From: Dehalococcoidia bacterium
GTDB lineage: Bacteria > Chloroflexota > Dehalococcoidia > Lucifugimonadales > UBA1127
Direction: 5' to 3'
Assembly (NCBI GenBank): GCA_965116355.1
Contig: OZ220679.1
Span: 1,204,752 to 1,268,751, forward strand
Length of the DNA: 64,000 nt
In this document: one piece after another, positions 1 through 64,000 of the stretch
How the letters are laid out: every line of letters begins with the position of its first letter
How positions within the stretch are numbered: the stretch's first letter is position 1
Notes under the pieces: generated by a model
Databases searched by the model: none
What the model was told of the DNA's origin: nothing
Seen by the model: the letters and a program-made list of their open reading frames with translations, nothing else
Made by a program: the position numbers and the translations under genes

Positions 1-1735
1 CCGCTTGGATGATCGCCTGCACTTCCTGTGCTCCCGGCCTCGCATTGAAGTCGCCCAGCAGGACCGTCCGCTCCTCGTTGTTCCACCGCTTCAGGACGGC
101 GACGGTCTGCGGCAGGCGCAGGTGCCCCTCGTCCCCAACGTGGTGGAAGTGCGTGGCGATGACCCGGAGCCGTGTGCCAATCCCGGTGTCAAGCTCCACC
201 CAAAGGAAGCCCCGGTCCAGGAGGAGGTCGTCATTGTTCGGCATCTCGTGATGCTCGACGTCGGTCATCGGCAGGCGGCTGAGGACGGCGTTGCCCCAGG
301 TGGAGTCGGCCGTCGGCCCCCACACGTACGGCATGTCGAGCCGCTGCGAGAGCCACTCGAGCGTGTCCACCGAGCCGTTGACCAGCCACCCGCGCGATAC
401 CTCGTGCAGCGCGATCACGTCCGGGTCCTCTGCCTCGATGGCGCGGGCGAGCGCCCCCATGTCCAGCGTGCCGTCCGTGCCGAATCCCTGGTGGATGTTG
501 TAGGTCATAAAGCGCAGCGGCAGGCTCCTGGCCGGCCCCGGATCGAGGATGGACCAAGTCGCCATGAGCCCCAGCGGGGCCACGAGCAGGACGGCAGGGC
601 CGAGCGCGGCCCAGAGGTTCCACTCGGGCACGGGGCCCCTGCGCCCCTGCGGGATGACGGCGAGGACGCCCATGATCACCGCCGCAGCGCCCAGCAGCGG
701 CCGCGATTCGACGCCCAGGTCCATGACGTAGCTGGTGTAGTAGACGAAGGCGAGGCCGAGGAAGGCGACCATGCCCACCCCGGCTACCCAGGAAGCGCGG
801 AGCCCCCACCGGTCCTGCGCCAGGGGCCCGCCGCCGACGGATCTCGCCACCATCGTGACCGCCGCCAGATGGCCGAGCAGAAAGGCGACGGCCGCCTGCC
901 ACCCGGTCCAGTTGCCATTCACGGCGGCGAAGAGCACGACGGCCGCCACGCCCATCGCGTACCACGGGACCCTCTCGCGCATCAGCCACGCGACAGCCTG
1001 AAGGCCGGCAATGTTCATCCCAACGATAAACGCGAGCACGGCGGGCTGGTGCCAGTCCGTCAGCGCCGTGAGCTGGGCCGTGTTCTGAAAGAGCAGCAGC
1101 TCCAGGAACAGGAACGGGCCAAGCGCAACAAGCGGCAGCGCGTCGCGCACGGATGGGGCGGTGGGCGAGTCCTCGCCGTCGGTGCGGAGCGCCTCGCGTT
1201 GCACCAGCAACAGCAGCGCGATGGGCAGGCCCAGCCCAATCAGCCCCACCCACGAGCCGGGCTGCCAGGATGCCCCCACCGTGGCGAGCCCCCCCTTGAC
1301 CGCCGTGTCGAGCGCCAGACCCAGCAGCAGGCCGTAGCGCCAGTGCGCGCCGCCCTGCATCGTGGACGTGTCGATGAGCGACTTGGCCAGGGGGATGACC
1401 GGCATGAAGGCGATGACGCCGACGGCCGACAGCATCAGGTCGACCTGCGGCACGGTGACGCTCTGCTCCGCGATCTGGGCCAGCGCCATGACCGCGGCCG
1501 CGCCCACCAGCGTCCGCCGAGGCCCCCACAGGCGCACGGCGACGGGCGTCAGGAACACGGTGCCGAAGGCCAGGAATGCGATCACGCCGAGGCTCGGAGC
1601 GCTGAAGTCCCGGACCTCTCGGAGATAGAAGACGAGGCCGGTGATGAAGAGGCGAATGAGCTGCACGCCCACCGCAAAGGTGAGCGCAACAAACACCACG
1701 TCTATGAGACTTTGAAAACGGAGGGCAGCCTTCAA
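1..1735 (-). CDS. Multi-TM membrane protein with C-terminal endonuclease/exonuclease/phosphatase domain (CWH43/PGAP2IP-like); 3' end runs off the window
   Basis: Frame absent from the ORF track (truncated at the edge). Manual translation gives many hydrophobic helices followed by MTYNIHQGFGTDG, ALHEVSRGWLVNG and GNAVLS, typical EEP motifs. TTG start near 1735 is approximate. Confidence 0.7.
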   Translation of the reverse strand, partial: MKAALRFQSLIDVVFVALTFAVGVQLIRLFITGLVFYLREVRDFSAPSLGVIAFLAFGTVFLTPVAVRLWGPRRTLVGAAAVMALAQIAEQSVTVPQVDLMLSAVGVIAFMPVIPLAKSLIDTSTMQGGAHWRYGLLLGLALDTAVKGGLATVGASWQPGSWVGLIGLGLPIALLLLVQREALRTDGEDSPTAPSVRDALPLVALGPFLFLELLLFQNTAQLTALTDWHQPAVLAFIVGMNIAGLQAVAWLMRERVPWYAMGVAAVVLFAAVNGNWTGWQAAVAFLLGHLAAVTMVARSVGGGPLAQDRWGLRASWVAGVGMVAFLGLAFVYYTSYVMDLGVESRPLLGAAAVIMGVLAVIPQGRRGPVPEWNLWAALGPAVLLVAPLGLMATWSILDPGPARSLPLRFMTYNIHQGFGTDGTLDMGALARAIEAEDPDVIALHEVSRGWLVNGSVDTLEWLSQRLDMPYVWGPTADSTWGNAVLSRLPMTDVEHHEMPNNDDLLLDRGFLWVELDTGIGTRLRVIATHFHHVGDEGHLRLPQTVAVLKRWNNEERTVLLGDFNARPGAQEVQAIIQA

Positions 1736-2084
1736 TGCGCGACCCCTTGGTTTGCTGATGATTTCCAGAAAAACGCGGCGTGCCGCTGCACGGCAACCCT
1801 ATCAAGTCTACGCAATTCACAGCCCCCGTCCAAGTAGCGGCAACGCTTGCCGAAGACGAAAATCGCTGCTCATAAGCAACAATGTTGGATGAGGGGAGAG
1901 GGTGGGTGTTATCACTTCACAAGAGTTGACAGTGGGCGACTTCCTCCTACAAAGTGTGGCTTCACCCCCTGTTCGGCTTCGGCTGCAGGGCGCGAGGCTG
2001 CCGCAAGGCAGCCTCAGCTTTTCCCTGACACGCTCGCAGACTCCTACGGCCCAATCACGAAACCCGCCGGTTGGTAGCCCGCCC

Positions 2085-3236
2085 CTAGAAGAACCGCCCC
2101 CGTGGCTCCAGCCCGAGGATGTGCTGGCCGGCGATCTGGTAGAACTCCGGGCGGCCCTGGATCTGCTGCGTGATCGCGTGCGCGTCCTGGAACTTACGCT
2201 GGATCGGGCTCGTCTCGAAGATGGCACTCGCGCCGAAGACGCCGTAGGCGATGTCGACCACGTCCGCCGACTGCCGGATCGCGTGGGTGCTTGCCAGCCG
2301 CAGGCCGATGCGCTCGTCCATGGAGATGGCGCCGTCCTCCACCGCGCTGCGCCAGAGCTCCGACGCCTTCCGGTCGAGGAAGGCGGCCGCCCCGCCCCAC
2401 AGGGCCTCGGCCCGGCCGATGTCGGCCTGAACGGCGGGCTGGTCGCGAAGCGCTATCTGCTCCTGCGGCGTCTTTCGCATCGCCACCTCCCGCGCAAGGT
2501 CCAGCGCCGACCGCGCGACGCCCAGCGCGACGTTCCCGAACCCCGAGCCGAAGAAGAGGCTCCGCGGCATCAGGTACAGAGGCCCGGGCTCGTTCGGAGT
2601 CTTCGCCTCGTTGTAGGCCCGGCTGGCTGGTACGAAGAGGTCCTTGGTCTCGAAACTGAAGCTGCCCGTTCCCCGGAGCCCGTTCACCTGCCACGAGTCG
2701 TAGAACGTGACCTCTTCCTTGGGGATGATGAACGTCGTCGCGGTGGCGTCGGCGACGCGGTTGATGGCGACGGCCCAGTTGGCCTGCGGCGAGCCGCTGC
2801 TGAAGTTCCACCGGCCCGTCAGCGAGTACCCGCCCTCGACCTCCGTGACCTGCGCGAACTGCGGCGGGCCGTTGCAGAGCACAGAGCGCGGGTCGCTCCA
2901 GACCTCCTCTGCCAGCGGCCTCGGCATCAGCGACGCCATGGTGCCGAGGATGTTGTTCTGGTTGAAGCACCATCCCGTGCTGCCGTCCGCTGCCGAGATG
3001 GCCCGCACCATGGCGAGGTAGTCGAGGTAGTCGACCTCGCCGCCGCCGAGGGAGCGGGGGACGAGCAGGCGGAAGAGGCCCTCGTCGAGCATGTCGGCGG
3101 CGATGTCGACGGGGATGCGCCGCTGCTCCTCGATGGCGTCAGAGGCGGCCGCAATCCGCTCGACGATGCCCTCGAACGCGGGGTCGCCCACGCGGAGGGG
3201 GGCGCGCTCAACGCCTGTCGGCAGGAAATCCGGCAT
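2085..3236 (-). CDS. Acyl-CoA dehydrogenase-like flavin-dependent monooxygenase (HsaA/indole oxygenase type)
   Basis: Motifs GRWNFSSG, WQVNGLRGTGS, GASAIFETSPIQRKFQDAHA. Confidence 0.85.
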   Translation of the reverse strand: MPDFLPTGVERAPLRVGDPAFEGIVERIAAASDAIEEQRRIPVDIAADMLDEGLFRLLVPRSLGGGEVDYLDYLAMVRAISAADGSTGWCFNQNNILGTMASLMPRPLAEEVWSDPRSVLCNGPPQFAQVTEVEGGYSLTGRWNFSSGSPQANWAVAINRVADATATTFIIPKEEVTFYDSWQVNGLRGTGSFSFETKDLFVPASRAYNEAKTPNEPGPLYLMPRSLFFGSGFGNVALGVARSALDLAREVAMRKTPQEQIALRDQPAVQADIGRAEALWGGAAAFLDRKASELWRSAVEDGAISMDERIGLRLASTHAIRQSADVVDIAYGVFGASAIFETSPIQRKFQDAHAITQQIQGRPEFYQIAGQHILGLEPRGRFF

Positions 3237-3343
3237 TGCTCTCCCTCAGTGGCCTCGGCGCGCCGGTTGGGCTCACGCCAAGCGCCCGATGGTCCGTAAC
3301 ACGGGGCATTCTACCGCAGAACGCGCGGGGGTGGGGCGGGCGA

Positions 3344-4444
3344 TTACCCCGCCAGCAGCTCCGCGCAGTTGAGGTCGGCTATGGCGGCGTCGAAGCGGGC
3401 GAGGGCGCCGTGGAGGTAGGTGATCGCGCGTTCGCCCTCGTAGACGCAGTAGCCGCCGGTGATGATCCAGAAGACCAGGATTTCCAGCATGGAGAGCCGG
3501 TAGTCCTCCACGCACTCATCGAATGAGTAGTCCGAGACCCCGTGCTCCCTCAGCGTGGCGTGGTAGAGGCGGAGCAGGTCCATCTCCACAGCCCGGCGTT
3601 GCTCGGTGGAAAAGCTCTCGCTGACGAACGTCGCCACGTCGTAGGCGCCCCGGCCGCGCACGCAGAACTCCCAGTCGAAGACCACGAGGGGCGGCGCGCC
3701 CTCAGCCGAGGGGAAGAAGAAGTTGTCCAGCCTGAAGTCGCCGTGGAGTATCGTCTGCGGCGCGCGCACGAGCCTCGACTTGATGGCCGCAACGGTCGTC
3801 TCAAGGCGGTCGCCGACGTCGCGCATGCCCGCGGGCAGACCGGCGCCCGCCTTTTCCGCGAACTCCCGCCAGCCGTCGGCGTAGACTTCCGCGTAGAAGG
3901 CGGCCTCGCTGTCCTTCGAGGGCAGCCAGTCCAGCGGGTCCAGCCGCGGGCTGCCCCACCACGCGGCCTGGAACCGCGCGAGCTGCGTGACGGCAAGCGC
4001 GGCCTCCTCCGGCGTACAGCCTGCGACGCTGTCGCCCTGCCGGAAGTCGCTGAGGTCCTCCAGCAGGAGGGCCGTGTCGCCCGTCGACGGGTCCGCGCCG
4101 CAGTAGTAGCTGAGCGGGGTGTGCAACAGGCCGTCGGCCACTCGCTGCCGGTAGAACAGCGCCTCCCGCTGGTTCTGCCCCACCCGGTCGAAGTACGAGC
4201 GCATGTGCGGGTCCGAGGAGGGCAGCTTGAGGACCAGCGAGCGCGGCAGGCCGGCGGGGTCGCCGTCGTACTCGAGCCGCAGGCGGTAGAGCTGGCTCAT
4301 GAACCCCGTGCCGTCGCCGATGAGCTCGGCGGCGTAGTCGACGACTGACGCGCCGGTCGCCCTGCCGTCGCAAAGGGCGGCGGTCAGCCAGGAGGGGGTG
4401 ACCTCCCGCAGGTCCCTGGGCACGTTCAGTTCACTCATAGCCAT
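3344..4444 (-). CDS. Aminoglycoside phosphotransferase/EcKinase-family kinase
   Basis: HGDFRLDNFFF and VFDWE kinase motifs; start trimmed to MAMSELNVP. Confidence 0.8.
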   Translation of the reverse strand: MAMSELNVPRDLREVTPSWLTAALCDGRATGASVVDYAAELIGDGTGFMSQLYRLRLEYDGDPAGLPRSLVLKLPSSDPHMRSYFDRVGQNQREALFYRQRVADGLLHTPLSYYCGADPSTGDTALLLEDLSDFRQGDSVAGCTPEEAALAVTQLARFQAAWWGSPRLDPLDWLPSKDSEAAFYAEVYADGWREFAEKAGAGLPAGMRDVGDRLETTVAAIKSRLVRAPQTILHGDFRLDNFFFPSAEGAPPLVVFDWEFCVRGRGAYDVATFVSESFSTEQRRAVEMDLLRLYHATLREHGVSDYSFDECVEDYRLSMLEILVFWIITGGYCVYEGERAITYLHGALARFDAAIADLNCAELLAG

Positions 4445-4476
4445 ATCGTGGACTCCGTGACGAAGCGCCTGGATGC

Positions 4477-5187
4477 TCAGACGCCGAACATGTCGATGAA
4501 CTGGCCGGTCATGAGGCTGGGGGCTCGCGCCGCGAGGTAGAGGGCCGCCTCTGCCATCTGCTCCGGCGTGATCCAGTCGGGGCCGCCCTCGGGCATTTCC
4601 GCCCGCGCCATGTCCGTGTCCACCCAGTCGGGGTTGATGCCGTTGACCTGGATGCCGTAGGGACGGAGCGAGTGGGCTAAGGAGGCCGTGTACCCTACGA
4701 CGCCGTACTTGGAGGCGACGTACGCCCCGTAGTCGCCCTCCGGCACGCGGCCTGACGACGACCCGATGTTGATGATGACTCCCCGCTCCCGCCGCATCAT
4801 GTGCGGCACGACGGCCCGGCACACGAGGAACATGCCGCGCAGATTGGTGTTCATCACGTCGTCCCACTGCTCGACGGTGGTGGCCCAGACGGGGACGCCG
4901 TAGTGGATGACGCCGGCGTTGTTGACGAGGACGTCGATTCGCCCCCAGGCGCCGACGACCTCCTCCGCCACCCGGACGGCGTCGTCCTCGCGGGTCACGT
5001 CGAGCGCGAAGGCCTGCGCCTCACCGCCGGCCGCGCGGATCTCGTCGACGACGGGTGCGAGCCGGTCCAGGTCTCGCCCGGTGACCGCGGTCCGCGCGCC
5101 CTCCCTGGCGAACGCAACGGCGATGGCCCGGCCGATACCGCGCCCGGCGCCCGTGACCAGCGCAACTTTGTCCTGCAACAACGGCAC
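4477..5187 (-). CDS. Short-chain dehydrogenase/reductase
   Basis: TGAGRGIG, NNAG, YVASK; GTG start after a GAGGG RBS. Confidence 0.9.
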   Translation of the reverse strand: MPLLQDKVALVTGAGRGIGRAIAVAFAREGARTAVTGRDLDRLAPVVDEIRAAGGEAQAFALDVTREDDAVRVAEEVVGAWGRIDVLVNNAGVIHYGVPVWATTVEQWDDVMNTNLRGMFLVCRAVVPHMMRRERGVIINIGSSSGRVPEGDYGAYVASKYGVVGYTASLAHSLRPYGIQVNGINPDWVDTDMARAEMPEGGPDWITPEQMAEAALYLAARAPSLMTGQFIDMFGV

Positions 5188-5345
5188 GCTCTCGTCCCTC
5201 TGACAACCTCCTCGGAGGCCCACTCGCCGGTGCGCGGCGTCTTCGTCGACGGCAGAAGCTAACACAAGGCACAGCGCTGACCGGTTGCGGCATCGTACCA
5301 CAAGTGAACAGCCCGCCGGGTTGGCGGGCGCACTCGGCGGGGCGC

Positions 5346-6398
5346 CTACTCGAACGCCAGCACCCGTGCCGGGTTGTCCACGGTGATGGCGTGGATGACG
5401 TCCTCGGAGAACCCCTTGCGCCGCATCTTGGGCACGATGTTCTCCAGGATGTGGCCGTAGCCGTGGCCGCCGTACTGCACCAGCCGGTGCTTGTGGCAGA
5501 TGTCCTGCCCCATGACCACCTTGTCGGCATAGCCCGCGTCGGCCATGCGGCGGATGAACTCAAGCCGCTGGGCGTCGCTGGGCATGTCGATCTCCGCGAG
5601 GGGGTAGTAGGAGCCCTCGTTGCCAAAGAGGTCCCACTCCATGTAGCAGCCGGTGGCGGCGATGCGCAGCAGGCCCCCGTCCTCGAAGACGGTGCGGTCC
5701 AGGTGGCCCATGATGACGCGCGACACGTCGGCGCCGGCTTGTGACAGCACGTCGAGTATCTCCATCGGCGCGTCCGGGTGGCGTCCGGGGTGGATGAGGA
5801 TGGCGGCGCCCGTCTCCTGCTGCGCTATGGCGCCCGCCGCCAGCGACTTCCGTTCATTGGGCGCGAGGGGCCACGTGCAGCCGATCTCGCCGATGATGCC
5901 CGCCTTCACGCCGCTGTCGCCCACGCCGTCGACGATGTCGCCGATGATCTCGCGTGCGATGCCCTCGTCGGTGCGCGCGTCCATGTCCTCGGGGTGGACG
6001 GCGGCGACGTAGTGCCCGGAGCCCATGACGACGTGCACGCCGGTCTCGCTGGAGATGCGGGCCAGCGCCTCCGGGTTGCGCCCGATGCCGAGCGACGTGG
6101 CGTCCACGATGCTGCCGCCGCCGAGGTCGCGGAACTTCCGCACCTCGCTGATGATCTGCTCCGTCTCCATCAGCGTGAGGTTGAAGTGGTTGCTGTAGTA
6201 GTTGCGCCGAATCCACGCCAGGTTGTCCAGGGCAATGGTCGCGTCCGCCATCTCCGGCCGCGGGGAGTCCTGCGCCGGGCGGTACATGAACGAGAAGTCG
6301 ATGTAGAGGTGCTCGTGCGTGGTGGTGGGGCCCAGCTCCGATGCGGGCAACAGGCCGAGCACGGTCTGGACAAGGCCCTGCTTCTCGCTTGATGGCAT
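5346..6398 (-). CDS. Phosphotriesterase-related amidohydrolase
   Basis: TTTHEHL, GIIGEIG, HPGR, GHLDR, GQDIC; PTE family pattern. Confidence 0.9.
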   Translation of the reverse strand: MPSSEKQGLVQTVLGLLPASELGPTTTHEHLYIDFSFMYRPAQDSPRPEMADATIALDNLAWIRRNYYSNHFNLTLMETEQIISEVRKFRDLGGGSIVDATSLGIGRNPEALARISSETGVHVVMGSGHYVAAVHPEDMDARTDEGIAREIIGDIVDGVGDSGVKAGIIGEIGCTWPLAPNERKSLAAGAIAQQETGAAILIHPGRHPDAPMEILDVLSQAGADVSRVIMGHLDRTVFEDGGLLRIAATGCYMEWDLFGNEGSYYPLAEIDMPSDAQRLEFIRRMADAGYADKVVMGQDICHKHRLVQYGGHGYGHILENIVPKMRRKGFSEDVIHAITVDNPARVLAFE

Positions 6399-6491
6399 GG
6401 CCCAACTCCTTGCTGTAAGCTGGCGCGCAGGGTATCACCGGCCCCGTCTCGCGCGCAAAGCGGGTAGTTGAAACCGGGAGGAGAGGGCGTC

Positions 6492-7634
6492 ATGAGGTTT
6501 GCGGCGTTCACGACCGTTGCGGCGTCGGCGGGCGAGGCGGCCAGCGCGTCCGAGATGGTGGACAACCTCCGCCAGCAGGCCGTGCTGGCCGAGGAGCTCG
6601 GCTTCGAGACCATCTGGCTGGGCGAGCACCACTTCGGCCCCTACGGCATCGGCGACCTGCCGAACCCCATCCTCCTCGGCGCGGACCTGGCGGCGAGGAC
6701 ATCGCGAATCCGCATCGGGCAGATGGCGAACATCGCGCCGTGGTGGCACCCGATCCGGCTCGCGGAGGACATCGCCATCCTCGACAACCTGACGGGCGGG
6801 CGCGTGGAGGCGGGCTTCGGCAGGGGCATCTGGCCGTACGAGGGGCCCCAGTTCCACCCCAACGCCAACCCCCGGCTGGAGCGGGAGAGCCGGGAGCTCT
6901 TCAGCGAGACGGTCGAGATCGTCCGCAAGATCTGGACCGAGGAATTCTTCTCGCACAGCGGCGAGAACTACACGTTCCCCGTCGACGGCACCGTTTTCTC
7001 GCACCCGCGGTTCGCGCCGGACCCGGCGTGGCAGGACGGCGAGCGGGTCACGCGGCTGCGGGTGACGCCGAAGCCCTTGCAGAAGCCGCACCCGCCCCTG
7101 TGGATGACGGTCTCCACGGACCGCTCCGTGACGACGGCGGCCGAGCTGGGCCTGAAGGCCTGCTACTGGCAACCCCCGCCGCGCCGGGTCAGGCAGCGCA
7201 TGGAGCTGTACGCGCAGGTCCGCTCCGAGCGCGAGGGGCGGCCCTTCCGCGTCGGCGAGGACCAGGCCGTGATGCGCTCGACGTACGTGGCGTCGTCGAT
7301 GGAGGAGGCGCGTCGGGACGCCGAGGCGGGCATCATGTCGGCGTTCATCTTCAACGACCCCTTCCGCGGGATGCAGGTCTTCTCCAACCCGGACGAGGAG
7401 ATGGACCCGGCCGGGAAGCTGGACTGGGACTTCCTGGAGCCGCGCACGTTGCTGGTCGGCTCGCCGGAGCACGTGACGGAGAAGGTGCACGAGCTGCAGG
7501 AGGTGTGCGGCCTCGAATATCTGCTGGTGGAGTTCGCGCACATGGGGATGCCGGTGCAGAAGACGCTCAAGAACCTCGAGGCCTTTGCAACGAAGGTGAT
7601 GCCGAGATTCGCGGAGAACGGCAACCAGGGGTGA
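6492..7634 (+). CDS. Luciferase-like (LLM class) flavin-dependent monooxygenase
   Basis: AEELGFETIWLGEHHF, HPIRLAEDIAILDNLTGGR, PKPLQKPHPP. Confidence 0.9.
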   Translation: MRFAAFTTVAASAGEAASASEMVDNLRQQAVLAEELGFETIWLGEHHFGPYGIGDLPNPILLGADLAARTSRIRIGQMANIAPWWHPIRLAEDIAILDNLTGGRVEAGFGRGIWPYEGPQFHPNANPRLERESRELFSETVEIVRKIWTEEFFSHSGENYTFPVDGTVFSHPRFAPDPAWQDGERVTRLRVTPKPLQKPHPPLWMTVSTDRSVTTAAELGLKACYWQPPPRRVRQRMELYAQVRSEREGRPFRVGEDQAVMRSTYVASSMEEARRDAEAGIMSAFIFNDPFRGMQVFSNPDEEMDPAGKLDWDFLEPRTLLVGSPEHVTEKVHELQEVCGLEYLLVEFAHMGMPVQKTLKNLEAFATKVMPRFAENGNQG

Positions 7635-7670
7635 GGCGGGCCGCGCCGGTGTGCTCGATAGACGCCAGGC

Positions 7671-9038
7671 CTAGCCGGGGCGAGCCGCGAGCATCTCCGC
7701 GACCTGCATCGCGGCGCCCTCGCCGCTCGAGAGGGCGCCGTTGACCGCCGGCACGCGCATGTAGTCGCCCGCCAGGACCAGGTTGTCGATGCTCCCCGCG
7801 ACCTGCTGCGGCACGTCCGCCATCGCCGCAAGCATCCCCGGCTCTCCCATGCAGAGCGCCTCGTCCCAGCGGTACACGCGGTAGAAGAGGCCCTCGTCGT
7901 CGCCGGGGAGGGCTGACCCCGGAGGCGCCTTGCGGCGGGCGGCGCCCAGCAGCTCGCGCTTGATCTCCTCGTCGGAGAGTGGGATGAGCTCCTTCGCGCG
8001 GTCGCGGCCGATGAGCAAGTCGAGGATGCTCTTGCCCGGCGGCGCGCAGGCGGGCAGGAAGGCCGTCCGGTTCAGCAGCAGCGGGGTGTCGTCGTCCTCC
8101 GGGAAGAGCGCGCCGTGCCAGCCGGGAGGCAGCGGGGAGCGGTCGAGGCCAATCACGACCCGGCAGCCCGTCGAGTAGCTGACGGTGCCGAGCGCACGGC
8201 GTGTCTCCTCCGGCAGCTCCGGGATGATGCCGGTGACCCTCGTGCCGGGGACGGCGCAGATGACGGCGTCGGCCTCGATGGTCTCGCCGTCGACGACCAC
8301 CCCGGTCGCTGCGCCGCCTTCGACGACGATGCGCCGGACCGGCGTCGATACGCGCGTCACTTCGGAACAGTATGCGGCGAGGGCTTCGCTGAGGGAGCCG
8401 ATGCCCCGCTCTGGCATGTAGACCCTGCCGGAGTGCAGCATGGTCTCGCCGATGTAGGCCCGCATCAGCGCTTGCCCGGCGGGCATCGGGTCGCCCAGGA
8501 TCATGTCGAGGGGGCCCCGGAGCGTCACCTGCAGGGTCTCGGGAACGCGGAGGCGCTCCAGGTACGCGCCGAAGGACTCGTCGTCATCGATCTCGGCTAG
8601 GGGGCTGTCGCCGGCGAAGCTCATGTACGGCGCCTGTCCATGGATCTCGCGCATCACCCTCATGCCGGAACGCATGCCCGCGGGCGATAGGAAGCCCATG
8701 GTGATGGCCGTGCGAAAGTGGCGTATGAAGTTCCAGAAGGACTGGTCCGGCGTCGTGGTGACCCAGCGCCCCTTGCGGTAGTGGCCGAACTTCATCATCG
8801 AGGGCACCAGCGGCAGCCCGAGCTCCCCGCAGAGGCGGAAGGCGGTGTCGTAGGTGGAGGTGAAGACGAACGCCCCCATGTCGAGCGAGAACCCGTCCAC
8901 CTTCTCGCCCCTGCCGCGGCCGCCCGCGCGGTCCTCGGCCTCCAGCAGGAGGGGCGTGATGCCCCGCTTCATCAGCGTGTAGGCGGCGCACAGCCCGGCA
9001 AACCCCCCACCAACTATGACAACCCGCTTGTCGCTCAT
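7671..9038 (-). CDS. FAD-dependent oxidoreductase (protoporphyrinogen oxidase/amine oxidase family)
   Basis: VVIVGGGFAGL...EAEDRAGGR and C-terminal LAGDY...NGALSSG. Confidence 0.8.
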   Translation of the reverse strand: MSDKRVVIVGGGFAGLCAAYTLMKRGITPLLLEAEDRAGGRGRGEKVDGFSLDMGAFVFTSTYDTAFRLCGELGLPLVPSMMKFGHYRKGRWVTTTPDQSFWNFIRHFRTAITMGFLSPAGMRSGMRVMREIHGQAPYMSFAGDSPLAEIDDDESFGAYLERLRVPETLQVTLRGPLDMILGDPMPAGQALMRAYIGETMLHSGRVYMPERGIGSLSEALAAYCSEVTRVSTPVRRIVVEGGAATGVVVDGETIEADAVICAVPGTRVTGIIPELPEETRRALGTVSYSTGCRVVIGLDRSPLPPGWHGALFPEDDDTPLLLNRTAFLPACAPPGKSILDLLIGRDRAKELIPLSDEEIKRELLGAARRKAPPGSALPGDDEGLFYRVYRWDEALCMGEPGMLAAMADVPQQVAGSIDNLVLAGDYMRVPAVNGALSSGEGAAMQVAEMLAARPG

Positions 9039-9106
9039 GTGCCGCGGCTCCCTCTATGGCGCTCCGCGCCCATTGTGCCGTCGAGTTGCGCAGGCGGGCA
9101 AGCGGT

Positions 9107-9190
9107 TGGTGGGGATGCCGGGACTCGAACCCGGACGCCAAAGGCACATGGTCCTAAGCCATGCTCGTCTGCCAATTCCGACACATCCCC
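9107..9190 (-). tRNA. tRNA-Leu(TAG)
   Basis: GGGGATG/CATCCCC acceptor stem, anticodon arm CATGG-CTTAGGA-CCATG, long variable arm, GGTTCGAGTCC T-loop, encoded CCA. Confidence 0.95.
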
Positions 9191-9229
9191 AGCGGCGGTG
9201 GGCGCTCGTGACGGCAATGGTTGGGGGAG

Positions 9230-9303
9230 TGACCCGCCTCGGACTCGAACCGAGAACCCACTGATTAAGAGTCAGTTGCTCTGCCAAATTGAGCTAGCGG
9301 GCC
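9230..9303 (-). tRNA. tRNA-Lys(CTT)
   Basis: GGCCCGC/GCGGGTC acceptor stem, ACTGA-CTCTTAA-TCAGT anticodon arm, GGTTCGAGTCC; CCA not encoded. Confidence 0.95.
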
Positions 9304-9332
9304 ATCGCTCTGGGGTAGGGATTCCATAGCTG

Positions 9333-9362
9333 AATGTAGCATCGCGCGTATTGGAGTGTCAA
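9333..9362 (-). promoter_or_regulatory. Sigma70-type promoter for the tRNA pair
   Basis: TTGACA-18bp-TACATT, with an extended -10 TG, upstream of tRNA-Lys. Confidence 0.65.
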
Positions 9363-9379
9363 GCTGAGCGGGGCCCTCG

Positions 9380-9483
9380 CCGTTCGTCGTGCGCCTGTCC
9401 CTCGCCGTTCGTGGTGAGCCTGTCTCTGCCGTTCGTGGTGAGCCTGTCGGACCACGGCCCTTCGACGCGCTCAGCGCGAACGG
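9380..9483. repeat. REP-like family A cluster (CCGTTCGTGGTGAGCCTGTC x3 plus an inverted copy)
   Basis: Three tandem ~25-bp units followed by CCCTTCGACGCGCTCAGCGCGAACGG. Confidence 0.8.
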
Positions 9484-9526
9484 AGGGGCGTTGTGTGACG
9501 CCGCCCCCGCACCTACACTCAGGCGC

Positions 9527-10495
9527 ATGCCGAACGCCAGGGTCACGACGCACGTGGACGCCGACGAGGCTGTCGGGGCCGACGACGTCGTCTCGTCGGT
9601 GCAGCGCGCGCTGCTGGCGTGGTTCGAGGGGGCGCAGCGGCGGCTGCCGTGGCGCGAGACGACCGACGGCTACGCCATCCTCGTGTCGGAGGTCATGCTG
9701 CAGCAGACGCAGGTGGAGCGCGTCGTGCCCGTCTACCACGCCTTCCTCCAGCGCTTCCCCACCTTCGAAAGCCTCGCCGCCGCCCCGCCGTCCGAGGTCA
9801 TTCGCGCGTGGGCGGGCATGGGCTACAACCGCCGCGCGCTCAACCTGCAGCGCGCGGCGCAGGCGGTGGTCGAACTGCACGGCGGCGCGCTGCCCCGCGA
9901 CCCGAAGGCGCTGCGGGCGCTCCCCGGCGTCGGCGCGTACACGGCGAACGCGCTGGCGTGCTTCGCGCTCGGCGAGCAGGCGGCGGTGGTCGACACCAAC
10001 GTGCGCCGGGTGCTGGGACGCGTCTTCCACTGGCCCTCGGCGCCAACGGACCGCGAGGCGGCGGAGACTGCGCGGCGCGTGCTGCCCGAGGGCAGGGCGT
10101 GGGCGTGGAATCAGGCGCTGATGGACCTCGGCGCGACGGTGTGCACGGCGCGGCGGCCGGCGTGCCTGCTGTGCCCGCTGCGGGAGCGCTGCCCCGCCGC
10201 CGGCGCTCTCGATGCCGAGCCCGCCTCGGCCGTCGCCGAGGGCCGCGTCGCGTACCGCCCCAAGACGGAGCGGTTCGAGGGGTCGAGCCGCTATTACCGC
10301 GGGCGGGCCGTGGCGCACCTGCGCTCGCTGCCCGACGGGGCGTCGTGCGGCGTCGCGGAGCTGGGGGCCGCAGTGAAGGCGGACTACTCGGACGCCGACG
10401 GCGCGTGGCTGCGCTCGCTGCTGGAGGGGCTCGCGCGGGACGGGCTCGCCGCCCTGCACGACGACGGCGGCGAGACGCGGGTGAGCCTGCCGTAG
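9527..10495 (+). CDS. mutY: A/G-specific adenine glycosylase
   Basis: LPWR, VSEVMLQQTQV, WAGMGYNRRA, LPGVGAYTA, VDTNVRRV, 4Fe-4S motif CTARRPACLLCPLRERC. Confidence 0.92.
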   Translation: MPNARVTTHVDADEAVGADDVVSSVQRALLAWFEGAQRRLPWRETTDGYAILVSEVMLQQTQVERVVPVYHAFLQRFPTFESLAAAPPSEVIRAWAGMGYNRRALNLQRAAQAVVELHGGALPRDPKALRALPGVGAYTANALACFALGEQAAVVDTNVRRVLGRVFHWPSAPTDREAAETARRVLPEGRAWAWNQALMDLGATVCTARRPACLLCPLRERCPAAGALDAEPASAVAEGRVAYRPKTERFEGSSRYYRGRAVAHLRSLPDGASCGVAELGAAVKADYSDADGAWLRSLLEGLARDGLAALHDDGGETRVSLP

Positions 10496-10544
10496 GCGCG
10501 GCTCCTTGTGGCGGGTGTGGGCCGCCCTGTGTACCATAGCCGCA

Positions 10545-11501
10545 ATGTCAGACTCGGAAAGGGACCCCATGCCGGACACGGCCACGTGGCTCATGGAAGC
10601 CGAGGAGTGCGCGGTGCAGCTCGCCCGCGAGGCGGGCCGCCTGCTCATGGAGCGGTTCCAGCGCCCCATGGCCATCGAGTACAAGGACAAGGAGGGCTGG
10701 CGCGACCCGGTCACCGAGGCCGACCGCGCCGCCGAGACTTTCCTTTCCGCCGAGCTTGCCGCCCGCTTCCCCGACCACGGCTTCGTCGGCGAGGAGGGCG
10801 AGGGCCGCGAGGCGGGCGAGGCGGGGCTGACGTGGCTTGTCGACCCGCTGGACGGCACGACGAACTTCGCCAACGGGCTGCCGTCCTTCTGCTGCTCCAT
10901 CGCGCTGCTGGAGCACGGCGAGCCGGTGGTCGGCGCCGTTTTCATGCCCTGGCCGGACACGCCGGGCGGCCGCGTCTTCCACGCCCGAAAGGGCGGCGGC
11001 GCGTGGGAGAACGAGGAGCGGCTGCAGGTCGCGCCGGGCGAGAAACCCGTCGCGGGGCGCGTGACGGTGCGGGGCGGGTTCATCCCCGGCCGGTTCCGGC
11101 CCAGCAGGGAGCTGCTGAAGAATGCCGGGCAGCAGCGCTCCGTCGGCAGCACGGCCTACGAGCTCGCGCTAACGGCCGACGGCACGTACCAGTTCACGCT
11201 GCACGCCACGCCGCACTCGTGGGACGTGGCCGCGGGCGTCGTCCTCGTGCGCGAGGCCGGGGGGGCCGTCGTCAGCCGCGACCGTCAGGGCTGGGGGCCG
11301 CTGACGTCGTTTCTGGGCGCACCGGCCAACGGCGACGCGGTCAAGCAGCTCCGCGACTGGCGGCAACCGGTGCTGTCCGGCAACGCCGACATGGTGCGGT
11401 TTGTGCAGGAGGGGCTGCTGCCGCTGCCGCTGACCACGCGCGTCGTGCGGGGCGCGAAGCGGGCGCTCCGGCCGCCGCGCCGCAGCGGCGCATCCTCGTA
11501 G
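10545..11501 (+). CDS. Inositol monophosphatase family protein (SuhB-like)
   Basis: DPVTEAD, GEEG, WLVDPLDGTTNF, WDVAAG. Confidence 0.9.
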   Translation: MSDSERDPMPDTATWLMEAEECAVQLAREAGRLLMERFQRPMAIEYKDKEGWRDPVTEADRAAETFLSAELAARFPDHGFVGEEGEGREAGEAGLTWLVDPLDGTTNFANGLPSFCCSIALLEHGEPVVGAVFMPWPDTPGGRVFHARKGGGAWENEERLQVAPGEKPVAGRVTVRGGFIPGRFRPSRELLKNAGQQRSVGSTAYELALTADGTYQFTLHATPHSWDVAAGVVLVREAGGAVVSRDRQGWGPLTSFLGAPANGDAVKQLRDWRQPVLSGNADMVRFVQEGLLPLPLTTRVVRGAKRALRPPRRSGASS

Positions 11502-11518
11502 GAGCGTGCCGACCACCG

Positions 11519-11815
11519 ATGGCCTTCTTCGCGCTCATCACCGGGACGCTCTTCTGGCTGGTGGTCTTCTTCTGCCTGATGGCCGCCGCCTACGTCTTCA
11601 TCCGGGACGACTTCGGCGTCAAGGGCGTGCTGGAGGCCGCCATATTCATCGGGCTGATGGTCGTCGTGGGGATGCCGCTGCACATGATTGCCAGGCGGCT
11701 CAGCGGCCGGGCGATGGCAGCGGCGGCGGAGACGGCGACGGGAGAGCCTACGAGCGCCGCGCCGATCGAGGAGGGCTCGGCGCGGCGGCGCCGGCGGCGA
11801 CGGGGGCGGCGGTAG
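11519..11815 (+). CDS. Small two-TM membrane protein with Arg-rich C-terminus
   Basis: ATG after a GGAG RBS; MAFFALITGTLFWLVVFF; two hydrophobic segments. Confidence 0.65.
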   Translation: MAFFALITGTLFWLVVFFCLMAAAYVFIRDDFGVKGVLEAAIFIGLMVVVGMPLHMIARRLSGRAMAAAAETATGEPTSAAPIEEGSARRRRRRRGRR

Positions 11816-11822
11816 GAAACAG

Positions 11823-12269
11823 CTACCTCTCCCGCTCTTCCACCGACGCGTCCTGCGGCTGCGGCGACCACCGGAGCACGGACTCGGCATCCGTGTCCAC
11901 GAGCAGGGAGAAGGGCATCGACGCGGCGTACCGCCTGTCGCCAAGCAGGGGCACGCTGACGTCGATGGTCACGGACGCGGTGGCGATGAGCCGGCACCTG
12001 CCGTCGGGCTCGCACTCCGGCTCCCCGTAGGCCCACGTGACCGAGTCCTGGATCCGGTCCGCCAGAACGTCACCGGCCACCTGCGTCAGGATTGGGTAGT
12101 CGCCGATGACCAACCGGGCAAACTCCTCGGAGACCGGGTCAACGTTGTCGGTGACCCAGTCCGTCGCGACCCTTGTGGCGACCGCCTCCTGATTCGCTTC
12201 GCACGCCATGACGGCGCCAACGGCGACGCAGGCGAGGACGAACGACGTCAGCCTGAGTTTTCTATGCAT
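11823..12269 (-). CDS. Putative lipoprotein
   Basis: Signal peptide ending in a lipobox-like VMAC; typical codon usage. Confidence 0.6.
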   Translation of the reverse strand: MHRKLRLTSFVLACVAVGAVMACEANQEAVATRVATDWVTDNVDPVSEEFARLVIGDYPILTQVAGDVLADRIQDSVTWAYGEPECEPDGRCRLIATASVTIDVSVPLLGDRRYAASMPFSLLVDTDAESVLRWSPQPQDASVEERER

Positions 12270-12300
12270 GAGGCGCAGGCTCCTCCGGTTCGGCACGCCG

Positions 12301-13050
12301 CTACATCCACGGCCACGGCAGGCGGGCGTTGCGGGGGTCCGGGAAGGTGGGCTCGTCGAGAATGAGGGCGAGCCGGTGGCGGAGGGCCTCCAGCTCCTTC
12401 GCGTGCAGCAGGTCGACGATGGGCAGCACCGCGTCGTCGGCCCGGTCAAGCATCTCCTGCAGGCGGCAGAGGTCCTGCACGAGCTCGTCGGGCACGGGCT
12501 CGCCCGCGAAGTCCCAAATGACCGTGCGCAGCTTGGGGTACGGGTGGAACGTCAGGCCGTGGTCGATGCCCCAGACGCGCTCGTCCGTGCCGAGGATGGT
12601 GTGGCCCGCCTTCCGGTCGGCGTTGTTGGTGAGCAGGTCGAAGAGGCATATGCGCGGGAACTGCTCCTCGTAGCCCTCGCGCAGCGTGAAGTAGTGGTCG
12701 CGGGGGTTGTGGTCGACGTAGCGCTGCATGGAGCCCTCGCCGTGCGGCCCGTCGCGGAGGATGGTGCGCGGGATGAAGTGCCAGCCGAGGGCCTCCGCCA
12801 GCAGGTACGACGCGCACTCGCGCAGGTGCAGCGTGCCGTGGGGGAAGTCCCACAGGGGCACCTCGCCCTTGCGTGGTTTGTAGATGGCCTTGATCTGCTC
12901 GCCGTCCTCGCCCTGCAGGCAGACGACGAAGGTGTAGTTGGAGCCGAGGGGCGTAAGGTCGCAGGTGACGGCCTCGCCGCTCTCCAGCAGCGAGTCCTTG
13001 GGCCATGAGGGAGGCTCCAGCCAGGCGGGCACAGGCAAGGCTCCTTCCAC
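12301..13050 (-). CDS. SCO1664-family PI3/4-kinase-like protein
   Basis: GSNYTF, IYKPRKGEVPLWDFP, NNADRKAGH, GIDHGLTFH, C-terminal PWP. Confidence 0.88.
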   Translation of the reverse strand: MEGALPVPAWLEPPSWPKDSLLESGEAVTCDLTPLGSNYTFVVCLQGEDGEQIKAIYKPRKGEVPLWDFPHGTLHLRECASYLLAEALGWHFIPRTILRDGPHGEGSMQRYVDHNPRDHYFTLREGYEEQFPRICLFDLLTNNADRKAGHTILGTDERVWGIDHGLTFHPYPKLRTVIWDFAGEPVPDELVQDLCRLQEMLDRADDAVLPIVDLLHAKELEALRHRLALILDEPTFPDPRNARLPWPWM

Positions 13051-13131
13051 GTCACCGCTCAGACCAGTATTGGCCCATTACACACAGGCCCCGCCGCCGG
13101 GTCAAGGCACCGTCTTGCCATGGCAGGACGC

Positions 13132-14442
13132 TTACACCCCCGTCGGCGCGGAGGGGACAGGCGGACGGCGCAGTGGCCGCACCTGCGACCCCAGCACTAT
13201 GGTCACGATCCAGACGACGACGGCAAAGCCGAACAGCAGCGCGTACTCGGCGTAGATGTCGAACAGCAGGCCGAACAGCCACGGCCCGCCGAAGGTGGCG
13301 AGGTTGTTCACCGTCGCGTTGACGCCGCGGATGGCGCCCAGGTGCTGCCGCCCGAAGGTGTTGGAGACGAAGACTTGGCTGACGACGAAGAAAGAGTTGA
13401 GGCCGAAACCCAGGTAGATCATTGTGACGAACATCATTCCGGTGCTCTGGAACTGTGACACCAGTGAGACGAGGAAGAGGCCGCTCGCCACGATGCTGCA
13501 CACGGCGATGAACGGCTTCTGCGGGCCGTGCCGGTCCGCCAGCGAGCCGAACACGAAGCCCATGACGATGGCGGGAATGGCGTAGGCGCTGATGGACGCT
13601 GCCGCCGTGGTGGCGTCGAAGCCGAGGGAGACGAAAAAGGGCTGGAAGTTGGGGATCATGCCCCGGATGGCCAGCGTCGCGAGGCCGATGGCCACGATGA
13701 GCAACCAGAACTGCCTGGTGCGCAGGGCCTCGCGGCGGGTGAGGCTCACCTCCGTCGCGGCGGTGATGCGCCCGCTGGGGCCGGCGCTCTGCCGACCCGG
13801 CGCCGGCGGAGGGGCGTCCTCCTTGTCGCCGTCGGGGCGAAGGCCCACGTCCTCCGGCGCGCGGATGATGAAGAAGGCGCCGGGGCCCGCCAGCACAATC
13901 AGCGCCACGCCCATGACGGCCCAGGCGTCGCGCCAGCCGACGGTCTCGACCAGCCACGTCAGCACCAGCGGGAACAGCAGCGGGCCGACGGAGAACCCGG
14001 CGGACACCGTCGCCTGCGCGATGCCGCGCTTGCGCACGAACCACTTCGGCACGACGACGAGCGCCATCGCGACGGTGAAGCGACCCAGCCCGCCGACGAT
14101 GCCGAAGATGAAGACGTAGCCGTAAGGGTTGCCGGCCACGTTCATGTACAGCAGCGACGCGCCGAAGAGCAGTATGCCGCCCAGCGCCAGCAGCGGCGGG
14201 CCGTTCTTTGTGTCGGCCCAGGGGCCCACGATGATGCCGAGGGGCGTCGTCACGATGGCGCCGACCAGGAGCGGCAGGAAGACGAGGCTGCGGTCCCAGC
14301 CCAGGTCCTCCTGCATGGGCGTCACGAAGACCCCCAGCCCCCACGACGTCATGCCGACGTTGAACGCGCCGAAGACGAAGCCGAAGGCGACGATCACCCA
14401 GCCGTAGTAGAAGGGCGTCTTCCGGGCCAGCGCCGCCCTCAT
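13132..14442 (-). CDS. MFS transporter
   Basis: FYYGWVIV start, about 12 TM segments, KWFVRKRGIA, PEDVGLRPDG. Confidence 0.9.
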   Translation of the reverse strand: MRAALARKTPFYYGWVIVAFGFVFGAFNVGMTSWGLGVFVTPMQEDLGWDRSLVFLPLLVGAIVTTPLGIIVGPWADTKNGPPLLALGGILLFGASLLYMNVAGNPYGYVFIFGIVGGLGRFTVAMALVVVPKWFVRKRGIAQATVSAGFSVGPLLFPLVLTWLVETVGWRDAWAVMGVALIVLAGPGAFFIIRAPEDVGLRPDGDKEDAPPPAPGRQSAGPSGRITAATEVSLTRREALRTRQFWLLIVAIGLATLAIRGMIPNFQPFFVSLGFDATTAAASISAYAIPAIVMGFVFGSLADRHGPQKPFIAVCSIVASGLFLVSLVSQFQSTGMMFVTMIYLGFGLNSFFVVSQVFVSNTFGRQHLGAIRGVNATVNNLATFGGPWLFGLLFDIYAEYALLFGFAVVVWIVTIVLGSQVRPLRRPPVPSAPTGV

Positions 14443-15194
14443 GGCGCGCCCTCCCCCGCCGGCCCCTCGACGGGCTTTGACAGGAGGGGGAAGGCGGCGT
14501 GTTGCAGGCGCGGCCACGCCCACGCCAAGACGATGATGACAACGGCGCCGAAAAGGTACGCGCCGAGGACGTCGCTGGGCCAGTGGCGCTCGAGATGGAC
14601 GCGGGACAGGCCGACGAGCACGGGCCAGACGAGCACGGCGGCCAGCAGGACGCGCCTGCGCGAGAGCGCCTTGAGCGTCGGAGCGGCCAGCAGCCAGAGG
14701 AGACCGGACGTGAGCATGGCGTGCATCGTATGGCCGCTTGGGAAACTCTCGCCCCCGCCGGTCGGGTCCTCGAGCGGACGGGGGCGGTCGACGACGTCTT
14801 TGAACGCCTCGTTCAGGCCCATGACGCCGAGGCCGACGACCACCAGCAGCCCGGCGCGCCAGCCCAGCCGCCACGCGGCCAGTGCGGCGCCGGCCAGCAT
14901 GGTGACGATGACCATGGCGTACTCGCCGGGGAAGGAGACGGTCTCCATGAAGGCGTCGTAGGCGGGGGCGGAGAAACCCAGCAGCCACGCGGCCAGCGCC
15001 CGGTCCCAGCCGAAGGACGGCTCCTGGCTCGCCGCCACGGCCAGCACGGCGAGGGACGGCGCCAGCAGAACGAGGACAAGGGGCCGCCAGTGGCGGACGG
15101 CTGGGTTGACCGGCGCACCGTCCGGGTTGCTCAAGGGCTTTCCTGCCTGTGGAAGGATGCCCAAGAGGGTACTCGACGGCGGTAGGGGCGGCAA
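14439..15194 (-). CDS. PAP2-family phosphatase
   Basis: K...RPRP, SFPSGH, SRVHLERHWPSDV; start uncertain. Confidence 0.85.
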   Translation of the reverse strand: MPPLPPSSTLLGILPQAGKPLSNPDGAPVNPAVRHWRPLVLVLLAPSLAVLAVAASQEPSFGWDRALAAWLLGFSAPAYDAFMETVSFPGEYAMVIVTMLAGAALAAWRLGWRAGLLVVVGLGVMGLNEAFKDVVDRPRPLEDPTGGGESFPSGHTMHAMLTSGLLWLLAAPTLKALSRRRVLLAAVLVWPVLVGLSRVHLERHWPSDVLGAYLFGAVVIIVLAWAWPRLQHAAFPLLSKPVEGPAGEGAP

Positions 15195-15199
15195 GCGTG

Positions 15200-16489
15200 C
15201 TACTCGGCTGCTGGCGGCAGCGTGTCGAGGTAGTCGAGGAACTCCTGGTAGCTGGAGAACTGGCCGATGCGGCGGACGAAATCGCCCACGCTGTCCGTGT
15301 GCTCGCGGAAGCGGCGCACCTGCGCGCCGATGGGGCTCGACGATGCGGGGCTCTCGGCGTAGGTGCCGTGGAAGGCGAAGTAGGCCTGGTTCAGCACGCG
15401 GATGGCGTAGCCGTGCTCGACGAAGAGCCGGCGCCGCTCCTCCATATAGGCCTCCGCCTCCTCGATCTTGCCTTCCTCGAGCAGCTCGTCGGTGCGCAGA
15501 CGGGTCTCGCGCATCTCGCCCGCGAAGTCGAATTCTTGGGGCTCGTCGTCGCGGTCGTCCTCCGTAACACTCGGCGCGGGGACGGGCGCGGGCGGCGGGT
15601 ACCCGAGGTTCACGAGGGCGAGGTCGCCAAGCTCCCGCCCCGCCAAATCGGCGGCGGTCTCATTCAGTGAGGCCATCTCCGGCGAGTCGTAGTAGGCCCG
15701 GCCAAAGGGATGGAAGAACCAGTAGTGGTGCAGCCACTCGTGGGCGATGGTGTGGACGGCGGCGCGGAAGGACTGCGAGTCGGATATGAGCGCCGGGTAC
15801 GTCGCCAGCCCACCAATGCGGGTGACGACGGCGGACCGGTCCTGCGCGGGCCCGACGGCGGCCTCCAGCTCCTCCATCCGAAGAGGGGTGATGTCCGCCT
15901 TGAGCAGGCGTGCCTCCTCATTGACGATGCGGTCGCGGGGGGAGACGACGATGAGCTGCGGGACGCGCGTTATCTTGAACGAGACCGGCGGGAAGAGGGG
16001 GCGCAGCGGACCCCAGCCGCTCTCCAGGTCCTCGGAGCGTAGGGCGTCCGACACCGCCTCGCCAATGGTCAGCTCAACCAGGTCGGCGAGGGAGTCGCGC
16101 TCCCGCCGGAGCGCCTCCACCTCCGCCTGCAGTCGGGCGGACTCCGGGTGCTCGGCGCCGTCGCGCGCCACGGCGAGCCGGAGCTGCCACTGGATGCGGC
16201 GCGCCCGGTCGCCGAGCTCGAAGTAGCGCTCGACGGCGTCAAGCCGCTCGCTCTCAAAGGGCGTGACGCCGCCGGGCAGCAGGTCGAGCAAGGCGTCCTG
16301 GGCGCCGTCCAGCAGGTTCAGCGCCATCCACTCGACGAGGCCGAAGCGGTCGCGGTAGATGGCCTCCTCGGTGTGCGTGCGGCGGACGGTGTCGGCGTCG
16401 AGGGTCAGCGCAATGAGCGCGAACAGCAACACGAGCGCCGTCCAGCGCCGCACGTGGGCGTGGGAGCGCAGCTCGGCGAACGCCGCCAT
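15200..16489 (-). CDS. Membrane-anchored putative zinc metallopeptidase (HExxH)
   Basis: N-terminal TM, AHEWLHH followed by NETAAD; coiled coil. Confidence 0.65.
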   Translation of the reverse strand: MAAFAELRSHAHVRRWTALVLLFALIALTLDADTVRRTHTEEAIYRDRFGLVEWMALNLLDGAQDALLDLLPGGVTPFESERLDAVERYFELGDRARRIQWQLRLAVARDGAEHPESARLQAEVEALRRERDSLADLVELTIGEAVSDALRSEDLESGWGPLRPLFPPVSFKITRVPQLIVVSPRDRIVNEEARLLKADITPLRMEELEAAVGPAQDRSAVVTRIGGLATYPALISDSQSFRAAVHTIAHEWLHHYWFFHPFGRAYYDSPEMASLNETAADLAGRELGDLALVNLGYPPPAPVPAPSVTEDDRDDEPQEFDFAGEMRETRLRTDELLEEGKIEEAEAYMEERRRLFVEHGYAIRVLNQAYFAFHGTYAESPASSSPIGAQVRRFREHTDSVGDFVRRIGQFSSYQEFLDYLDTLPPAAE

Positions 16490-16576
16490 GGACCGGCCCC
16501 AGAAAGACTCAGGTCGCATATAACCATTATGCTTGCGGCATCGGCGGAAAGCGCAAGCGGGGAGACCCGGTGCGGT

Positions 16577-16605
16577 TTGACACCCCCCAATGCCCATGCT
16601 AGATT
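16577..16605 (+). promoter_or_regulatory. Sigma70-type promoter
   Basis: TTGACA-17bp-TAGATT with a TG extension. Confidence 0.65.
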
Positions 16606-16823
16606 GAATTTGCCCGTCCTCCCCGCCATGCGTGTGCATCTTTCCTGCAATGCAATGGACCCGGCGAGGCGGAGTTTTCCACGAGAAACCGGTGTCATGC
16701 GTTTCGGCATTTCCCCGGCATCGGCCAGAAGCGTCAACGCCGCGGCGAGTCGACCTCGCCGGGGCGTAGTCCCCCCATCCCGCCACCCCGGTTCGGCATG
16801 CAGCGACACGAAGGAGCGCCACA

Positions 16824-17258
16824 ATGGATGACGACCTGCAGGTAGACATGGAGCGCGTGCTGGAGAGCATCCGGGAGGCGGACGTCATCTCCATCCTGTT
16901 CACCATGTTCCGCAAGAGCCTTGTGGTGGACGTGCGGCCCCACCATGCGGAGCCGCCCTTCGTCCGCATTGCGCCCCAGTCGCGGGGGCCGGAGGACCGG
17001 CTGCGCTACATCCGTCGCCAGCGGCCCAGCCTGCCGCGCCCGACCAAGGTCACCATGTTCCCGTGGTCCAAGAGCGTCGGCAGCTTCGAGCGGCTGGGCA
17101 TCCACGAGGCGCTGCGCCAGCGAATTGAGGAGACCGGCTACTTCCCCGCCGTCGACGAGTGCATTGCCGCGCTGCGTGAGCTGTACCAGCTGGAGCGGCA
17201 GGAGATGGTCGCCGTCATCCGCGGCGAGAACTACTACACGGTATGGTCCCGGGCGTAG
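16824..17258 (+). CDS. Hypothetical protein
   Basis: AAGGAG RBS, high-GC3 codon usage, 144 aa. Confidence 0.75.
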   Translation: MDDDLQVDMERVLESIREADVISILFTMFRKSLVVDVRPHHAEPPFVRIAPQSRGPEDRLRYIRRQRPSLPRPTKVTMFPWSKSVGSFERLGIHEALRQRIEETGYFPAVDECIAALRELYQLERQEMVAVIRGENYYTVWSRA

Positions 17259-17261
17259 GGG

Positions 17262-17513
17262 CTATTTACCGTAGCGGTCAATGAGTTCCTGAAGGCCCTT
17301 GCGGCCTATTTGCGTCTGCTTGACGCCGAGAATCACGCCCAGAATCTTATCCGCCAGATCTGTTGACTTATCCGGGATGATGGTAGTCCGGCGGCCGGAT
17401 TCTCCGGGAAACACCTTCCACATGAGGAATCCATGGTTCGCCCGTCTCTCTATTTGCCAGCCATCCTTGAGCAATAGCTCTGCCAAGTCCTTTCCGGAAA
17501 TCGCGATTGGCAT
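17262..17513 (-). CDS. HicA-family toxin
   Basis: ISGKDLAELLLKDGW...ANHG, ILGVIL; lower GC. Confidence 0.7.
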   Translation of the reverse strand: MPIAISGKDLAELLLKDGWQIERRANHGFLMWKVFPGESGRRTTIIPDKSTDLADKILGVILGVKQTQIGRKGLQELIDRYGK

Positions 17514-17516
17514 GAG

Positions 17517-17837
17517 CTAGAGCGGGGCTCCTATTGTCACGTAGGTATTTGCGGCATATTCCTGACCAAGGTCTGCGACGGGAAGGGGTTTGATGCCGCG
17601 CTCGCTCAAGAACTCTTCAATGCAGCCCATCTTGTCGACACCATTGACGTGCAGGTCGACGAGTTCGTAGAGCTCTTTGCGGACGTCCTCAAGGGTATCC
17701 GCACAGGTGGCTGTGCCCAATTCAAGACACTCGCCAGTCCACTGATTCCCCTCTTGATCGAACTCGGCGGTGAGGATCAGAACCTCTGTCACGACCCTCT
17801 CTGAATAGTGGAGCATGGCAAAGCTCTCACGAAGCAT
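17517..17837 (-). CDS. HicB-like antitoxin
   Basis: WTGECLELGTATCADTLEDVRKEL, RNase H-like HicB pattern; GGAGGT RBS. Confidence 0.7.
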   Translation of the reverse strand: MLRESFAMLHYSERVVTEVLILTAEFDQEGNQWTGECLELGTATCADTLEDVRKELYELVDLHVNGVDKMGCIEEFLSERGIKPLPVADLGQEYAANTYVTIGAPL

Positions 17838-17923
17838 ATCTCCACCTCCCTAGTCCAGAACGTTGCAGGGAACAAGCCGGTTCCCTCCCCGGGCTTGCGT
17901 CCGTGCGCTGTGCGAGGCTTCCC

Positions 17924-19927
17924 CTACGCCCCCGCGCCCGCCTTGTGCTGCTCGACGACCTTCTGCGTGAGGTTGCCCGGCAGCGGCTCGTAGTGGTCCA
18001 CCTCCATGGTGAAGGTGGCGCGGCCCTGCGTCAGCGAGCGCAGATCGAGGGCGTAGCGCTGCACCTCCGGTAGGGGCACGTTGGCCTCCACCACCGTCCG
18101 CCCGTCGTCCTGCGGGATCATGCCGAGGATCCGCCCGCGCTTGCTGTTCAGGTCGCCGATGAGCTCGCCGGTGTAGGCGTCCGGTGTGTTGACCCGCAGC
18201 AGCATGATGGGCTCCAGCAGTACCGGCGACCCCTCCGCGAAGGCCTTCTTCATCGCGAAGTAGCCGCAGGTCTCGAAGTCCATGCTGGCCGAGTCGACGG
18301 GGTGGTAGCTGCCGTCGTAGAGCACCGCCTTGGTGTCGACGACGGGGAAGCCCGCCACGATGCCTTCGGCCCACGCCCGGCGCACGCCCTTCTCGACGGC
18401 GGGAATGAACTCCTTGGGCACGGAACCGCCAACCACCTCGGTGGCGAACTCGCCCTCGGGCGAGCCGTCGGTGGGCTCCACGCGCAGCAGGATGTGGGCG
18501 AAGTGGCCGTGGCCGCCCGACTGCTGCTTGTGCCGGTGCTCCACCTTCGTAGTCCCGCCGATGGTCTCGCGGTAGGGGACCTTGGGCGTCTGCAGCAGCA
18601 GGTTGACGCCGAACTTGCGCTGCGCCCGCTGCACCATCACGTCCAGGTGCGCGTCGCCCATGCCGGACAGGAGCGATTCGCTCGTGCTCTGGTCGCGGAC
18701 GAAGTGCAGGCTCGGGTCCTCCTCGGCGAGACGGGCCAGAGCGGAGCCCATCTTGTCGGTGTCGCCCTTGGTCTTGGGGTAGACGGCCATGGTGTAGATG
18801 GGGGCGGGGAACTCAATGCCGACGATCTGCGCGGCCGCGTCCCTCGTCGAGAGCGTGTCGCCCGTCGTGGTCTCCGCCAGGCGGCCCACGGCGCCGATCT
18901 CGCCGGCGACGAGCGACGCCACCTGCTCCTGGTTCTTGCCCATGGGGACGAAGAGCTGGCCCAGCCGCTCGGAGCGCTCCTTGGCGGCGTTGTAGACCTC
19001 CGTGTTGCTGTTGAGCGTGCCGCTGTAGACCTTCAGGTACGTCAGCTTGCCCACGTACGGGTCCGCCGACGTCTTGAACGCCAGCGCCGCCAGCGGGCCG
19101 TCGGCCTCGACGGGGTTCTGCGACTCCAGCGGCGACGGCGCAAGCGCGACGATGGCGTCCAGCGCCTCGGCCGCGCCGACGTTCTGCGTAGCCGAGGCTG
19201 CCAGCACGGGCACGGCCGAGCCGTTGACGACGGCGCGGCGCAGGGGCTCCAGCATCTCCTCGTCCGTGAGCGTCCCCTCCTCCAGCCACTTGGTCGCCAG
19301 GTCGTCGTCCGTTTCCGCGATGGACTCGATGAGGGCCTCGCGGGCCTGCTCGTAGGCGTCTTGGGCCTCGGCGGGGACCTCGGCGGGCGCGGGGAGGATG
19401 TTGACGACGCTCTTGAAGTCGTGGTCCTGCCCCACCGGCGTCTGCAGCGCAAAGCACTCGCGCCCCAGCGTGTTGCGGAGCTCCTCGACCGTCGCCATGA
19501 AGTCCGTGTTCTCCCGGTCCAGCTTGTTGACGACGATGATGCACGGAAGGCCCTGGCGGCGCAGCGCGCTCCACATCTGCTCGGTGCCCACCTCGACGCC
19601 GGCGCCCGCCGCCACGACGAGCACGGCGGCGTCGGCCACGCGCATCGAGGAGAGGGCGTCGCCGATGAAATCGAAGTAGCCCGGGCTGTCCAGCAGGGTG
19701 ACCTTGTGGCCGTTCCAGGAGCAGGGGAGGATGGACAGCTGGGTGCTGCTGGTGCGCTTGACGGCCTCCGGCTCGTAGTCGCCGGTGGTGGTGCCGTCCT
19801 CCGTCTTGCCCATGCGGGTGATGGAGCCGGAGGTGAAGAGCATCGCCTCGGCCAGGGATGTCTTGCCGGCGCCGCTGTGCGACAGCATGACGACGTTGCG
19901 CAGCTTGTCAGTGCTGAAAGGGCCCAT
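17924..19927 (-). CDS. fusA: Elongation factor G (EF-G2-like paralogue)
   Basis: HSGAGKTS, DSPG, NKLD, KQQSGGHGHFA, DGSYHPVDS. Confidence 0.9.
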   Translation of the reverse strand: MGPFSTDKLRNVVMLSHSGAGKTSLAEAMLFTSGSITRMGKTEDGTTTGDYEPEAVKRTSSTQLSILPCSWNGHKVTLLDSPGYFDFIGDALSSMRVADAAVLVVAAGAGVEVGTEQMWSALRRQGLPCIIVVNKLDRENTDFMATVEELRNTLGRECFALQTPVGQDHDFKSVVNILPAPAEVPAEAQDAYEQAREALIESIAETDDDLATKWLEEGTLTDEEMLEPLRRAVVNGSAVPVLAASATQNVGAAEALDAIVALAPSPLESQNPVEADGPLAALAFKTSADPYVGKLTYLKVYSGTLNSNTEVYNAAKERSERLGQLFVPMGKNQEQVASLVAGEIGAVGRLAETTTGDTLSTRDAAAQIVGIEFPAPIYTMAVYPKTKGDTDKMGSALARLAEEDPSLHFVRDQSTSESLLSGMGDAHLDVMVQRAQRKFGVNLLLQTPKVPYRETIGGTTKVEHRHKQQSGGHGHFAHILLRVEPTDGSPEGEFATEVVGGSVPKEFIPAVEKGVRRAWAEGIVAGFPVVDTKAVLYDGSYHPVDSASMDFETCGYFAMKKAFAEGSPVLLEPIMLLRVNTPDAYTGELIGDLNSKRGRILGMIPQDDGRTVVEANVPLPEVQRYALDLRSLTQGRATFTMEVDHYEPLPGNLTQKVVEQHKAGAGA

Positions 19928-20097
19928 GGGTACATGCCTCCTGAGACGGGAATTGCTTGATTCTAGCTAACGCCCATACCTCGCGCAACTCCCCGCACTC
20001 GGCGCGGCGAGCGGGCATGACACGCGCGCCTTGCGCGCAGCCGCCGCCTCCCGCGACGCTGGCCCTGCTCGAAATATCATTCCAGTAAGGAGGAAGC

Positions 20098-20574
20098 ATG
20101 GATCCGGAAGAAGAGACACAGAGCGAGGCAACAGGCGTGACCGAGGACGTCGAGACGGAGGAGCCGGAGAGCATCGAAACGACCACGGCGGTTGACAGCG
20201 AGGGGCCGCCGCTCGAAGGGCGCGTGGCGGCGCTGGAGCTTCGGGCCGAGGAGGCGCAGGCCGAGGCCGCCGCCCGCGGCGAGGAGGCGTCGGCGTTGCG
20301 CGCGGAGTTGGCGGAGGTCCTTCAGCGCTACCGTGGCCTGCTGCTGGCCAGGGACCCGGACGTGCCGGAAGAACTCGTGCGCGGCGAGACCGTCGCGGAG
20401 CTCGAGGCCTCCTTCGAGCGGGCCGCGGGGCTCGTGGACCGGCTGCGCCGCCGTGCGGTGGAGCAATCGGCCCGGGAGCGAGTGCCTGCCGGGGCCCCTG
20501 CAAGGCGTGCGCCTGACTCGGCGGGACTTACGCCACAGCAGAAGATCCTGCTGGGTCTCCAGGGGCCGAATTGA
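20098..20574 (+). CDS. Coiled-coil protein resembling a phage capsid scaffolding protein
   Basis: Acidic N-terminus, long coiled coil, VPEELVRGET, C-terminal VPAGAPAR...LTPQQKILLGL helix; strong AGGAGG RBS. Confidence 0.6.
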   Translation: MDPEEETQSEATGVTEDVETEEPESIETTTAVDSEGPPLEGRVAALELRAEEAQAEAAARGEEASALRAELAEVLQRYRGLLLARDPDVPEELVRGETVAELEASFERAAGLVDRLRRRAVEQSARERVPAGAPARRAPDSAGLTPQQKILLGLQGPN

Positions 20575-20632
20575 GCGCGGGAGATTCAACGGCGGCGCCG
20601 TATACTCTCGGCCAATAGGCGCCTATAGCACA

Positions 20633-20667
20633 CAGAAAGCCCCGGTTGTCAGTGCCGGGGCTTTCTG
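20633..20667. terminator. Intrinsic terminator-like hairpin
   Basis: Perfect 13-bp stem CAGAAAGCCCCGG / CCGGGGCTTTCTG, 9-nt loop. Confidence 0.7.
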
Positions 20668-20884
20668 GCATTCTTGTGTACAGGTATTCACGCACAAGAC
20701 ACCGCCACAATTGAGGCGGTGAAAAATTCGACTAGAAACCGTTCTCTCTCATTCAGAAAAGTATCGACTTTGCTCGCTTTATGGTGTATCCTTCGGCCTC
20801 AAATATATTCCAACTGTTGCATCCGGCAAACGAAATCTAGGCGGTGATTGGCGCGGGGATCAGAGGGGAATAGGAGGACGTAAA

Positions 20885-21229
20885 ATGCTCTTTGTCAACT
20901 TGATGACGCTCAAGCCGCATCTGACACGGCAGCAAATCGACCAGGCATCGCAGCGACGGGCCCGATGGCGCGTGCCCAACGGCTTGAGCCTTGTCGCAGA
21001 GTACTGGGTCCAGGGATCGCCTCAGGTGATCAGCATCGTCCAGGCCGAAAACGTCGGGCCCGTCCTGGCTGCCAACTACCCATGGACCGACGTCTTTGAC
21101 ATTGAGACGCACCCGGCCATGTCCGTGGAGGACGGCCTGCGGGCGCTGCAGGTCGCGGGGATCATCAAGCGCAGGGGCCGCCGGCCCAAGGCGCTGATCG
21201 AGGCCATGCGCGCCGCCTCCGAGACATAG
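20885..21229 (+). CDS. DUF3303/GYD-like small protein with basic C-terminal KRRGRRPK
   Basis: AGGAGG RBS; VAEYW...IVQAEN...W.DVFDIETHPA; candidate promoter TCGACT-17-TATCCT at 20764-20792. Confidence 0.65.
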   Translation: MLFVNLMTLKPHLTRQQIDQASQRRARWRVPNGLSLVAEYWVQGSPQVISIVQAENVGPVLAANYPWTDVFDIETHPAMSVEDGLRALQVAGIIKRRGRRPKALIEAMRAASET

Positions 21230-21301
21230 TCGCCGCGGAAAACTTCTCATACAGGCATCGAGGAGGCTCGCGGCAGACTGGCCCGAGCCTCCGAGACGCG
21301 C

Positions 21302-22633
21302 CTACCCCATCCCCGGCTGGCCCGGGTACCGTTCTCCCTCTTCTCGCACCCGCGAGAGCTCGCCCTCGGGGTCCGCGATGCCCACGTTGGCCATCGCCCG
21401 GCGGCGGCTCTGCAGACCCGCGTTGACCAGCCTCTCCTCCTGCTGCACCAGCCGGTCGCGGTCCTGCGGCAGCGCCGTGCCCCACGTCGTCCGAAGCCGC
21501 ACCGGCCAGCACTCCTCGCCCGTCTGCTGCTGGTGGATGCGCAGCGCGAGCTCGGCGCGATGCCGGTAGACGCTGTTGCGCTGCAGCCGCTTGCGGGCCA
21601 CGCGCTGCACCATCGGGTACAGCTCCATCTCGAGCGCGACGCCGGACAGGTTGCGGCCGCTGTCGCCGAAGGCCGTGCGCGGCGTCTCCGACAGGTCGTG
21701 CAGCACGCGGTAGAGGAGCTCGATGTACTCGGTGTGCAGCCGGACGCCGCCTCCCTGCAGCAGGTCCAGCAGGTAGGCGCGGGCGCGCTCCGGCACCTCC
21801 CACACCGCGCCCGGCTGCACGGCGATGTCCTGTGCCTCCTCCACGCCCTCCAGCACCGCGATCGGGTTTCCCGACAGCTCCAGGATCGTCGAGAGCTGCG
21901 AGAAGGCGCGGTTGATCTCCCGCTGCGGCTCCATCAGGGCGGTGATGTCCGCGCTGCCCCAGAACTGCTTGGGCTCCCGGAGGTTGGGGAAGACGATGAA
22001 GGGGATGAAGCCGTAGGGGTTGGGCCGCTCCTCCATCAGGTCGTTGCCCACCCACAGGCTGAAGCTCTCGGCCGTCCACGCTTCCGCCACGACGGCCTCG
22101 GCGCCCGAGGGCGTCACGCCGTAGAGCAGCCCGGCCTCCTCGGCCGTGAGCCAGTAGCGGCTCGCGACCCGCCACACCCGCGAGACGTCGTCGCCCACCC
22201 ACCACGCGAAGATGCCCTGCACGTCCGGCGAGGTGATGCGCACGCCCGGCCCTGAGCCGCCGGCCGCGGCCGGCTCCCACGTGACCTTGTAGCACCCGTC
22301 GCCGAGAACGGTGGCGTCGAGCTCCGTCTCGAAGTCCAGCTCCTGCAGGTCGTTGGCCTCGGCGACGGCGAGCAGGACGCGGCGGGCCGTCGCGGCGCGG
22401 GCCTCGGCTTCCGGGGAGCCGTCCGCCGGCTCAACGGCGACGTGCAGGCCGGCGAGGAGTGCGGCCGTCACCTTGTGCGCGAAGGTGCGGACGTAGTTGA
22501 AGGTGAGCCGCCGCTCCCTGCGCCGGGGCGCGCCCGGCCAGTGGGCGCCGCCGTAGAAGGCGAGGTTGTCGCGGTACGCCCGCATGCGGGCCGCGTCGAG
22601 CTGTTCCAGTTGCTGCGGCAAGGAAAGCGCCAT
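21302..22633 (-). CDS. Phage portal protein (SPP1 gp6-like)
   Basis: RLTFNY, DATVLGDG, PNPYGFIPFIVFPN...WGSADI, NLSGVAL, LQSRRRAM...GIADPEGEL; GGAGGT RBS. Confidence 0.82.
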   Translation of the reverse strand: MALSLPQQLEQLDAARMRAYRDNLAFYGGAHWPGAPRRRERRLTFNYVRTFAHKVTAALLAGLHVAVEPADGSPEAEARAATARRVLLAVAEANDLQELDFETELDATVLGDGCYKVTWEPAAAGGSGPGVRITSPDVQGIFAWWVGDDVSRVWRVASRYWLTAEEAGLLYGVTPSGAEAVVAEAWTAESFSLWVGNDLMEERPNPYGFIPFIVFPNLREPKQFWGSADITALMEPQREINRAFSQLSTILELSGNPIAVLEGVEEAQDIAVQPGAVWEVPERARAYLLDLLQGGGVRLHTEYIELLYRVLHDLSETPRTAFGDSGRNLSGVALEMELYPMVQRVARKRLQRNSVYRHRAELALRIHQQQTGEECWPVRLRTTWGTALPQDRDRLVQQEERLVNAGLQSRRRAMANVGIADPEGELSRVREEGERYPGQPGMG

Positions 22634-22907
22634 CGCTGTCGACCTCCGTAAGTCAGGTATGGTCTCGGATGACGGCCAGTGTCCGCGGTGCATTGCGGCT
22701 CGCACAATGAGGGCGTGTCAGGGCTGTGGCTGAGGTGGCCGCTCGGTGGCCGCTCGTCTCTCCGGAAACATGCGGTTTGCACAAGCCGAAAGTGTGCCCC
22801 ATAATGGTTTCGCCATGTGTACCCACTGAGCATTCGTGCGCACCGCAGGCCCCGGTTCCACCGCGGCATTCCATCAGCCCATGATGCGCCCCACCAACAG
22901 AAGGAGT

Positions 22908-23543
22908 ATGCCTGTGTCCAAGAATGGATTCACGGTATGGATGACGGGGCTTCCCAGCTCCGGCAAGAGCACCCTGGCGGGCCGGCTGGCCGCCGAGCTG
23001 CAGGGCCGCGGCCTGCCCGTGGTGAACCTGGACGGCGACGAGGTCCGCATGCGGCTCTCCAAGGGCCTGGGTTTCTCCAAGGAGGACCGCGACGAGAACA
23101 TCCGCCGCATCTCCTACGTGGCGCGCGTAGCGTCCGAAATGGGCGGCGTCGCGATTACGAGCGCGATCTCGCCCTACCGGGAGATCCGCGACGAGGCGCG
23201 GGCGGAGATCGCGCAGTTCGTGGAGGTCTTCGTCTCGTGTCCGGTGGAGGTCTGTATCCAGCGCGACGTGAAGGGGCTGTACAAGAAGGCCCTCGCGGGT
23301 GAGATCAAGGGCTTCACCGGCATCGACGACCCGTACGAGGAGCCGCTCAACCCCGAGCTCGTCGTGCACACCGACAAGGAGTCCGAGCAGGAGAGCATCG
23401 GCAACATCCTCGGCACGCTGGACCGCCTCGGACTGCTCCCTCAGAACGAAGCCAACAGCCGCGCCGCCGGCGCCTCCGCCGTCTCGGACGACGAGCGGGA
23501 ACGGGCGCTGACAAAGCTCCGCGGACTCGGATATTTGGAGTAG
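22908..23543 (+). CDS. cysC: Adenylyl-sulfate kinase
   Basis: WMTGLPSSGKST, LDGDEVR, RDVKGLY, FTGIDDPYEEP. Confidence 0.95.
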   Translation: MPVSKNGFTVWMTGLPSSGKSTLAGRLAAELQGRGLPVVNLDGDEVRMRLSKGLGFSKEDRDENIRRISYVARVASEMGGVAITSAISPYREIRDEARAEIAQFVEVFVSCPVEVCIQRDVKGLYKKALAGEIKGFTGIDDPYEEPLNPELVVHTDKESEQESIGNILGTLDRLGLLPQNEANSRAAGASAVSDDERERALTKLRGLGYLE

Positions 23544-23546
23544 GAC

Positions 23547-24692
23547 ATGCTGCCCGCACCGCATGGAGGAAAGCTCGTCCGCCGCGTCCTGACCGGAGAC
23601 GCGCAGGCGAAGGCCATCGAAGAAGCTGCGTCAATGGAGACGGTCGCCGTCTCGGCGGACGTGGTCTCGGACATCGTCAACATCGCGACCGGCGCGTACA
23701 GCCCCCTGGAGGGCTTCCTCGACAGCCGCGACCTTGAGAGCGTGCTGTCGTCCGACCACCTGACCGGCGGCGCGCCGTGGACCATCCCCATCGTGCTGGA
23801 CGTCGAGCCTGAGCAGGCGAAGTCGCTGCCGGACCGCGTCGCCCTCGCCGCGCCGAACGGCGAGACGGTGGCGACCATGCACGTCACAGACCGCTACGGG
23901 TACGACAAGGAGCGCTACGCCCAGCACGTCTTCGGCACGACCGACGCGGACCACCCGGGCGTCGCGGGCCTGCTGGAGCGGCACGACACGCTGCTGGGCG
24001 GCGTCCTCGACCTCATCGCGGAACCGGCGGCGGCCTTCCCGTCGTATACGCTCGACCCCATCGAGACGCGGGTGCTGTTCGAGGCGAAGGGCTGGCGGAC
24101 GGTCGTCGGCTTCCAGACGCGCAACGTGCCGCACCTGGGCCACGAGTACGTGCAGAAGTCCGCGCTCTCCTTCGTCGACGGCCTGTTCATCAACCCGGTC
24201 ATCGGCCGCAAGAAGTCCGGCGATTTCACGGACGACGCCATCCTGACGACGTACGAGGCCCTCATGGCCAACTACTACCGGCCGGAGCGCGCCGTCATGG
24301 CCGTGCTGCGGACGGAGATGCGGTACGCGGGGCCCAAGGAGGCTATCTTCCACGCCATCGTGCGGAAGAACTTCGGGTGCACGCACTTCATCGTCGGGCG
24401 CGACCACGCGGGCGTCGGGAGCTACTACACGCCCTACGCGGCGCAGGACATCTTCGAGGACTTCCAGGAGCTGGGCATCACGCCGATGTTCTTCACGTCG
24501 TTCTTCATGTGCCACAAGTGCGGCAGCGTGGTGAATGAGAAGACATGCCCGCACGGCCCCGAGCACCAGGAACAGTTCAGCGGGACGCTGCTGCGGAACC
24601 TCATGACCAGCGGCACGGTGCCGGAGGGCGGCCTCATCCGCCCGGAGGTCGCCCGCGTGCTCATCGACCATCCGGACCCGCTGGTGGCGTAG
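23547..24692 (+). CDS. sat: Sulfate adenylyltransferase
   Basis: FQTRNVPHLGHE, MRYAGPKEA, HFIVGRDHAGVG. Confidence 0.95.
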   Translation: MLPAPHGGKLVRRVLTGDAQAKAIEEAASMETVAVSADVVSDIVNIATGAYSPLEGFLDSRDLESVLSSDHLTGGAPWTIPIVLDVEPEQAKSLPDRVALAAPNGETVATMHVTDRYGYDKERYAQHVFGTTDADHPGVAGLLERHDTLLGGVLDLIAEPAAAFPSYTLDPIETRVLFEAKGWRTVVGFQTRNVPHLGHEYVQKSALSFVDGLFINPVIGRKKSGDFTDDAILTTYEALMANYYRPERAVMAVLRTEMRYAGPKEAIFHAIVRKNFGCTHFIVGRDHAGVGSYYTPYAAQDIFEDFQELGITPMFFTSFFMCHKCGSVVNEKTCPHGPEHQEQFSGTLLRNLMTSGTVPEGGLIRPEVARVLIDHPDPLVA

Positions 24693-24701
24693 GGGGGCGG
24701 G

Positions 24702-24911
24702 CTAGGCGGTGGCTTCCACAAGCTCGTAGGACTGGGGCTCCGGGACGGGCAGTCCCTCTTCCCGCAGCGCCTCAATGTAGAGTTCGATGGCCTCCAAGAT
24801 CAGGGCATATACCTCATCCCGTGTGTCTCCTACCGCTACGCAACCCGGCAAATCAAGGACCTGAGCGCCGTAGCTGGTGGGGCCCTTTTCGATGATCACG
24901 GAGTAACCCAT
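24702..24911 (-). CDS. HicB antitoxin
   Basis: YSVIIEKGPTSYGAQVLDLPGCVAVGDT. Confidence 0.85.
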   Translation of the reverse strand: MGYSVIIEKGPTSYGAQVLDLPGCVAVGDTRDEVYALILEAIELYIEALREEGLPVPEPQSYELVEATA

Positions 24912-24922
24912 TGAACCTCTCC

Positions 24923-25111
24923 CTACTCCAGACCTGCCTGCTTGAGAATCGCGCTCCAAATCCCCGTCGGGACGTCCTTGCCGGGGCGCCCTGCTATGAC
25001 GACTATCCCCGTCTTGGTCGAGTGTTTGAAGACGCGGTGACTGCCTCTGGTTCGTGCGAGCCTCCAACCGTCCTGCTCAACCAAGCGTATCGCATCTCGC
25101 ACCTTCGGCAT
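24923..25111 (-). CDS. HicA toxin
   Basis: KVRDAIRLVEQDGW...RGSHRVFKH...SAILKQAGL. Confidence 0.85.
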   Translation of the reverse strand: MPKVRDAIRLVEQDGWRLARTRGSHRVFKHSTKTGIVVIAGRPGKDVPTGIWSAILKQAGLE

Positions 25112-25243
25112 AGCGGAATTGAATTATACCACGCTGATTCCCCCTCTCACGATTGAAGAGATCGCCTTTCCGGTCAGTCTCCATCCCCGCCCCGCGCCCT
25201 ATGCTATCCTGAATGCACTCAGCTTCCAGGGGCGACCGCAGCC

Positions 25244-25801
25244 GTGCAGCAACCCGTCTCACAACGGCCTTTCATTCTGACCGACACCATGGCGCTACTC
25301 GCCTTCGCGCTGGCGCTGGCCGCCGACCAGCTGACCAAGGCGCTGGTGCGCGAGGGGCTCCGCATCGGCGAGTCCATCCCCGCCGAGGGGTTCCTGCGGC
25401 TGACGCACGTCACCAACAGCGGGGCCATCTTCGGGCTGTTCCCCAACCAGGCCGTCGTCATGACCGTGGCGTCGCTGGTGGGCATCGCCGTGCTGGTGTA
25501 CTTCTACCACGCCCATGCCGGCCGGGACTGGCGCGTGCGGGTGAGCATGGGGCTGCTGCTGGGCGGCGCCGTCGGCAACCTCATCGACCGCTTCGTGCTG
25601 GGGCACGTGACCGACTTCCTCGACGTGGGGCCGTGGCCCGTCTTCAACCTCGCCGACTCCTCCATCGTCACGGGCGTGATCATGCTGGCCGTCGTCTACC
25701 TCTTCCCGAACTTCCTCGCCGGCCGCCCAGCGCCGGAGCCCGAGCCAGCGCCGGCCGATGCCGCATCCCCGGACGGAGGGCCGTCCGCCGATGACGACTG
25801 A
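25244..25801 (+). CDS. lspA: Lipoprotein signal peptidase
   Basis: DQLTK, NSGAIFG, GAVGNLIDR, VTDF, FNLADS. Confidence 0.93.
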   Translation: MQQPVSQRPFILTDTMALLAFALALAADQLTKALVREGLRIGESIPAEGFLRLTHVTNSGAIFGLFPNQAVVMTVASLVGIAVLVYFYHAHAGRDWRVRVSMGLLLGGAVGNLIDRFVLGHVTDFLDVGPWPVFNLADSSIVTGVIMLAVVYLFPNFLAGRPAPEPEPAPADAASPDGGPSADDD

Positions 25802-26756
25802 GTCGCGCAGTTTCACCGCTTCCGACGCTGGCGTCCGCCTCGACCGCTTCCTCGCCGAGCAGTGCCCCGACCTCACCCGTTCGCGGCTGGCGCGGCTGGT
25901 GCAGCAGGGCATGGTGGCCGTCAACGGCGCGCCCTCGAGGCCGTCGCAGGCCGTGCGGCCCGGCGACGTCGTCGAGCTGACCATCCCGCCGCCTGCGCCC
26001 CTGGACCTCGCGCCGGAGGACATCCCGGTGCCCATCGTCTACGAGGACGAAGACCTGCTCGTCGTCGACAAACCCGCGGGGCTGACCGTCCACCCGGCGC
26101 CCGGGCACCCGTCGCACACGCTGGTGAACGCGCTGCTGGCCCTGCGCCCGAACCTCTCGGGCATCGGCGGCGCGCAGCGGCCGGGCATCGTGCACCGGCT
26201 GGACAAGGACACGTCCGGGCTGATGATCGTCGCCAAGCACGACGCCGCCCACCACTCGCTGGCCGGGCAGCTGCAGGCGCGGCGGGTGCACAAGCGCTAC
26301 CTCGCGCTGGCGTGGGGCTGCCCGCGTCCCGAGTCCGGGACGGTCGACGCGCCCATCGCCCGCCACCCCGCTGACCGAAAGCGCATGGCCGTCGTCGAGG
26401 GCGGGCGAGCGTCGGTCACGCACTACGCCGTGCTGGAGCGCTTCCCGGACGCGTCGCTCGTGGAGGCGAGGCCCGTCACCGGGCGCACGCACCAGATCCG
26501 CGTCCACATGGCGCACCTCGGCTGCCCCTTGGTGGGCGACGCGCTCTACGGCAAGGGGCGTCCTGCGCCCGTTCACCCTGAGGGAAATCGAAGGGTGCGG
26601 CACTTCCTGCACGCGGCGGCACTGGCCTTCCGGCAGCCGACGACGGGCGAGACCGTCGAGGTGTCGTCGCCGCTGCCGCCGGACCTCGAGGCCGTACTGG
26701 ACTTGTTCCGGGACAGCCCCAAATCCGCCGGCGCACCCCTAGCGCGTCGCGCGTAG
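25791..26756 (+). CDS. rluD: RluA/RluD-family pseudouridine synthase
   Basis: S4 domain RLDRFL, HRLDKDTSG, TGRTHQIRVH, FLHA. Confidence 0.92.
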   Translation: MTTESRSFTASDAGVRLDRFLAEQCPDLTRSRLARLVQQGMVAVNGAPSRPSQAVRPGDVVELTIPPPAPLDLAPEDIPVPIVYEDEDLLVVDKPAGLTVHPAPGHPSHTLVNALLALRPNLSGIGGAQRPGIVHRLDKDTSGLMIVAKHDAAHHSLAGQLQARRVHKRYLALAWGCPRPESGTVDAPIARHPADRKRMAVVEGGRASVTHYAVLERFPDASLVEARPVTGRTHQIRVHMAHLGCPLVGDALYGKGRPAPVHPEGNRRVRHFLHAAALAFRQPTTGETVEVSSPLPPDLEAVLDLFRDSPKSAGAPLARRA

Positions 26757-26808
26757 TCGCGTAGAATGGTTGCCTGACGCCCCGCACTCCACCCGCATTG
26801 AGGCGCGC

Positions 26809-28593
26809 ATGAGCCTGCTGGACGATGTCAAGGCCCGGCTGAACATCGTGGACGTGGTGTCCAACTACGTGCCGCTGACGCAGGCCGGGCGCGTGTTCAA
26901 GGCGCGATGCCCGTTCCACACGGAGCGCACGCCGTCCTTCGTCGTCAACCCGGAGCGCGGTTCGTGGCACTGCTTCGGCGCGTGCGCCGAGGGTGGCGAC
27001 GCCATCCGCTTCGTCATGAAGATGGAGAACCAGACCTTCAGCGAGGCGCTGCGCACCCTCGCCGTGCGCCTCGGCGTGCCCCTGCCGACGCCGAGGCAGC
27101 AGGCGCAGATGGACCCGCTCCTCCGCGCCAACCAGGAGGCCATGCGCTTCTTCCAGCGCCGGCTGCAGTCGGACGAGGGCGCCGGGGCGCTGGCCTACCT
27201 GCAGGACCGGGGCGTCGCGCCGGAGACTGCCGAGGCCTTTGGGCTCGGGCTGAGCCCGGACGGCGCCGACGAGCTGAAGGTGCACCTGCTGGGGCAGGGG
27301 TACACGGAGGAGCAGCTCCAGCGCGCGGGCCTCGTCACCCGGCCGCAGCAGGGCGGCTCCCGCGACCTCTTCCGCGGACGGCTCATGTTCCCCATCCGGG
27401 ACTCGAACGGCCGCGTCGTCGGCTTCGGCGGGCGCGAGCTCGACGGCAGCGTGCCCAAGTACCTGAACACGCCGCAGACGCCGCTCTTCGACAAGTCTGC
27501 GCTGCTGTGGGGGCTGGACGCCGCGAAGGAGAGCATCGCGCTGAAGGGCGAGGGCGTCGTCGTCGAGGGCTACATGGACGCGCTCATGGCCCACCAGCAG
27601 GGCTACACCAACGTGGTCGCCTCCATGGGCACCGCGCTGACCGACCGGCAGGTGTCGGCGCTGGCGCCCCTCGCCGGGCGCTTCGTGCTCGCGCTGGACA
27701 TGGACGCCGCTGGGCAGGACGCGACGATGCGCAGCCTCAAGACGTCGTGGGCCAAGGTGTCCGACGTCCGCATCGCGCTGCTGCCCGAGGGCAAGGACCC
27801 GGATGAGCTCATCCGCAACGCGCCCGAGCGTTGGCCGGAGGTGCTGGAGGCCGCCGAGCCCCGCGTCGATTTCGGCTTCCGGCTGCTGGCGGAGCGGTTC
27901 GACCTGGACACGAACGACGGCCGCCGGGCGCTGACCGAGGAGCTGGGCGGCTGGATCCTCTCGGCGGACGAGGCGGACCAGGACCGGTACATGGAGAAGC
28001 TGGAGGGCCTCATCGGCGTCAACCGCCAGACGCTGGAGCAGGTCCTGCAGCGCCAGCGCCGGGCGGCCCTCGAAGCCGCTGCGGGCACGGCGGGTCGGCG
28101 GGCGGCGCAACGGGCCTCGCCCTTCGACGACCCGGTCGAGGCGCCGGCCTCCGCCTTCGAGCGGATAGACCCGCTGGAGGCGTATCCCCTCACACTGCTC
28201 ATGCTCGACCCGACGCTCCGCGAGGCGGCGGAGGGGCTGCGGGCCGAGTTCTTCCGGCGGAGCGAGAACCGCGAAGTCTTCCAGAAATGGGCCGAATGTT
28301 CTACAATGGAAGAGTTGAAAGAAGACCTTGACGCCCTTCTGCAAGAGCACCTGGACGCCCTCCTCAGCCGCGAGATCCCAGTGATGGACAGCAAGCAACG
28401 CTCTCAGGCGTTGGCGCAGAGCATTCGACGGTTGGAGGAGCGGCAGCTCAGGGAGCTCCGGACCCAGCTGGGCGCATCGTTCTCGCAGGCCGAGGCGGAG
28501 GGCCGGGACACCGCGACGGAGGAGGAGGAGCTCCACCGGCAGGACGAGCGGTTCCGGGAGATCTTTACCGCCCGGGTACGCAGGGACATCTAG
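26809..28593 (+). CDS. dnaG: DNA primase
   Basis: [11 protein letters not shown]...CFGAC zinc finger, KYLNTP, VEGYMD, D.DAAG. Confidence 0.95.
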
Positions 28594-28624
28594 CCGCCTG
28601 CGCAGCAGGCCCACTTGCCAGGAG

Positions 28625-30190
<1,566 letters not shown>

Positions 30191-30245
30191 GGGCCTCGCA
30201 GACCCCTTTCCCCGCCGAGGTGGAAGGCCGGGATGGGCCCCTCCC

Positions 30246-30809
30246 CTAAAAATACTTCTCAATGCCTCCGTAGCCGAGGAGCTTCCCCCGCTCCGTGGCC
30301 TTGATGAAGTTCTTGAGCCGGCTTTCGTACACCTCCGGAAGTGCCCTGGCGACGTCGATGTAGGCCACGCGGATCCGTTGGTATGCCGGGGAGAACCCCT
30401 GAAAGCGCTCCCACGCCTGTGCGTTTGCCCGCACCGCCGCCAGAATGTCCTCGGGAAACACAAACTCTTCCTTCAGCACGTCCTCCACCGCCTCCCGCAC
30501 CGAGGGGTGCAGCAGGCCTTCCCTGGCCAGCCAACGAAGCCGCTCCTTGTTCATCTGCGAGTAGCCGCTCCGGGGGTTCCTGGGGGTGAAGCGCTGGACG
30601 GCGCGCAGGCTGTCCAGCTTCTTGACGATGCTGTCTATCCAGCCGAAGCACAGCGCCTCCTCCACGGCGTCGTTGTAGAGGATGCGTGGCTCGCCGGACG
30701 CCTTGTTGGGATAGACCAGCCATATCTCCCTGGCGGCGTCGAAGTTCGCCTCCAGCCACGCGCGCCACGGTTGCCTGTCGACGAAGTAGAGCGTCTCCCC
30801 GATGTCCAT
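30246..30809 (-). CDS. YdeI/OmpD-associated family protein
   Basis: WRAWLEAN, YNDAVEEALCFGWIDS, RFTPR. Confidence 0.88.
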   Translation of the reverse strand: MDIGETLYFVDRQPWRAWLEANFDAAREIWLVYPNKASGEPRILYNDAVEEALCFGWIDSIVKKLDSLRAVQRFTPRNPRSGYSQMNKERLRWLAREGLLHPSVREAVEDVLKEEFVFPEDILAAVRANAQAWERFQGFSPAYQRIRVAYIDVARALPEVYESRLKNFIKATERGKLLGYGGIEKYF

Positions 30810-30889
30810 GGAGGTCTCCTTCCGATGCCGGGCCAGAGTAGCACCCCGCGCCCGTCGGCGCGAGGCGTCGGGCGCTCGGCTGCCCCTTT

Positions 30890-30916
30890 GTCATACCGGC
30901 GAAAGCCGGCATCCAG
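30890..30916. repeat. REP-like family B element
   Basis: GTCATACCGGCGAAAGCCGGCATCCAG; near-copy at 53757-53783. Confidence 0.75.
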
Positions 30917-30958
30917 CGCGCGGCTGTGCCCGCCCTCGCATTGGTGTACCATGCACCC

Positions 30959-32200
30959 ATGACTCCCGCCGACCCCAACACCCACCGCTTCGTCTCCCGC
31001 CTCCGCGAGGAAGTCGAGGCGTGGCAGCGCGACGGCACGGTCACCGCCGAGCAGGCGCAGGCCATCCTCGCCCGCTACCCGGACTACGAGCCGGGCTTCG
31101 AGGCGTCCCGCCGGCGGCAGGGGCTCGTCACCGGGCTGTCCATCCTTGGCGGTATCCTCATCGGGCTCGGCGTCATCACCTTCTACGCCGCCAACTGGGA
31201 CGAGATCTCGCGGAGCGTCAAGCTGGCGTCGCTCATCATCGGCGTGCTCCTCTCCTACGGCGCGGGCTACGCCATCTGGCAGCGGTCGGGCCCCACGCCG
31301 TACGCCGTCGCCTTCGTCCTGCTGGGCTGCATCGTCTACGGGGCTGGCGTCCACCTCATCGGCCAGATCTACCACGTCCCCGTCAACGACCCCAACCTCT
31401 CGCTGTTCTGGTTCCTCGGCGTCGCGCCGCTGGCCTACGTCACCCGCTCCCGGCCGGTCATGTTCCTCGCCATCGTGCTGTTCCTGGCCGCCGTTGGCTT
31501 CCGCCAGCAGGAATGGCTCGAGGGACTGGACGAGTCGGTGGCCGGCATCGCGGGCCTCATCCTCTACGTCGCGCTGGGGGCGTTCCTCTTCGCTATCGGC
31601 AAGGCAAAGGCTCAGTTGGACGGGTGGCAAGGCATCGGGGGCCTGTTCATGGCGATCGGCCTGGGCACGGCGTTTGCCGCCCTCTACGTGCTCACCTTCC
31701 GCGACGTGTTCGTCGACGTCGACAGCATCGGCGGCGCGAGCCTCGGCTACTGGGCGCTGGCCTGTAGCGCGTCGGTAGTCGCCGTCGCGTTGACGGCGTG
31801 GTTGGCGTGGCAGCGGGCCCAGGCCGGCGACAGGTTCCCGGTGGCGTTCGCCGAGACAGGTGCGGTCGCCGTCCTGCTTGTGACCGCGCTCGTGGCGGGA
31901 CTTGTCCCCGTCGACTGGGAGCCGCTCTACCCCATCGTGTTCAACGCGCTGTTCGCCCTCTTGGCGTTGGGGCTGATGGCCTCCGGCTACCTGCGCGACC
32001 ACGAGGCCCGCATCAACCTCTCCATCGGGCTGATCGCCGTCTACGTCATCACCCGCTACTTCGAGTACTCGATTGACCTGCTCGACAGTTCACTTGTGTT
32101 CTTCGGTGCGGGCGTGCTGCTGCTGGGCGGCGGCTACCTCCTCGACCGCGGCCGCCGCCGGATGCTCGCCGCCATGCGCGAGCGGGAGGGCGAGCCATGA
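30959..32200 (+). CDS. DUF2157 membrane protein
   Basis: GVITFYAANWDEI, LIGQIYHV; multi-TM. Confidence 0.85.
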   Translation: MTPADPNTHRFVSRLREEVEAWQRDGTVTAEQAQAILARYPDYEPGFEASRRRQGLVTGLSILGGILIGLGVITFYAANWDEISRSVKLASLIIGVLLSYGAGYAIWQRSGPTPYAVAFVLLGCIVYGAGVHLIGQIYHVPVNDPNLSLFWFLGVAPLAYVTRSRPVMFLAIVLFLAAVGFRQQEWLEGLDESVAGIAGLILYVALGAFLFAIGKAKAQLDGWQGIGGLFMAIGLGTAFAALYVLTFRDVFVDVDSIGGASLGYWALACSASVVAVALTAWLAWQRAQAGDRFPVAFAETGAVAVLLVTALVAGLVPVDWEPLYPIVFNALFALLALGLMASGYLRDHEARINLSIGLIAVYVITRYFEYSIDLLDSSLVFFGAGVLLLGGGYLLDRGRRRMLAAMREREGEP

Positions 32201-32706
32201 AGCCGTGGGTGCGCATCGCCTTCTGGGCCATCGTCGCCGCGCAGCTCGTCTTCCTGCTCGGCTTCATCGCCGTGCGTGAAGTCTCTCTCAGCGCCGGCAG
32301 GGAGGTCGTCTTGCAGACCGTCCCCGTCGACCCGCGCTCCCTGCTGCAGGGCGACTATGCCATCCTCGACTACGAGGTCGCGCAACTGCCTACGTCCATG
32401 CAAGACCTGCAGGAAGGTGAGACCGCTTGCGTTTTCTTGCGGGAGGGGCCGGACGTGTGGCGGGCATGGGGATGGCACGACGGAAGTTGCCCTGACATTG
32501 AGGATGTAGTCATCGAGGGCCGCGTGGACCGAGCCGGCCACCTCGACTTCGGCATCGGCACGTACTTCGTGCCGGAGGGCACCGGCTGGATCATTGAGAA
32601 CGCGGAGGACGTGAAGGTGGTCGTCAAGGTCGACGAGGACGGCAACGCCGTCATCAAGGAAGTCCTCGTGGACGGCGAGCCCTTTGACCCGGACGTTCGC
32701 GAGTAG
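32197..32706 (+). CDS. GDYXXLXY-domain protein
   Basis: PVDPRSLLQGDYAILDY, YFVPEG; ATGA-coupled to DUF2157. Confidence 0.88.
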   Translation: MKPWVRIAFWAIVAAQLVFLLGFIAVREVSLSAGREVVLQTVPVDPRSLLQGDYAILDYEVAQLPTSMQDLQEGETACVFLREGPDVWRAWGWHDGSCPDIEDVVIEGRVDRAGHLDFGIGTYFVPEGTGWIIENAEDVKVVVKVDEDGNAVIKEVLVDGEPFDPDVRE

Positions 32707-32904
32707 AGGCGGGTCGCGACCCGCCCGCCCCTGCCCCCGACCCGTTGCGCTGACGGCGCGGACCCCTCTACGCTCTCCGCATGGGCAGTGAATGCGGCGT
32801 GGAGGGTCGGGAGTGCGGCATCCGCAACCGGCCCGCGGCTCCCGATGCAGATACGATTCGTTTCGCAAAAAAAGTGCAGTTTTGTAGCTGGCTGCGTCCC
32901 AAAC

Positions 32905-32939
32905 AGCTACGAATCGATTTCGGTAATCGATTCGTAGCT
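32905..32939. repeat. Perfect 15-bp inverted repeat in an AT-rich intergenic patch
   Basis: AGCTACGAATCGATT-TCGGT-AATCGATTCGTAGCT. Confidence 0.85.
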
Positions 32940-32956
32940 CCCGGCCCCCCTCTTTC

Positions 32957-33062
32957 CGTTCACCCTGACCCCGTCCTGAGCTTGACGAAGGAGCCTGTCC
33001 TGAGGCTCTCGAAGGGGCCGCCCGGCCCCCGTTCGCCCTGAGGGAAATCGAAGGGTGAACGG
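32957..33062. repeat. REP-like family A cluster
   Basis: CCGTTCACCCTGA, GTCCTGAGCTTGACGAAGG, CCGTTCGCCCTGAGGGAAATCGAAGGGTGAACGG. Confidence 0.8.
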
Positions 33063-33066
33063 CCTG

Positions 33067-33924
33067 CTACTCCCCCACGCCGCGCTCGCCGAGCAGCCGA
33101 TGCAGCGCCTCCAGCGTGCGCCGGTTCTCTTGCAGCGTGAACCCGTCGACGCCGTACACCGGCGCGGACGCCACGCCGTCGACGGCCCCCCGGTCGACCA
33201 TCGCCCGGATGACGTCCTCCTCCTCGTCAGGCGAGGGCAGCAGGTTGCGCCCCGCCTGCAGCGACAGCGCCGCGACGAGCCCGTAGCCGCCCCAGTTAGA
33301 CACGCTGGCGATGATGAGCTCCGACACCGTCGTTACGCACGGCTCGTTGGGGAGCTGCTCGACCGACGGGATGTGCTCGGCCAGGTTGCCCATGCCGATC
33401 TCGTTGCCGCCGTCGCCAATGCCCACCGTCGCGCCATGGTGCATGAAGATGTAGTCCAGCTTTGCGTGGTTCTCGGAGGTGTCCTGGCCGCGCATGTTCA
33501 GGTAGCGGCCCGGCCCCGTGAACCCGCACCGCTCTATGGCGATGGCCACGGACGGCTGCAGCCGCGCCAGCAGGTCGACGGCGAAGGCCTCGCTCTCCCC
33601 GGCGTCGGCGAAAGGGAAGTCGACGACGGCGTCCGGCGGGACGAGTCCCTCGAAGACGGGTGTGGTCAGCCGGTCGGTCACGTATGTCACGGGCCGGCCG
33701 AGGGCCTCCAGCGCCTTGCCGATGAAGTACGCGCCCGGCGGGCCGTCGGTCTCCGTCGCCCCGGCGCGGGCGATGTAGAAGCCCGTCGCGATGAGCGCCC
33801 GGCCCGGCGGCGCGTCGAGGATGCAGCGGGCGGCGCGGGTGCAGTAGTCCTCGGGCAGGTGCGGCCGCAGGGGCGTCATGCCCCGCCTGTCGTACCGCAG
33901 GATGATGTCCTCGATCGTCGTCAT
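33067..33924 (-). CDS. DUF4392 protein (D-glutamate cyclase C-terminal-like domain)
   Basis: [14 protein letters not shown]...[27 protein letters not shown]. Confidence 0.85.
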
Positions 33925-34712
33925 AGCGCCGCCACGTCCTCGTCCCGCAGGTCCGTGATGAACATGTGCCCCGGCGCGTGGGTGATCATGAACGGCGGCT
34001 TCGAGGCGACGGCCACCGCCTGCGGCGTCACCCCGCACGCCCAGAACAACGGCGTCTCGCCGTCGAGGATGACGGGCGGGTCGCCGTAGTCGGGCGACGC
34101 GAGGTCGCGGATGCCGAGCGCCTCCGGCTCGCCGACGTGCACCGGCGCGCCGTGGGCGTTGGGGAAGCGCGAGGTCACCTGCACAGCCTTCACCACCTGC
34201 TCGCGCGGCACGGGCCGCATGGAGACGACAAGCGGCCCGGAGAACACCCCCGCGGGCGTCGTCGCCACGCTGGTCTTGTACATTGCAACGTTGCGCTCCG
34301 CCTCGACGTGGTGCAGCGGGATGCCGGACGACGCCAGCGCCGTCTCGAAGGTGAAGCTGCAGCCGATGAGGAAGGTGACGAGATCGTCGCGCCAGTAGTC
34401 CAGAACGTCCGGCACCGTGGCCTCGAGGGCGCCCTCCCGGTAGACGTTGTAGGCGGGCAGGTCGGTGCGGATGTCGGCGCCGGGGGCCGTCTGCGCGGGC
34501 TCGGGGACGCCCGCCTCCATCACCTCGATGAGCGGGCACGGGCGCGGGTTGCGCTGGCAGAAGAGCAGGAAGTCGAAGGCCTGCTCCCTCGGCAGCGAGA
34601 CGAGGTTGGCCTGCACCCGCCCCGGCGCGAGGCCCGCCGTGGGCCGCGTCCACGCGCCGCTGCGGATGCGCTCGCGCACGTCCCTCGGCGATTCCGGCAG
34701 CAGCGTCGTCAC
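33921..34712 (-). CDS. Putative hydro-lyase DUF1445 (D-glutamate cyclase family)
   Basis: [42 protein letters not shown]. Confidence 0.9.
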
Positions 34713-34878
34713 GATGGGCGCTCCTTCCATGCCCTTCCAGAGTGCAGGGCATGATACTACACTACCACCGTGTCGCAAGGTACGGCGACGCTCCAGCGGT
34801 ACGCCCTGAGGCTCTCAAAGCCTATCCTGAATGTGACGGAGCGGGGCACATCACGGTTAGCGCCGTAAGGGAAAAAAG

Positions 34879-35730
34879 ATGCCGGAAGCGCCGGACCTCT
34901 ACGTCGTCCGCGAGTACCTGGAGCGCACGCTCACCGGGCTCTCGGTCGCGCGCGCCGATGTGCTGCGGCCCCTCGTCCTGCGCTCGCTCGCCGCGCCGCT
35001 GGAGCGATTCGGCGGCGACATCGAAGGCCGCACCCTCGACGGCTTCTGGCGGCGCGGCAAGTTCCTCGGCGTCGAGCTGTCCGGCGGCGTCGACGGCGGC
35101 CGGCGCACCCTCGTCGTCAACCCAATGCTCAGCGGCGCGCTGCAGCACTGCGACGCATCCGAGCGCGTCTCGGCCCGCACGTACCTGTCGCTGACGCTGT
35201 CCGACGGCTCGCAACTCCGCTACACCGACGACGACCAGATGGGCATGGTCTACTACCTGCTGCCGGAGCAGCTCGCGCAGGCCGCGCGCCTCGGCGAGCA
35301 GGGCCCGGACGTGCTGGACGAGCCCCTCGCGCTGCAGGCGTTCACGGAGCGGCTGCGGCCCTACCGGGGCGAGATCAAGGGCGTCCTGACGCGCGGCGGC
35401 GCCGTCTCCGGCATCGGCAACGCCTACGCCGACGAGGTCCTCTTCGCGGCGGGCATCTACCCCTTCAAGAAGCGCACGTCCCTCTCGCCCGCCGAGCTCG
35501 CCGCCCTCCACGACGCCGTCTACCGCGTCCCCGCCGAGGCCGTCCCCGTCCTCCGCCAGCGCATGGGCGCCGACATCCACCGCAAGGTCCGCGACCACCT
35601 CAAAGTCCACGGCCGCGGCAACGAGGCCTGCCCCTCCTGCGGCTCCAAGCTCACCCACATCACCAGCAACGGCCACCGCACGGACTACTGCCGCCAATGC
35701 CAACCCGGCAGCCTGCTGGGCCGGCGGTGA
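34879..35730 (+). CDS. Fpg/Nei-family DNA glycosylase
   Basis: N-terminal PE, RRGKFL, GIGNAYADEVL, C-terminal zinc finger CPSC...CRQCQP. Confidence 0.9.
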   Translation: MPEAPDLYVVREYLERTLTGLSVARADVLRPLVLRSLAAPLERFGGDIEGRTLDGFWRRGKFLGVELSGGVDGGRRTLVVNPMLSGALQHCDASERVSARTYLSLTLSDGSQLRYTDDDQMGMVYYLLPEQLAQAARLGEQGPDVLDEPLALQAFTERLRPYRGEIKGVLTRGGAVSGIGNAYADEVLFAAGIYPFKKRTSLSPAELAALHDAVYRVPAEAVPVLRQRMGADIHRKVRDHLKVHGRGNEACPSCGSKLTHITSNGHRTDYCRQCQPGSLLGRR

Positions 35731-35736
35731 GGGGAG

Positions 35737-36039
35737 CTAGGCTGACACCACAGCCTCGTCGTCAACCAGAGTCGCTAGTCCGCTGATGTCAGTCCCCGCA
35801 CGCGCGACTTCCAGGTCATACCTCTGTTGGAGGTTCATCCAGAACTCCGGCGTCATCCCCAAGGCACGGCCAAGGCGCAGTGCCGTATCCGCCGTGACGC
35901 CGCTTCGGCACCCTAGAAGCTCGCGCACCTCCGACGGCGGCACGCGCATTGCCCGCGCCAAGGCTTCGGGAGACGCCCGCAGACCCTCCAGGATTTCCGC
36001 CAGATGCTCGCCGGGATGAATAGGCTCGATACGCATCAT
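35737..36039 (-). CDS. HigA-family antitoxin/XRE regulator (no adjacent HigB)
   Basis: PIHPGEHL, VTADTALRLGRALG.TPEFWMNLQQRYDL. Confidence 0.85.
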   Translation of the reverse strand: MMRIEPIHPGEHLAEILEGLRASPEALARAMRVPPSEVRELLGCRSGVTADTALRLGRALGMTPEFWMNLQQRYDLEVARAGTDISGLATLVDDEAVVSA

Positions 36040-36172
36040 TGCTCTCCGCTTGTAGCAAGCCTTCCATCGTAGCCGACTGCTGCCCCTTCGCTCAATTGCC
36101 CCCACGTTTGCCCCTCCCCAACCCCCGCCCGTATAATGCCAGTCACACCCCATACAACGGAGACCCTCCCGC

Positions 36173-37243
36173 ATGACCACCGCACCCGAGATCCTGGGCA
36201 CGCTGCACAACATCCGCACCGTCGCCGTCGCCGAGCTGGACGGCGTCGAGGACGCCGACGCGCTCGAAGCGTGGCGCATCGCCTACCTCGGCCGCCGCGA
36301 GGGCCGCCTGACCCTCATCATGCGCACTCTGGCCTCGTTGGAGGCCGAGGAGCGGCGCAGCGTCGGCGTGCAGGCCAACGACGTCAAGGCGCTGCTGGAG
36401 TCGCAGTTCGCCGAGAAGACGGAGGCGCTCAAGTCGGCCAGGCTCGCGCAGGCCGCGCAGGAGGGCCGCCTCGACGTGACGCTGCCCGGACGCCGGCCCG
36501 CCCTCGGCCGGCTCCACCCCATCACCCAGACCATGCGGGAGATAACCCGCGCCTTCGTCTCGATGGGCTTCCAGGTCGTCGAGGGGCCGGAGGTGGAGCT
36601 TGACCACTACAACTTCGGCATGCTGAACATCCCCAAGGGCCACCCGGCGCGCGATATGTTCGACACGCTGTGGCTCGACCACACCAACGCCGACGGCGAG
36701 CGCGAGATGCTGCTGCGCACCCACACCTCGCCGATGCAGGCCCGCATCATGGAGGCGACGCAGCCCCCCGTGCGCGTCGTCGTGCCCGGCCGCGTCTACC
36801 GCTTCGAGGCGACGGACGCGACGCACGAGTGGCACTTCACGCAGGTGGAGGGCCTCGCCGTCGACCGGGGCATCACCTTCGCGAACCTGAAGGGCACGCT
36901 CTACGAGTTCGCGCGGCTGCTTTTCGGCTCCGAGCGGCGCGTCCGGTTCCGCTGCGACTTCTTCCCTTTCGTCGAACCGGGCGTCGACGTGGCCATCGAC
37001 TGCTTCAGTTGCGACGGCGCGGGCGCGCCCGACTGCCGCATCTGCCGTGGCAGCGGCTGGATCGAGATCATGGGCGCCGGCATGGTGCACCCGCGCGTGC
37101 TGGAGATGTCCGGCATAGACCACACGGAGTACACCGGCTTCGCCTTCGGCATGGGCGTGGAGCGCATCGCCATGCTCAAGCACGGCATCGACGACATCCG
37201 CTACTTCTACAGCAACGACGCCCGCTTCCTGCGGCAGTTCTAG
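36173..37243 (+). CDS. pheS: Phenylalanine-tRNA ligase alpha subunit
   Basis: HPARDM, LRTHTSP, FPFVEP, GFAFGMGVERIAML. Confidence 0.97.
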   Translation: MTTAPEILGTLHNIRTVAVAELDGVEDADALEAWRIAYLGRREGRLTLIMRTLASLEAEERRSVGVQANDVKALLESQFAEKTEALKSARLAQAAQEGRLDVTLPGRRPALGRLHPITQTMREITRAFVSMGFQVVEGPEVELDHYNFGMLNIPKGHPARDMFDTLWLDHTNADGEREMLLRTHTSPMQARIMEATQPPVRVVVPGRVYRFEATDATHEWHFTQVEGLAVDRGITFANLKGTLYEFARLLFGSERRVRFRCDFFPFVEPGVDVAIDCFSCDGAGAPDCRICRGSGWIEIMGAGMVHPRVLEMSGIDHTEYTGFAFGMGVERIAMLKHGIDDIRYFYSNDARFLRQF

Positions 37244-37267
37244 ACTCGCTTTGACCGGAGTGCACCC

Positions 37268-39679
37268 ATGGCAATGAACGTCCCGCTGTCCTGGCTTAGG
37301 GCCTACGTCGACGTCGACATGCCCGTCGAGCAGCTCGCCCACCGCCTCACCATGGCCGGCATCGAGGTGGGCGGCGTCGAGCGCATCGGCGGCTGGAACG
37401 ACTGCTACGTGGGCCGCGTGCTGGACGTGGGCCCGCACCCAAACGCGGACCGGCTGCGCCTCTGCACCGTCGACATCGGCGGGGAGCGGCTGCAGGTGGT
37501 CTGCGGCGCGCCCAACGTCGCCGCCGAGCAGAAGATCGCCTTCGCCAGGGTGGGCGCGGTGCTCTTCAACACCCACTCGGGCAAGGTCGAGCCCCTGAAG
37601 GCCGCCAAGATCCGCGGCGTCACGTCCGAGGGGATGATCTGCTCCGTGCTGGAGCTCGGCATCGGTGAGGAGCACGACGGCATCCTCGTGCTGCCCGAGG
37701 ACGCCCCCACCGGCACGCCCCTCGCCGACTACCTCGGCGACACGGTGCTGGAGATCGAGGTCACGGCCAACCGGCCCGACTGCTTCTCCGTGCTGGGCGT
37801 CGCCCGGGAGGTGGCCGCCTTCTCCGGCACGCAGGTCGCCGAGCCGGACCCGGGCTACCCGGAGGAGGGCGGGCCTGTCGAGTCGCTGGCGAGCGTGGAG
37901 ATCGAGGACCCGGCGCTGTGCGCCCGGTACACGGCCGCGCTGCTCACCGGCGTCAGCATCGGCCCGTCCCCGGAGTGGCTGCAGGAGCGGCTGACGCGGG
38001 CGGGGCAGCGGCCCATCAACAACATCGTAGACGTGACCAACTATGTCATGCTGGAGACGGGCCAGCCCCTCCACGCCTTCGACTTCGACAAGGTCGCCGG
38101 CGGGCGCATCATCGTGCGGCAGGCGCGGCCCGGCGAGAAGCACGTCACGCTGGACGGCGTCGAGCGCGAGCTCGCCCCGCCGATGGTCGTCATCGCGGAC
38201 CCGGAGAAGGCCGTGGGTCTCGGCGGCGTCATGGGGGGCGCCAACACGGAGGTCACGGAGGAGACGAACGCCATCCTGCTGGAGTCCGCCAGCTTCCACC
38301 CGTTCAACACGCGCCGCACCGCCGACGACCTGAAGCTGCGCACCGAGGCGTCGCTGCGCTTCGAGAAGGGCTGGCGGCAGGGCCTGCCGCCGGTGGGCCT
38401 GCGCCGCGCGGTGAAGCTCATGCTGGAGGTGGCCGGCGGCGTCGCGGCCAAAGGCATCATCGATGTCTACCCGGACAGGCCGGAGGCGCAGACCATCACG
38501 CTCACCGCCACGCGCATGGAGAAGGTGCTCGGAGTAACGGTGCCGATGGCCGACGCGGCCCGGACGCTCACGTCCCTCGGCATCGCGTGCCGGATGGTCG
38601 GCGACGACGCGCTGGAGGCCGAGGCCCCGCCGTGGCGCGCCGACATCACCATCGAGGACGACCTTGTCGAGGAGGTCGTGCGCGTCATCGGCTACGACGA
38701 CGTACCGACGGCCCCCCTCGCGGCGCCCATCCCGCTGAGCACGCCGGACATGGCGCAGGCGGTCAAGGAGGAGGTGCGCGACCTGCTGGCCTCCATCGGC
38801 ATGCAGGAGGTCATCACCTACTCCATGGTCAGCGAGCACGCGCTGGAGCTGGCCTACCGAGGCGCGGAGCCGCCCGCGCCGCCCATGCGCGCCTTCAACC
38901 CCATTAGCTCCGAACACGAGTGCCTGCGGACGTCGCTGCGGCCCGGCCTCCTGCGGACGCTGGCGGCAAACCAGCGGCATGAGGGCGTGCCCCAGTGGTA
39001 CTTCGAGGTCGGCAAGGAGTTCATATTCGCGGGCGACGGCCTGCCGGACGAGCGGCAGAAGGCCGCGGGCGTCCTGAGCGGCCCCGGCGCGCAGGCGTCG
39101 TGGGCGGCGGCCGAGGCGGCGGCGGGCTTCTACGACGCCAAGGGCGTGGTGGAGGCGCTGTGCGACCGCGTCGGCGTGACGCCATCGTTTGAGCCGATGG
39201 ACGACCCCTTCTACCACCCCGGCCGCGCCGCGACCATCACAGTCGGCGGGCAGCGCATCGGCGAGCTTGGCGAGGTGCACCCCGAGGCGCTGGACGCCTT
39301 CGACGTGCGCGGCGAGGGCGCCGTCTACTTCGAGGTGGACCTGGCCGCGCTGACGGATGCCGTGCCGCAGTCGGCGCGGCGGTTCCGCAGCATCTCCGTC
39401 TACCCCGAGGCGCTCCGCGACCTTGCCCTCATCGTCGGCATGGACGTGCCCGCCGACCGGGTGCGGGAGATCATCGAGCAGCACCCCCTCGTAGCCCGCG
39501 CCACTCTCTTCGACGTCTTTGCGGGCGAGCAGGTGGGCGCCGACGTGCGCTCGCTGGCGTACCGGGTGTCGTTCCAGGCCGCCGACCGCACGCTGACGGC
39601 GGAAGAGGTGCAGCGGGCGATGGACCGGCTCCTCTCGCGCTTGGAGCGGGAGCTCGGTGCGGCCCAACGGCAGGGGTAG
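37268..39679 (+). CDS. pheT: Phenylalanine-tRNA ligase beta subunit
   Basis: HPNADRL, VCGAPNV, NRPD, DVTNYVMLE.GQPLHAFD, FDX-ACB C-terminus. Confidence 0.97.
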   Translation: MAMNVPLSWLRAYVDVDMPVEQLAHRLTMAGIEVGGVERIGGWNDCYVGRVLDVGPHPNADRLRLCTVDIGGERLQVVCGAPNVAAEQKIAFARVGAVLFNTHSGKVEPLKAAKIRGVTSEGMICSVLELGIGEEHDGILVLPEDAPTGTPLADYLGDTVLEIEVTANRPDCFSVLGVAREVAAFSGTQVAEPDPGYPEEGGPVESLASVEIEDPALCARYTAALLTGVSIGPSPEWLQERLTRAGQRPINNIVDVTNYVMLETGQPLHAFDFDKVAGGRIIVRQARPGEKHVTLDGVERELAPPMVVIADPEKAVGLGGVMGGANTEVTEETNAILLESASFHPFNTRRTADDLKLRTEASLRFEKGWRQGLPPVGLRRAVKLMLEVAGGVAAKGIIDVYPDRPEAQTITLTATRMEKVLGVTVPMADAARTLTSLGIACRMVGDDALEAEAPPWRADITIEDDLVEEVVRVIGYDDVPTAPLAAPIPLSTPDMAQAVKEEVRDLLASIGMQEVITYSMVSEHALELAYRGAEPPAPPMRAFNPISSEHECLRTSLRPGLLRTLAANQRHEGVPQWYFEVGKEFIFAGDGLPDERQKAAGVLSGPGAQASWAAAEAAAGFYDAKGVVEALCDRVGVTPSFEPMDDPFYHPGRAATITVGGQRIGELGEVHPEALDAFDVRGEGAVYFEVDLAALTDAVPQSARRFRSISVYPEALRDLALIVGMDVPADRVREIIEQHPLVARATLFDVFAGEQVGADVRSLAYRVSFQAADRTLTAEEVQRAMDRLLSRLERELGAAQRQG

Positions 39680-39758
39680 CGGGGGGCCGGTGTTGTAGGA
39701 CCAACTGCACTGGTAAACTGGTATAGTTGACACACTTCATGGAGTCGGGAGTCCCTTG

Positions 39759-40124
39759 ATGCAGCAAGACGATCACGGCAGGCAAGCGCGGGAGTTCCTT
39801 GCCAACTCTGACCTTGAGTTCGACGCTGGCGACCATCTGCAGGCGTCGGAAAAGCTCTGGGGAGCGGCCACCCACGCCGTCATGGCCGTTGCGCTTCAGC
39901 GGAACTGGCCGTGCCGCAGCCACCGCGCGCTGAGCAACACCGTGGTCCGCCTGCAACAGGAGACAGGTGACGCTCAACTGACCTCGGGCTTCGGCATTGC
40001 GGAGAAGTTTCATCGGAACTTCTACCACGACGAAATGCCGGACTACGAAGTCGAAAGGGACCGCCCAACGGTGCACGAGTTCGTAAACCGCATGCTGGCG
40101 TTGCTGGAGCAGCCCGCAGGCTAA
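39759..40124 (+). CDS. PaREP1/HEPN-like protein
   Basis: GDHLQASEKLWGAA and FHRNFYH motifs. Confidence 0.75.
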   Translation: MQQDDHGRQAREFLANSDLEFDAGDHLQASEKLWGAATHAVMAVALQRNWPCRSHRALSNTVVRLQQETGDAQLTSGFGIAEKFHRNFYHDEMPDYEVERDRPTVHEFVNRMLALLEQPAG

Positions 40125-40219
40125 GCCCCGCATCCCATTCGGCGATCATCCAGATTCGCGCTTCCCCCGCAGCGGCGGTAGAATTGCCAAGACACGACCA
40201 CGTCTAGCCGGAAGACGCC

Positions 40220-41578
40220 ATGACAGAGCATCACCAGCATCACGACCACGGCCGCCATCGGAGCCACGAGCATCACCACGCCCACCATCACCACCACGGC
40301 AGCGTTCAGGAGGACATGCTGAGCGTGGAGGAGGCGCTGGAGAAGATCCTCTCCTACGTCTCTCCGATGGGGCCGGTGGATGTCGATCTGCCCGACGCGC
40401 TGGGGCTCACCCTCGCCGAGGAGATCACGTCGCCGCTGGACCTGCCGCCGCTGGACAACTCGGCCATGGACGGCTTCGCGGTGCGCCACGCCGACGTGGC
40501 GGGCGCAGGGCGGCACGACCCGCGCGAGCTCCCCGTCATCGGCTACGTGCAGGCCGGCGCGCTTCCCGACCGCGACCTGCAGCCCGGCGCCGCCATCCGC
40601 ATCATGACCGGCGCGCCCATCCCACCCGGCGCCGACGCCGTCGTCCCCTTCGAGGACACGGACGAGGTCGAGCGGAAGGCGGCCGGCCACGCCCTCGACC
40701 GCATCCGCATCATGCAGGCGGCGCCCCTTGGCGCCAACGTGCGCCCCGCCGGCGAAGACCTGCGCACGGGCGAGCGCCTCATGGGCCGTGGCGACGTGCT
40801 CCGCCCCGGCGAGATCGGCGTGCTGGCGTCCGTCGGGCGGCAGCGGGTCACCGCGCTGCGCCGGCCCATAATCGCCATCCTGTCCACCGGCGACGAGCTC
40901 CTCGCGCCCGGCGAGGCGCCCGGCGGCGGCAAGATCTACGACTCCAACAGCTTCAGCATCGCCGCGGCGGTGCGGCGCTACGGCGGCGAGCCGTGGATGC
41001 TGGGCATCGCGAAGGACACGCTGGAGGACACGGCCCGCAAGCTCGGCGAGGGCATCGCCGCCGACCTGCTCATCACCACGGCCGGCGTCTCCAAGGGCGA
41101 CTACGACTTCATCAAGGACGTGCTGACGGCCAACGGCGAGATCGCCTTCTGGTCGGTGCGGATGCGCCCGGCGCGTCCGCTGGCCTTCGGCGTCCTGCAC
41201 GCGCCCGACGGGCGGCGGGTGCCGCACATCGGGCTGCCCGGCAACCCCGTGAGCGCCCTCGTCGCATTCGAGCAGTTCTGCCGTCCGGCCATCCTGAAGA
41301 TGCTGGGCCGCACAAGCTTCGCCAAGCCGCGCGTGCGGGCCACGCTGCGCGATCCGATCATCAACACGGACGGGCGCCGCGTGTACGCCCGGGCCATCGT
41401 CACATGGGAGGACGGCCGGTGGTGGGCGTCGCTGACCGGCCCGCAGGGGAGCAACCTGCTGACGTCCATGGCGCGCGCCAACGGCCTCGCCATCTGCCCC
41501 GAGGACCTCGACGAGATGCCGGCGGGCGCGGAAGTCGACGTGCAGATGCTGGACTGGCCGGAGGAAGCGGCGGTGTAG
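40220..41578 (+). CDS. moeA: Molybdopterin molybdotransferase with His-rich N-terminus
   Basis: NSAMDGFA, IMTGAPIP.GAD, STGDEL, GLPGNPVS. Confidence 0.93.
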   Translation: MTEHHQHHDHGRHRSHEHHHAHHHHHGSVQEDMLSVEEALEKILSYVSPMGPVDVDLPDALGLTLAEEITSPLDLPPLDNSAMDGFAVRHADVAGAGRHDPRELPVIGYVQAGALPDRDLQPGAAIRIMTGAPIPPGADAVVPFEDTDEVERKAAGHALDRIRIMQAAPLGANVRPAGEDLRTGERLMGRGDVLRPGEIGVLASVGRQRVTALRRPIIAILSTGDELLAPGEAPGGGKIYDSNSFSIAAAVRRYGGEPWMLGIAKDTLEDTARKLGEGIAADLLITTAGVSKGDYDFIKDVLTANGEIAFWSVRMRPARPLAFGVLHAPDGRRVPHIGLPGNPVSALVAFEQFCRPAILKMLGRTSFAKPRVRATLRDPIINTDGRRVYARAIVTWEDGRWWASLTGPQGSNLLTSMARANGLAICPEDLDEMPAGAEVDVQMLDWPEEAAV

Positions 41579-41590
41579 TTCCACCACACC

Positions 41591-41624
41591 CGTTCGCACC
41601 CTCGATTTCGCTCAGGACGAACGG
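41591..41624. repeat. REP-like family A (inverted copy)
   Basis: CCGTTCGCACCCTCGATTTCGCTCAGGACGAACGG. Confidence 0.7.
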
Positions 41625-41650
41625 ACATCATCAAGAACCAGAGGAGTGCC

Positions 41651-41962
41651 ATGCCGGGTCAGTGGACCAAGGTTGCGAGGGCGGACGACATCGCGCCGGG
41701 CACGTCGATCGCCGTGGAGCTGCCGCGGGCGTCGCTGGCGGTCTGCAACGTGGACGGCCGGTTCTACGCCGTCGAGAACCTCTGCACCCACGACGACGGC
41801 CCGCTGGGCGAGGGCGCCCTCGACGGCTTTCGCATCCAGTGCCCCCGCCACCTCGCCTACTTCGACGTGCGCAACGGCAAGGCCCTCACGCTGCCCGCCG
41901 TCATGGACGTAGAGTGTTTCCCCGTCCGCGTGCAGGACGGCGACGTGGAAGTCGAGCTGTAG
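41651..41962 (+). CDS. Rieske-type ferredoxin
   Basis: CTH...CPRH 2Fe-2S ligands; AGGAG RBS. Confidence 0.9.
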   Translation: MPGQWTKVARADDIAPGTSIAVELPRASLAVCNVDGRFYAVENLCTHDDGPLGEGALDGFRIQCPRHLAYFDVRNGKALTLPAVMDVECFPVRVQDGDVEVEL

Positions 41963-41972
41963 AGGGCGCCCC

Positions 41973-42461
41973 ATGGATTACACGGAACAGGACGGCGCGC
42001 CCGAGACCATCCAGGCGGTGGGGTGGAACGCCATCGGCGCGGAGAACCAGGCGCTCATCATGGACCACTACCGCAACCCCCGGAACCGCGCGCCCATAGA
42101 CGCGCCCGACATCGACGCCACGGAGATCAACCCCTTCTGCGGGGACGAGTGCACCTTCCGCGCCAAACTCTCCGGCGGCGTCCTCTCGCCCGTGAGCACG
42201 GAGGGGGCCGGGTGCTCCATCTGCCAGGCGTCGCTGTCCCTCATGTCGGAGGCCGTGCAGGGGCGCACACCCGCCGAGGCCCTCCGGCTCTCGGCGGCGT
42301 TCACACGCATGATGCGCGGTGAGTCCCTCGACGACGGGGAGAAGGCGGATCTTGGCGAGCTGACGGGACTGGCGGCGGTCCGCAGCTACCCTGTCCGGGT
42401 CAAGTGCGCGCTGCTGGCCTGGTGGGCGCTGGAGCAGGGGCTGAGCGCCTACGCCTCGTAG
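41973..42461 (+). CDS. SufU/IscU-type Fe-S assembly protein
   Basis: DHYRNPRN, NPFCGD, GCSICQAS, RVKCALL. Confidence 0.9.
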   Translation: MDYTEQDGAPETIQAVGWNAIGAENQALIMDHYRNPRNRAPIDAPDIDATEINPFCGDECTFRAKLSGGVLSPVSTEGAGCSICQASLSLMSEAVQGRTPAEALRLSAAFTRMMRGESLDDGEKADLGELTGLAAVRSYPVRVKCALLAWWALEQGLSAYAS

Positions 42462-42467
42462 CCGCCG

Positions 42468-44153
42468 TCACTCCACCTGGACGCGGGCCCAGAAGTGGTA
42501 CTCGCGGTTGGCGAAGTTCACGTGCAGACCCTTCACTCGTGGCCACCACGCCCATGCCTGCGCCCGTGCCGACGGCGTGAACCGCACGCCCTCCTCCAGC
42601 AGCATCAGCGACGCCTTCCGGGCGATGTCCCCGCGCACCGTCGGGTCGAGCTCCGCCGCCTGCCTGTCGACCAGCTCGTCCAGCGCGGTTTCGGCGTAGC
42701 CAGTCCTGTTCCGTGCTGCGTCGCTGCGCACCATGCCGACGAGGTAGTCGTTCGGCGCGGAGAGCGGCGGCAACGGGCCCAGGTACGCTTGGAAATCACC
42801 ATTTCGCCACACACGTTCCACGTACTCGCCGGGGTTGAGGGCCTCGATGTTCACACGGACTCCCACCGCCTCCAGGTGCTCGCGAATCCCGTTGCCGTAA
42901 GCAAGGTACGGGTCGCCGAAGTCAGCCACGATGAGATCCAGGGTCTCCGGGACATTGCCCACGGCATCCAGCATCTCCCGCGCCCCCACCGGGTCGGCGA
43001 GGCGCTCGCGAAGCTCGTCCTCGGTGAGCCGCCACTCGGGCGACGCGGAAGGCATGCCGCCGGTGACGTCCGCGAGCCCGTGCCACACCTGAAGGTTCAG
43101 CGACCACGGGTCCAGCGCCCGGAAGAGCGCGCGCCGCGCCTCGGCGTCCCGCAGCGCCGGGTCGTTCACGTTGAGGGCCAACTCGGAGCCGCCACCCGGC
43201 GGGGCGTAGCGAAGGAAGCCCGAGTCCGGGTTGCGCTGCCGGTACGCCGCGACGTGTTCTGGCGCCACCTCGTCGACGTCCAGCGACTTCGTGAGGAATG
43301 CGGCGTTACGGATCGCCGGGTCGGACATCACGCGGATTTCGAGGCTTTCCAGACGCGGAAGCCCCGGCTCGAAGTAGACGGGATTTGCGGAGAAGGTGAA
43401 ACGGCGCCCGGGGTCGACTTCATCAGCGATCCACGGCCCGGTGCCGATGAAGGGCCCCGCGCCGAGGTCGTCCATCGCGGCCAGCTCCGAGGGCAGCACC
43501 TTGGTGTGCCCGTCCGCCAGCGCGAGGAGGAAGTCGGCGTCCGGATAGCGCAGGGTGAAGACGACGCTGTCGCCCTGCGCCTCGGCGCTCGCGACGTTGG
43601 CCAGCAACTCGGCGTGGGGCCAGCCCGCCGTCCGCTGGCGCGCTAGGCTTGCCATGACGTCGTGGGGCGAGAGGAGCCGCCCGTTGACGGGTGCGATCGC
43701 CTGCCACCGCAGCCCGGGGCGCAGGACGATGCGGAGGGTCGTCTGGTCCTCCCATACCCATGACTCGCACAGGTCGCACTCCAGCGCCAGGCTGGGCGTC
43801 TCCACGTCCGGCCCCGACGCGAACCGGAGCAGGCGGCTGTACACGATGCCCGGCCCGAACGCCGCCAACGACGGCGACGGCGACCGGTGAACGTCGAGAT
43901 CGCTCAGCTCAACGCGCGTCGCGATGGTCAACCGCCCCTCGCGAGACGGCAGCGCCTCCGCCGGCGATGGGGTGGCCGGAGCCGCGACCGTAGCGACGCC
44001 ATTCGCGGGCGCGGGGGTCGCGGCGGGCAGCGCCGTAGCGGGAGCCTGCGGCGTCGACACGGGCGAGGCGGTCTCGACAGGCGTCGGCTCCGTCTCGCGG
44101 CACGCCGTCAGCGCGAGCGCCGCCAGCGCGACGAGCAACAGGACGCGCATCAT
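42468..44153 (-). CDS. ABC transporter substrate-binding lipoprotein (family 5)
   Basis: Lipobox LTAC, Pro/Thr linker, DLCESW, IGTGPW, NPVYFEPGLP. Confidence 0.85.
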   Translation of the reverse strand: MMRVLLLVALAALALTACRETEPTPVETASPVSTPQAPATALPAATPAPANGVATVAAPATPSPAEALPSREGRLTIATRVELSDLDVHRSPSPSLAAFGPGIVYSRLLRFASGPDVETPSLALECDLCESWVWEDQTTLRIVLRPGLRWQAIAPVNGRLLSPHDVMASLARQRTAGWPHAELLANVASAEAQGDSVVFTLRYPDADFLLALADGHTKVLPSELAAMDDLGAGPFIGTGPWIADEVDPGRRFTFSANPVYFEPGLPRLESLEIRVMSDPAIRNAAFLTKSLDVDEVAPEHVAAYRQRNPDSGFLRYAPPGGGSELALNVNDPALRDAEARRALFRALDPWSLNLQVWHGLADVTGGMPSASPEWRLTEDELRERLADPVGAREMLDAVGNVPETLDLIVADFGDPYLAYGNGIREHLEAVGVRVNIEALNPGEYVERVWRNGDFQAYLGPLPPLSAPNDYLVGMVRSDAARNRTGYAETALDELVDRQAAELDPTVRGDIARKASLMLLEEGVRFTPSARAQAWAWWPRVKGLHVNFANREYHFWARVQVE

Positions 44154-44315
44154 GCTCGCCGACGCCCGGCCGGGGAGGGTGGTCGAGTGAACATCGCTGC
44201 AATTCCTCTCGGGGTCCCGCTGCTGCCAGCGGGCAATGCTCGGTTGGGAAGTCGGCCGCGAGGGCCGGAGGTATAGCATATACTAGGCCATGGGACAGAC
44301 CAAGAACGCGCGCCG

Positions 44316-45152
44316 GTGATACCCGTGTACGTGGACTCTCATACCCATCTGGACGACTTCCCGCCGGAGGAGATCGACGGCGTGCTGGAGCGCGCCCGCG
44401 CCGCCGGCGTCGGCGCAATCGTGCTGGCGGGCACGACGCTCGAGTCGACCCAGGCCTGCGTCGAGCTGGCGCGCAGCCGGCCGATGCTGCTGGCTGGCGT
44501 GGGCATCCACCCCATGGACGTCACCGTGCCCGTCGACGGCGAGTGCGCCGACGCGCTCCGGCGGGCGGCCATGTCGTCGCCCAAGGTCGTCACCATGAGC
44601 GAGACGGGCCTCGACTTCGACCGTGGAGCCCCCGACCTGTCGCTCCAGTACCAGGCCTTCCGGGCGCAGATACGGCTCGGGCTGGAGCTGGGCCTGCCCG
44701 TCATCTTCCACTCGCGAGAGATCCCCGGCCAGCCGGAGCTGCACATGGAGGCGCTGAAGGTGCTTCGGCAGGAGCAGGGCTGGCGAGTCGGCGGGGCCAT
44801 GCACTACTTCCAGGGCAACGAGCGCAGCGCCCGCGAGTGCGTGGAGCTGGGCTTCTACGTTTCCCTCGCCAAGCCGCTGCTGCGGAGGCCGGACCTTCAG
44901 GCCATCGCCGCGGACCTGCCGCTGGAGAGCATCGTGCTGGAGACGGACACGTACCCGCAGCCATTCAAGGGCAGCCGCGACAAGTGGACGGAGCCCCGCG
45001 ACGTGCCGCTGGTTGCGCAAAAGCTCGCCGAGCTCAAGGACGTGCCCGTCGAGGAGATCGAGCGCGTCACCACCGCCAACTTCCTCGCCATGTGCGAGCG
45101 GGCGGGCGCCCCAGGCCGCGCCGACGCCGTCCGGGCCGCGTTGGAGGGCTAG
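44316..45152 (+). CDS. TatD-family hydrolase
   Basis: DSHTHLD, GIHP, ETGLD, HSRE, HYF, LETD.YP. Confidence 0.9.
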   Translation: MIPVYVDSHTHLDDFPPEEIDGVLERARAAGVGAIVLAGTTLESTQACVELARSRPMLLAGVGIHPMDVTVPVDGECADALRRAAMSSPKVVTMSETGLDFDRGAPDLSLQYQAFRAQIRLGLELGLPVIFHSREIPGQPELHMEALKVLRQEQGWRVGGAMHYFQGNERSARECVELGFYVSLAKPLLRRPDLQAIAADLPLESIVLETDTYPQPFKGSRDKWTEPRDVPLVAQKLAELKDVPVEEIERVTTANFLAMCERAGAPGRADAVRAALEG

Positions 45153-45158
45153 CGACCC

Positions 45159-45740
45159 CTACGCCTCTTCCGGCTCGATGAGGCCGTAGTCGCCGTCATT
45201 GCGGCGGTAGAGCACGTTGTGCTGGCCGGTCGCGGCGTTTTGGAACAGGTAGAAGGCGTGGTCCAGCAGCTCCATTTGCACCACCGCCTCCTCCACGGAC
45301 ATCGGCTTCATGGGGAAGCGCTTGGAGCGCACGACGCGCCCCAGCTCCATCTCCTCGGGGTCCTCCTCGTCCGGCTCGGGAGCGCCGGGGTCCTCCATCT
45401 CGCGGATGCTGTGGACGCTGCCGTGGCGGTAGGCCGCCTCGCTGCGGTACGCCCGGCTCTTGAAGTGGGCGACGCGCCGGTCGAGCGTGTCGGCGAGGGC
45501 GTCGACGGCCGCCTGCACCGTCGGGGCGCGCCGCTGTCCGCGCAGCAGCGTGCCGTTGCACCGCAGCGTCACCTCGACCACGATGCGGTCCTGCTGCGAC
45601 CGGGTCTTTTCCTCGGACACCACCACGTGGGCGTCCACGGGCAGGTTCACGCGGCCCTCGATGCGCTCCAGCTTTCGGGTCAGGTAGTCACGATTGCCCT
45701 GGGAGAGGCGATGGTTCCTCGCCTGAATCTGCATCTCCAT
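45159..45740 (-). CDS. hpf: Ribosome hibernation factor (long HPF/RaiA)
   Basis: KRFPMKPMSVEEAVVQMELLDHAFYLF...VLYRRNDGDYGLIEP. Confidence 0.92.
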   Translation of the reverse strand: MEMQIQARNHRLSQGNRDYLTRKLERIEGRVNLPVDAHVVVSEEKTRSQQDRIVVEVTLRCNGTLLRGQRRAPTVQAAVDALADTLDRRVAHFKSRAYRSEAAYRHGSVHSIREMEDPGAPEPDEEDPEEMELGRVVRSKRFPMKPMSVEEAVVQMELLDHAFYLFQNAATGQHNVLYRRNDGDYGLIEPEEA

Positions 45741-45887
45741 CAGCCCGCCTCCTCTGTGGTGTGGGTGTCGGCCGGGCCCTCGGCGGGGATCCGGTCTCCG
45801 GGCGCCGCCCTCGGAGAGGGAAGCCCATTCTAGGGAATGTCGGCCCCGACAATCAAGGCAACGAGCGGCGCGAATGCGAGGGTATCG

Positions 45888-46532
45888 CTAGATCTCCCGG
45901 GCGAAGGTCAGGCCCCACACCCGCCGTGCACCGGCCTGTCGGAGGACGGCCGCGCACTCCTGAAGCGTCGCGCCCGTCGTCGTCACGTCGTCCACGATGA
46001 CGATCGACTTGCCGATGGCCTCCCGCCGCGCCTTGAACGCCCCGGCAACGTTCGCCTGCCGCTCCTCCCGCGACGCCGACCGCGCCTGCGGCCCCGCACT
46101 CTCCGTCCGCGCCAGCAGCCCCGCGTCGACGGTTACCTTGAGCCGGCCTCCAACCTCGCGGGCCAGCAGCTCGGCCTGGTTGTAGCCGCGCTCGCGATGC
46201 CGCGACGGGTGCAGCGGCACCGGCACGATGAGGTTGGGCGCGACGCCATGCCGCTCCAGGTGCTGCGCCATCGCGATGCCCATCACGGACGCGAGCCCGC
46301 GCACGCCGTTGTACTTCAGCCGGTGGACGGCCGTCTGCGCCGCCCCCTTCATCTCGAAGGGCGCCAGCACCAGCTCCAGCCCGATGCCGGTCGTATCCGC
46401 GGCCCGCGCCGCCTCGGCGATGCACAAATCGCACAGGAACGCACCGGCCCTGCCGCAACCCACGCACTTGCGCGGATACAGCAGGTCCAGCGCGGAGGTT
46501 GCGAGATTGCGGATGGCGGTCAGGGTTGGCAT
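45888..46532 (-). CDS. comF: ComF-family phosphoribosyltransferase-like protein
   Basis: CVGC...CDLC, VPVPLH...RGYNQAELLA, VDDVTTTGATL. Confidence 0.9.
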   Translation of the reverse strand: MPTLTAIRNLATSALDLLYPRKCVGCGRAGAFLCDLCIAEAARAADTTGIGLELVLAPFEMKGAAQTAVHRLKYNGVRGLASVMGIAMAQHLERHGVAPNLIVPVPLHPSRHRERGYNQAELLAREVGGRLKVTVDAGLLARTESAGPQARSASREERQANVAGAFKARREAIGKSIVIVDDVTTTGATLQECAAVLRQAGARRVWGLTFAREI

Positions 46533-46604
46533 GGCGAGAGCATCATAGCATCGGGGGAATTGACTTGGCGGGGCAGCTGTTTCCGCAATCGCGGGACGGG
46601 CGGT

Positions 46605-47096
46605 TCACGTTTGGGCACCGCCTGCCGTCGAGTCCTCCGCTACGAAGTCAATGTCGGCCTGAGAAGGGACGCGGAACGAGAACTTGGTCCTGCCGTTCAG
46701 GTTGGTAACCGCGAAGTCTCCCGCATTGATCACGTTCATTCCGATAACCATCTGCAGGTCTTCCGGCAAAACCCCCTTGATGGCCCGGATCTCATTGAAT
46801 TCGACACCACTGGGCAACCGGAGATTGATGTAATACACCTCCACGAGTTCGGAGGTTCCCATGGCATGGCTGACGGCTGTTGCGCCGGCCTCCACCAGGC
46901 CGCAGGCGTCGACAACAGCCTGTGAGACCATGCAAATGATGGCCCCGGTGTCCCACAGGGCGGCGAATGGGGCCATTGGCGGGGGAGGTTCTGTTACGGG
47001 TGGAGCGTATGCGGAAACGTGACAATTGGTCGTCAAGACGTTGAGAAGGCCGTCTCCTTCAACGGTGAAGCTGCGGGGACTGGATTGCTCGACTAT
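46605..47096 (-). CDS. Retropepsin-like (clan AA) aspartyl protease
   Basis: ALWDTGA and VIGMNVI motifs; the frame is open upstream of the TTG at 47036, with a likely ATA start at 47096. Confidence 0.7.
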   Translation of the reverse strand: MVEQSSPRSFTVEGDGLLNVLTTNCHVSAYAPPVTEPPPPMAPFAALWDTGAIICMVSQAVVDACGLVEAGATAVSHAMGTSELVEVYYINLRLPSGVEFNEIRAIKGVLPEDLQMVIGMNVINAGDFAVTNLNGRTKFSFRVPSQADIDFVAEDSTAGGAQT

Positions 47097-47386
47097 GGAT
47101 TCACCACCGGCGAGTAGATGGATACTTTGGTGTCCTTATCGCCCGATGACACTTGCTGAATGAGGTAAGACCCAAGCGGGTGCGAGTCCTGAAGCGCAAG
47201 CATCGCCGCGCCCGCACTGTCATAGTCGCCGAGCACAACGCCGTCCTTCAGCGCGATGACTCGTCCGTCGTACTTCGCCACGAATTCGTCCTGATGGGCG
47301 AGGTAGTGCCGGAACTCCTTGCGGAGCGCCTCACTCACGGTGCCCCTCCTGGGTTGGTATGCTGCCGATGGTTCCTGGAAACGCAC
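47093..47386 (-). CDS. DUF5678-like small protein, partner of the aspartyl protease
   Basis: EFRHYLAHQDEFVAKYDGRVIALKDGVVLGDYDS; alternative GTG start at 47338. Confidence 0.7.
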   Translation of the reverse strand: MRFQEPSAAYQPRRGTVSEALRKEFRHYLAHQDEFVAKYDGRVIALKDGVVLGDYDSAGAAMLALQDSHPLGSYLIQQVSSGDKDTKVSIYSPVVNP

Positions 47387-47473
47387 CCCTCCAATTCAAT
47401 GGGGGGTTTAGCGCAAGTATACCATGGCTGGGCATCCAAATTGGGCGGTAAAATCCAACTTCCGCCCCCACCC

Positions 47474-48550
47474 CTACCCCACCCGGTCGACCGGCATGTT
47501 CACCCACGCGCTCATCTCGTGCGGCGAGGTGACGACGGCGTCCGTCTTGACGACGTACTCCGGGCCGAGCTGGTCCATCGAGGTGACGCCCAGCAGCCCC
47601 ATCGCGCTGGTCATCTCGTCCTCCATGATCTCCAGCATCCGCACCACGCCCGCGCTCCCGTCCGCCGAGAGCCCCCACGCCTGCAGCTTGCCGATGGCGA
47701 CGGCCTTCGCGCCGAGCGCCACCGCCTTCAGCACGTCGCTGCCGCGCAGCACGCCGCCGTCGACCACGATCTCAGCGCGCCCGTCCACCGCCTCCACGAT
47801 CTCCTGCAGCACTTCCATGGAGCCGAGCCCGTGGTCAAGCTGCCGGCCGCCGTGGTTCGACACCCAGATGACGTCGACGCCGTGGTCGAGGGCGATCAGC
47901 GCGTCCTCGACCGTCGCGATGCCCTTGATCATGAAGGGCAGGCCGGCAAGGTCGCGGATGCGGTCCATCAGGTCCCACGTCAGCGCCGCGCCCCAGTACG
48001 GGTCGCGAGGGGCCCGGCGCGTCGGCTGCACCCACCGCTCCACCATGACGCGCTCCCGGCGGCTGTAATGCTGGACGTCGACGGTCACGCACAGCGCCTT
48101 GTAGTCGGCCTCCACCACGCGGGCGATGATGTCCTCGATCCACGCCCAGTCCCCGTGCACGTAGAGCTGGAACATCTTGGGGTAGTCGACGCAGGCCGCC
48201 GTCTCCTCGAGCGATGGCGCCGTCACGGAGCTGAGCACGTGCATGATGCCGTACTCGGCCGCCGCCCGGGTCGCCGCCACGCCGCCCTCCGGGTCGAAGA
48301 CCTGCAGCGACCCGACGGGCGCCAGCATGACGGGGATGCGCAGCTTATGGCCCAGGAATGTCGTCGAGGTGTCGATGCTCGACACGTCGCGCAGCACGCG
48401 CGGCCGGAACGCCAGCCGGTCAAACGCGAGGCGGTTGCGCCGCAGCGTCGTCTCGGACTCGGAGCCGCCCACCAGGTAGTCCCAGACGCCTTGGTGCACG
48501 CGCCGCCGCGCCAGTTGGATGATCTCTTCCGTGCTCACGAAGTCCGGCAT
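47474..48550 (-). CDS. FMN-dependent alpha-hydroxy acid oxidase/dehydrogenase
   Basis: FRPRVLRDVS, IKGI, VSNHGGRQLD, VDGGVLRGSDVLKA. Confidence 0.92.
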   Translation of the reverse strand: MPDFVSTEEIIQLARRRVHQGVWDYLVGGSESETTLRRNRLAFDRLAFRPRVLRDVSSIDTSTTFLGHKLRIPVMLAPVGSLQVFDPEGGVAATRAAAEYGIMHVLSSVTAPSLEETAACVDYPKMFQLYVHGDWAWIEDIIARVVEADYKALCVTVDVQHYSRRERVMVERWVQPTRRAPRDPYWGAALTWDLMDRIRDLAGLPFMIKGIATVEDALIALDHGVDVIWVSNHGGRQLDHGLGSMEVLQEIVEAVDGRAEIVVDGGVLRGSDVLKAVALGAKAVAIGKLQAWGLSADGSAGVVRMLEIMEDEMTSAMGLLGVTSMDQLGPEYVVKTDAVVTSPHEMSAWVNMPVDRVG

Positions 48551-48595
48551 CTCTTGTCCTCCTCCAAGTGTCCTTTGAGCAATCCCCCGCGCCTC

Positions 48596-48619
48596 GTAGG
48601 GGCGGTTCGCGAACCGCCC
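48596..48619. repeat. REP-like family C element
   Basis: GTAGGGGCGGTTCGCGAACCGCCC; identical copy at 52150-52173, variant at 58026-58050. Confidence 0.8.
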
Positions 48620-48642
48620 GCCGGCATCCGGGCCGCGCGCCG

Positions 48643-49545
48643 CTACCGCGCCTCCACGTCGGCGCGGATCTCGACGCCCGCGCGCTCCTCCTGCAGCAGG
48701 GCCACGGCGCCGACGTCGAGGCTGCCCCGGCCCTTCTTCGACGACTCGGCGTACTCGTCGTAGGACAGGTGGCCGAACTGCAGTGGCACGTCGAAGTCCT
48801 CCGCCAGCCCTATCGCCAGGCCCAGGTCCTTGAGGACGAGGTCCACGGTGAAGGTGGGGTTAAAGTTGCCCTTCAGGACGCCGGGCGGGTAGCGCCACTG
48901 CATGGACCGCGTGTTGCCCGTGCTGCGCGAGACCGCCTCGAAGAGCGTGCCCGCGTCAACGCCGGCCTTCACGCCGATGGAGAAGGCCTCCGCCAGCAGC
49001 GGCTGCAGCGAGAGCGTGATGTAGTTGTTGACCAGCTTGCACACCTGCCCCGCGCCCGACGGGCCGCAGTAGATGGGCTTGTCGCCGATGGCTCGCAGCA
49101 CCGGCAGGACCTCCTCGTAGAGCTCCCGGTCGCCGCCGACCAGCAGCGCGAGCGACGCCTCCTGCGCGCCGATGGTGCCGCCGCTGACGGGGCAGTCGAG
49201 CATGCGAATGCCCTTCGACGCCAGCTCCGCGTGGAGCCGCCGCGTCAGGACGGGCGAGTTCGTCGACAGGTCGACGTAGACCTTGCCGGGAACTGCCCCC
49301 TCGGCGACGCCCTCCGCCCCCAGCGCGACCGTCTCGACGTCCGCCGGGCCCGGCAGCGACGTGAACACGACGTCAGCAGCTTGCGCCACCGCTTTCGGCG
49401 AGTCGCCCCAGTCGGCCCCCGCCTCCAGGAAGGGCGTTGCCGCCTCCCGCCGCAGGTCGTGCAGCGTCAACTCGTGCCCGGCCGCCTGCAGGTGCCGCAC
49501 CATGTGGTTCCCCATCGCGCCGATGCCGATGAACCCGACCTTCAA
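48643..49545 (-). CDS. 3-hydroxyisobutyrate dehydrogenase-family NAD(P) oxidoreductase
   Basis: VGFIGIGAMG, DCPVSGG, GAGQVCKLVNN; TTG start with AGGAGG RBS. Confidence 0.9.
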   Translation of the reverse strand: MKVGFIGIGAMGNHMVRHLQAAGHELTLHDLRREAATPFLEAGADWGDSPKAVAQAADVVFTSLPGPADVETVALGAEGVAEGAVPGKVYVDLSTNSPVLTRRLHAELASKGIRMLDCPVSGGTIGAQEASLALLVGGDRELYEEVLPVLRAIGDKPIYCGPSGAGQVCKLVNNYITLSLQPLLAEAFSIGVKAGVDAGTLFEAVSRSTGNTRSMQWRYPPGVLKGNFNPTFTVDLVLKDLGLAIGLAEDFDVPLQFGHLSYDEYAESSKKGRGSLDVGAVALLQEERAGVEIRADVEAR

Positions 49546-49616
49546 AACCGTCCTCCTTCTCTAGTCCGTTCGCCCTGAGCCTGTCGAAGGGCTGGCGAAT
49601 GGAATGCGCCCCGCCG

Positions 49617-50519
49617 CTACCGCGGCTCCACGTCCGCCCGGATCTCGACGCCCGCGCGCTCCTCCTGCATCAGCGCGACGGAGCCCGTGTCCAGCAGCCC
49701 CCGGTCGCGCTCTGCCGACGCCGCGTACTCGGCGAGCGCCAGCGGCCCGAACTGCACCGGCACGCCGAAGTCCTCGGCGAGCTGCAGCCCCAGCGTCAGG
49801 TCCTTGCGCCCCAGGTTCACCGTGAACCCGGGCGCGAAGTTGCCCTTGAGCAGGCCCGTCGGATACCGGCGCTGCATGGACGCGGTGTTGCCCGTGCTGC
49901 GGACGACCGCCTCGTACAGCGTGCCCGCGTCGACACCCGACTTCACGCCGATGGAGAAGGCCTCGGCCAGCAGCGGCGTCAGCGAGAGCGAGATGTAGTT
50001 GTTCACCAGCTTGCACACCTGCCCCGCGCCCGAGGGCCCGCAGTAGAAGGGTTTGTCGCCGATGCAGTTCAGCACCGGCAGCAGCTCCTCGTACAGGTCC
50101 TTGTCGCCGCCGACGAGGAGCGCGAGGGTGCCCGCCTCCGCGCCGACGGTGCCGCCGCTGACGGGGCAGTCCAGCATGCGGACGCCCTTCCCGGCGAACT
50201 CCGCATGGAGGCGCCGCGTCAGCACGGGCGAGTTCGTCGACAGGTCGACGTACACCTGCCCCGACGACGCTCCCTCGATGATGCCGTCCGCGCCCGTGGC
50301 CACCAGCTCCACGTCCGCCGGGCCCGGCAGCGAGGTGAACACCACCTCGGCAGCCTGCGCCACCTGCTTGGGCGTATCGCCCCAGTTGGCGCCCGCTTCC
50401 AGGAAGGGCGTTGCCGCCTCGCGGCGGATGTCGTTGACGGTCATGCTGTGCCCTGCTTCCTGCAGGTGCCGCGCCATGTGCCGACCCATCGCTCCCAGGC
50501 CGATGAACCCCACGTCCAT
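49617..50519 (-). CDS. 3-hydroxyisobutyrate dehydrogenase-family oxidoreductase, tandem paralogue
   Basis: VGFIGLGAMG, DCPVSGG, GAGQVCKLVNN. Confidence 0.9.
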   Translation of the reverse strand: MDVGFIGLGAMGRHMARHLQEAGHSMTVNDIRREAATPFLEAGANWGDTPKQVAQAAEVVFTSLPGPADVELVATGADGIIEGASSGQVYVDLSTNSPVLTRRLHAEFAGKGVRMLDCPVSGGTVGAEAGTLALLVGGDKDLYEELLPVLNCIGDKPFYCGPSGAGQVCKLVNNYISLSLTPLLAEAFSIGVKSGVDAGTLYEAVVRSTGNTASMQRRYPTGLLKGNFAPGFTVNLGRKDLTLGLQLAEDFGVPVQFGPLALAEYAASAERDRGLLDTGSVALMQEERAGVEIRADVEPR

Positions 50520-50536
50520 GGAATCCCCCTTCTCCA

Positions 50537-50612
50537 TCCCCGTCATTCCCGCCAAGGCTCCCCGTCATTCCCACCAAGGATCCCCGTCATTCCCGCGCAG
50601 GCGGGAATCCAG
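50537..50612. repeat. REP-like family B, stuttered (two partial 22-bp units plus a full element)
   Basis: TCCCCGTCATTCCC x3, ending GCGCAGGCGGGAATCCAG. Confidence 0.8.
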
Positions 50613-50658
50613 GGGCCGGACACCGGGGCGGAGGGACAACTCTTGTTGTCGGCCGCCC

Positions 50659-51531
50659 CTACTCCCGCGCCAACTCCCCTTCCAGCCACGCACGGAAGGC
50701 GGGGCCGGTGTCCGGCCGACGCAGCGCCAGCGACACCGACGCCCGCAGCATGCCCATCGGGTTGCCGGCGTCGTAGCGCGTGCCGGTGAACCGCCGCGCG
50801 TACACCGGCTGCTCCTCCAGCAGCAGCGCGATGCCGTCCGTCAACTGCAGCTCGCCGCCCGCGCCCGGCGTCACACGCTCCATCGCGCCGAAGAGCTCCG
50901 GCGTCAGCACGTAGCGCCCCACGATGCCCAGGTCCGAGGGCGCCTCGGCCGCCGGCGGCTTCTCCACCATGCCGAGCACCCGGATGGCGTCGCCGTCGGT
51001 CTCGCCCGGCGCGACCACGCCGTAGCTGCTGATGCGCTCGGGCGGCACCTGCTCCACGGCGATGACCGACGCCCCATGCGCCGTGGCCGTCTCCAGCAGC
51101 TCGCCGATGGCCGGGCCCTCGCCTCCCGCGATGACGTCGTCGGGCAGCATGACGGCAAAGGGTTCGTCGCCGACGGCGTGGCGGGCGGTGTAGACGGCGT
51201 GGCCCAGCCCGAGCTGCTGGTGCTGCCGCACGAAGATGAACTCGGCCTCCTCCCGCACGCGGCGCATGGCCCCGGCCAGCGCGGCCTCGCCCCTGCGGTC
51301 CAGCAGCTCCTCGAGCTGCGGCGCCGGGTCGAAGTAGTTGGCCATGGCGTCCTTGCCCTGTGACGTCACAATCACCAGCTGGGTAAGCCCCGCGTCCAGC
51401 GCCTCGTCGACGATGTAGTGGAGCATGGGCCGGTCGATGAGGGGCAGCAGCTCCTTCGGCACCGCCTTTGACGTCGGCAGCTGCCGCGTGCCGAGCCCCG
51501 CCGCCGGGATCACGGCCTTGCGCACGTCCAT
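50659..51531 (-). CDS. galU: UTP-glucose-1-phosphate uridylyltransferase
   Basis: KAVIPAAGLGTR.LP.SKAVPKELLP, GLGHAV, VEKP, GELQLTD. Confidence 0.93.
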   Translation of the reverse strand: MDVRKAVIPAAGLGTRQLPTSKAVPKELLPLIDRPMLHYIVDEALDAGLTQLVIVTSQGKDAMANYFDPAPQLEELLDRRGEAALAGAMRRVREEAEFIFVRQHQQLGLGHAVYTARHAVGDEPFAVMLPDDVIAGGEGPAIGELLETATAHGASVIAVEQVPPERISSYGVVAPGETDGDAIRVLGMVEKPPAAEAPSDLGIVGRYVLTPELFGAMERVTPGAGGELQLTDGIALLLEEQPVYARRFTGTRYDAGNPMGMLRASVSLALRRPDTGPAFRAWLEGELARE

Positions 51532-51714
51532 GACACACCCTCTCCATCGGGCTGCAACGCATACCTGTGGGCCGCAGGGATTGTACCACGCCAAAGGGGG
51601 AGCCTATCGGAGACGGGCGAAACTATTCGTGTATAGGAGACGGTTCGCGAAAGACGCGCATGGCGCCGCACAGGAAGTGAGTGACCGGCCGTGAACGTGA
51701 AGCTGGATGGGGCG

Positions 51715-52059
51715 TCAAATAACCCCTTGCCCCGGCAGCGTCAGATCGAGCTGCTCCAGCACGTCCCCGTCTTCCGGCCGGCCCGTCGACTCGAACCGCG
51801 CCAGCGGGATCGCCGGCAGCGTGATGACGTGCACGCCGGCCATCACCCCCAGCTCCAGCGAGAACCGCGCCACCGCGTCGTTGTCCGGCGCCTCGACGAT
51901 GTAGATGAAGTCGTACTGGCCCAGCACCGCGTACTGCCCCAGCACGTACGTCGCCGGCACGCGAATCTCGTCCTGCGCTTCATGTACTGAACCGGGGTCG
52001 CGCATCATCTTCTCCCGCCCCTCCGGGGTGAGGGTCAGAAGCAGGATGTAGCTCGCCAT
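51715..52059 (-). CDS. GYD-domain protein
   Basis: YAVLGQYDFIYIVEAPD; GGAGG RBS. Confidence 0.85.
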   Translation of the reverse strand: MASYILLLTLTPEGREKMMRDPGSVHEAQDEIRVPATYVLGQYAVLGQYDFIYIVEAPDNDAVARFSLELGVMAGVHVITLPAIPLARFESTGRPEDGDVLEQLDLTLPGQGVI

Positions 52060-52149
52060 CGTCGATGTTCCTCCCGATGCTTCTTCGGGCCGCAAACAGC
52101 ATACCAGAACAAACCCATTTTGCGGGAATTCCCCGACACTCGCCAACTG

Positions 52150-52590
52150 GTAGGGGCGGTTCGCGAACCGCCCGTCCCGCCGATAGGCGGGCCCCCCGTT
52201 CGCCCTGAGCCCCGTCGATGGGCCCCCTGACTCCTCCGAAGCGCGTCCCTCTCCCCGTTTTACCGGCGAAAGCCCCGCTGCGGGGGCAGCGGACGGTATC
52301 CGGAGACGAGGCGTTGGAAGGCCGTTCGCCCTGAGCCACCCCTCTCTCGTCGTTCCCGCGCAGGCGGGAACCCAGGGGTTGGGCAGGGCGAGGCACGTAG
52401 GGGAGACCCTCGTGGTGGCCGGCTCCCATCCGTTCGCCCTGAGCCTGTCGAAGGGCCCCCTGACTCCGCCGAAGCGCGTCCCGCTCCCCGTTTTACCGGC
52501 GAAAGCCCCGCTGCGGGGGCAGCGGACGGTATCCAGAGAGGCGGCATTGGGAGACCGTTCGTCCTGAGGGAAATCGAAGGGCGAATGGGG
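52150..52590. repeat. Composite REP array containing a ~140-bp direct duplication (52196-52335 / 52430-52568)
   Basis: Families A, B and C interleaved; two near-identical blocks. Confidence 0.85.
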
Positions 52591-52606
52591 CCGCAGGCCG
52601 CCGGCC

Positions 52607-53596
52607 CTACGCCCGGATGCACGCCACCCAGTGGGCCGGCGCCACCTCCCGCAGCTCCGGCTCCCCCGCCGAGCACTCCTCGATGGCGATGGGGCACCGC
52701 GGGTGGAACACGCACCCCGCCGGCGGGTTCGCCGGGCTCGGCGGCTCCCCCGGCAGCACGATGCGCTCCCGCGTCGCCTCCTCGATGGGGTCCGGCAGCG
52801 GAATCGCCGACATCAGCGCCTGCGTGTACGGGTGCAGCGGGTTGGAGAACAGCTCCTCGCTCTCCGCCACCTCCACCAGCTTGCCCAGGTACATCACCGC
52901 CACCCGGTGGCTGATGTGCCGCACCAGCGACAGGTCGTGGGCGATGAACAGGTACGTCAGCCCGAACTGCTGCTGCAGCTCCTCCAGCAGGTTGATGATC
53001 TGCGCCTGCACCGACACGTCCAGCGCCGACACCGGCTCGTCGCACACCAGCAGCTCCGGCTCCACGGCCAGCGCCCGCGCGATGCCGATGCGCTGCCGCT
53101 GCCCGCCGCTGAACTCGTGCGGGTACCGCCCCGCCATGTACGGGTTCAGCCCCACCAGCGACAGCAGCTCGCCGACACGGCTCCGGTACGCGTCCTTGCC
53201 CTTGACCAGCTTGTGCACCTGCAGCGGCTCGCCGATGATGTCGCCCGCCGTCATGCGCGGGTCCAGCGAGCCGTACGGGTCCTGGAAGATGAACTGCACC
53301 CGGCGGTACATGGAGCGCAGCGCCCCGCCCTTCAGCTTGATCAGGTCCTGCCCGTCGAAGGTGATGCTGCCGCCCGTCGGCTTCACCAGCTGCACGATGC
53401 TCCGCGCCATGCTCGTCTTGCCGCACCCGCTCTCGCCGACGAGCCCCAGCGTCTCCCCCTTCGCGATGGAGAAGCTCACGTTGTCGACGGCCTTCACCGC
53501 CCCAACCTGCTTCGCAAACAACCCCGACGTAATCGGGTAATGCACCCGCAGGTCGCGAATCTCCAGCAGCGCGGCGTCATTCGAGGAAGTAGTCAT
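52607..53596 (-). CDS. Oligopeptide/dipeptide ABC transporter ATP-binding subunit (OppF/DppF-like)
   Basis: [40 protein letters not shown]. Confidence 0.93.
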
Positions 53597-53647
53597 AGCC
53601 CGTCCATTGTGCCACAGCCCGGCTTGGGGTGGGGAGGGGCGTGTCCA

Positions 53648-53783
53648 TCCATTCGCCCTGAGCCTCCCATCCCGTCGTTCCTGCGGAGGCAGGAACCCCC
53701 ACAAACGCGACTCCGTTCGCCCTGAGGTTCTCGAAGGGGGCCGCCCATCTTCACTCGTCATACCGGCTTTCGCCGGTATCCAG
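53648..53783. repeat. REP-like cluster (families A and B)
   Basis: TTCGCCCTGAG x2, GTCGTTCCTGCGGAGGCAGGAAC, GTCATACCGGCTTTCGCCGGTATCCAG. Confidence 0.75.
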
Positions 53784-53800
53784 TGTGGTCGAGGGGCGGG

Positions 53801-53829
53801 TTGACAATGTCTTGGCGCGTACCTAGTGT
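53801..53829 (+). promoter_or_regulatory. Sigma70-type promoter
   Basis: TTGACA-17bp-TAGTGT upstream of the protease gene. Confidence 0.6.
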
Positions 53830-53864
53830 GAAACTTGGACCTTGGCAGTGGAGCGTTCATGTCG

Positions 53865-54257
53865 ATGGGCATGTTTACAGTGCCGATGGAAATCGCCAAC
53901 CCTCAGGGTGGCCCCGCCGCGTCAATCGAGCCGGTGGTGGATACGGGCGCAGGCTTTTCCGTGATGCCCGCGTCCCTCCTGGAAAGGCTCGGCGTCCAGC
54001 CCGTGGAACAGGAAGAGTTCATGCTTGCCAGCGGTGAGGTGCGTGTGTACGCCGTTGGCGAGGCCCGCTTCAAGATCGACGGCCGGGAGCGCACCACCCC
54101 TGTGGTGTTTGGCGACGACGGGGTGTTCCTGCTCGGCGCCGTGACCCTGCAAAACTTCGGACTCGTCGCCGACACCACTGAACATCGACTCGTGCCCGCC
54201 AGATTGCTGCTCGTCGGCATCCAGCCGGACATCATACAAGGAACGCCCACGCACTAG
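53865..54257 (+). CDS. Stand-alone clan AA aspartyl protease
   Basis: MGMFTV...[12 protein letters not shown]...[12 protein letters not shown]. Confidence 0.85.
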
Positions 54258-54339
54258 ACGGCCTTCACCGCCCCTACCCCCGCTCAAGCACCCCCTCCGT
54301 TCGCCCTGAGCCCGTCGAAGGGCTGCCCAAACCCCCGCC

Positions 54340-54416
54340 GATCCCTTCATCAACCCCTTGATCTCTGCGTCCCATGTGATCAACGATCAGTCAACGCCTA
54401 CCTAGATCATTTGATC
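54340..54416. promoter_or_regulatory. GATC cluster upstream of the methyltransferase
   Basis: GATC at 54340, 54360, 54378, 54385, 54405 and 54413. Confidence 0.75.
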
Positions 54417-54451
54417 GTCACCTTGGGTCGCGTGGAGCAAGAGCACAGCCC

Positions 54452-55636
54452 GTGATAAACACATCCCCATCTCTCGGACGAAGCCTTTGGAAATCGGCCG
54501 ACGGACAGTCCGCGCTGTACCACGCGGACTCAATCGAGCTCATGGCCACCATCCCGCCAGAATCAGTGGATTGCATCTGGACTGATCCCCCCTACCTCCT
54601 CTCCAACGACGGAGTGACATGCGTTGCAGGAAAGCGCGTCAGCGTCAACAAGGGGGAGTGGGACCGCAGTGGCGGCGTGGATAGCGACTATACGGCTAAC
54701 CTCATATGGCTCGGCGCGTGTCACCGCATTCTCAAGCCTGCCGGCACCATCTGGATAACGGGAACGCTACACATCTATCTCAGCGTCGGCATGGCCTTGC
54801 AGCAGCTTGGCTTTCGAATACTCAACGACATCATTTGGGAGAAGCCCAATCCGCCGCCGAACCTCGGCGCGCGCTGTTTCACTCACTCGACAGAGGTCGT
54901 CTTGTGGGCCACGAAGGCACCAAAGGGCAGCAAGCACCGTCACACCTTCAACTATGAGGAAATGCGCGCCGAAAACGGCGGAAAGCAGATGAAATCAGTC
55001 TGGCGCTTTCTACCCGCCGGGCAGGGCGAGAAGCGTTTCGGCAAGCACCCGACCCAAAAGCCCGTCGCCCTTATCGACCGCTGCATTCGCGCCAGCACTA
55101 ATCCAGGCGACATTGTGCTCGACCCCTTCGCGGGAACAGCAGCAACCGGGGTTGCCGCCTTGAAGAATGGGCGGAACTTCATCGGTATCGAGCAAGACAT
55201 CAGATTTGCGGAAATCGGCATGAGGCGGCTTATGGACATTGATGCAGGCAGCACACCTGTTCCTTCTCATGGACAAAGCGCTACCCCCCCCCCCCCGAAC
55301 AATTGTACCAAAACCGTCTTCTGGAAAAATCCAAGCGCTACGGCAAGAAGTCGTAAGAGCGGCCTGCTATGTCCACAGACACTCCATCACCACCAGGGCA
55401 CTCCGACAGCTGGCAAGCCATATTCCAGCACTGCGATATCGAGAATCATGCCTTCGATCGGGAGCCATTCCGGCTTTCTGCGAGGCAAATTAATGAAGCT
55501 TGCCAACGTTTTCCCCGCCCAGGTCAGAAGGAAGTCCGACTCCTCTGCAAGCAAGACACGCGAGAATCCCGTCCCAGCCTCTTCCAACGCCACGGACTGT
55601 TTATCCTTCCCGTTCGCAACGGCCAGTACGTGTTAG
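54452..55636 (+). CDS. DpnA (M2.DpnII)-like beta-class N6-adenine DNA methyltransferase; natural stop probably 55356, read past because of the C13 tract
   Basis: TDPPYLLSNDG, SVNKGEWD, PNL..R.FTHSTE, GKQMK.VW, KHPTQKP, LDPFAG. Confidence 0.9.
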   Translation: MINTSPSLGRSLWKSADGQSALYHADSIELMATIPPESVDCIWTDPPYLLSNDGVTCVAGKRVSVNKGEWDRSGGVDSDYTANLIWLGACHRILKPAGTIWITGTLHIYLSVGMALQQLGFRILNDIIWEKPNPPPNLGARCFTHSTEVVLWATKAPKGSKHRHTFNYEEMRAENGGKQMKSVWRFLPAGQGEKRFGKHPTQKPVALIDRCIRASTNPGDIVLDPFAGTAATGVAALKNGRNFIGIEQDIRFAEIGMRRLMDIDAGSTPVPSHGQSATPPPPNNCTKTVFWKNPSATARSRKSGLLCPQTLHHHQGTPTAGKPYSSTAISRIMPSIGSHSGFLRGKLMKLANVFPAQVRRKSDSSASKTRENPVPASSNATDCLSFPFATASTC

Positions 55637-56163
55637 TGAAGGGCGAGGGCTACTTGGACATTCCTCCAATCGATACCCCTGTGCAGGAATACTCCAGCAA
55701 CTTCCCTTTCATCCTGGAAACCTCCCGTGTCGGCGATTCGGAGATGCAGCATTTGGATCGCGCGTTTGCGTTAAGCCTCATACGGCATTTTACGGAAGAC
55801 CCGTCCCTGGTGATGACCATACGCGGCAGGAAGTACACCCCAAAGTTTGAATTCGTCACCGGGGAGTTCTTGCTCGAAGCCGAAGGGGTGCAGACAGAGG
55901 TCGATGCAGGATATGAGGGAGAAAGGCAAGTCGTCCTGATAGAAGCCAAATCTCCCAAGGCCAACAACACGATTATTCGGCAACTCTACTATCCCTTCCG
56001 GCAATGGAGTGAATGGACCGACAAATCGGTCACCACAGTGTTCTTCCAACACACCGATAACGATGAATTCCACCTGTGGCAGTTCGGCTTCGCAGACAAG
56101 TTGGACTACAACAGCGTGTACCTCGTGAAATCCGGCCGGTTCCGAATTGCCCAGCACCCTTAG
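55369..56163 (+). CDS. Putative type II restriction endonuclease (PD-(D/E)xK)
   Basis: QTEVDAGYEG...VLIEAK, IRQLYYPFR; directly follows the MTase; lower GC. Confidence 0.7.
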   Translation: MSTDTPSPPGHSDSWQAIFQHCDIENHAFDREPFRLSARQINEACQRFPRPGQKEVRLLCKQDTRESRPSLFQRHGLFILPVRNGQYVLVKGEGYLDIPPIDTPVQEYSSNFPFILETSRVGDSEMQHLDRAFALSLIRHFTEDPSLVMTIRGRKYTPKFEFVTGEFLLEAEGVQTEVDAGYEGERQVVLIEAKSPKANNTIIRQLYYPFRQWSEWTDKSVTTVFFQHTDNDEFHLWQFGFADKLDYNSVYLVKSGRFRIAQHP

Positions 56164-56246
56164 GATCTCCGCATGGTATACTCGCGCCTACTGTAGTTTT
56201 GGCTGATATTGCTACCATCCACACCCACACCGCGCGAGAGTTGCCA

Positions 56247-57032
56247 ATGGACCTGCAAATGGACCCAAGCGTTGCCGCAGGCTACACGAGCCTCAGTCAA
56301 GTGGCCCGCAAGGTCACCGGAGACTGGGCAGCCCGCAACCTCTTTTGCCCTGCGTGTGAGTGGAACAGCCTCAACCAAACTCCCTCTGACTCCACTAGGC
56401 TGGACTTCCTCTGTCCTGAGTGCAGCGCATCGTTTCGGTTGAGAGGCAAGAGCGGGGCGTTTGGCCGCGTTGTCCCGAACTCCGCATACCAGCCTAAAGT
56501 CGACGCTATTCTGAGAGGTGAAAGCCCACACTACGCCTTTCTGCGCTACAGCCGCACCAACTGGACAGTGAGCGATCTTTTCTTGGTGCCCGGCTTCTTC
56601 TTCACCCCCGCCCTCATCCAGGAGCGACGCCCGCTCAAGCCAACCGCAAAGCGGGCAGGCTGGGTAGGATCAAACATCCTGCTTGGCGCGCTTCCCGCCG
56701 AGGCGCGTGTCCCTGTCGTAGTTTCCGGCTTGGTTCGTGACATCACCGAGGTCCGCGACGATTGGGCTCGCTTCCGCTTCCTGCAGACAGACGAGCGGGC
56801 ACACGGCGGATGGGGAGCTGCTGTGCTCTCTTGCGTCCGCGATATGGTGCGAATCTCCAGACAGCAAGAGTTCACGCTCCAGGACTATTACACGCTCTAC
56901 ACGGACGTGCTCTCAGCCCAATTCCCGGACAACCACCACGTCCAGGACAAGATCCGGCAGCAACTGCAAATGCTGCGTGACGCGGGAATCCTGACCTTCC
57001 TCGGCAATGGCCGTTATGAGGTCATCGACTAG
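56247..57032 (+). CDS. DpnI-family protein (G-m6A-TC binding) with degenerate catalytic site
   Basis: Y.S.SQ.AR, CPAC...CPEC zinc site, PTAKRAGWVGSNI, winged helix NHHVQDKIRQQLQMLRD.G...F.GNGRY. Confidence 0.88.
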   Translation: MDLQMDPSVAAGYTSLSQVARKVTGDWAARNLFCPACEWNSLNQTPSDSTRLDFLCPECSASFRLRGKSGAFGRVVPNSAYQPKVDAILRGESPHYAFLRYSRTNWTVSDLFLVPGFFFTPALIQERRPLKPTAKRAGWVGSNILLGALPAEARVPVVVSGLVRDITEVRDDWARFRFLQTDERAHGGWGAAVLSCVRDMVRISRQQEFTLQDYYTLYTDVLSAQFPDNHHVQDKIRQQLQMLRDAGILTFLGNGRYEVID

Positions 57033-57099
57033 CAGCCCCCACCCCCCGCCGCGTGCTATACTCCCCCGCAAACACCCCCACCACAGAAGGAGCCACGCC

Positions 57100-57882
57100 A
57101 TGGACTACGGCCTCAAGAACCGCGTCGCGCTCGTCACCGGCGGCAGTGAGGGCATCGGCAAGGCCACCGCCGGCCTCCTCGCCGGCGAGGGCGCCCGCGT
57201 CGCCATCTGCGCCCGCCGCCCCGACGTCCTCCAGGCCGCCGCCGAGGACATCCGCCGCGACACCGAGGCCGAGGTCCTCGCCGTCCCCACCGACCTCCGC
57301 GACGCCGCGCAGGTCGACAACCTCATCGCCACCATCAACGACACTTGGGGCGGCGTCGACGTCCTCGTCAACAACGCCGGCGTCTCCTCCGCCATGCCCT
57401 TCGAGCAGCTCACCGACGACGCCCTCCTCGCCGACATGGAGCTCAAGCTCTTCGGCTGGTTGCGCACCATCCGCGGGGTGCTGCCATACATGAAAGAGCA
57501 GCGGTGGGGCCGCATCATCAACCTCACGGCCCTGGCCGCCAAGGCCCCCGGCGCCAACTCCTACCCGTCCTCCGTCAGCCGCGCCGCCGGCGTTGCCCTC
57601 ACCAAGGCCCTCTCGAAGGAGCTCGCCCCCCACAACATCCTCGTCAACACCGTCCTCATCGGCCTCATCAAGGCCGGCCAGCACGAGCACCGCTGGGAGG
57701 CCAACCCGGGCGGCCAGACCCTCGAGGAGCGCTACGCAGAGATGGGCAAAAACGTCCCCCTCGGCCGCGTCGGCGAGTCCGAGGAGGCCGCCAACCTCAT
57801 CACCTTCCTCGCCTCGGAGCGCGCCAGCTTCATCACCGGCGTCGCCATCAACATGGACGGCGGCGTCAGCCCCGTCGTCTAG
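57100..57882 (+). CDS. Short-chain dehydrogenase/reductase
   Basis: TGGSEGIG, NNAG, PLGRVG, ASFITG...DGG; the YxxxK position reads S..SR (atypical). Confidence 0.88.
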   Translation: MDYGLKNRVALVTGGSEGIGKATAGLLAGEGARVAICARRPDVLQAAAEDIRRDTEAEVLAVPTDLRDAAQVDNLIATINDTWGGVDVLVNNAGVSSAMPFEQLTDDALLADMELKLFGWLRTIRGVLPYMKEQRWGRIINLTALAAKAPGANSYPSSVSRAAGVALTKALSKELAPHNILVNTVLIGLIKAGQHEHRWEANPGGQTLEERYAEMGKNVPLGRVGESEEAANLITFLASERASFITGVAINMDGGVSPVV

Positions 57883-57896
57883 CCTTCGTCCATGGA

Positions 57897-58237
57897 ACCC
57901 CTTCCCCCGCTCGCGGGGGAAGGTTGGGATGGGGGGTCCCGCCTCCGTTCACCCCGCGCCACCCTCCCCCGCTATGCCGGCGAAAGCCTCGCTGCGGGGG
58001 GCAGCGGTCGGCATCCAGGGCCTCCGTAGGGGCGGCCCTTGTGGCCGCCCGCCGCAGCCGGAAGCCGTTCGCCCTGAGGGAAATCGAAGGGTGAACGGGG
58101 GCGCCTCAGCGCCCCCCACCCCCTGCCACCACCCCCTCGCGCACTCTCCAACCGCCCCCTACCCTCCCCCCATGCAGCACGAACACGCCGCCCCCGACAA
58201 CCCCCCGTCCCGTCGTTCCCGCGCAGGCGGGAACCCA
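57897..58237. repeat. REP-like cluster (families D, B, C, A)
   Basis: CCCTTCCCCCGCTCGCGGGGGAAGG; GTAGGGGCGGCCCTTGTGGCCGCCC; CCGTTCGCCCTGAGGGAAATCGAAGGG; GTCGTTCCCGCGCAGGCGGGAACCCA. Confidence 0.8.
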
Positions 58238-58280
58238 CGCCGCCCGCCCGCCCGCCGTCGGTCCACCGCCGCTGCCGGCC

Positions 58281-58902
58281 CCCATAGCCCGGACAGCCGT
58301 TCCCAGTCGTTATCGGAAGTCGACTCCGTATCTGGACGAGTCGTTTCCAGCTACGGATCCCCCGGCGAGTCGAATTTTTTTCGCGCTGGAACGACTCCGC
58401 AGCGCGTATCTGGCGACACGCCAAATCATAGGGAAAGGAAACGACGCAAAGAGCGGGAAAATGCTATCTACAACAAGCCGTTGCACTGCCCCTTCCCCTT
58501 CCCCGCCCCGTCGTTCCCGCGCAGAGCCTGCCCCGTACTCCGATACGGGGCGGGAACCCACGCGCCCCCTCCGCAGCGGCGACTCGCGAGTCGCCCGCCG
58601 ACGGCCCACCGCCGCCGCCGTCCCCCATAGCCCGGACAGCCGTTCCAGTCGTTATCGGAAGTCGACTCCGTATCTGGACGAGTCGTTTCCAGCTACGGAT
58701 CCCCCGGCGAGTCGAATTTTTTTCGCGCTGGCACGACTCCGCGCCGCGTATCTGGCGACACAGCAAATCGTAGGGAGAGGAAACGACGCAAAGAGCGGGA
58801 AAATGCTATCTACAACAAGCCGTTGCACTGCCCCTTCCCCTTCCCCGCCCCGTCGTTCCCGCGACGAGCCTGCCCCGTACTCCGATACGGGGCGGGAACC
58901 CA
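58281..58902. repeat. Tandem direct repeat, ~342-bp period (58281-58560 and 58624-58902)
   Basis: Two near-identical ~280-bp copies, each ending in a family B REP. Confidence 0.9.
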
Positions 58903-58938
58903 TGGCCGTCCCACACCCCCTCCCCCGCGTCGAAATCT

Positions 58939-58954
58939 GTAACACTCCTGAAAC
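58939..58954 (+). promoter_or_regulatory. GlnR-type box upstream of glnA
   Basis: GTAAC-N6-GAAAC matches the actinobacterial GlnR consensus gTnAc-n6-GaAAc. Confidence 0.6.
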
Positions 58955-59132
58955 ACATAGCCCTTTCCGCCGCGCTACCCTGAATGCAACGTGAGCGGCA
59001 CGCCGTCTCCCTGTGGCCGGCAGGCCCCAGGGTGGCCGCCCGGCCACTGCAATGGTCGACCGGCCATGCAAGTGGCCAACCGGCCGATGAAGTGGCCGGC
59101 CGCAACGGCAATACCAGCGCAAGGAGCACATC

Positions 59133-60578
59133 ATGGCATATGAGCGCCCCAGGAACCCGGATGAGGTCCTCAAGCTGATCAAGGACACCGGCGCGGAGGT
59201 CGTCGACCTGCGCTTCTGCGACATGCCCGGTACCTGGCAGCACTTCACCCTCCCCCTCTCCGAGGTCGACGAGAAGCTCTTCACAGACGGCAGCGGTTTC
59301 GACGGGTCCTCCGTCCGCGGCTTCCAGGCCATCGACGAGAGCGACATGCTCTTCGTCGCCGACGCCACCACCGCCTTCCTCGACCCCTTCTACCAGGTTC
59401 CCACCGTCAGCATCCTCGCCGACGTCGTTGACCCCATGACCAGCCAGACCTACTCCCGCGACCCCCGCAACATCGCCAAGAAGGCTGAGGCCATCCTTGG
59501 CGCCCTTGGCATCGGCGACACCAGCTTCTGGGGGCCGGAGCCGGAGTTCTTCATCTTCGACTCCATCCGCATGGACCAGAACGCCTACAGCGGCTACTAC
59601 TTCATTGACTCCGACGAGGGCGCCTGGAACAGCGGCGCCGAGTTCTCCGTCGACGGCGACCGCAACCTCGGCTACCGGGTGCGTCACAAGGAAGGCTATG
59701 CCCCCGTCCCGCCGAACGACTCCCTGCAGGACATCCGCACGGAGATGATGCTCCACATCGAACGCGCCGGCATCCGCGTCGAGAAGCACCACCACGAGGT
59801 TGCCACCGCCGGCCAGGGCGAGATCAGCATGCGCTTCGACACCCTTGTCCGCATGGCTGACAACGTCATGGTCTACAAGTACATGGTCAAGAACACCGCC
59901 CGCCAGCACGGCAAGATCGCCACCTTCATGCCCAAGCCCCTCTTCGGCGACAACGGCACCGGCATGCACGTCCACCAGAGCGTCTGGAAGGACGGCGTCA
60001 ACCTCTTCTACGGCGACACCGGCTATGCCAACCTCTCGCCCACCGGCCTGCACTACATCGGCGGCCTGCTGAAGCACGCCCCGGCGCTGCTGGCCTTCTG
60101 CGCCCCCACCACCAACTCCTACCGGCGCCTGGTCCCCGGCTTTGAGGCTCCCGTCAACCTCGCCCTCTCCATGCGCAACCGCAGCGCCTCCGCCCGTATC
60201 CCCGCCTACTTCCCGCACCCGGCCGCCAAGCGCGTCGAGTTCCGCTGCCCGGACCCGTCGGCCAACCCCTACCTCGCCTTCGCCGCCATGCTCATGGCCG
60301 GCATCGACGGCATCATCAACGAGACCGACCCCGGCGAGCCCCTCGACACCAACATCTACGAGCTCACGCCGGAACAGGCCGCCAAGGTTCCCCAGGTTCC
60401 CGGCAGCCTGGAGGAGTCTCTCAAGGCGCTTGAAGAGGACCACGAGTTCCTCCTCCGCGGCGACGTCTTCACGCCGGACGTCATCTCCACGTGGCTCGAC
60501 TACAAGAAGGAGCGCGAGCTCGATCCGATGCGCCTGCGCCCCCACCCCTACGAGTACTACATGTACGTGGACGTGTAG
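59133..60578 (+). CDS. glnA: Glutamine synthetase type I (beta, with adenylylation motif)
   Basis: FDGSS, HHEVATAGQ.EI, TFMPKP..GDNGTGMH, NRSASARIP, NIYEL. Confidence 0.95.
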   Translation: MAYERPRNPDEVLKLIKDTGAEVVDLRFCDMPGTWQHFTLPLSEVDEKLFTDGSGFDGSSVRGFQAIDESDMLFVADATTAFLDPFYQVPTVSILADVVDPMTSQTYSRDPRNIAKKAEAILGALGIGDTSFWGPEPEFFIFDSIRMDQNAYSGYYFIDSDEGAWNSGAEFSVDGDRNLGYRVRHKEGYAPVPPNDSLQDIRTEMMLHIERAGIRVEKHHHEVATAGQGEISMRFDTLVRMADNVMVYKYMVKNTARQHGKIATFMPKPLFGDNGTGMHVHQSVWKDGVNLFYGDTGYANLSPTGLHYIGGLLKHAPALLAFCAPTTNSYRRLVPGFEAPVNLALSMRNRSASARIPAYFPHPAAKRVEFRCPDPSANPYLAFAAMLMAGIDGIINETDPGEPLDTNIYELTPEQAAKVPQVPGSLEESLKALEEDHEFLLRGDVFTPDVISTWLDYKKERELDPMRLRPHPYEYYMYVDV

Positions 60579-60595
60579 GCGATTGCCCGAGACCA

Positions 60596-60630
60596 ATGAG
60601 GGGCGCTTCCGGGCAGGGGGCGCCCCTCAT
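60596..60630 (+). terminator. Hairpin between the two glnA genes
   Basis: ATGAGGGGCGC / GCGCCCCTCAT stem, weak U-tract. Confidence 0.5.
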
Positions 60631-60653
60631 GTCTTCATCTTGGAGCGGACGCT

Positions 60654-61994
60654 ATGAACCTGGACCGCCAGAGTGAGGCCATAGACTTCGTCCTCCACAG
60701 CGCCATGGAGGAGGACGTCAAGTTCATACGGCTCTGGTTCTCGGACATCCTCGGCAACGTGAAGGGCATCGCCATCACGGTGGAGGAGTTGGAGGACGCC
60801 CTCATCCGCGGCGTCACCGTTGACGGCTCGTCCATCCAGGGCTTCGCCCGGGACACGGAGTGGGACATGGTCCTGCTGCCGGACCCCACCACCTTCCGCA
60901 TCCTGCCGTGGCGGCCCCGCCAGAACGCCGTGGCCCGCATGTTCTGCGACATCATGACGCCCCAGCACACCCCCTTCGACGGCGACCCGCGCAACGTCCT
61001 CAGGCAGAGCGTCCAGGAGGCCAGCCGCCTCGGCCTGCAGTTCTACGTCGGCCCCGACATCGAGTTCTTCTACTTCCGCAGCCCCGAGGACCCCACCCCC
61101 CTCGACCGCGGCGGCTACTTCGACCAGACGCCCGGCGACGTCGCCACCGACCTCCGGCGCGAGACCGTCCTCAACCTCAGCGAGATCGGCATCCCCGTCA
61201 AGTCGTCGCACCACGAGGCCGCGCCCGGCCAGCACGAGGTCGACCTTCTCCACACGGACGCCCTCACCATGGCCGACAACGTCATGACCGCCCGCCTCGT
61301 CATCAAGGAGGTCGCCCTCAGCCACGGCCTCTACGCCACCTTCATGCCCAAGCCCATCGGCACAGTGAACGGCTCCGGCATGCACGTCCACATGTCCCTC
61401 TTCCGCGGCGGCGAGAACGCCTTCTATGACCCGGACGACCCCATCAAGTTCTCCCGGCTGGCGCGCCAGTTCATGGCCGGGCTCCTGCGGCACGCGCCGG
61501 AGATCTGCATCGTCACCAACCAGTGGGTGAACTCCTACAAACGCCTGGTGGCCGGCTATGAGGCGCCCGTCTACGTCTCCTGGGCCAGCCTCAACAGCGC
61601 CGACCTGGTCCGCGTGCCCTCCTTCAAGCAGGGCCGGGAGGAGTCCGTCCGGCTGGAGTACCGCGCCCCGGACCCCGCCTGCAACCCCTACCTCGCCTTC
61701 TCAGCCCTCCTGACCGCCGGTCTCATGGGCATCCGCGGCGAGTACGACCTGCCCCCGCAGGTGGAGAGCAACGTCTTCGAGATGTCCGAGCGGGAGCGCG
61801 CCGAGCGCGGCATCCAGTCCCTGCCCGGTAGCCTCCTCGAGGCCATCCACCGCGCGGAGGAGAGCGAGTGCCTGCGCCTCGCCCTCGGCGACCGCGTGGT
61901 CGACACGCTGCTCACCAACAAGCGCATCGAGTGGGAGCGCTACCACACTCACGTCACGGACTACGAGATCCGCGAGTACCTGCCGCAGCTCTAG
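60654..61994 (+). CDS. Glutamine synthetase-family protein (GSI-alpha/GlnA2-like)
   Basis: DGSSIQGF, HHEAAPGQHE, TFMPKP, NSYKRLV.GYEAP, EYRAPDPACNPY. Confidence 0.9.
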   Translation: MNLDRQSEAIDFVLHSAMEEDVKFIRLWFSDILGNVKGIAITVEELEDALIRGVTVDGSSIQGFARDTEWDMVLLPDPTTFRILPWRPRQNAVARMFCDIMTPQHTPFDGDPRNVLRQSVQEASRLGLQFYVGPDIEFFYFRSPEDPTPLDRGGYFDQTPGDVATDLRRETVLNLSEIGIPVKSSHHEAAPGQHEVDLLHTDALTMADNVMTARLVIKEVALSHGLYATFMPKPIGTVNGSGMHVHMSLFRGGENAFYDPDDPIKFSRLARQFMAGLLRHAPEICIVTNQWVNSYKRLVAGYEAPVYVSWASLNSADLVRVPSFKQGREESVRLEYRAPDPACNPYLAFSALLTAGLMGIRGEYDLPPQVESNVFEMSERERAERGIQSLPGSLLEAIHRAEESECLRLALGDRVVDTLLTNKRIEWERYHTHVTDYEIREYLPQL

Positions 61995-62191
61995 CCGCCG
62001 CATCCTGGCCCCGGAGGCCCCTCGCGCCGTCTATGGGTCCTTTTGCCCTGTTTCTGCGTGGTCTACAACCGTTGCATTTTGTATAGTAATGGGGCGGTCT
62101 GTAAGTGGCTTTGCGGCCCGCTCGCACGCCGCCGGGTCCCCAGTACGCAGGCGAGCCACAGTCGCTGCAGCACGGCGAAAGGAAGGGTCAG

Positions 62192-63127
62192 GTGCGGAAC
62201 CGCTGGGTCATTTTCATTCGGGTGATCATCTCAGACTTCTTCTCCAATAACTGCCCGTACATGGCCGCCGGCATTGCGTACTGGACGCTGTTCTCCGTCT
62301 TTCCGCTCTCGCTTGCGGGGGTGTCCCTCCTCGGCTACGCCAACCCCACGTCGGAGCAGCAGGAGCAGATGGTGGAACGGATCATAGAGCAGATACCCGT
62401 CTCCGCCGACTACGTCCTGGACCTCGTCGAGCGCGTGGCCGAAGCCCGCGGAGCCCTCAGCGTTGTGGCCGTCGGCGGCCTGCTCGTTTCCGGCAGCGCC
62501 GTCTTCGCCGCCATCCGCAAGGGCATCAACCATGCCTGGCACGTCACCCGCCCGCACCCCTTCTTCATCGGACGCGGCATTGACCTGCTCATGCTCGTGT
62601 TCGTGGGCCTGCTGGCCCTCATTGCGGCCACCAACTTCATCGGCATCATCGCCACCGGCGCGTCCAACATCTGGTTCGTCGGCGAGCCCCTCGTCAACTT
62701 CGGCTTCGACATGGCCCTCGTGGTGGCGTCATTCGTCATCCTCGCCATCCTCTACCGCTACGTGCCCTACACGGAGGTCGAGTGGCGAGACGTCTGGCTG
62801 GGGGCGCTGCTGGGAGCGCTGATGGCCTACTTCGTACGGCTGGCCTTCAGCGGCTTCCTGATCAACGTCAACGAGTTCAACCTGGTGTACGGATCGCTGG
62901 GCGCGCTGATGGCCCTGCTCGTCTGGGTGTACCTCTCGGCGTTGTCGCTTGTTCTCGGCGCGGAGGTGTCCTACATCTACAGCCGCGCCTTCGGCTCCCG
63001 GCGCGCGATGAACTCCTTCACCGTGCTCCAGGCCCGCTACGGCCTGAGCCACAGCCTCCTGAGCCAGCGAGGCTTCGTCGGCCTGCTGGAGAACTGGATC
63101 CTCCCCAACCGCCGCGGCCAACGCTAG
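62192..63127 (+). CDS. YihY/virulence factor BrkB-family membrane protein
   Basis: AAGIAYWTLFSVFP, LYRYVP, YGSLGALMALLVWVY...LGAE. Confidence 0.9.
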   Translation: MRNRWVIFIRVIISDFFSNNCPYMAAGIAYWTLFSVFPLSLAGVSLLGYANPTSEQQEQMVERIIEQIPVSADYVLDLVERVAEARGALSVVAVGGLLVSGSAVFAAIRKGINHAWHVTRPHPFFIGRGIDLLMLVFVGLLALIAATNFIGIIATGASNIWFVGEPLVNFGFDMALVVASFVILAILYRYVPYTEVEWRDVWLGALLGALMAYFVRLAFSGFLINVNEFNLVYGSLGALMALLVWVYLSALSLVLGAEVSYIYSRAFGSRRAMNSFTVLQARYGLSHSLLSQRGFVGLLENWILPNRRGQR

Positions 63128-63569
63128 GGGTAGGACACGGATGGGCGAGCCCTGACATCAAATAGTTGAGACTGTAGGAAAGGCACAGGCATGACTCGCA
63201 ACAGCGTGGAAAAAGCAGAGATGGGCAAGCTAACCTCATCATGGGGCATGGCCTGGAAGAAACTGGCACGGCTGCAAACATCGCGGAAGACCTGCTCCGA
63301 GGCGGGCGGGTAGGCGACGATGAGGCTGAGGCTCTCTATCACCTCATTTCCTTGCACCGACTTGTCGCCGGGCAACCGTGTCCTGACGAATCCCTTTCTC
63401 AGGGCGTTTCTCCGCATCCGTTGAAATGGGCGACTGTAGGCCTAGATCCGTACTGTTGGAAAATGTCGTAGGCTTGGCTACATCCGAGCAGGCGGCCGTG
63501 ATTTGGCCGAAGCAATCGCTTCGTTAAACGAACTAGGGTACATGTGCGACCTTGTCATGGTCGATGCTC

Positions 63570-63735
63570 TACCAGACCCCTTGGTGAGCAGCCCGCCCAT
63601 CAGCGAGAGCGTCAGGCGGTTCCTTTGATTGCGCCCCCTTTGAATTTGTCGGACTGCAATCCAAGTGAATCCGCTATCTCCACATTCCTGAGGCCCTCTG
63701 GGATGCGTTACTCAAGTAGCCGCAGGATGGCGATT
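63570..63735 (-). pseudogene. Disrupted winged-helix/HTH gene fragment
   Basis: EIAILRLLE*..PEGLRNVEIADSLGLQSD, then after frameshifts NQRNRLTLSLMGGLLTKG; internal stop and indels. Confidence 0.35.
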
Positions 63736-64000
63736 TCTCCATTGTCCCGCGCCCCTCTTCCAAGCCATGCGCAGCGCTGATTACAGGACCTTTGCCGCTG
63801 CGTATCGGTGGACCCGGCTGCGGTGCAACGCTGTTTGGGAGTCCGCGTCCTGTATGACCAATCGCTGGCTGTCTGAGTGACTGGCAGCCCGCCCAGTCAG
63901 CAGTGCGTCGTGGAAGTCCAAGGTGAAGTGCGGGCTCGGTGGATGAAGCTAGGGAGTACGCGCGAGTGCAAGCAGTGCCGGACGTATGCCTCGCGTTGCC

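Follow-up and report, generated by a model that had tools for sequence, protein, structure and literature searches.

The window analysed here is a stretch of 64,000 nucleotides from the 2.59-Mb chromosome of a Dehalococcoidia bacterium (genome G000), a member of the class that the original prediction had correctly supposed. Between its EF-G and cysC-sat genes lie a phage portal gene and a small gene for a probable capsid scaffolding protein, which is where the original prediction had placed them; a DUF3303 gene that it did not mention also lies between the pair. The features are given below in positions of the window.

17924-19927, minus strand: EF-G, neighbouring gene
20018..20036, plus strand: promoter-like block 5' of the 158-aa gene (TGACAC-N7-TTGCGC, then ACGCTG), conserved in 7 of 8 same-genus regions
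20098..20574, plus strand: gene for a 158-aa acidic coiled-coil protein, probably a capsid scaffolding protein (position, AF2 architecture, PHROG match of a homologue); inverted relative to the portal gene in this genus
20885..21229, plus strand: DUF3303 gene (Pfam PF11746, 2e-11)
21302..22633, minus strand: SPP1 gp6-type portal, 443 aa (Pfam PF05133 and PHROG 64), one of the ten genes of a dispersed module
22702..22720, minus strand: promoter-like block 5' of the portal gene (TGACAC-N7-TTGTGC, with ACACTG 18 nt on), conserved in all 7 same-genus upstream regions aligned
22836-24692, plus strand: cysC-sat, neighbouring genes

The portal and its small neighbour

The reading frame of the portal (21302-22705, minus strand) is open, and the 443-aa form begins at the ATG at 22633, a start that has GGAGG ahead of it and is kept across the genus. 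This form matches Pfam SPP1_portal (PF05133) at 4.7e-13 and 49.3 bits (cut-off 25.5) over residues 183-435, and the PHROG 64 portal family at 1.3e-22 over residues 85-434, which bears out the prediction of an intact SPP1-gp6-like portal. By sequence it is weakly related to solved portals (best 1.5e-05, to 9gb5 gp45), and the nearest portals of cultured phages, those of BRock and BCD7, are about 24% identical to it. The gene is present once in this genome and its GC3 of 0.94 is similar to that of the neighbouring genes, in agreement with the host-like composition that had been ascribed to it.

An antisense ORF (20077-20589, minus strand) has the same codon boundaries and GC1/GC3 pattern as the 158-aa ORF. 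We take the plus strand to be coding because its frame is better conserved (55-88% identical, against 37-73% for the antisense frame, at eight same-genus loci) and because homologues of it occur in 22 further loci, so that the acidic coiled-coil protein described earlier can be regarded as real. In profile searches the protein of this genome matched no Pfam or PHROG family, and a homologue (L077:5116-5637) gave a weak match to PHROG 1793, head scaffolding (3.4e-4). The best-conserved stretch of the family is the C-terminal 'PAGAP...LTPQQKI' (family form ERVPAGAP.R...L[ST]P.EKI). In the AF2 model residues 1-34 are disordered and helices extend over residues 39-85, 99-127 and 146-154; when this model was compared with BFVD by Foldseek no match was significant (best E 0.015), and at least 13 of the top 50 were named scaffolding proteins. 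A predicted complex between the capsid protein and residues 36-158 scored 0.16 against a mark of 0.32 and counts neither way. The dN/dS of the gene is 0.17-0.32.

Gene order in related loci is also informative. Portal, 158-aa gene and capsid gene follow one another in that order on one strand at L070-L072, L075-L077, L081-L083, L085 and L086; the exceptions are L074, where the portal comes after the capsid, and L084, which has no match to the 158-aa gene. Of 24 species-representative loci, 10 have the 158-aa gene on the strand of the portal and downstream of it, as do 8 of 12 IMG/VR loci; in most of them the two are directly adjacent, and in L071, L072 and L076 inserted ORFs of about 1-2.3 kb intervene. 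Position, modelled architecture and the weak PHROG match of the homologue together suggest that this is probably a capsid scaffolding protein, and so support the scaffold likeness first noticed in its sequence. The two genes had been described as convergent, which is true of this genome but not as the original state, since the same-strand order is common in other loci; judged by that order, the convergent, separately transcribed arrangement is derived. The DUF3303 gene, whose same-genus copies are 94-100% identical with a dN/dS of 0.00-0.05, is a neighbour of the portal in genera g1 and g5 alone, is absent from contiguous modules and is probably a cellular gene outside the module.

Pfam scans of 6+46+9 ORFs of the window contained no terminase, capsid, tail, lysis or integrase family. 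The description of the pair as orphans therefore holds within the 64 kb but not for the genome, where other module genes are present at two further loci. Within the 64 kb, tRNAs occur at 9107-9303 and nowhere else. Contigs of the metatranscriptome library X8 lie over 19909-20162, 20297-20459, 20824-21143 and 21870-22024 at a depth of 2.4-5.7, and the EF-G pieces among them are at a comparably low 2.5-3.0; this RNA coverage is not counted as expression because it consists of contigs only and DNA carry-over is possible. Nearly the same sequence is also present in several DNA runs labelled as sponge metagenomes.

A ten-gene module and its break-up

In this genus the module is divided among three loci, which in the present chromosome are separated by up to 369 kb; the two outside the window are the following.

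C1:1134204-1138684: capsid, adaptor, tail hub and 72-aa genes, 87 kb from the pair in the window
C1:1596099-1598531: small-terminase-like, 90-aa, large terminase and HTH genes, 369 kb away

The capsid, head-tail adaptor and large terminase genes that might have been expected elsewhere in the genome from the original prediction were thus all found. The major capsid protein matches PHROG 212 (1.8e-66) and Pfam Phage_capsid (8e-12); its nearest relatives in cultured phages (Xp15, Rowa, PaMx11) are about 40% identical, and no solved structure was found to match the capsid profile by sequence. Just as the portal passes PF05133, the adaptor passes PF24175 (2.7e-10), and these proteins resemble the SPP1 gp6-type portals and SU10-type adaptors of tailed phages. 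The 660-aa protein is a beta-propeller fused to a gp27/Mu-gp44-like tail hub, whose modelled fold (pLDDT 88.9) matches Mu gp44, T4 gp27, VgrG, the pyocin R2 hub and the 80alpha baseplate in the PDB with Foldseek E-values of 3.5e-16 to 1e-11. The 72-aa gene 3' of the hub is conserved. In this genome the 113-aa, 90-aa, 72-aa and 660-aa proteins had no Pfam or PHROG match, and a homologue of the first, small-terminase-like protein matched PHROG 1889 (7.5e-6).

No match to the Pfam terminase families PF03237, PF17289, PF03354 and PF04466 was found in the genome. The putative large terminase was recognised through the terminase of Streptomyces phage BRock (2e-14), and this one phage match, together with weak PHROG terminase matches (2e-4), is the basis of its assignment. 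In this genome the gene is frameshifted between L017:10661 and 10697 and is about 71% identical to same-genus copies, as against 89% between those of G004 and G012; the copy in G150 also appears split. The frameshift may mean that packaging is impaired in this genome, or it may be an indel error of the assembly. Neither integrase nor replication families occur in the scanned flanks of the three loci, and the regions scanned contained no recognisable endolysin, holin or fibre gene. Neighbours of the module loci include an AbiJ-like gene and toxin-antitoxin pairs.

In other Dehalococcoidia and on IMG/VR contigs the ten genes form one colinear module of about 9 kb (L086/G150, 9 kb; L083; L081-L085; IMG/VR L069-L077). 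The order is small-terminase-like protein (113 aa), 90-aa protein with a hydrophobic C-terminus, large terminase, Cys-rich HTH protein, portal, 158-aa protein, HK97-fold capsid, SU10-type adaptor, 660-aa propeller-hub and 72-aa protein, and comparison of the loci indicates that it is the ancestral one. All ten are kept together in distant lineages, and in most lineages the terminase keeps an intact frame (484-637 aa) and adjoins the portal; host genes have been inserted between the terminase and the HTH-portal part at L056-L062, L067 and L068. Such insertions, together with rearrangements, have broken the module up. The module contains no tail tube, sheath, tape measure or prohead protease, and the hub comes directly after the adaptor. 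Relatives at L077 have a tyrosine integrase and an HNH nuclease as neighbours, from which it is possible that acquisition occurred repeatedly, and relatives at L080 lie near a DNA methylase.

The promoter-like blocks before the portal, 158-aa and capsid genes are in register; the eighth same-genus region of the 158-aa gene, L049, deviates in the first hexamer. Genome-wide the shared block has 12 matches, against 3-7 in simulated genomes, and since several of these precede ordinary genes it is not established as a module-specific promoter. No exact 8-mer was common to three or more of five upstream regions. The palindrome GAAC-N4-GTTC, with at most one mismatch, precedes the capsid gene in 6 of 8 detached loci and in 0 of 12 contiguous ones (background 0.048 per 150 nt), and in this genome it also precedes the terminase operon. 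The upstream region of lexA has CGAACATCTGTTTG, and the resemblance of the palindrome to this operator may point to SOS control. The palindrome is LexA-box-like and can be set beside the Cheo-box; the literature search returned no usable paper on the LexA box of Dehalococcoides. LexA is involved in the gene transfer agent of Rhodobacter capsulatus (RcGTA).

Distribution, descent and selection

The portal is present in 192 of 301 Dehalococcoidia genomes, mostly in single copy, and the capsid in 177 of 301. The two share one pattern from family to family (for example 20/21, 10/10, 0/21 and 0/11), and in the sample of the order they occur in the same 8 of 27 genera. Portals of the same genus are 85-95% identical and those of the class as a whole 50-68%, the class-wide figure for capsids being 58-79%. 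When the phylum was sampled, 29 of 251 genomes had a match and only 12 of these lie outside the class, at 40-45% identity. The host's own order is patchy, with the portal in 19 of 41 genomes and the terminase in 15 of 41, and some copies are broken: the portal of G018 has two stops, G011 has fragments only, and the capsids of G038 and G039 are fragments.

Identity to the G000 portal tracks that of PheT. The PheT/portal percentages are 96/95, 91/89, 90/89, 90/90, 85/85, 84/87, 83/87 and 83/87, and for more distant genomes 61/68, 62/67, 58/67, 54/63, 51/61, 53/61 and 55/60. The portals group by genus, family and order and not among the IMG/VR contigs, in a quick tree in which 13 of 33 inner branches are unresolved and from which L045 and L036 were left out by a filter. 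Host flanks are syntenic in genus g1 and in genus g99. By NG86, which is rough at GC3 above 0.9, the dN/dS of the portal is 0.11-0.155, compared with 0.06-0.13 for EF-G, 0.08-0.15 for sat and 0.17-0.27 for cysC at similar dS; that of the terminase is 0.11-0.21, and that of the capsid (0.37) is like that of its neighbours (0.36-0.39). The module is fixed in most Dehalococcoidia, vertically inherited and under purifying selection. What the original prediction had pointed to as signs of domestication is therefore found: class-wide conservation, mostly in single copy, congruence with taxonomy (as far as the quick tree goes) in place of nesting among phages, flanks that are fixed within the genus, and selection comparable to that on housekeeping neighbours.

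A candidate gene transfer agent and the alternatives

We use gene transfer agent (GTA) as it is defined in PMC11841831, PMC10883770 and PMC9953437. Two traits expected of a GTA are seen here: resident phage-derived genes without integration or replication functions, at the three loci and in the flanks scanned, and vertical inheritance over a long time under purifying selection. The module resembles the RcGTA-type agents of Rhodobacter capsulatus and Caulobacter, which likewise have phage-derived head, packaging and tail genes, fixed in the chromosome with clade-wide vertical descent and purifying selection, and likewise partly dispersed loci without integrase or replication genes. It differs from them in lacking a tail tube, tape measure and prohead protease and in being smaller, with about ten genes in 9 kb, where RcGTA has about 17 in about 15 kb. 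The resemblance shown is one of gene content, location and descent, not of sequence, and transfer is a candidate function of the Dehalococcoidia module.

We consider it somewhat better than an even chance (a probability of roughly 0.55) that the portal and the 158-aa protein are parts of a vertically inherited, fragmented and domesticated phage particle system of ten genes that is GTA-like. The earlier reading of a dispersed, phage-derived particle is supported to this extent by the module genes at the two other loci and by conservation, synteny and selection, while particles and transfer are what we infer from them. In such a system the proteins of the dispersed genes would still assemble in trans. 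Scaffold and portal would nucleate the capsid, DNA would be packed into it by the terminase, and a very short tail made of adaptor, hub and 72-aa protein would seal it. The cargo would be host DNA, since the loci cannot travel together and have no integrase or replication gene alongside. The lexA-like palindrome may in addition place the capsid operon, and here the terminase operon, under SOS control.

A wider and more tentative proposal, to which we give distinctly less than even odds, is that most Dehalococcoidia, sponge-associated lineages included, carry one ancestral minimal short-tailed GTA of about 9 kb and ten genes. It would be functional although scattered, its pieces linked by a common promoter type and by an operator of LexA type through which DNA damage would trigger the packaging and export of host DNA, and its domestication would have been independent of that of RcGTA and on the same scale. 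Few GTAs have been shown by experiment, and none but the alphaproteobacterial one is known to be fixed throughout a large clade. The module is a second phage-derived particle gene set kept at class scale, and it is found in every stage from compact to scattered. Dehalococcoidia have few cultured members; should the particles prove real, they would be a candidate means by which bacteria not yet in culture exchange genes, and would offer a natural series for following the dismantling of a virus into host genes. No paper on a GTA in Chloroflexi or Dehalococcoidia was found in the literature searched, which lay outside subscription journals and supplementary files.

It is also conceivable, though unlikely, that the module has been exapted for a job other than transfer (a capsid-based compartment, protection from infecting phages or a decoy for them, or a particle that delivers protein) and that terminase-driven packaging of host DNA is not the selected function. 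The G000/G003 lineage could be read in this way, its terminase being divergent and interrupted and its portal and capsid as conserved as PheT, as could the smaller number of genomes in the order with a terminase than with a portal and the presence of AbiJ-like and toxin-antitoxin genes beside the loci. However, the terminase is intact, under selection and beside the portal in most lineages, and for portal, adaptor and hub no role is known that does not involve the passage of DNA.

We regard as improbable a helper-dependent or still-mobile element, such as a small phage or a satellite of the cf-PICI type, that serves its own spread and has here been grounded. cf-PICIs have a small terminase, portal, scaffold, capsid and adaptor set without long tail genes, and such components (tail tube, sheath, tape measure) are likewise missing from the module; contiguous relatives on IMG/VR contigs, with the integrase, nuclease and methylase genes at L077 and L080, point the same way. 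Against this, the G000 genes are at three scattered loci and not in one island with an integrase, regulatory and replication module, their position and flanks are fixed across species, their divergence is at the level of host genes, and the module has its own gp27-like hub and small distal protein. Inert remnants of an ancient prophage drifting to loss are very improbable: the patchiness within the order, the broken copies and the frameshifted G000 terminase would fit such decay, but portal and capsid frames remain open at their class-wide divergence, dN/dS is well below 1 and all ten genes occur together in distant lineages.

An encapsulin nanocompartment, whose HK97-fold shell protein acts without portal or terminase, was also considered and does not fit the co-occurrence of portal, terminase, adaptor and hub with the capsid across the class.

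Loci of the phage-derived genes

The evidence supports the view that the portal gene and the 158-aa gene are two pieces of a gene set for a phage-derived particle that is spread through the class, passed on vertically and under selection. The original prediction had noted an orphan portal beside a scaffold-like gene, an observation that is confirmed, and had proposed that they belong to a dispersed GTA-like system. This, too, is supported, by missing parts at other loci, class-wide vertical descent and selection. The genes of the window concerned are as follows.

20098-20574, + strand: ORF of the 158-aa protein, acidic N-terminus
20885-21229: DUF3303 gene, between the 158-aa gene and the portal
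21302-22705, - strand: open frame of the portal, 443-aa protein from the ATG at 22633

The portal passes both Pfam (SPP1_portal, 49.3 bits versus a cut-off of 25.5) and PHROG (PHROG 64, portal, 1.3e-22), and the block is flanked by EF-G and cysC-sat. The 158-aa protein of G000, the source Dehalococcoidia genome, has no family match in Pfam or PHROG. An antisense ORF opposite its gene has codon boundaries in common with it, and across eight same-genus loci the + frame is conserved at 55-88% identity versus 37-73% for the antisense frame; homologues were found at 22 further loci. Pfam scans of 61 window ORFs revealed no further phage genes in the window. The DUF3303 gene, found beside the portal in two genera only, is more constrained than any other gene nearby (dN/dS 0.00-0.05; within the genus, 94-100% identity).

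The genome is a single contig (C1) of 2.59 Mb with the window at C1:1204752-1268751, and the capsid and connector genes that had not been recognised in the window lie elsewhere on it. A Pfam capsid search gave a single match, 87 kb from the portal, in a locus (L014) where four module genes share one strand.

L014:9795-10685: major capsid protein, 296 aa (PHROG 212, 1.8e-66)
L014:8492-9127: SU10-type adaptor, 211 aa (PF24175, 2.7e-10)
L014:6507-8489: 660-aa protein, the hub
L014:6205-6423: 72-aa gene

The model of the 660-aa protein (pLDDT 88.9) has a beta-propeller in its N-terminal half, and the predicted structure of its C-terminal half matches baseplate or tail hubs (Mu gp44, T4 gp27, VgrG, the pyocin R2 hub and the 80alpha baseplate) at E 3.5e-16 to 1e-11. 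The G028 hub gene is interrupted by about 1.6 kb of inserted sequence (L035:12641-16540).

Four Pfam terminase families gave no match in G000. A phmmer search with the ORFs of Streptomyces phage BRock, whose portal is among the closest phage portals, located the large terminase at C1:1596731-1597747 (2e-14), in two frames. Along with the large terminase, this locus carries the 113-aa gene, a 90-aa gene whose product is hydrophobic at its C-terminus, and a gene for a 101-aa Cys-rich HTH protein (weak matches: sigma-70 region 4, Mor-type). A homologue of the 113-aa protein matched small-terminase PHROGs at 7.5e-6. At least eight more G000 ORFs are similar to the small-terminase-like 113-aa protein of IMG/VR contigs (C1 starts 153039, 330126, 388351, 1064627, 1127180, 1581095, 1811760 and 2205577); the copy at 1811760 has an N-terminal 'GNQNARKHG'-type motif and also carries a CCCTGACAC-TTGCCC-TACCCT promoter block.

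Gene order and the candidate scaffold

All ten genes are colinear on IMG/VR contigs and in complete genomes from other families, where they run 113, 90, terminase, HTH, portal, 158-aa, capsid, adaptor, hub and 72-aa, and in G150 this module covers 9 kb (L086:6306-15340). The order portal, 158-aa, capsid places the 158-aa gene where a scaffold gene classically lies. Its modelled product combines an acidic, disordered head with a long helical hairpin and, at the C-terminus, a short conserved helix. None of the Foldseek matches in BFVD is significant (best E 0.015), but named scaffolding proteins make up many of the top 50, and one homologue matches PHROG 1793, head scaffolding, at 3.4e-4. Position, model, BFVD list and PHROG match all point the same way, to a candidate scaffold.

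Among 24 species-representative loci from Dehalococcoidia or Chloroflexota MAGs, the terminase block adjoins the portal in 14, and in 10 the 158-aa gene lies downstream of the portal in the same orientation. Some lineages have about 2.8 kb of oppositely oriented cellular genes between the terminase and HTH-portal. The G000 order of EF-G, 158-aa, DUF3303, portal, cysC and sat recurs in seven same-genus loci.

Distribution, descent and selection

Portal and capsid each occur in 19 of 41 relatives, the 8 genera concerned (of 27) being identical for both; the terminase occurs in 15 of 41. Among 301 genomes sampled across the class, each at least 90% complete (including the unpublished G246, on which alone no result depends), the portal was found at E <= 1e-20 in 192 genomes and 112 of 171 genera, mostly as one copy per genome, and the capsid in 177. 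Their per-family patterns are alike (e.g. 20/21, 20/21 vs 19/21, 10/10, 0/21, 0/11). Of 251 genomes in a phylum sample, 29 match at 1e-30, and just 12 of these are from outside the class, at 40-45% identity. Portal-to-capsid distances in the class sample form three groups: 0.4-0.9 kb, with the scaffold gene alone between (e.g. G069, G121, G204, G279, G051); 1.5-12 kb; and 37-205 kb, in which the distance stays within 42-113 kb in 16 genomes of one genus. The genus of G000 has 75-110 kb.

Portal identity to G000 parallels that of PheT (PheT/portal 96/95, 91/89, 90/89, 90/90, 85/85, 84/87, 83/87 and 83/87; in the lower range 61/68, 62/67, 58/67, 54/63, 51/61, 53/61 and 55/60). A quick IQ-TREE of 36 portals (L045 and L036 excluded by a coverage and stop filter), in which 13 of 33 inner branches are unresolved, recovered the genus of G000 with support 100, placed it with its own family and order, and set six IMG/VR portals on separate deeper branches. 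In a second genus the contiguous module is flanked by the same host genes in four species.

Within-genus Nei-Gojobori dN/dS, rough at GC3 > 0.9, was 0.11-0.155 for the portal (dS 0.24-0.64) against 0.06-0.13 for EF-G, 0.08-0.15 for sat and 0.17-0.27 for cysC. It was 0.17-0.32 for the 158-aa gene, 0.21 and 0.11 for the terminase halves, and 0.37 for the capsid, like its adjoining genes (0.36-0.39).

The best-supported mechanism for this gene set is a putative GTA-like function. Several observations count against a working system: the order of G000 is patchy for it, some copies are broken (G018, G011, G038, G039), and no lysis or fibre genes were recognised. The G000 terminase also counts against a working system in this genome, being frameshifted and, at about 71% to other copies in the genus against 89% between G004 and G012, unusually divergent; its break, in a GC-rich linker between L017:10661 and 10697, may be a real frameshift or an assembly indel. 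A further point against it is L077, where a relative adjoins an integrase and an HNH gene, so mobile cousins exist. In IMG/VR contig L072 (4936-7295) a truncated portal lies beside a large serine recombinase gene. No published description of this gene set was found in a search of open-access articles.

Candidate regulatory sites and neighbouring features

In six of eight loci with a detached capsid operon, a GAAC-N4-GTTC palindrome (at most one mismatch), similar to the Gram-positive LexA (Cheo) box, precedes the capsid start by 52-88 nt; it occurs in none of 12 contiguous loci (background 0.048 per 150 nt). GAATATATGTTC is present at the terminase operon of G000, and CGAACATCTGTTTG in the region upstream of lexA. 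In the genus, the regions upstream of portal, 158-aa gene and capsid have an in-register CCCTG[AC]CAC-N7-TTG[TC][GC]C-N18 block with a -10-like hexamer; a genome scan gave no clear specificity of this block for the module. Tentatively, the module genes could be regulated via the palindrome and these promoter-like blocks.

Directly upstream of the G000 capsid gene, on the opposite strand, is a low-GC AbiJ/DUF7014-type abortive-infection-like gene (L014:10942-11853; C1:1138941-1139852). Between capsid and adaptor, again on the opposite strand, a 139-aa ORF (L014:9206-9625, +) without a family match has many hydrophobic stretches and is membrane-like by eye; it is kept at 31-68% in the four other genomes of the family whose capsid loci were compared (G004, G016, G019, G020) and is absent in G026, where the capsid abuts the adaptor. 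A DUF5131 (phage Gp37/Gp68) gene and partner (L014:482-1261 and C1:1127652-1128581) are situated some 6-9 kb away from the hub gene, the former preceded by GAATATACGTTC as at the terminase operon; a similar pair stands between portal and scaffold in L072 (7369-9133).

In the window, the EF-G, portal and cysC-sat block has a HicA/HicB-like toxin-antitoxin pair on either side. The pair at 24702-25111 passes Pfam (HicA 3.7e-19, HicB-like 5e-11); that at 17262-17837, with a weak HicA (1.5e-3) and a partner without a match, varies in position and orientation across same-genus genomes. A low-GC island (54452-57032, GC 0.58 versus about 0.69), which was probably acquired as a restriction-modification cassette, encodes a DpnI-like restriction enzyme, an N6/N4 DNA methylase and a DUF6996/DUF6997 protein.

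What the first reader, a model, noticed from the sequence alone, without database searches (positions are those of the whole stretch)
54340..57032. GATC writer/cutter/reader module: DpnA-like MTase, putative endonuclease and apparently nuclease-dead DpnI
Seen: three co-oriented lower-GC genes. Established: DpnA-type enzymes make G-m6A-TC and DpnI cuts G-m6A-TC, so an active pair would be self-lethal; in pneumococcus they are alternative cassettes. Compared from memory with S. pneumoniae DpnI (ARILTEDW; VADFYC...FELKSK), this protein reads ARKVTGDW and RLDFLC...FRLRGK. The catalytic E-x-K has become R-x-R and the helix Glu has become Gly. The zinc cysteines, the AxRAGW methyl-recognition loop and the winged-helix KIRQQLQ motif are intact in a full-length ORF. 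Inference: a DpnI repurposed as an m6A reader, either a regulator of the R-M operon or a methylation-state sensor, forming a self-contained epigenetic circuit.
Basis: partly seen in the sequence, partly recalled or inferred. Interest (0 to 1): 0.85.

Follow-up and report, generated by a model that had tools for sequence, protein, structure and literature searches.

The report
Nuclease-dead DpnI homologue in GATC restriction cassette
A bacterial restriction-modification cassette that most likely writes and cuts at GATC also carries a relative of the methyl-GATC-cutting enzyme DpnI that has lost its cutting residues but kept its DNA-reading parts, so it probably only binds methylated DNA.

Summary
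Three co-oriented, lower-GC genes lie at 54452-57032.

- **Methyltransferase:** a beta-class N6-adenine enzyme whose loops and nearest characterised relatives are of the DpnA/LlaDCHIB (GATC) type, not the CcrM (GANTC) type.
- **Nuclease:** a DUF6996/DUF6997 protein with an invariant D...ExK motif and a restriction-endonuclease-like fold. It is the probable methyl-sensitive cutter.
- **DpnI-family protein:** DpnI's E25, E64 and K66 read G, R and R. The Cys4 zinc site and both m6A-GATC reading surfaces are intact.

The loss is not private to this genome. Seven proteins (73-100% identical) form a well-supported clade that shares it. Within that clade, substitutions avoid family-conserved sites (7 of 71 vary, against 50 of 60 of the least conserved sites). 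Only six conserved positions changed, all at or near the active site.

New findings:
- The cassette sits in a variable cassette site of its Dehalococcoidia genus.
- A cluster of six GATC in 77 bp, unique in the genome, lies just upstream of the methyltransferase.
- Similar clusters precede related methyltransferases elsewhere, including a cassette with no DpnI-like gene.

A non-cutting methyl-GATC binder is well supported. A regulatory role is inferred, not shown.

Unexplained: many relatives pair an intact methyltransferase with a DpnI-like protein that keeps E/D/QxK.

The parts
54296..57048 (.). Extent of the variable cassette, lying between the conserved clan-AA aspartic protease gene and the conserved promoter-like region of the SDR gene
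   Evidence: blastn homology to sister genomes breaks and resumes at these points. GC dips here. Flanking genes have dS 0.24-0.30, against 1.1-2.0 for cassette genes, in the comparison with G1042.
54340..54416 (.). Cluster of six GATC sites (54340, 54360, 54378, 54385, 54405, 54413), 36-112 nt upstream of the methyltransferase start. Candidate methylation-sensitive operator.
   Evidence: It is the only cluster of 6 or more GATC within 80 bp in the 2.59 Mb genome (Poisson expectation 0.05). Comparable clusters lie upstream of related methyltransferases.
54452..55636 (+). Beta-class N6-adenine DNA methyltransferase of DpnA/LlaDCHIB type, probable target GATC. The catalytic domain ends near 55250. 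The non-conserved tail is frameshifted after a C13 run and overlaps ORF2.
   Evidence: PF01555 residues 39-255. DPPY and FAGTAATG motifs are present. It is 45-51% identical to the second methyltransferase of Dam + beta-MTase + REase cassettes, including pSRQ700. Loop motifs and indels are shared with those enzymes and not with CcrM. Tail comparison; C run.
55284..55296 (+). Homopolymer of 13 C in the methyltransferase tail, the site of the frame difference from the closest relative P0242
55369..56163 (+). DUF6996+DUF6997 protein (264 aa): PD-(D/E)XK nuclease, probable methyl-sensitive type II restriction endonuclease partnered with the methyltransferase
   Evidence: Pfam 8e-44 and 5e-22. D179, E192 and K194 are invariant in 26 aligned sequences. 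The model has pLDDT 81.9. Fold matches are to PD-(D/E)XK nucleases: Foldseek best 9.6e-4, VIA Z 5-7.1. Homologues share contigs with the methyltransferase type.
56247..57032 (+). DpnI-family protein (261 aa) with a degenerate active site (G25, D53, R64, R66) and intact zinc site, catalytic-domain methyl pocket and winged-helix methyl pocket. Proposed non-cleaving Gm6ATC binder.
   Evidence: Residue roles come from PMC3424567 and PMC4117772.

Best explanation
The locus is a composite GATC restriction-modification cassette in a variable cassette site of a Dehalococcoidia chromosome.

Shown:
- The first gene is an intact DpnA/LlaDCHIB-type beta-class adenine methyltransferase.
- The second is an intact PD-(D/E)XK nuclease of the DUF6996/DUF6997 family, which habitually accompanies this methyltransferase type.
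- The third belongs to the DpnI family. It has lost the helix Glu (E25G), the metal-binding residue (Q/E64R) and the catalytic Lys (K66R).
- It retains the Cys4 zinc site, the catalytic-domain readout residues (R126, L129, R135, W138, G140) and the winged-helix pocket (K229, R231, Q232, Q235; E228 reads D).
- This state is shared by a 7-member clade that is still under purifying constraint.

Inferred:
- The methyltransferase keeps the genome's GATC sites N6-methylated.
- The DUF6996/7 nuclease cuts unmethylated GATC on incoming DNA.
- The DpnI-like protein no longer cuts, but still binds fully methylated GATC through both domains. The new arginines at 51, 64 and 66 may replace the metal site with direct phosphate contacts.

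Most likely role (weaker inference, about 0.3): it binds the six-GATC cluster in front of the methyltransferase once that cluster is methylated. This would report 'genome is modified' back to the operon's expression.

The confidence given (0.6) is for the core claim: a nuclease-dead, selectively retained methyl-GATC binder within a GATC restriction-modification cassette.
For: **Family and residues**
- Pfam DpnI and DpnI_C matches; DpnI 4esj at 2e-51 with a residue-by-residue alignment.
- DpnI E25, D53, E64 and K66 are the catalytic residues, and D53A, E64A and K66A abolish cleavage (PMC3424567, passages read).
- The methyl pocket is L129/R135/W138/G140, and guanine readout uses R126/R135/N48 (PMC4117772, passages read). 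All of these are invariant in the 7 clade members except N48, which is D or N.

**Clade-level evidence**
- Of the 120 best homologues, 7 carry G25 with RxR or RxK; 110 carry E/D/QxK.
- The 7 are monophyletic with SH-aLRT 99 (quick IQ-TREE).
- Sites at least 95% conserved in the rest of the family vary within the clade at 7 of 71 positions. The least conserved sites vary at 50 of 60 (Spearman rho -0.58).
- Only E25G, N48D, V51R, Y63F, Q64R and K66R differ at sites at least 90% conserved. D53 itself drifts to S or G in 2 of the 7.
- Among 134 gap-free sequences (133 representatives clustered at 50% identity plus the query), GDRR occurs only in the query.

**GATC assignment**
- The best plasmid matches (45-51% identity, 216-253 bits) are the second methyltransferases of Dam + beta-MTase + REase cassettes, including pSRQ700. 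LlaDCHI of pSRQ700 is DpnII-related, and LlaDCHIA makes GmATC (PMC4132740 and PMC6458302, passages read).
- CcrM homologues score lower (40%, 187 bits). The CcrM residues R44-P45 and two loop insertions are absent here, as they are in the DpnA-like enzymes.
- Distant ORF2 homologues follow DpnM-like Dam genes (2dpm 2e-84).
- In G1058 the same methyltransferase type is paired with an ORF that I read by eye as MutH/Sau3AI-like (no search was run on it).

**Operator**
- Six GATC lie in 77 bp, a cluster unique in the genome.

**Context**
- No Dam-type PF02086 gene was found in this genome.
Against: - No biochemical or methylome data exist. The GATC specificity of the methyltransferase and of ORF2 is inferred from relatives at 30-51% identity.
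- The GATC cluster also precedes the methyltransferase in G931, whose cassette lacks any DpnI-like gene (7 sites). The cluster therefore does not need this protein.
- Sister-clade proteins with intact E/D/QxK lie beside intact methyltransferases of the same type: G1042 and at least 5 contig matches (with 22), and 18 of 73 classifiable loci. Either coexistence does not require nuclease loss, or my reading of these enzymes is incomplete.
- The contigs of the other six clade members could not be fetched. Neither their gene neighbours nor a clade-specific dN/dS is known.
- D26 is invariant in the clade but variable elsewhere. A shifted acidic residue is therefore not excluded.
- The AlphaFold model of the catalytic domain is poor (pLDDT 65.5), so the active site could not be modelled.
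Confidence: 0.6

Rival explanations
1. Relic: the DpnI-like gene is a dead restriction gene with no present function. It was disabled because it clashed with GATC methylation, or because ORF2 superseded it, and it has not yet been deleted.
For: Three of the four catalytic residues are lost. D53 decays further in 2 of the 7 clade members. The cassette site turns over quickly in the genus. G931 works with the methyltransferase and ORF2 alone.
Against: Seven full-length members at 73-83% identity show changes that avoid conserved sites (7 of 71 against 50 of 60). All DNA-contact residues are invariant. The only changes at conserved sites cluster at the active site. Whole-gene dN/dS against G1042 is about 0.14, although dS is saturated.
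Confidence: 0.15
2. Classical partner: in this subfamily the DpnI-fold protein is the ordinary restriction enzyme of the adjacent methyltransferase and cuts unmethylated sites. The window's copy is then the old, inactivated REase of a cassette that later acquired ORF2 as a replacement.
For: - Methyltransferase-then-DpnI-like operons recur: 18 of 73 classifiable loci, all EDQK.
- The RxR clade is sister to a methyltransferase-paired clade.
- Catalytic residues are conserved in paired members.
- GATC clusters in a promoter are a plausible design for a classical system that senses its own methylation (the CfrBI precedent is recalled; no paper was read).
Against: - The methyl-pocket residues L129, R135, W138 (W or Y) and G140, and the winged-helix pocket, are unchanged in paired members.
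- No DpnI pocket mutant cut unmethylated DNA (PMC4117772).
- 21 of 23 order genomes with a full-length DpnI-like gene have no DpnA-like methyltransferase anywhere.
- This reading would still not explain why the dead copy is conserved.
Confidence: 0.12
3. Different motif: the methyltransferase and ORF2 act on a site other than GATC, for example GANTC. There was then never a clash, and the DpnI-like protein's state is unrelated to its neighbours.
For: The best PDB hit of the methyltransferase is CcrM (1e-53), and the best NCBIfam model is CcrM, far below its cut-off. GATC is only mildly under-represented in the genome (observed/expected 0.73).
Against: - S. pneumoniae DpnA is not among the solved chains that matched; the chains named 'DpnA' (5hfj, 5hek) scored far lower (2.5e-29). 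The PDB ranking is therefore not a fair contest.
- DpnA-like enzymes in DpnII-type cassettes score higher than CcrM homologues (252 against 187 bits).
- Loop-2B lacks the CcrM residue R44 that reads G1, and it has the DpnA-type length.
- GATC, not GANTC, clusters upstream of these methyltransferases in 13 of 16 evaluable paired loci.
- Partner nucleases elsewhere have GATC associations: distant ORF2 homologues sit next to DpnM-like methylases, and one partner ORF reads as MutH/Sau3AI-like by eye.
Confidence: 0.1
4. Still a nuclease: the protein cuts DNA with a rearranged active site (D26, D53 and the arginines) or has a changed substrate.
For: D53 is kept in 5 of the 7 members. D26 is invariant in the clade but variable elsewhere. 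K66R keeps the positive charge.
Against: E64A and K66A each abolish DpnI activity (PMC3424567). Arg at the metal-ligand position removes site 1. D53 is S or G in 2 of the 7 members. If ORF2 requires a GATC-methylated genome, an active enzyme would be lethal.
Confidence: 0.05

Closest known systems
R.DpnI of Streptococcus pneumoniae (type IIM; PDB 4esj/4kyw)
   Same: Same two-domain family (PF06044 + PF17726; 2e-51 over 257 residues). It shares the Cys4 zinc site, the catalytic-domain methyl pocket and the winged-helix pocket.
   Different: E25, E64 and K66 are replaced by G, R and R, so it should not cleave. It also lies in an operon-like row with a methyltransferase of the type that makes DpnI's substrate.
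Alternative DpnI / DpnII cassettes at one pneumococcal locus, and LlaDCHI of pSRQ700
   Same: There is one chromosomal site with alternative GATC-related cassettes in related genomes. The methyltransferase is 47-51% identical to the second methyltransferase of the pSRQ700 cassette.
   Different: No Dam-class first methyltransferase is present. The nuclease belongs to DUF6996/7 rather than the DpnII family (no PF04556 match). Writer, cutter and a DpnI homologue are combined in one cassette. The pneumococcal cassette biology is recalled, not read here.
Neisseria drg (dam-replacing gene) locus
   Same: A DpnI-family gene lies next to a DpnA-like methyltransferase gene (L228).
   Different: The outcome is reciprocal. 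In the gonococcal record the methyltransferase frame carries an internal stop, and Drg is a GmeATC-specific endonuclease in N. gonorrhoeae (abstract of PMC4269198, seen in the listing). Here the methyltransferase is intact and the nuclease site is lost.
Winged-helix 6mA sensors fused to nucleases (type IV; PMC11037411)
   Same: A DpnI_C-type winged helix acts as a reader of fully methylated ApT/GATC.
   Different: Those are active stand-alone nucleases, and 87% have no methyltransferase among their three nearest genes on either side (passage read).
Laboratory m6A-Tracer (a truncated DpnI used as a non-cutting reader of Dam methylation; recalled, not read)
   Same: The idea is the same: a DpnI-derived protein that binds Gm6ATC without cutting.
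   Different: That is an engineered fragment. This is a natural full-length protein with point changes in the active site.

Membership tests
DpnI protein family (PF06044 + PF17726) | Both Pfam domains score above their gathering cut-offs, with full-length similarity to solved DpnI | tested here: met
   163.7 and 73.6 bits against cut-offs of 26.7 and 23. 4esj at 2e-51. Foldseek 4kyw at 7e-13, on a low-confidence model.
DpnI protein family (PF06044 + PF17726) | Cys4 zinc site (two CxxC motifs) | tested here: met
   C34, C37, C56 and C59 are invariant in the alignments. Their role is taken from PMC3424567.
Type IIM restriction endonuclease (active DpnI-like enzyme) | PD-(D/E)XK catalytic residues E25, D53, E/Q64 and K66 | tested here: not met
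   The window protein reads G, D, R, R. Among 134 gap-free sequences (133 representatives plus the query), 66 are EDEK and 60 EDQK, and GDRR occurs only in the query.
Type IIM restriction endonuclease (active DpnI-like enzyme) | Cleavage of Gm6ATC that depends on methylation | not testable with these tools
   This needs an enzyme assay.
Gm6ATC-reading surfaces of DpnI | Catalytic-domain pocket L129/R135/W138/G140 with R126 and N48; winged-helix pocket E228/K229/R231/Q232/Q235 | tested here: met
   All are conserved, with N48->D and E228->D (alignment). They are invariant in the 7 clade members.
DpnA/LlaDCHIB-type beta-class GATC methyltransferases | PF01555 with DPPY and FxGxG motifs, plus loop motifs and lengths shared with the second methyltransferase of DpnII-type cassettes | tested here: met
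   (47%, 47% and 45% identity, against 38% to S. meliloti CcrM in one alignment).
DpnA/LlaDCHIB-type beta-class GATC methyltransferases | Methylation of GATC | not testable with these tools
   Support is indirect: GATC clusters upstream and GATC-associated partner nucleases.
CcrM/HinfI-type GANTC methyltransferases | Loop-2B with R44-P45 reading G1, a Gly-Gly pocket for the N base, and a C-terminal DNA-binding domain | tested here: not met
   The loop is one residue shorter, without R44-P45. There is no C-terminal domain. NCBIfam CcrM scores 215 bits against a cut-off of 830.
Type II restriction endonuclease, PD-(D/E)XK fold (ORF2) | D...(D/E)xK motif in a restriction-endonuclease-like fold, encoded next to a methyltransferase | tested here: met
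   D179, E192 and K194 are invariant. Fold matches are only middling (Foldseek 9.6e-4; VIA Z up to 7.1). The gene shares contigs with the methyltransferase type in at least 17 contig-length matches, and the two are adjacent in 7 of the 20 fetched loci.
DpnII/MboI family (PF04556) for ORF2 | Pfam DpnII domain | tested here: not met
   Only DUF6996 and DUF6997 matched at E <= 0.01.

The most novel reading that the evidence does not exclude
DpnA-type GATC methyltransferase plus DpnI-family operons, fronted by conserved GATC clusters, may be a widespread and undescribed writer-reader system. It is seen in Dehalococcoidia, in archaeal MAGs and in soil metagenome contigs. In it, a protein that recognises fully methylated GATC is deliberately paired with the enzyme that makes that mark. 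The pairing could serve epigenetic feedback control, or a 'mark-then-cut' defence in the manner of Pgl (Pgl is recalled, not read). The window's RxR protein would then be the pure-reader end-member: a natural bacterial reader of fully methylated GATC that controls a restriction-modification operon through its six-GATC operator.
Probability: 0.2. Interest if true: 0.85.

Novelty: new variant of a known kind. Interest (0 to 1): 0.6.

Why it matters
From recall, the known bacterial readers of GATC methylation (SeqA, MutH) sense the hemimethylated state. I recall no dedicated natural reader of fully methylated GATC, and two full-text searches found none among the papers they listed.

A DpnI homologue whose active site was replaced while both methyl pockets stayed under selection would be such a reader. 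It would be the natural counterpart of the engineered DpnI fragment used to image Dam methylation.

The locus also shows how cassette shuffling at one chromosomal site can bring a writer, a cutter of the unmarked site and a former cutter of the marked site together.

It also exposes an unexplained class of operons that pair an intact methyltransferase with an apparently intact DpnI-like nuclease. All of this can be tested with standard dam+/dam- E. coli assays.

Tried and rejected
- **DNA of the other six RxR-clade members:** not obtained. The genome-contig scan returned nothing above 63% identity. The metagenome-contig scan returned nothing above 43%. Clade-specific dN/dS and gene neighbours are therefore missing.
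- **Contig-length matching:** none of the six contigs appears among the top-120 methyltransferase or ORF2 homologues. This is weak, because the lists are cut at about 60-68% identity.
- **Cluster look-up:** it gave no names or accessions.
- **Expression:** no RNA holder was listed for the stretch.
- **Promoter scan:** 0 sigma-70-like sites in 53800-57300, so no promoter is placed.
- **AlphaFold model of the DpnI-like protein:** too uncertain in the catalytic domain (pLDDT 65.5) to inspect the active site.
- **Sequence search of solved structures with ORF2:** nothing meaningful (best E 0.71). NCBIfam had no family for it. No paper mentions DUF6997.
- **D12-class methyltransferases:** searches in ten genomes with or without DpnI-like genes gave mixed, mostly weak hits that do not settle whether those genomes methylate GATC.
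- **Residues separating methyltransferase-paired from solitary DpnI-likes:** the comparison found only clade markers and none in the methyl pockets.
- **GANTC:** it showed no notable depletion (0.91).
- **Tree:** the careful search did not finish. The quick IQ-TREE result is reported.
- **Not used:** Complex prediction, because I do not claim that these proteins bind each other.
- **Supplements:** The DpnI binding tables (Supplementary Table S3 of PMC3424567) were not seen.
- **First submission:** one search was turned back because a confidence field was missing. This report is the same with that field added.


Full report
**What is there.** Three + strand ORFs fill a dip in GC (0.53-0.61, against about 0.70 on both sides).
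- 54452-55636 carries a PF01555 N6/N4 methyltransferase domain (7e-51).
- 55369-56163 carries DUF6996 and DUF6997.
- 56076/56247-57032 carries the DpnI and DpnI_C domains (4.5e-48 and 1.4e-20).

The Pfam match and the homologues' N-termini point to ATG 56247 as the start of the third gene. Upstream lies a clan-AA aspartic protease gene. Downstream lies a short-chain dehydrogenase (SDR) gene with its own conserved promoter-like sequence. Titles of related records place the organism in the Dehalococcoidia. Its genome is one contig of 2.59 Mb at 66.6% GC.

**The DpnI-like protein.** HMMER aligns 257 residues to DpnI (4esj, 2e-51).
- The DpnI papers name E25, D53, E64 and K66 as the catalytic residues. 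D53A, E64A and K66A essentially abolish activity. Four cysteines hold a zinc ion (PMC3424567, passages read).
- D53, E64 and the L65 carbonyl bind metal site 1, and K66 positions the attacking water. L129, R135, W138 and G140 form the methyl pocket. R126, R135 and N48 read the guanines (PMC4117772, passages read).
- The winged-helix pocket is E228, K229, R231, Q232 and Q235.
- In the window protein these positions read G25, D53, R64 and R66, so three of the four catalytic residues are gone. R126, L129, R135, W138, G140, K229, R231, Q232, Q235 and the four Cys are kept. N48 is D and E228 is D.

**Not a private accident.**
- Among the 120 best homologues, 110 carry E/D/QxK. Seven, including the window's, carry G25 with RxR or RxK. 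These are the seven most similar sequences (73-100% identity).
- They form one clade (SH-aLRT 99). It is sister to a clade of eight QxK proteins, several of which share contigs with a methyltransferase (quick IQ-TREE, because the careful search did not finish).
- Within the seven, sites that are at least 95% conserved in the other 113 vary at 7 of 71 positions. The least conserved sites vary at 50 of 60 (Spearman rho -0.58).
- At sites at least 90% conserved elsewhere, the clade consensus differs at only six: E25G, N48D, V51R, Y63F, Q64R and K66R. All are in or beside the active site.
- D53 is S or G in two members, whereas every DNA-contact residue is invariant.
- Among 134 gap-free sequences (133 of 150 family representatives clustered at 50% identity, plus the query), 66 are EDEK, 60 EDQK, 2 EDNK and five are other single variants. 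GDRR occurs only in the query. Seventeen further sequences had gaps at these columns.

This pattern fits a targeted loss of catalysis with DNA binding retained. It does not fit decay.

**The methyltransferase.** It has DPPY and FAGTAATG motifs.
- Its best solved relative is CcrM (1e-53). However, S. pneumoniae DpnA is not among the solved chains that matched. The chains named 'DpnA' (5hfj, 5hek) scored only 2.5e-29.
- Against plasmids, the best annotated matches (45-51% identity, 216-253 bits) are the second methyltransferases of three-gene cassettes made of a Dam-family methylase, a beta-class methylase and a type II endonuclease. These occur in Lactococcus (pSRQ700), Staphylococcus and Lactiplantibacillus. 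Alphaproteobacterial CcrM homologues reach about 40% and 187 bits.
- LlaDCHI of pSRQ700 is DpnII-related, and LlaDCHIA makes GmATC (PMC4132740 and PMC6458302, passages read).
- In one alignment the window enzyme shares the DpnA-type loop-2B (DPPY-LSNDG...VSVNKG-WD, one residue shorter than CcrM), the FTHSTE loop and the absence of a five-residue insertion. CcrM uses R44 in loop-2B to read the first G, and that residue is absent here.

GATC is thus the most likely target, though it is unproven.

The ORF runs on to 394 aa because of a frame difference, relative to the closest relative P0242, after a run of 13 C. The tail is not conserved and overlaps ORF2.

**ORF2.**
- The DUF6996/7 protein has 3547 homologues at E <= 1e-5.
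- D179, E192 and K194 are invariant in 26 aligned sequences.
- The model (pLDDT 81.9) matches PD-(D/E)XK nucleases over residues 110-262. The Foldseek best hit is a Cas4-family protein at 9.6e-4. VIA-align gives Z 5-7.1 to the BpuSI and DrdV nuclease domains, NucS and Hjc. These scores are middling and show the fold class only.
- Homologues share contigs with this methyltransferase type in at least 17 contig-length matches. They follow it directly in 7 of the 20 loci fetched from the order.
- Distant homologues (about 30% identity, fused to an extra C-terminal part) follow DpnM-like Dam methylases on three plasmids of three phyla (2dpm 2e-84).

ORF2 is therefore the probable methyl-sensitive restriction partner.

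**A variable cassette site.** Twelve of 13 genomes of the genus have the SDR gene. Directly upstream of it are:
- in this genome: methyltransferase + ORF2 + DpnI-like (RxR);
- in G1042: a 276-aa methyltransferase + DpnI-like (QxK), with no ORF2;
- in G931: methyltransferase (88%) + ORF2 (71%), with no DpnI-like;
- in G877: another methyltransferase on the opposite strand;
- in G823: a D12-class methyltransferase;
- in G1065 and G973: unassigned ORFs;
- in the more distant members examined: an aminotransferase gene.

Against G1042, dS is 0.24-0.30 for the flanking ABC-ATPase and SDR genes. It is 1.10 for the methyltransferase and 1.96 (saturated) for the DpnI-like gene, whose dN is 0.28. The cassette alleles are therefore far older than the split of the hosts and were exchanged at this site. 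The window's cassette reads as a composite of the two other types, with homology breakpoints at about 55233, 56184-56250 and 57049.

**A GATC operator.** Six GATC sites lie within 77 bp (54340-54416), ending 36 nt before the methyltransferase start. It is the only cluster of six or more within 80 bp in the genome (expected 0.05), while clusters of four are no more common than chance (14 against 17).
- G1042 has six and G931 seven in the same place, with partly conserved sequence.
- Of the 22 methyltransferase loci examined in the order, 8 have three or more GATC within about 120 nt upstream.
- Of 16 evaluable loci where a DpnA-like methyltransferase adjoins a DpnI-like gene, 13 have three or more within 150 nt. 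The spacing is often a fixed 7/6/4. Background is 0.54 per 150 nt.

This supports GATC as the methyltransferase's target and methylation-dependent control of the operon. Because G931 has the cluster without any DpnI-like gene, the cluster does not depend on that protein.

**The unexplained part.**
- Across 178 DpnI-like loci, 73 could be classified. Of these, 18 have a DpnA-like methyltransferase within 1.5 kb, and all 18 are EDQK. The other 55 have none within 2.5 kb. A further 105 had flanks too short to classify.
- In the order sample of 401 genomes, 23 have a full-length DpnI-like gene and 51 have the DpnA-like methyltransferase, but only this genome and G1042 have both. Kin are not independent, so no test is offered.
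- Solitary copies thus behave as expected of methyl-dependent nucleases. Yet a recurrent operon pairs an intact methyltransferase with a DpnI-like protein that keeps E25, D53, QxK and both methyl pockets.
- I could not tell whether those proteins cut, whether their methyltransferases are held in check, or whether they form a mark-then-cut or writer-reader system.
- A gonococcal record shows the opposite outcome: the 3' end of drg, then a remnant of dam, then a DpnA-like methyltransferase frame with an internal stop.

**Mechanism proposed.**
- Shown: the gene identities, the loss of catalytic residues, the retention and constraint of the reading surfaces, the cassette history and the GATC cluster.
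- Inferred: the methyltransferase methylates GATC genome-wide; ORF2 cuts unmethylated GATC; an active DpnI would be lethal in that setting; the RxR protein binds Gm6ATC without cutting.
- More weakly inferred (about 0.3): it binds the methylated six-GATC cluster and feeds the methylation state back to expression.

The rival explanations are an inert relic, a superseded classical REase, a non-GATC system and a residual nuclease. They are weighed in their own section.

**Novelty.** Two full-text searches listed no paper on a natural nuclease-dead DpnI homologue: R.DpnI / winged helix / methylation, and DpnI / homolog / catalytically inactive / N6-methyladenine / reader. DUF6997 is mentioned in no paper of the library. 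I file the finding as a new variant of a known kind.

**Limits.**
- There are no experiments, no methylome and no expression data.
- The DNA of the other six clade members is missing.
- Specificities are inferred from relatives at 30-51% identity.
- The catalytic-domain model is poor.
- The tree is the quick one.
- The search of earlier findings and paper supplements were closed.

Noticed in passing
window 55284-55296: A run of 13 C lies in the 3' tail of the methyltransferase ORF. The frame after it differs from the closest relative (P0242, 316 aa), giving a 394-aa ORF that overlaps ORF2 by 268 nt. This could be slipped-strand variation or an assembly error. The G1058 methyltransferase also ends in a poly-Pro run (L203).
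   Followed up: partly
L105, L110, L117, L118, L127, L131, L142, L145, L147, L154, L160, L175 (metagenome contigs): These are operons of a DpnA-like methyltransferase (50-56% identity) followed by a DpnI-like gene with E/D/QxK. The methyltransferase carries an extra conserved C-terminal stretch of about 60 aa (ending ...ALFIIKTETxI[YF]LA). In the two that were scanned (L110, L127), Pfam matched only the methyltransferase domain. In most of the twelve, four GATC at spacing 7/6/4 lie just before its start.
   Followed up: partly
L203 (G1058:C1:1385946-1389173): The same methyltransferase type is followed by an ORF that I read by eye as MutH/Sau3AI-like. Converging on it is a 323-aa protein with a PLD-type HxK...GSxN motif and a DpnI_C-like winged helix. 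A putative m6A-sensing nuclease thus sits beside a GATC system. No family search was run on these ORFs.
   Followed up: no
L228 (N. gonorrhoeae record NZ_CP119142.1, 7158-13928): The 3' end of a DpnI-like (drg) frame is followed by the 3' remnant of a Dam-type methylase and then a DpnA-like methyltransferase frame (49.6% identity to the window's) with an internal stop. No CDS is listed there in the collection's table. The record is labelled a plasmid but is 2.17 Mb long.
   Followed up: partly
L216-L226 (genus g1, upstream of the SDR gene): The site upstream of the SDR gene holds different low-GC inserts (0.55-0.59) in different genomes. These include a D12-class methyltransferase (G823) and unassigned ORFs of 399 aa and 266 aa (G1065, G973). 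The site appears to be a hot spot for restriction-modification cassettes.
   Followed up: partly
window about 50.6-50.8, 52.0-52.5, 53.6-53.8 and 57.9-58.9 kb; also L016 7.6-8.5 kb: ORF translations in several frames repeat the same short peptides (IPAFAGM/IPAKAGIQ, SFPRRRES, LRGNDE). This points to a dispersed intergenic repeat family flanking the genes.
   Followed up: no
window 55369-56163: The source's own gene call for ORF2 appears to be a 175-aa N-terminally truncated form (P0130), probably because the read-through methyltransferase ORF overlaps it. Homologues and Pfam support the 264-aa form.
   Followed up: partly
whole window and genome: GATC is under-represented. The window has 161 sites against 305 expected from dinucleotide shuffles. 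The genome-wide observed/expected ratio is 0.73 by a third-order estimate, second lowest among 4-bp palindromes after CTAG.
   Followed up: partly
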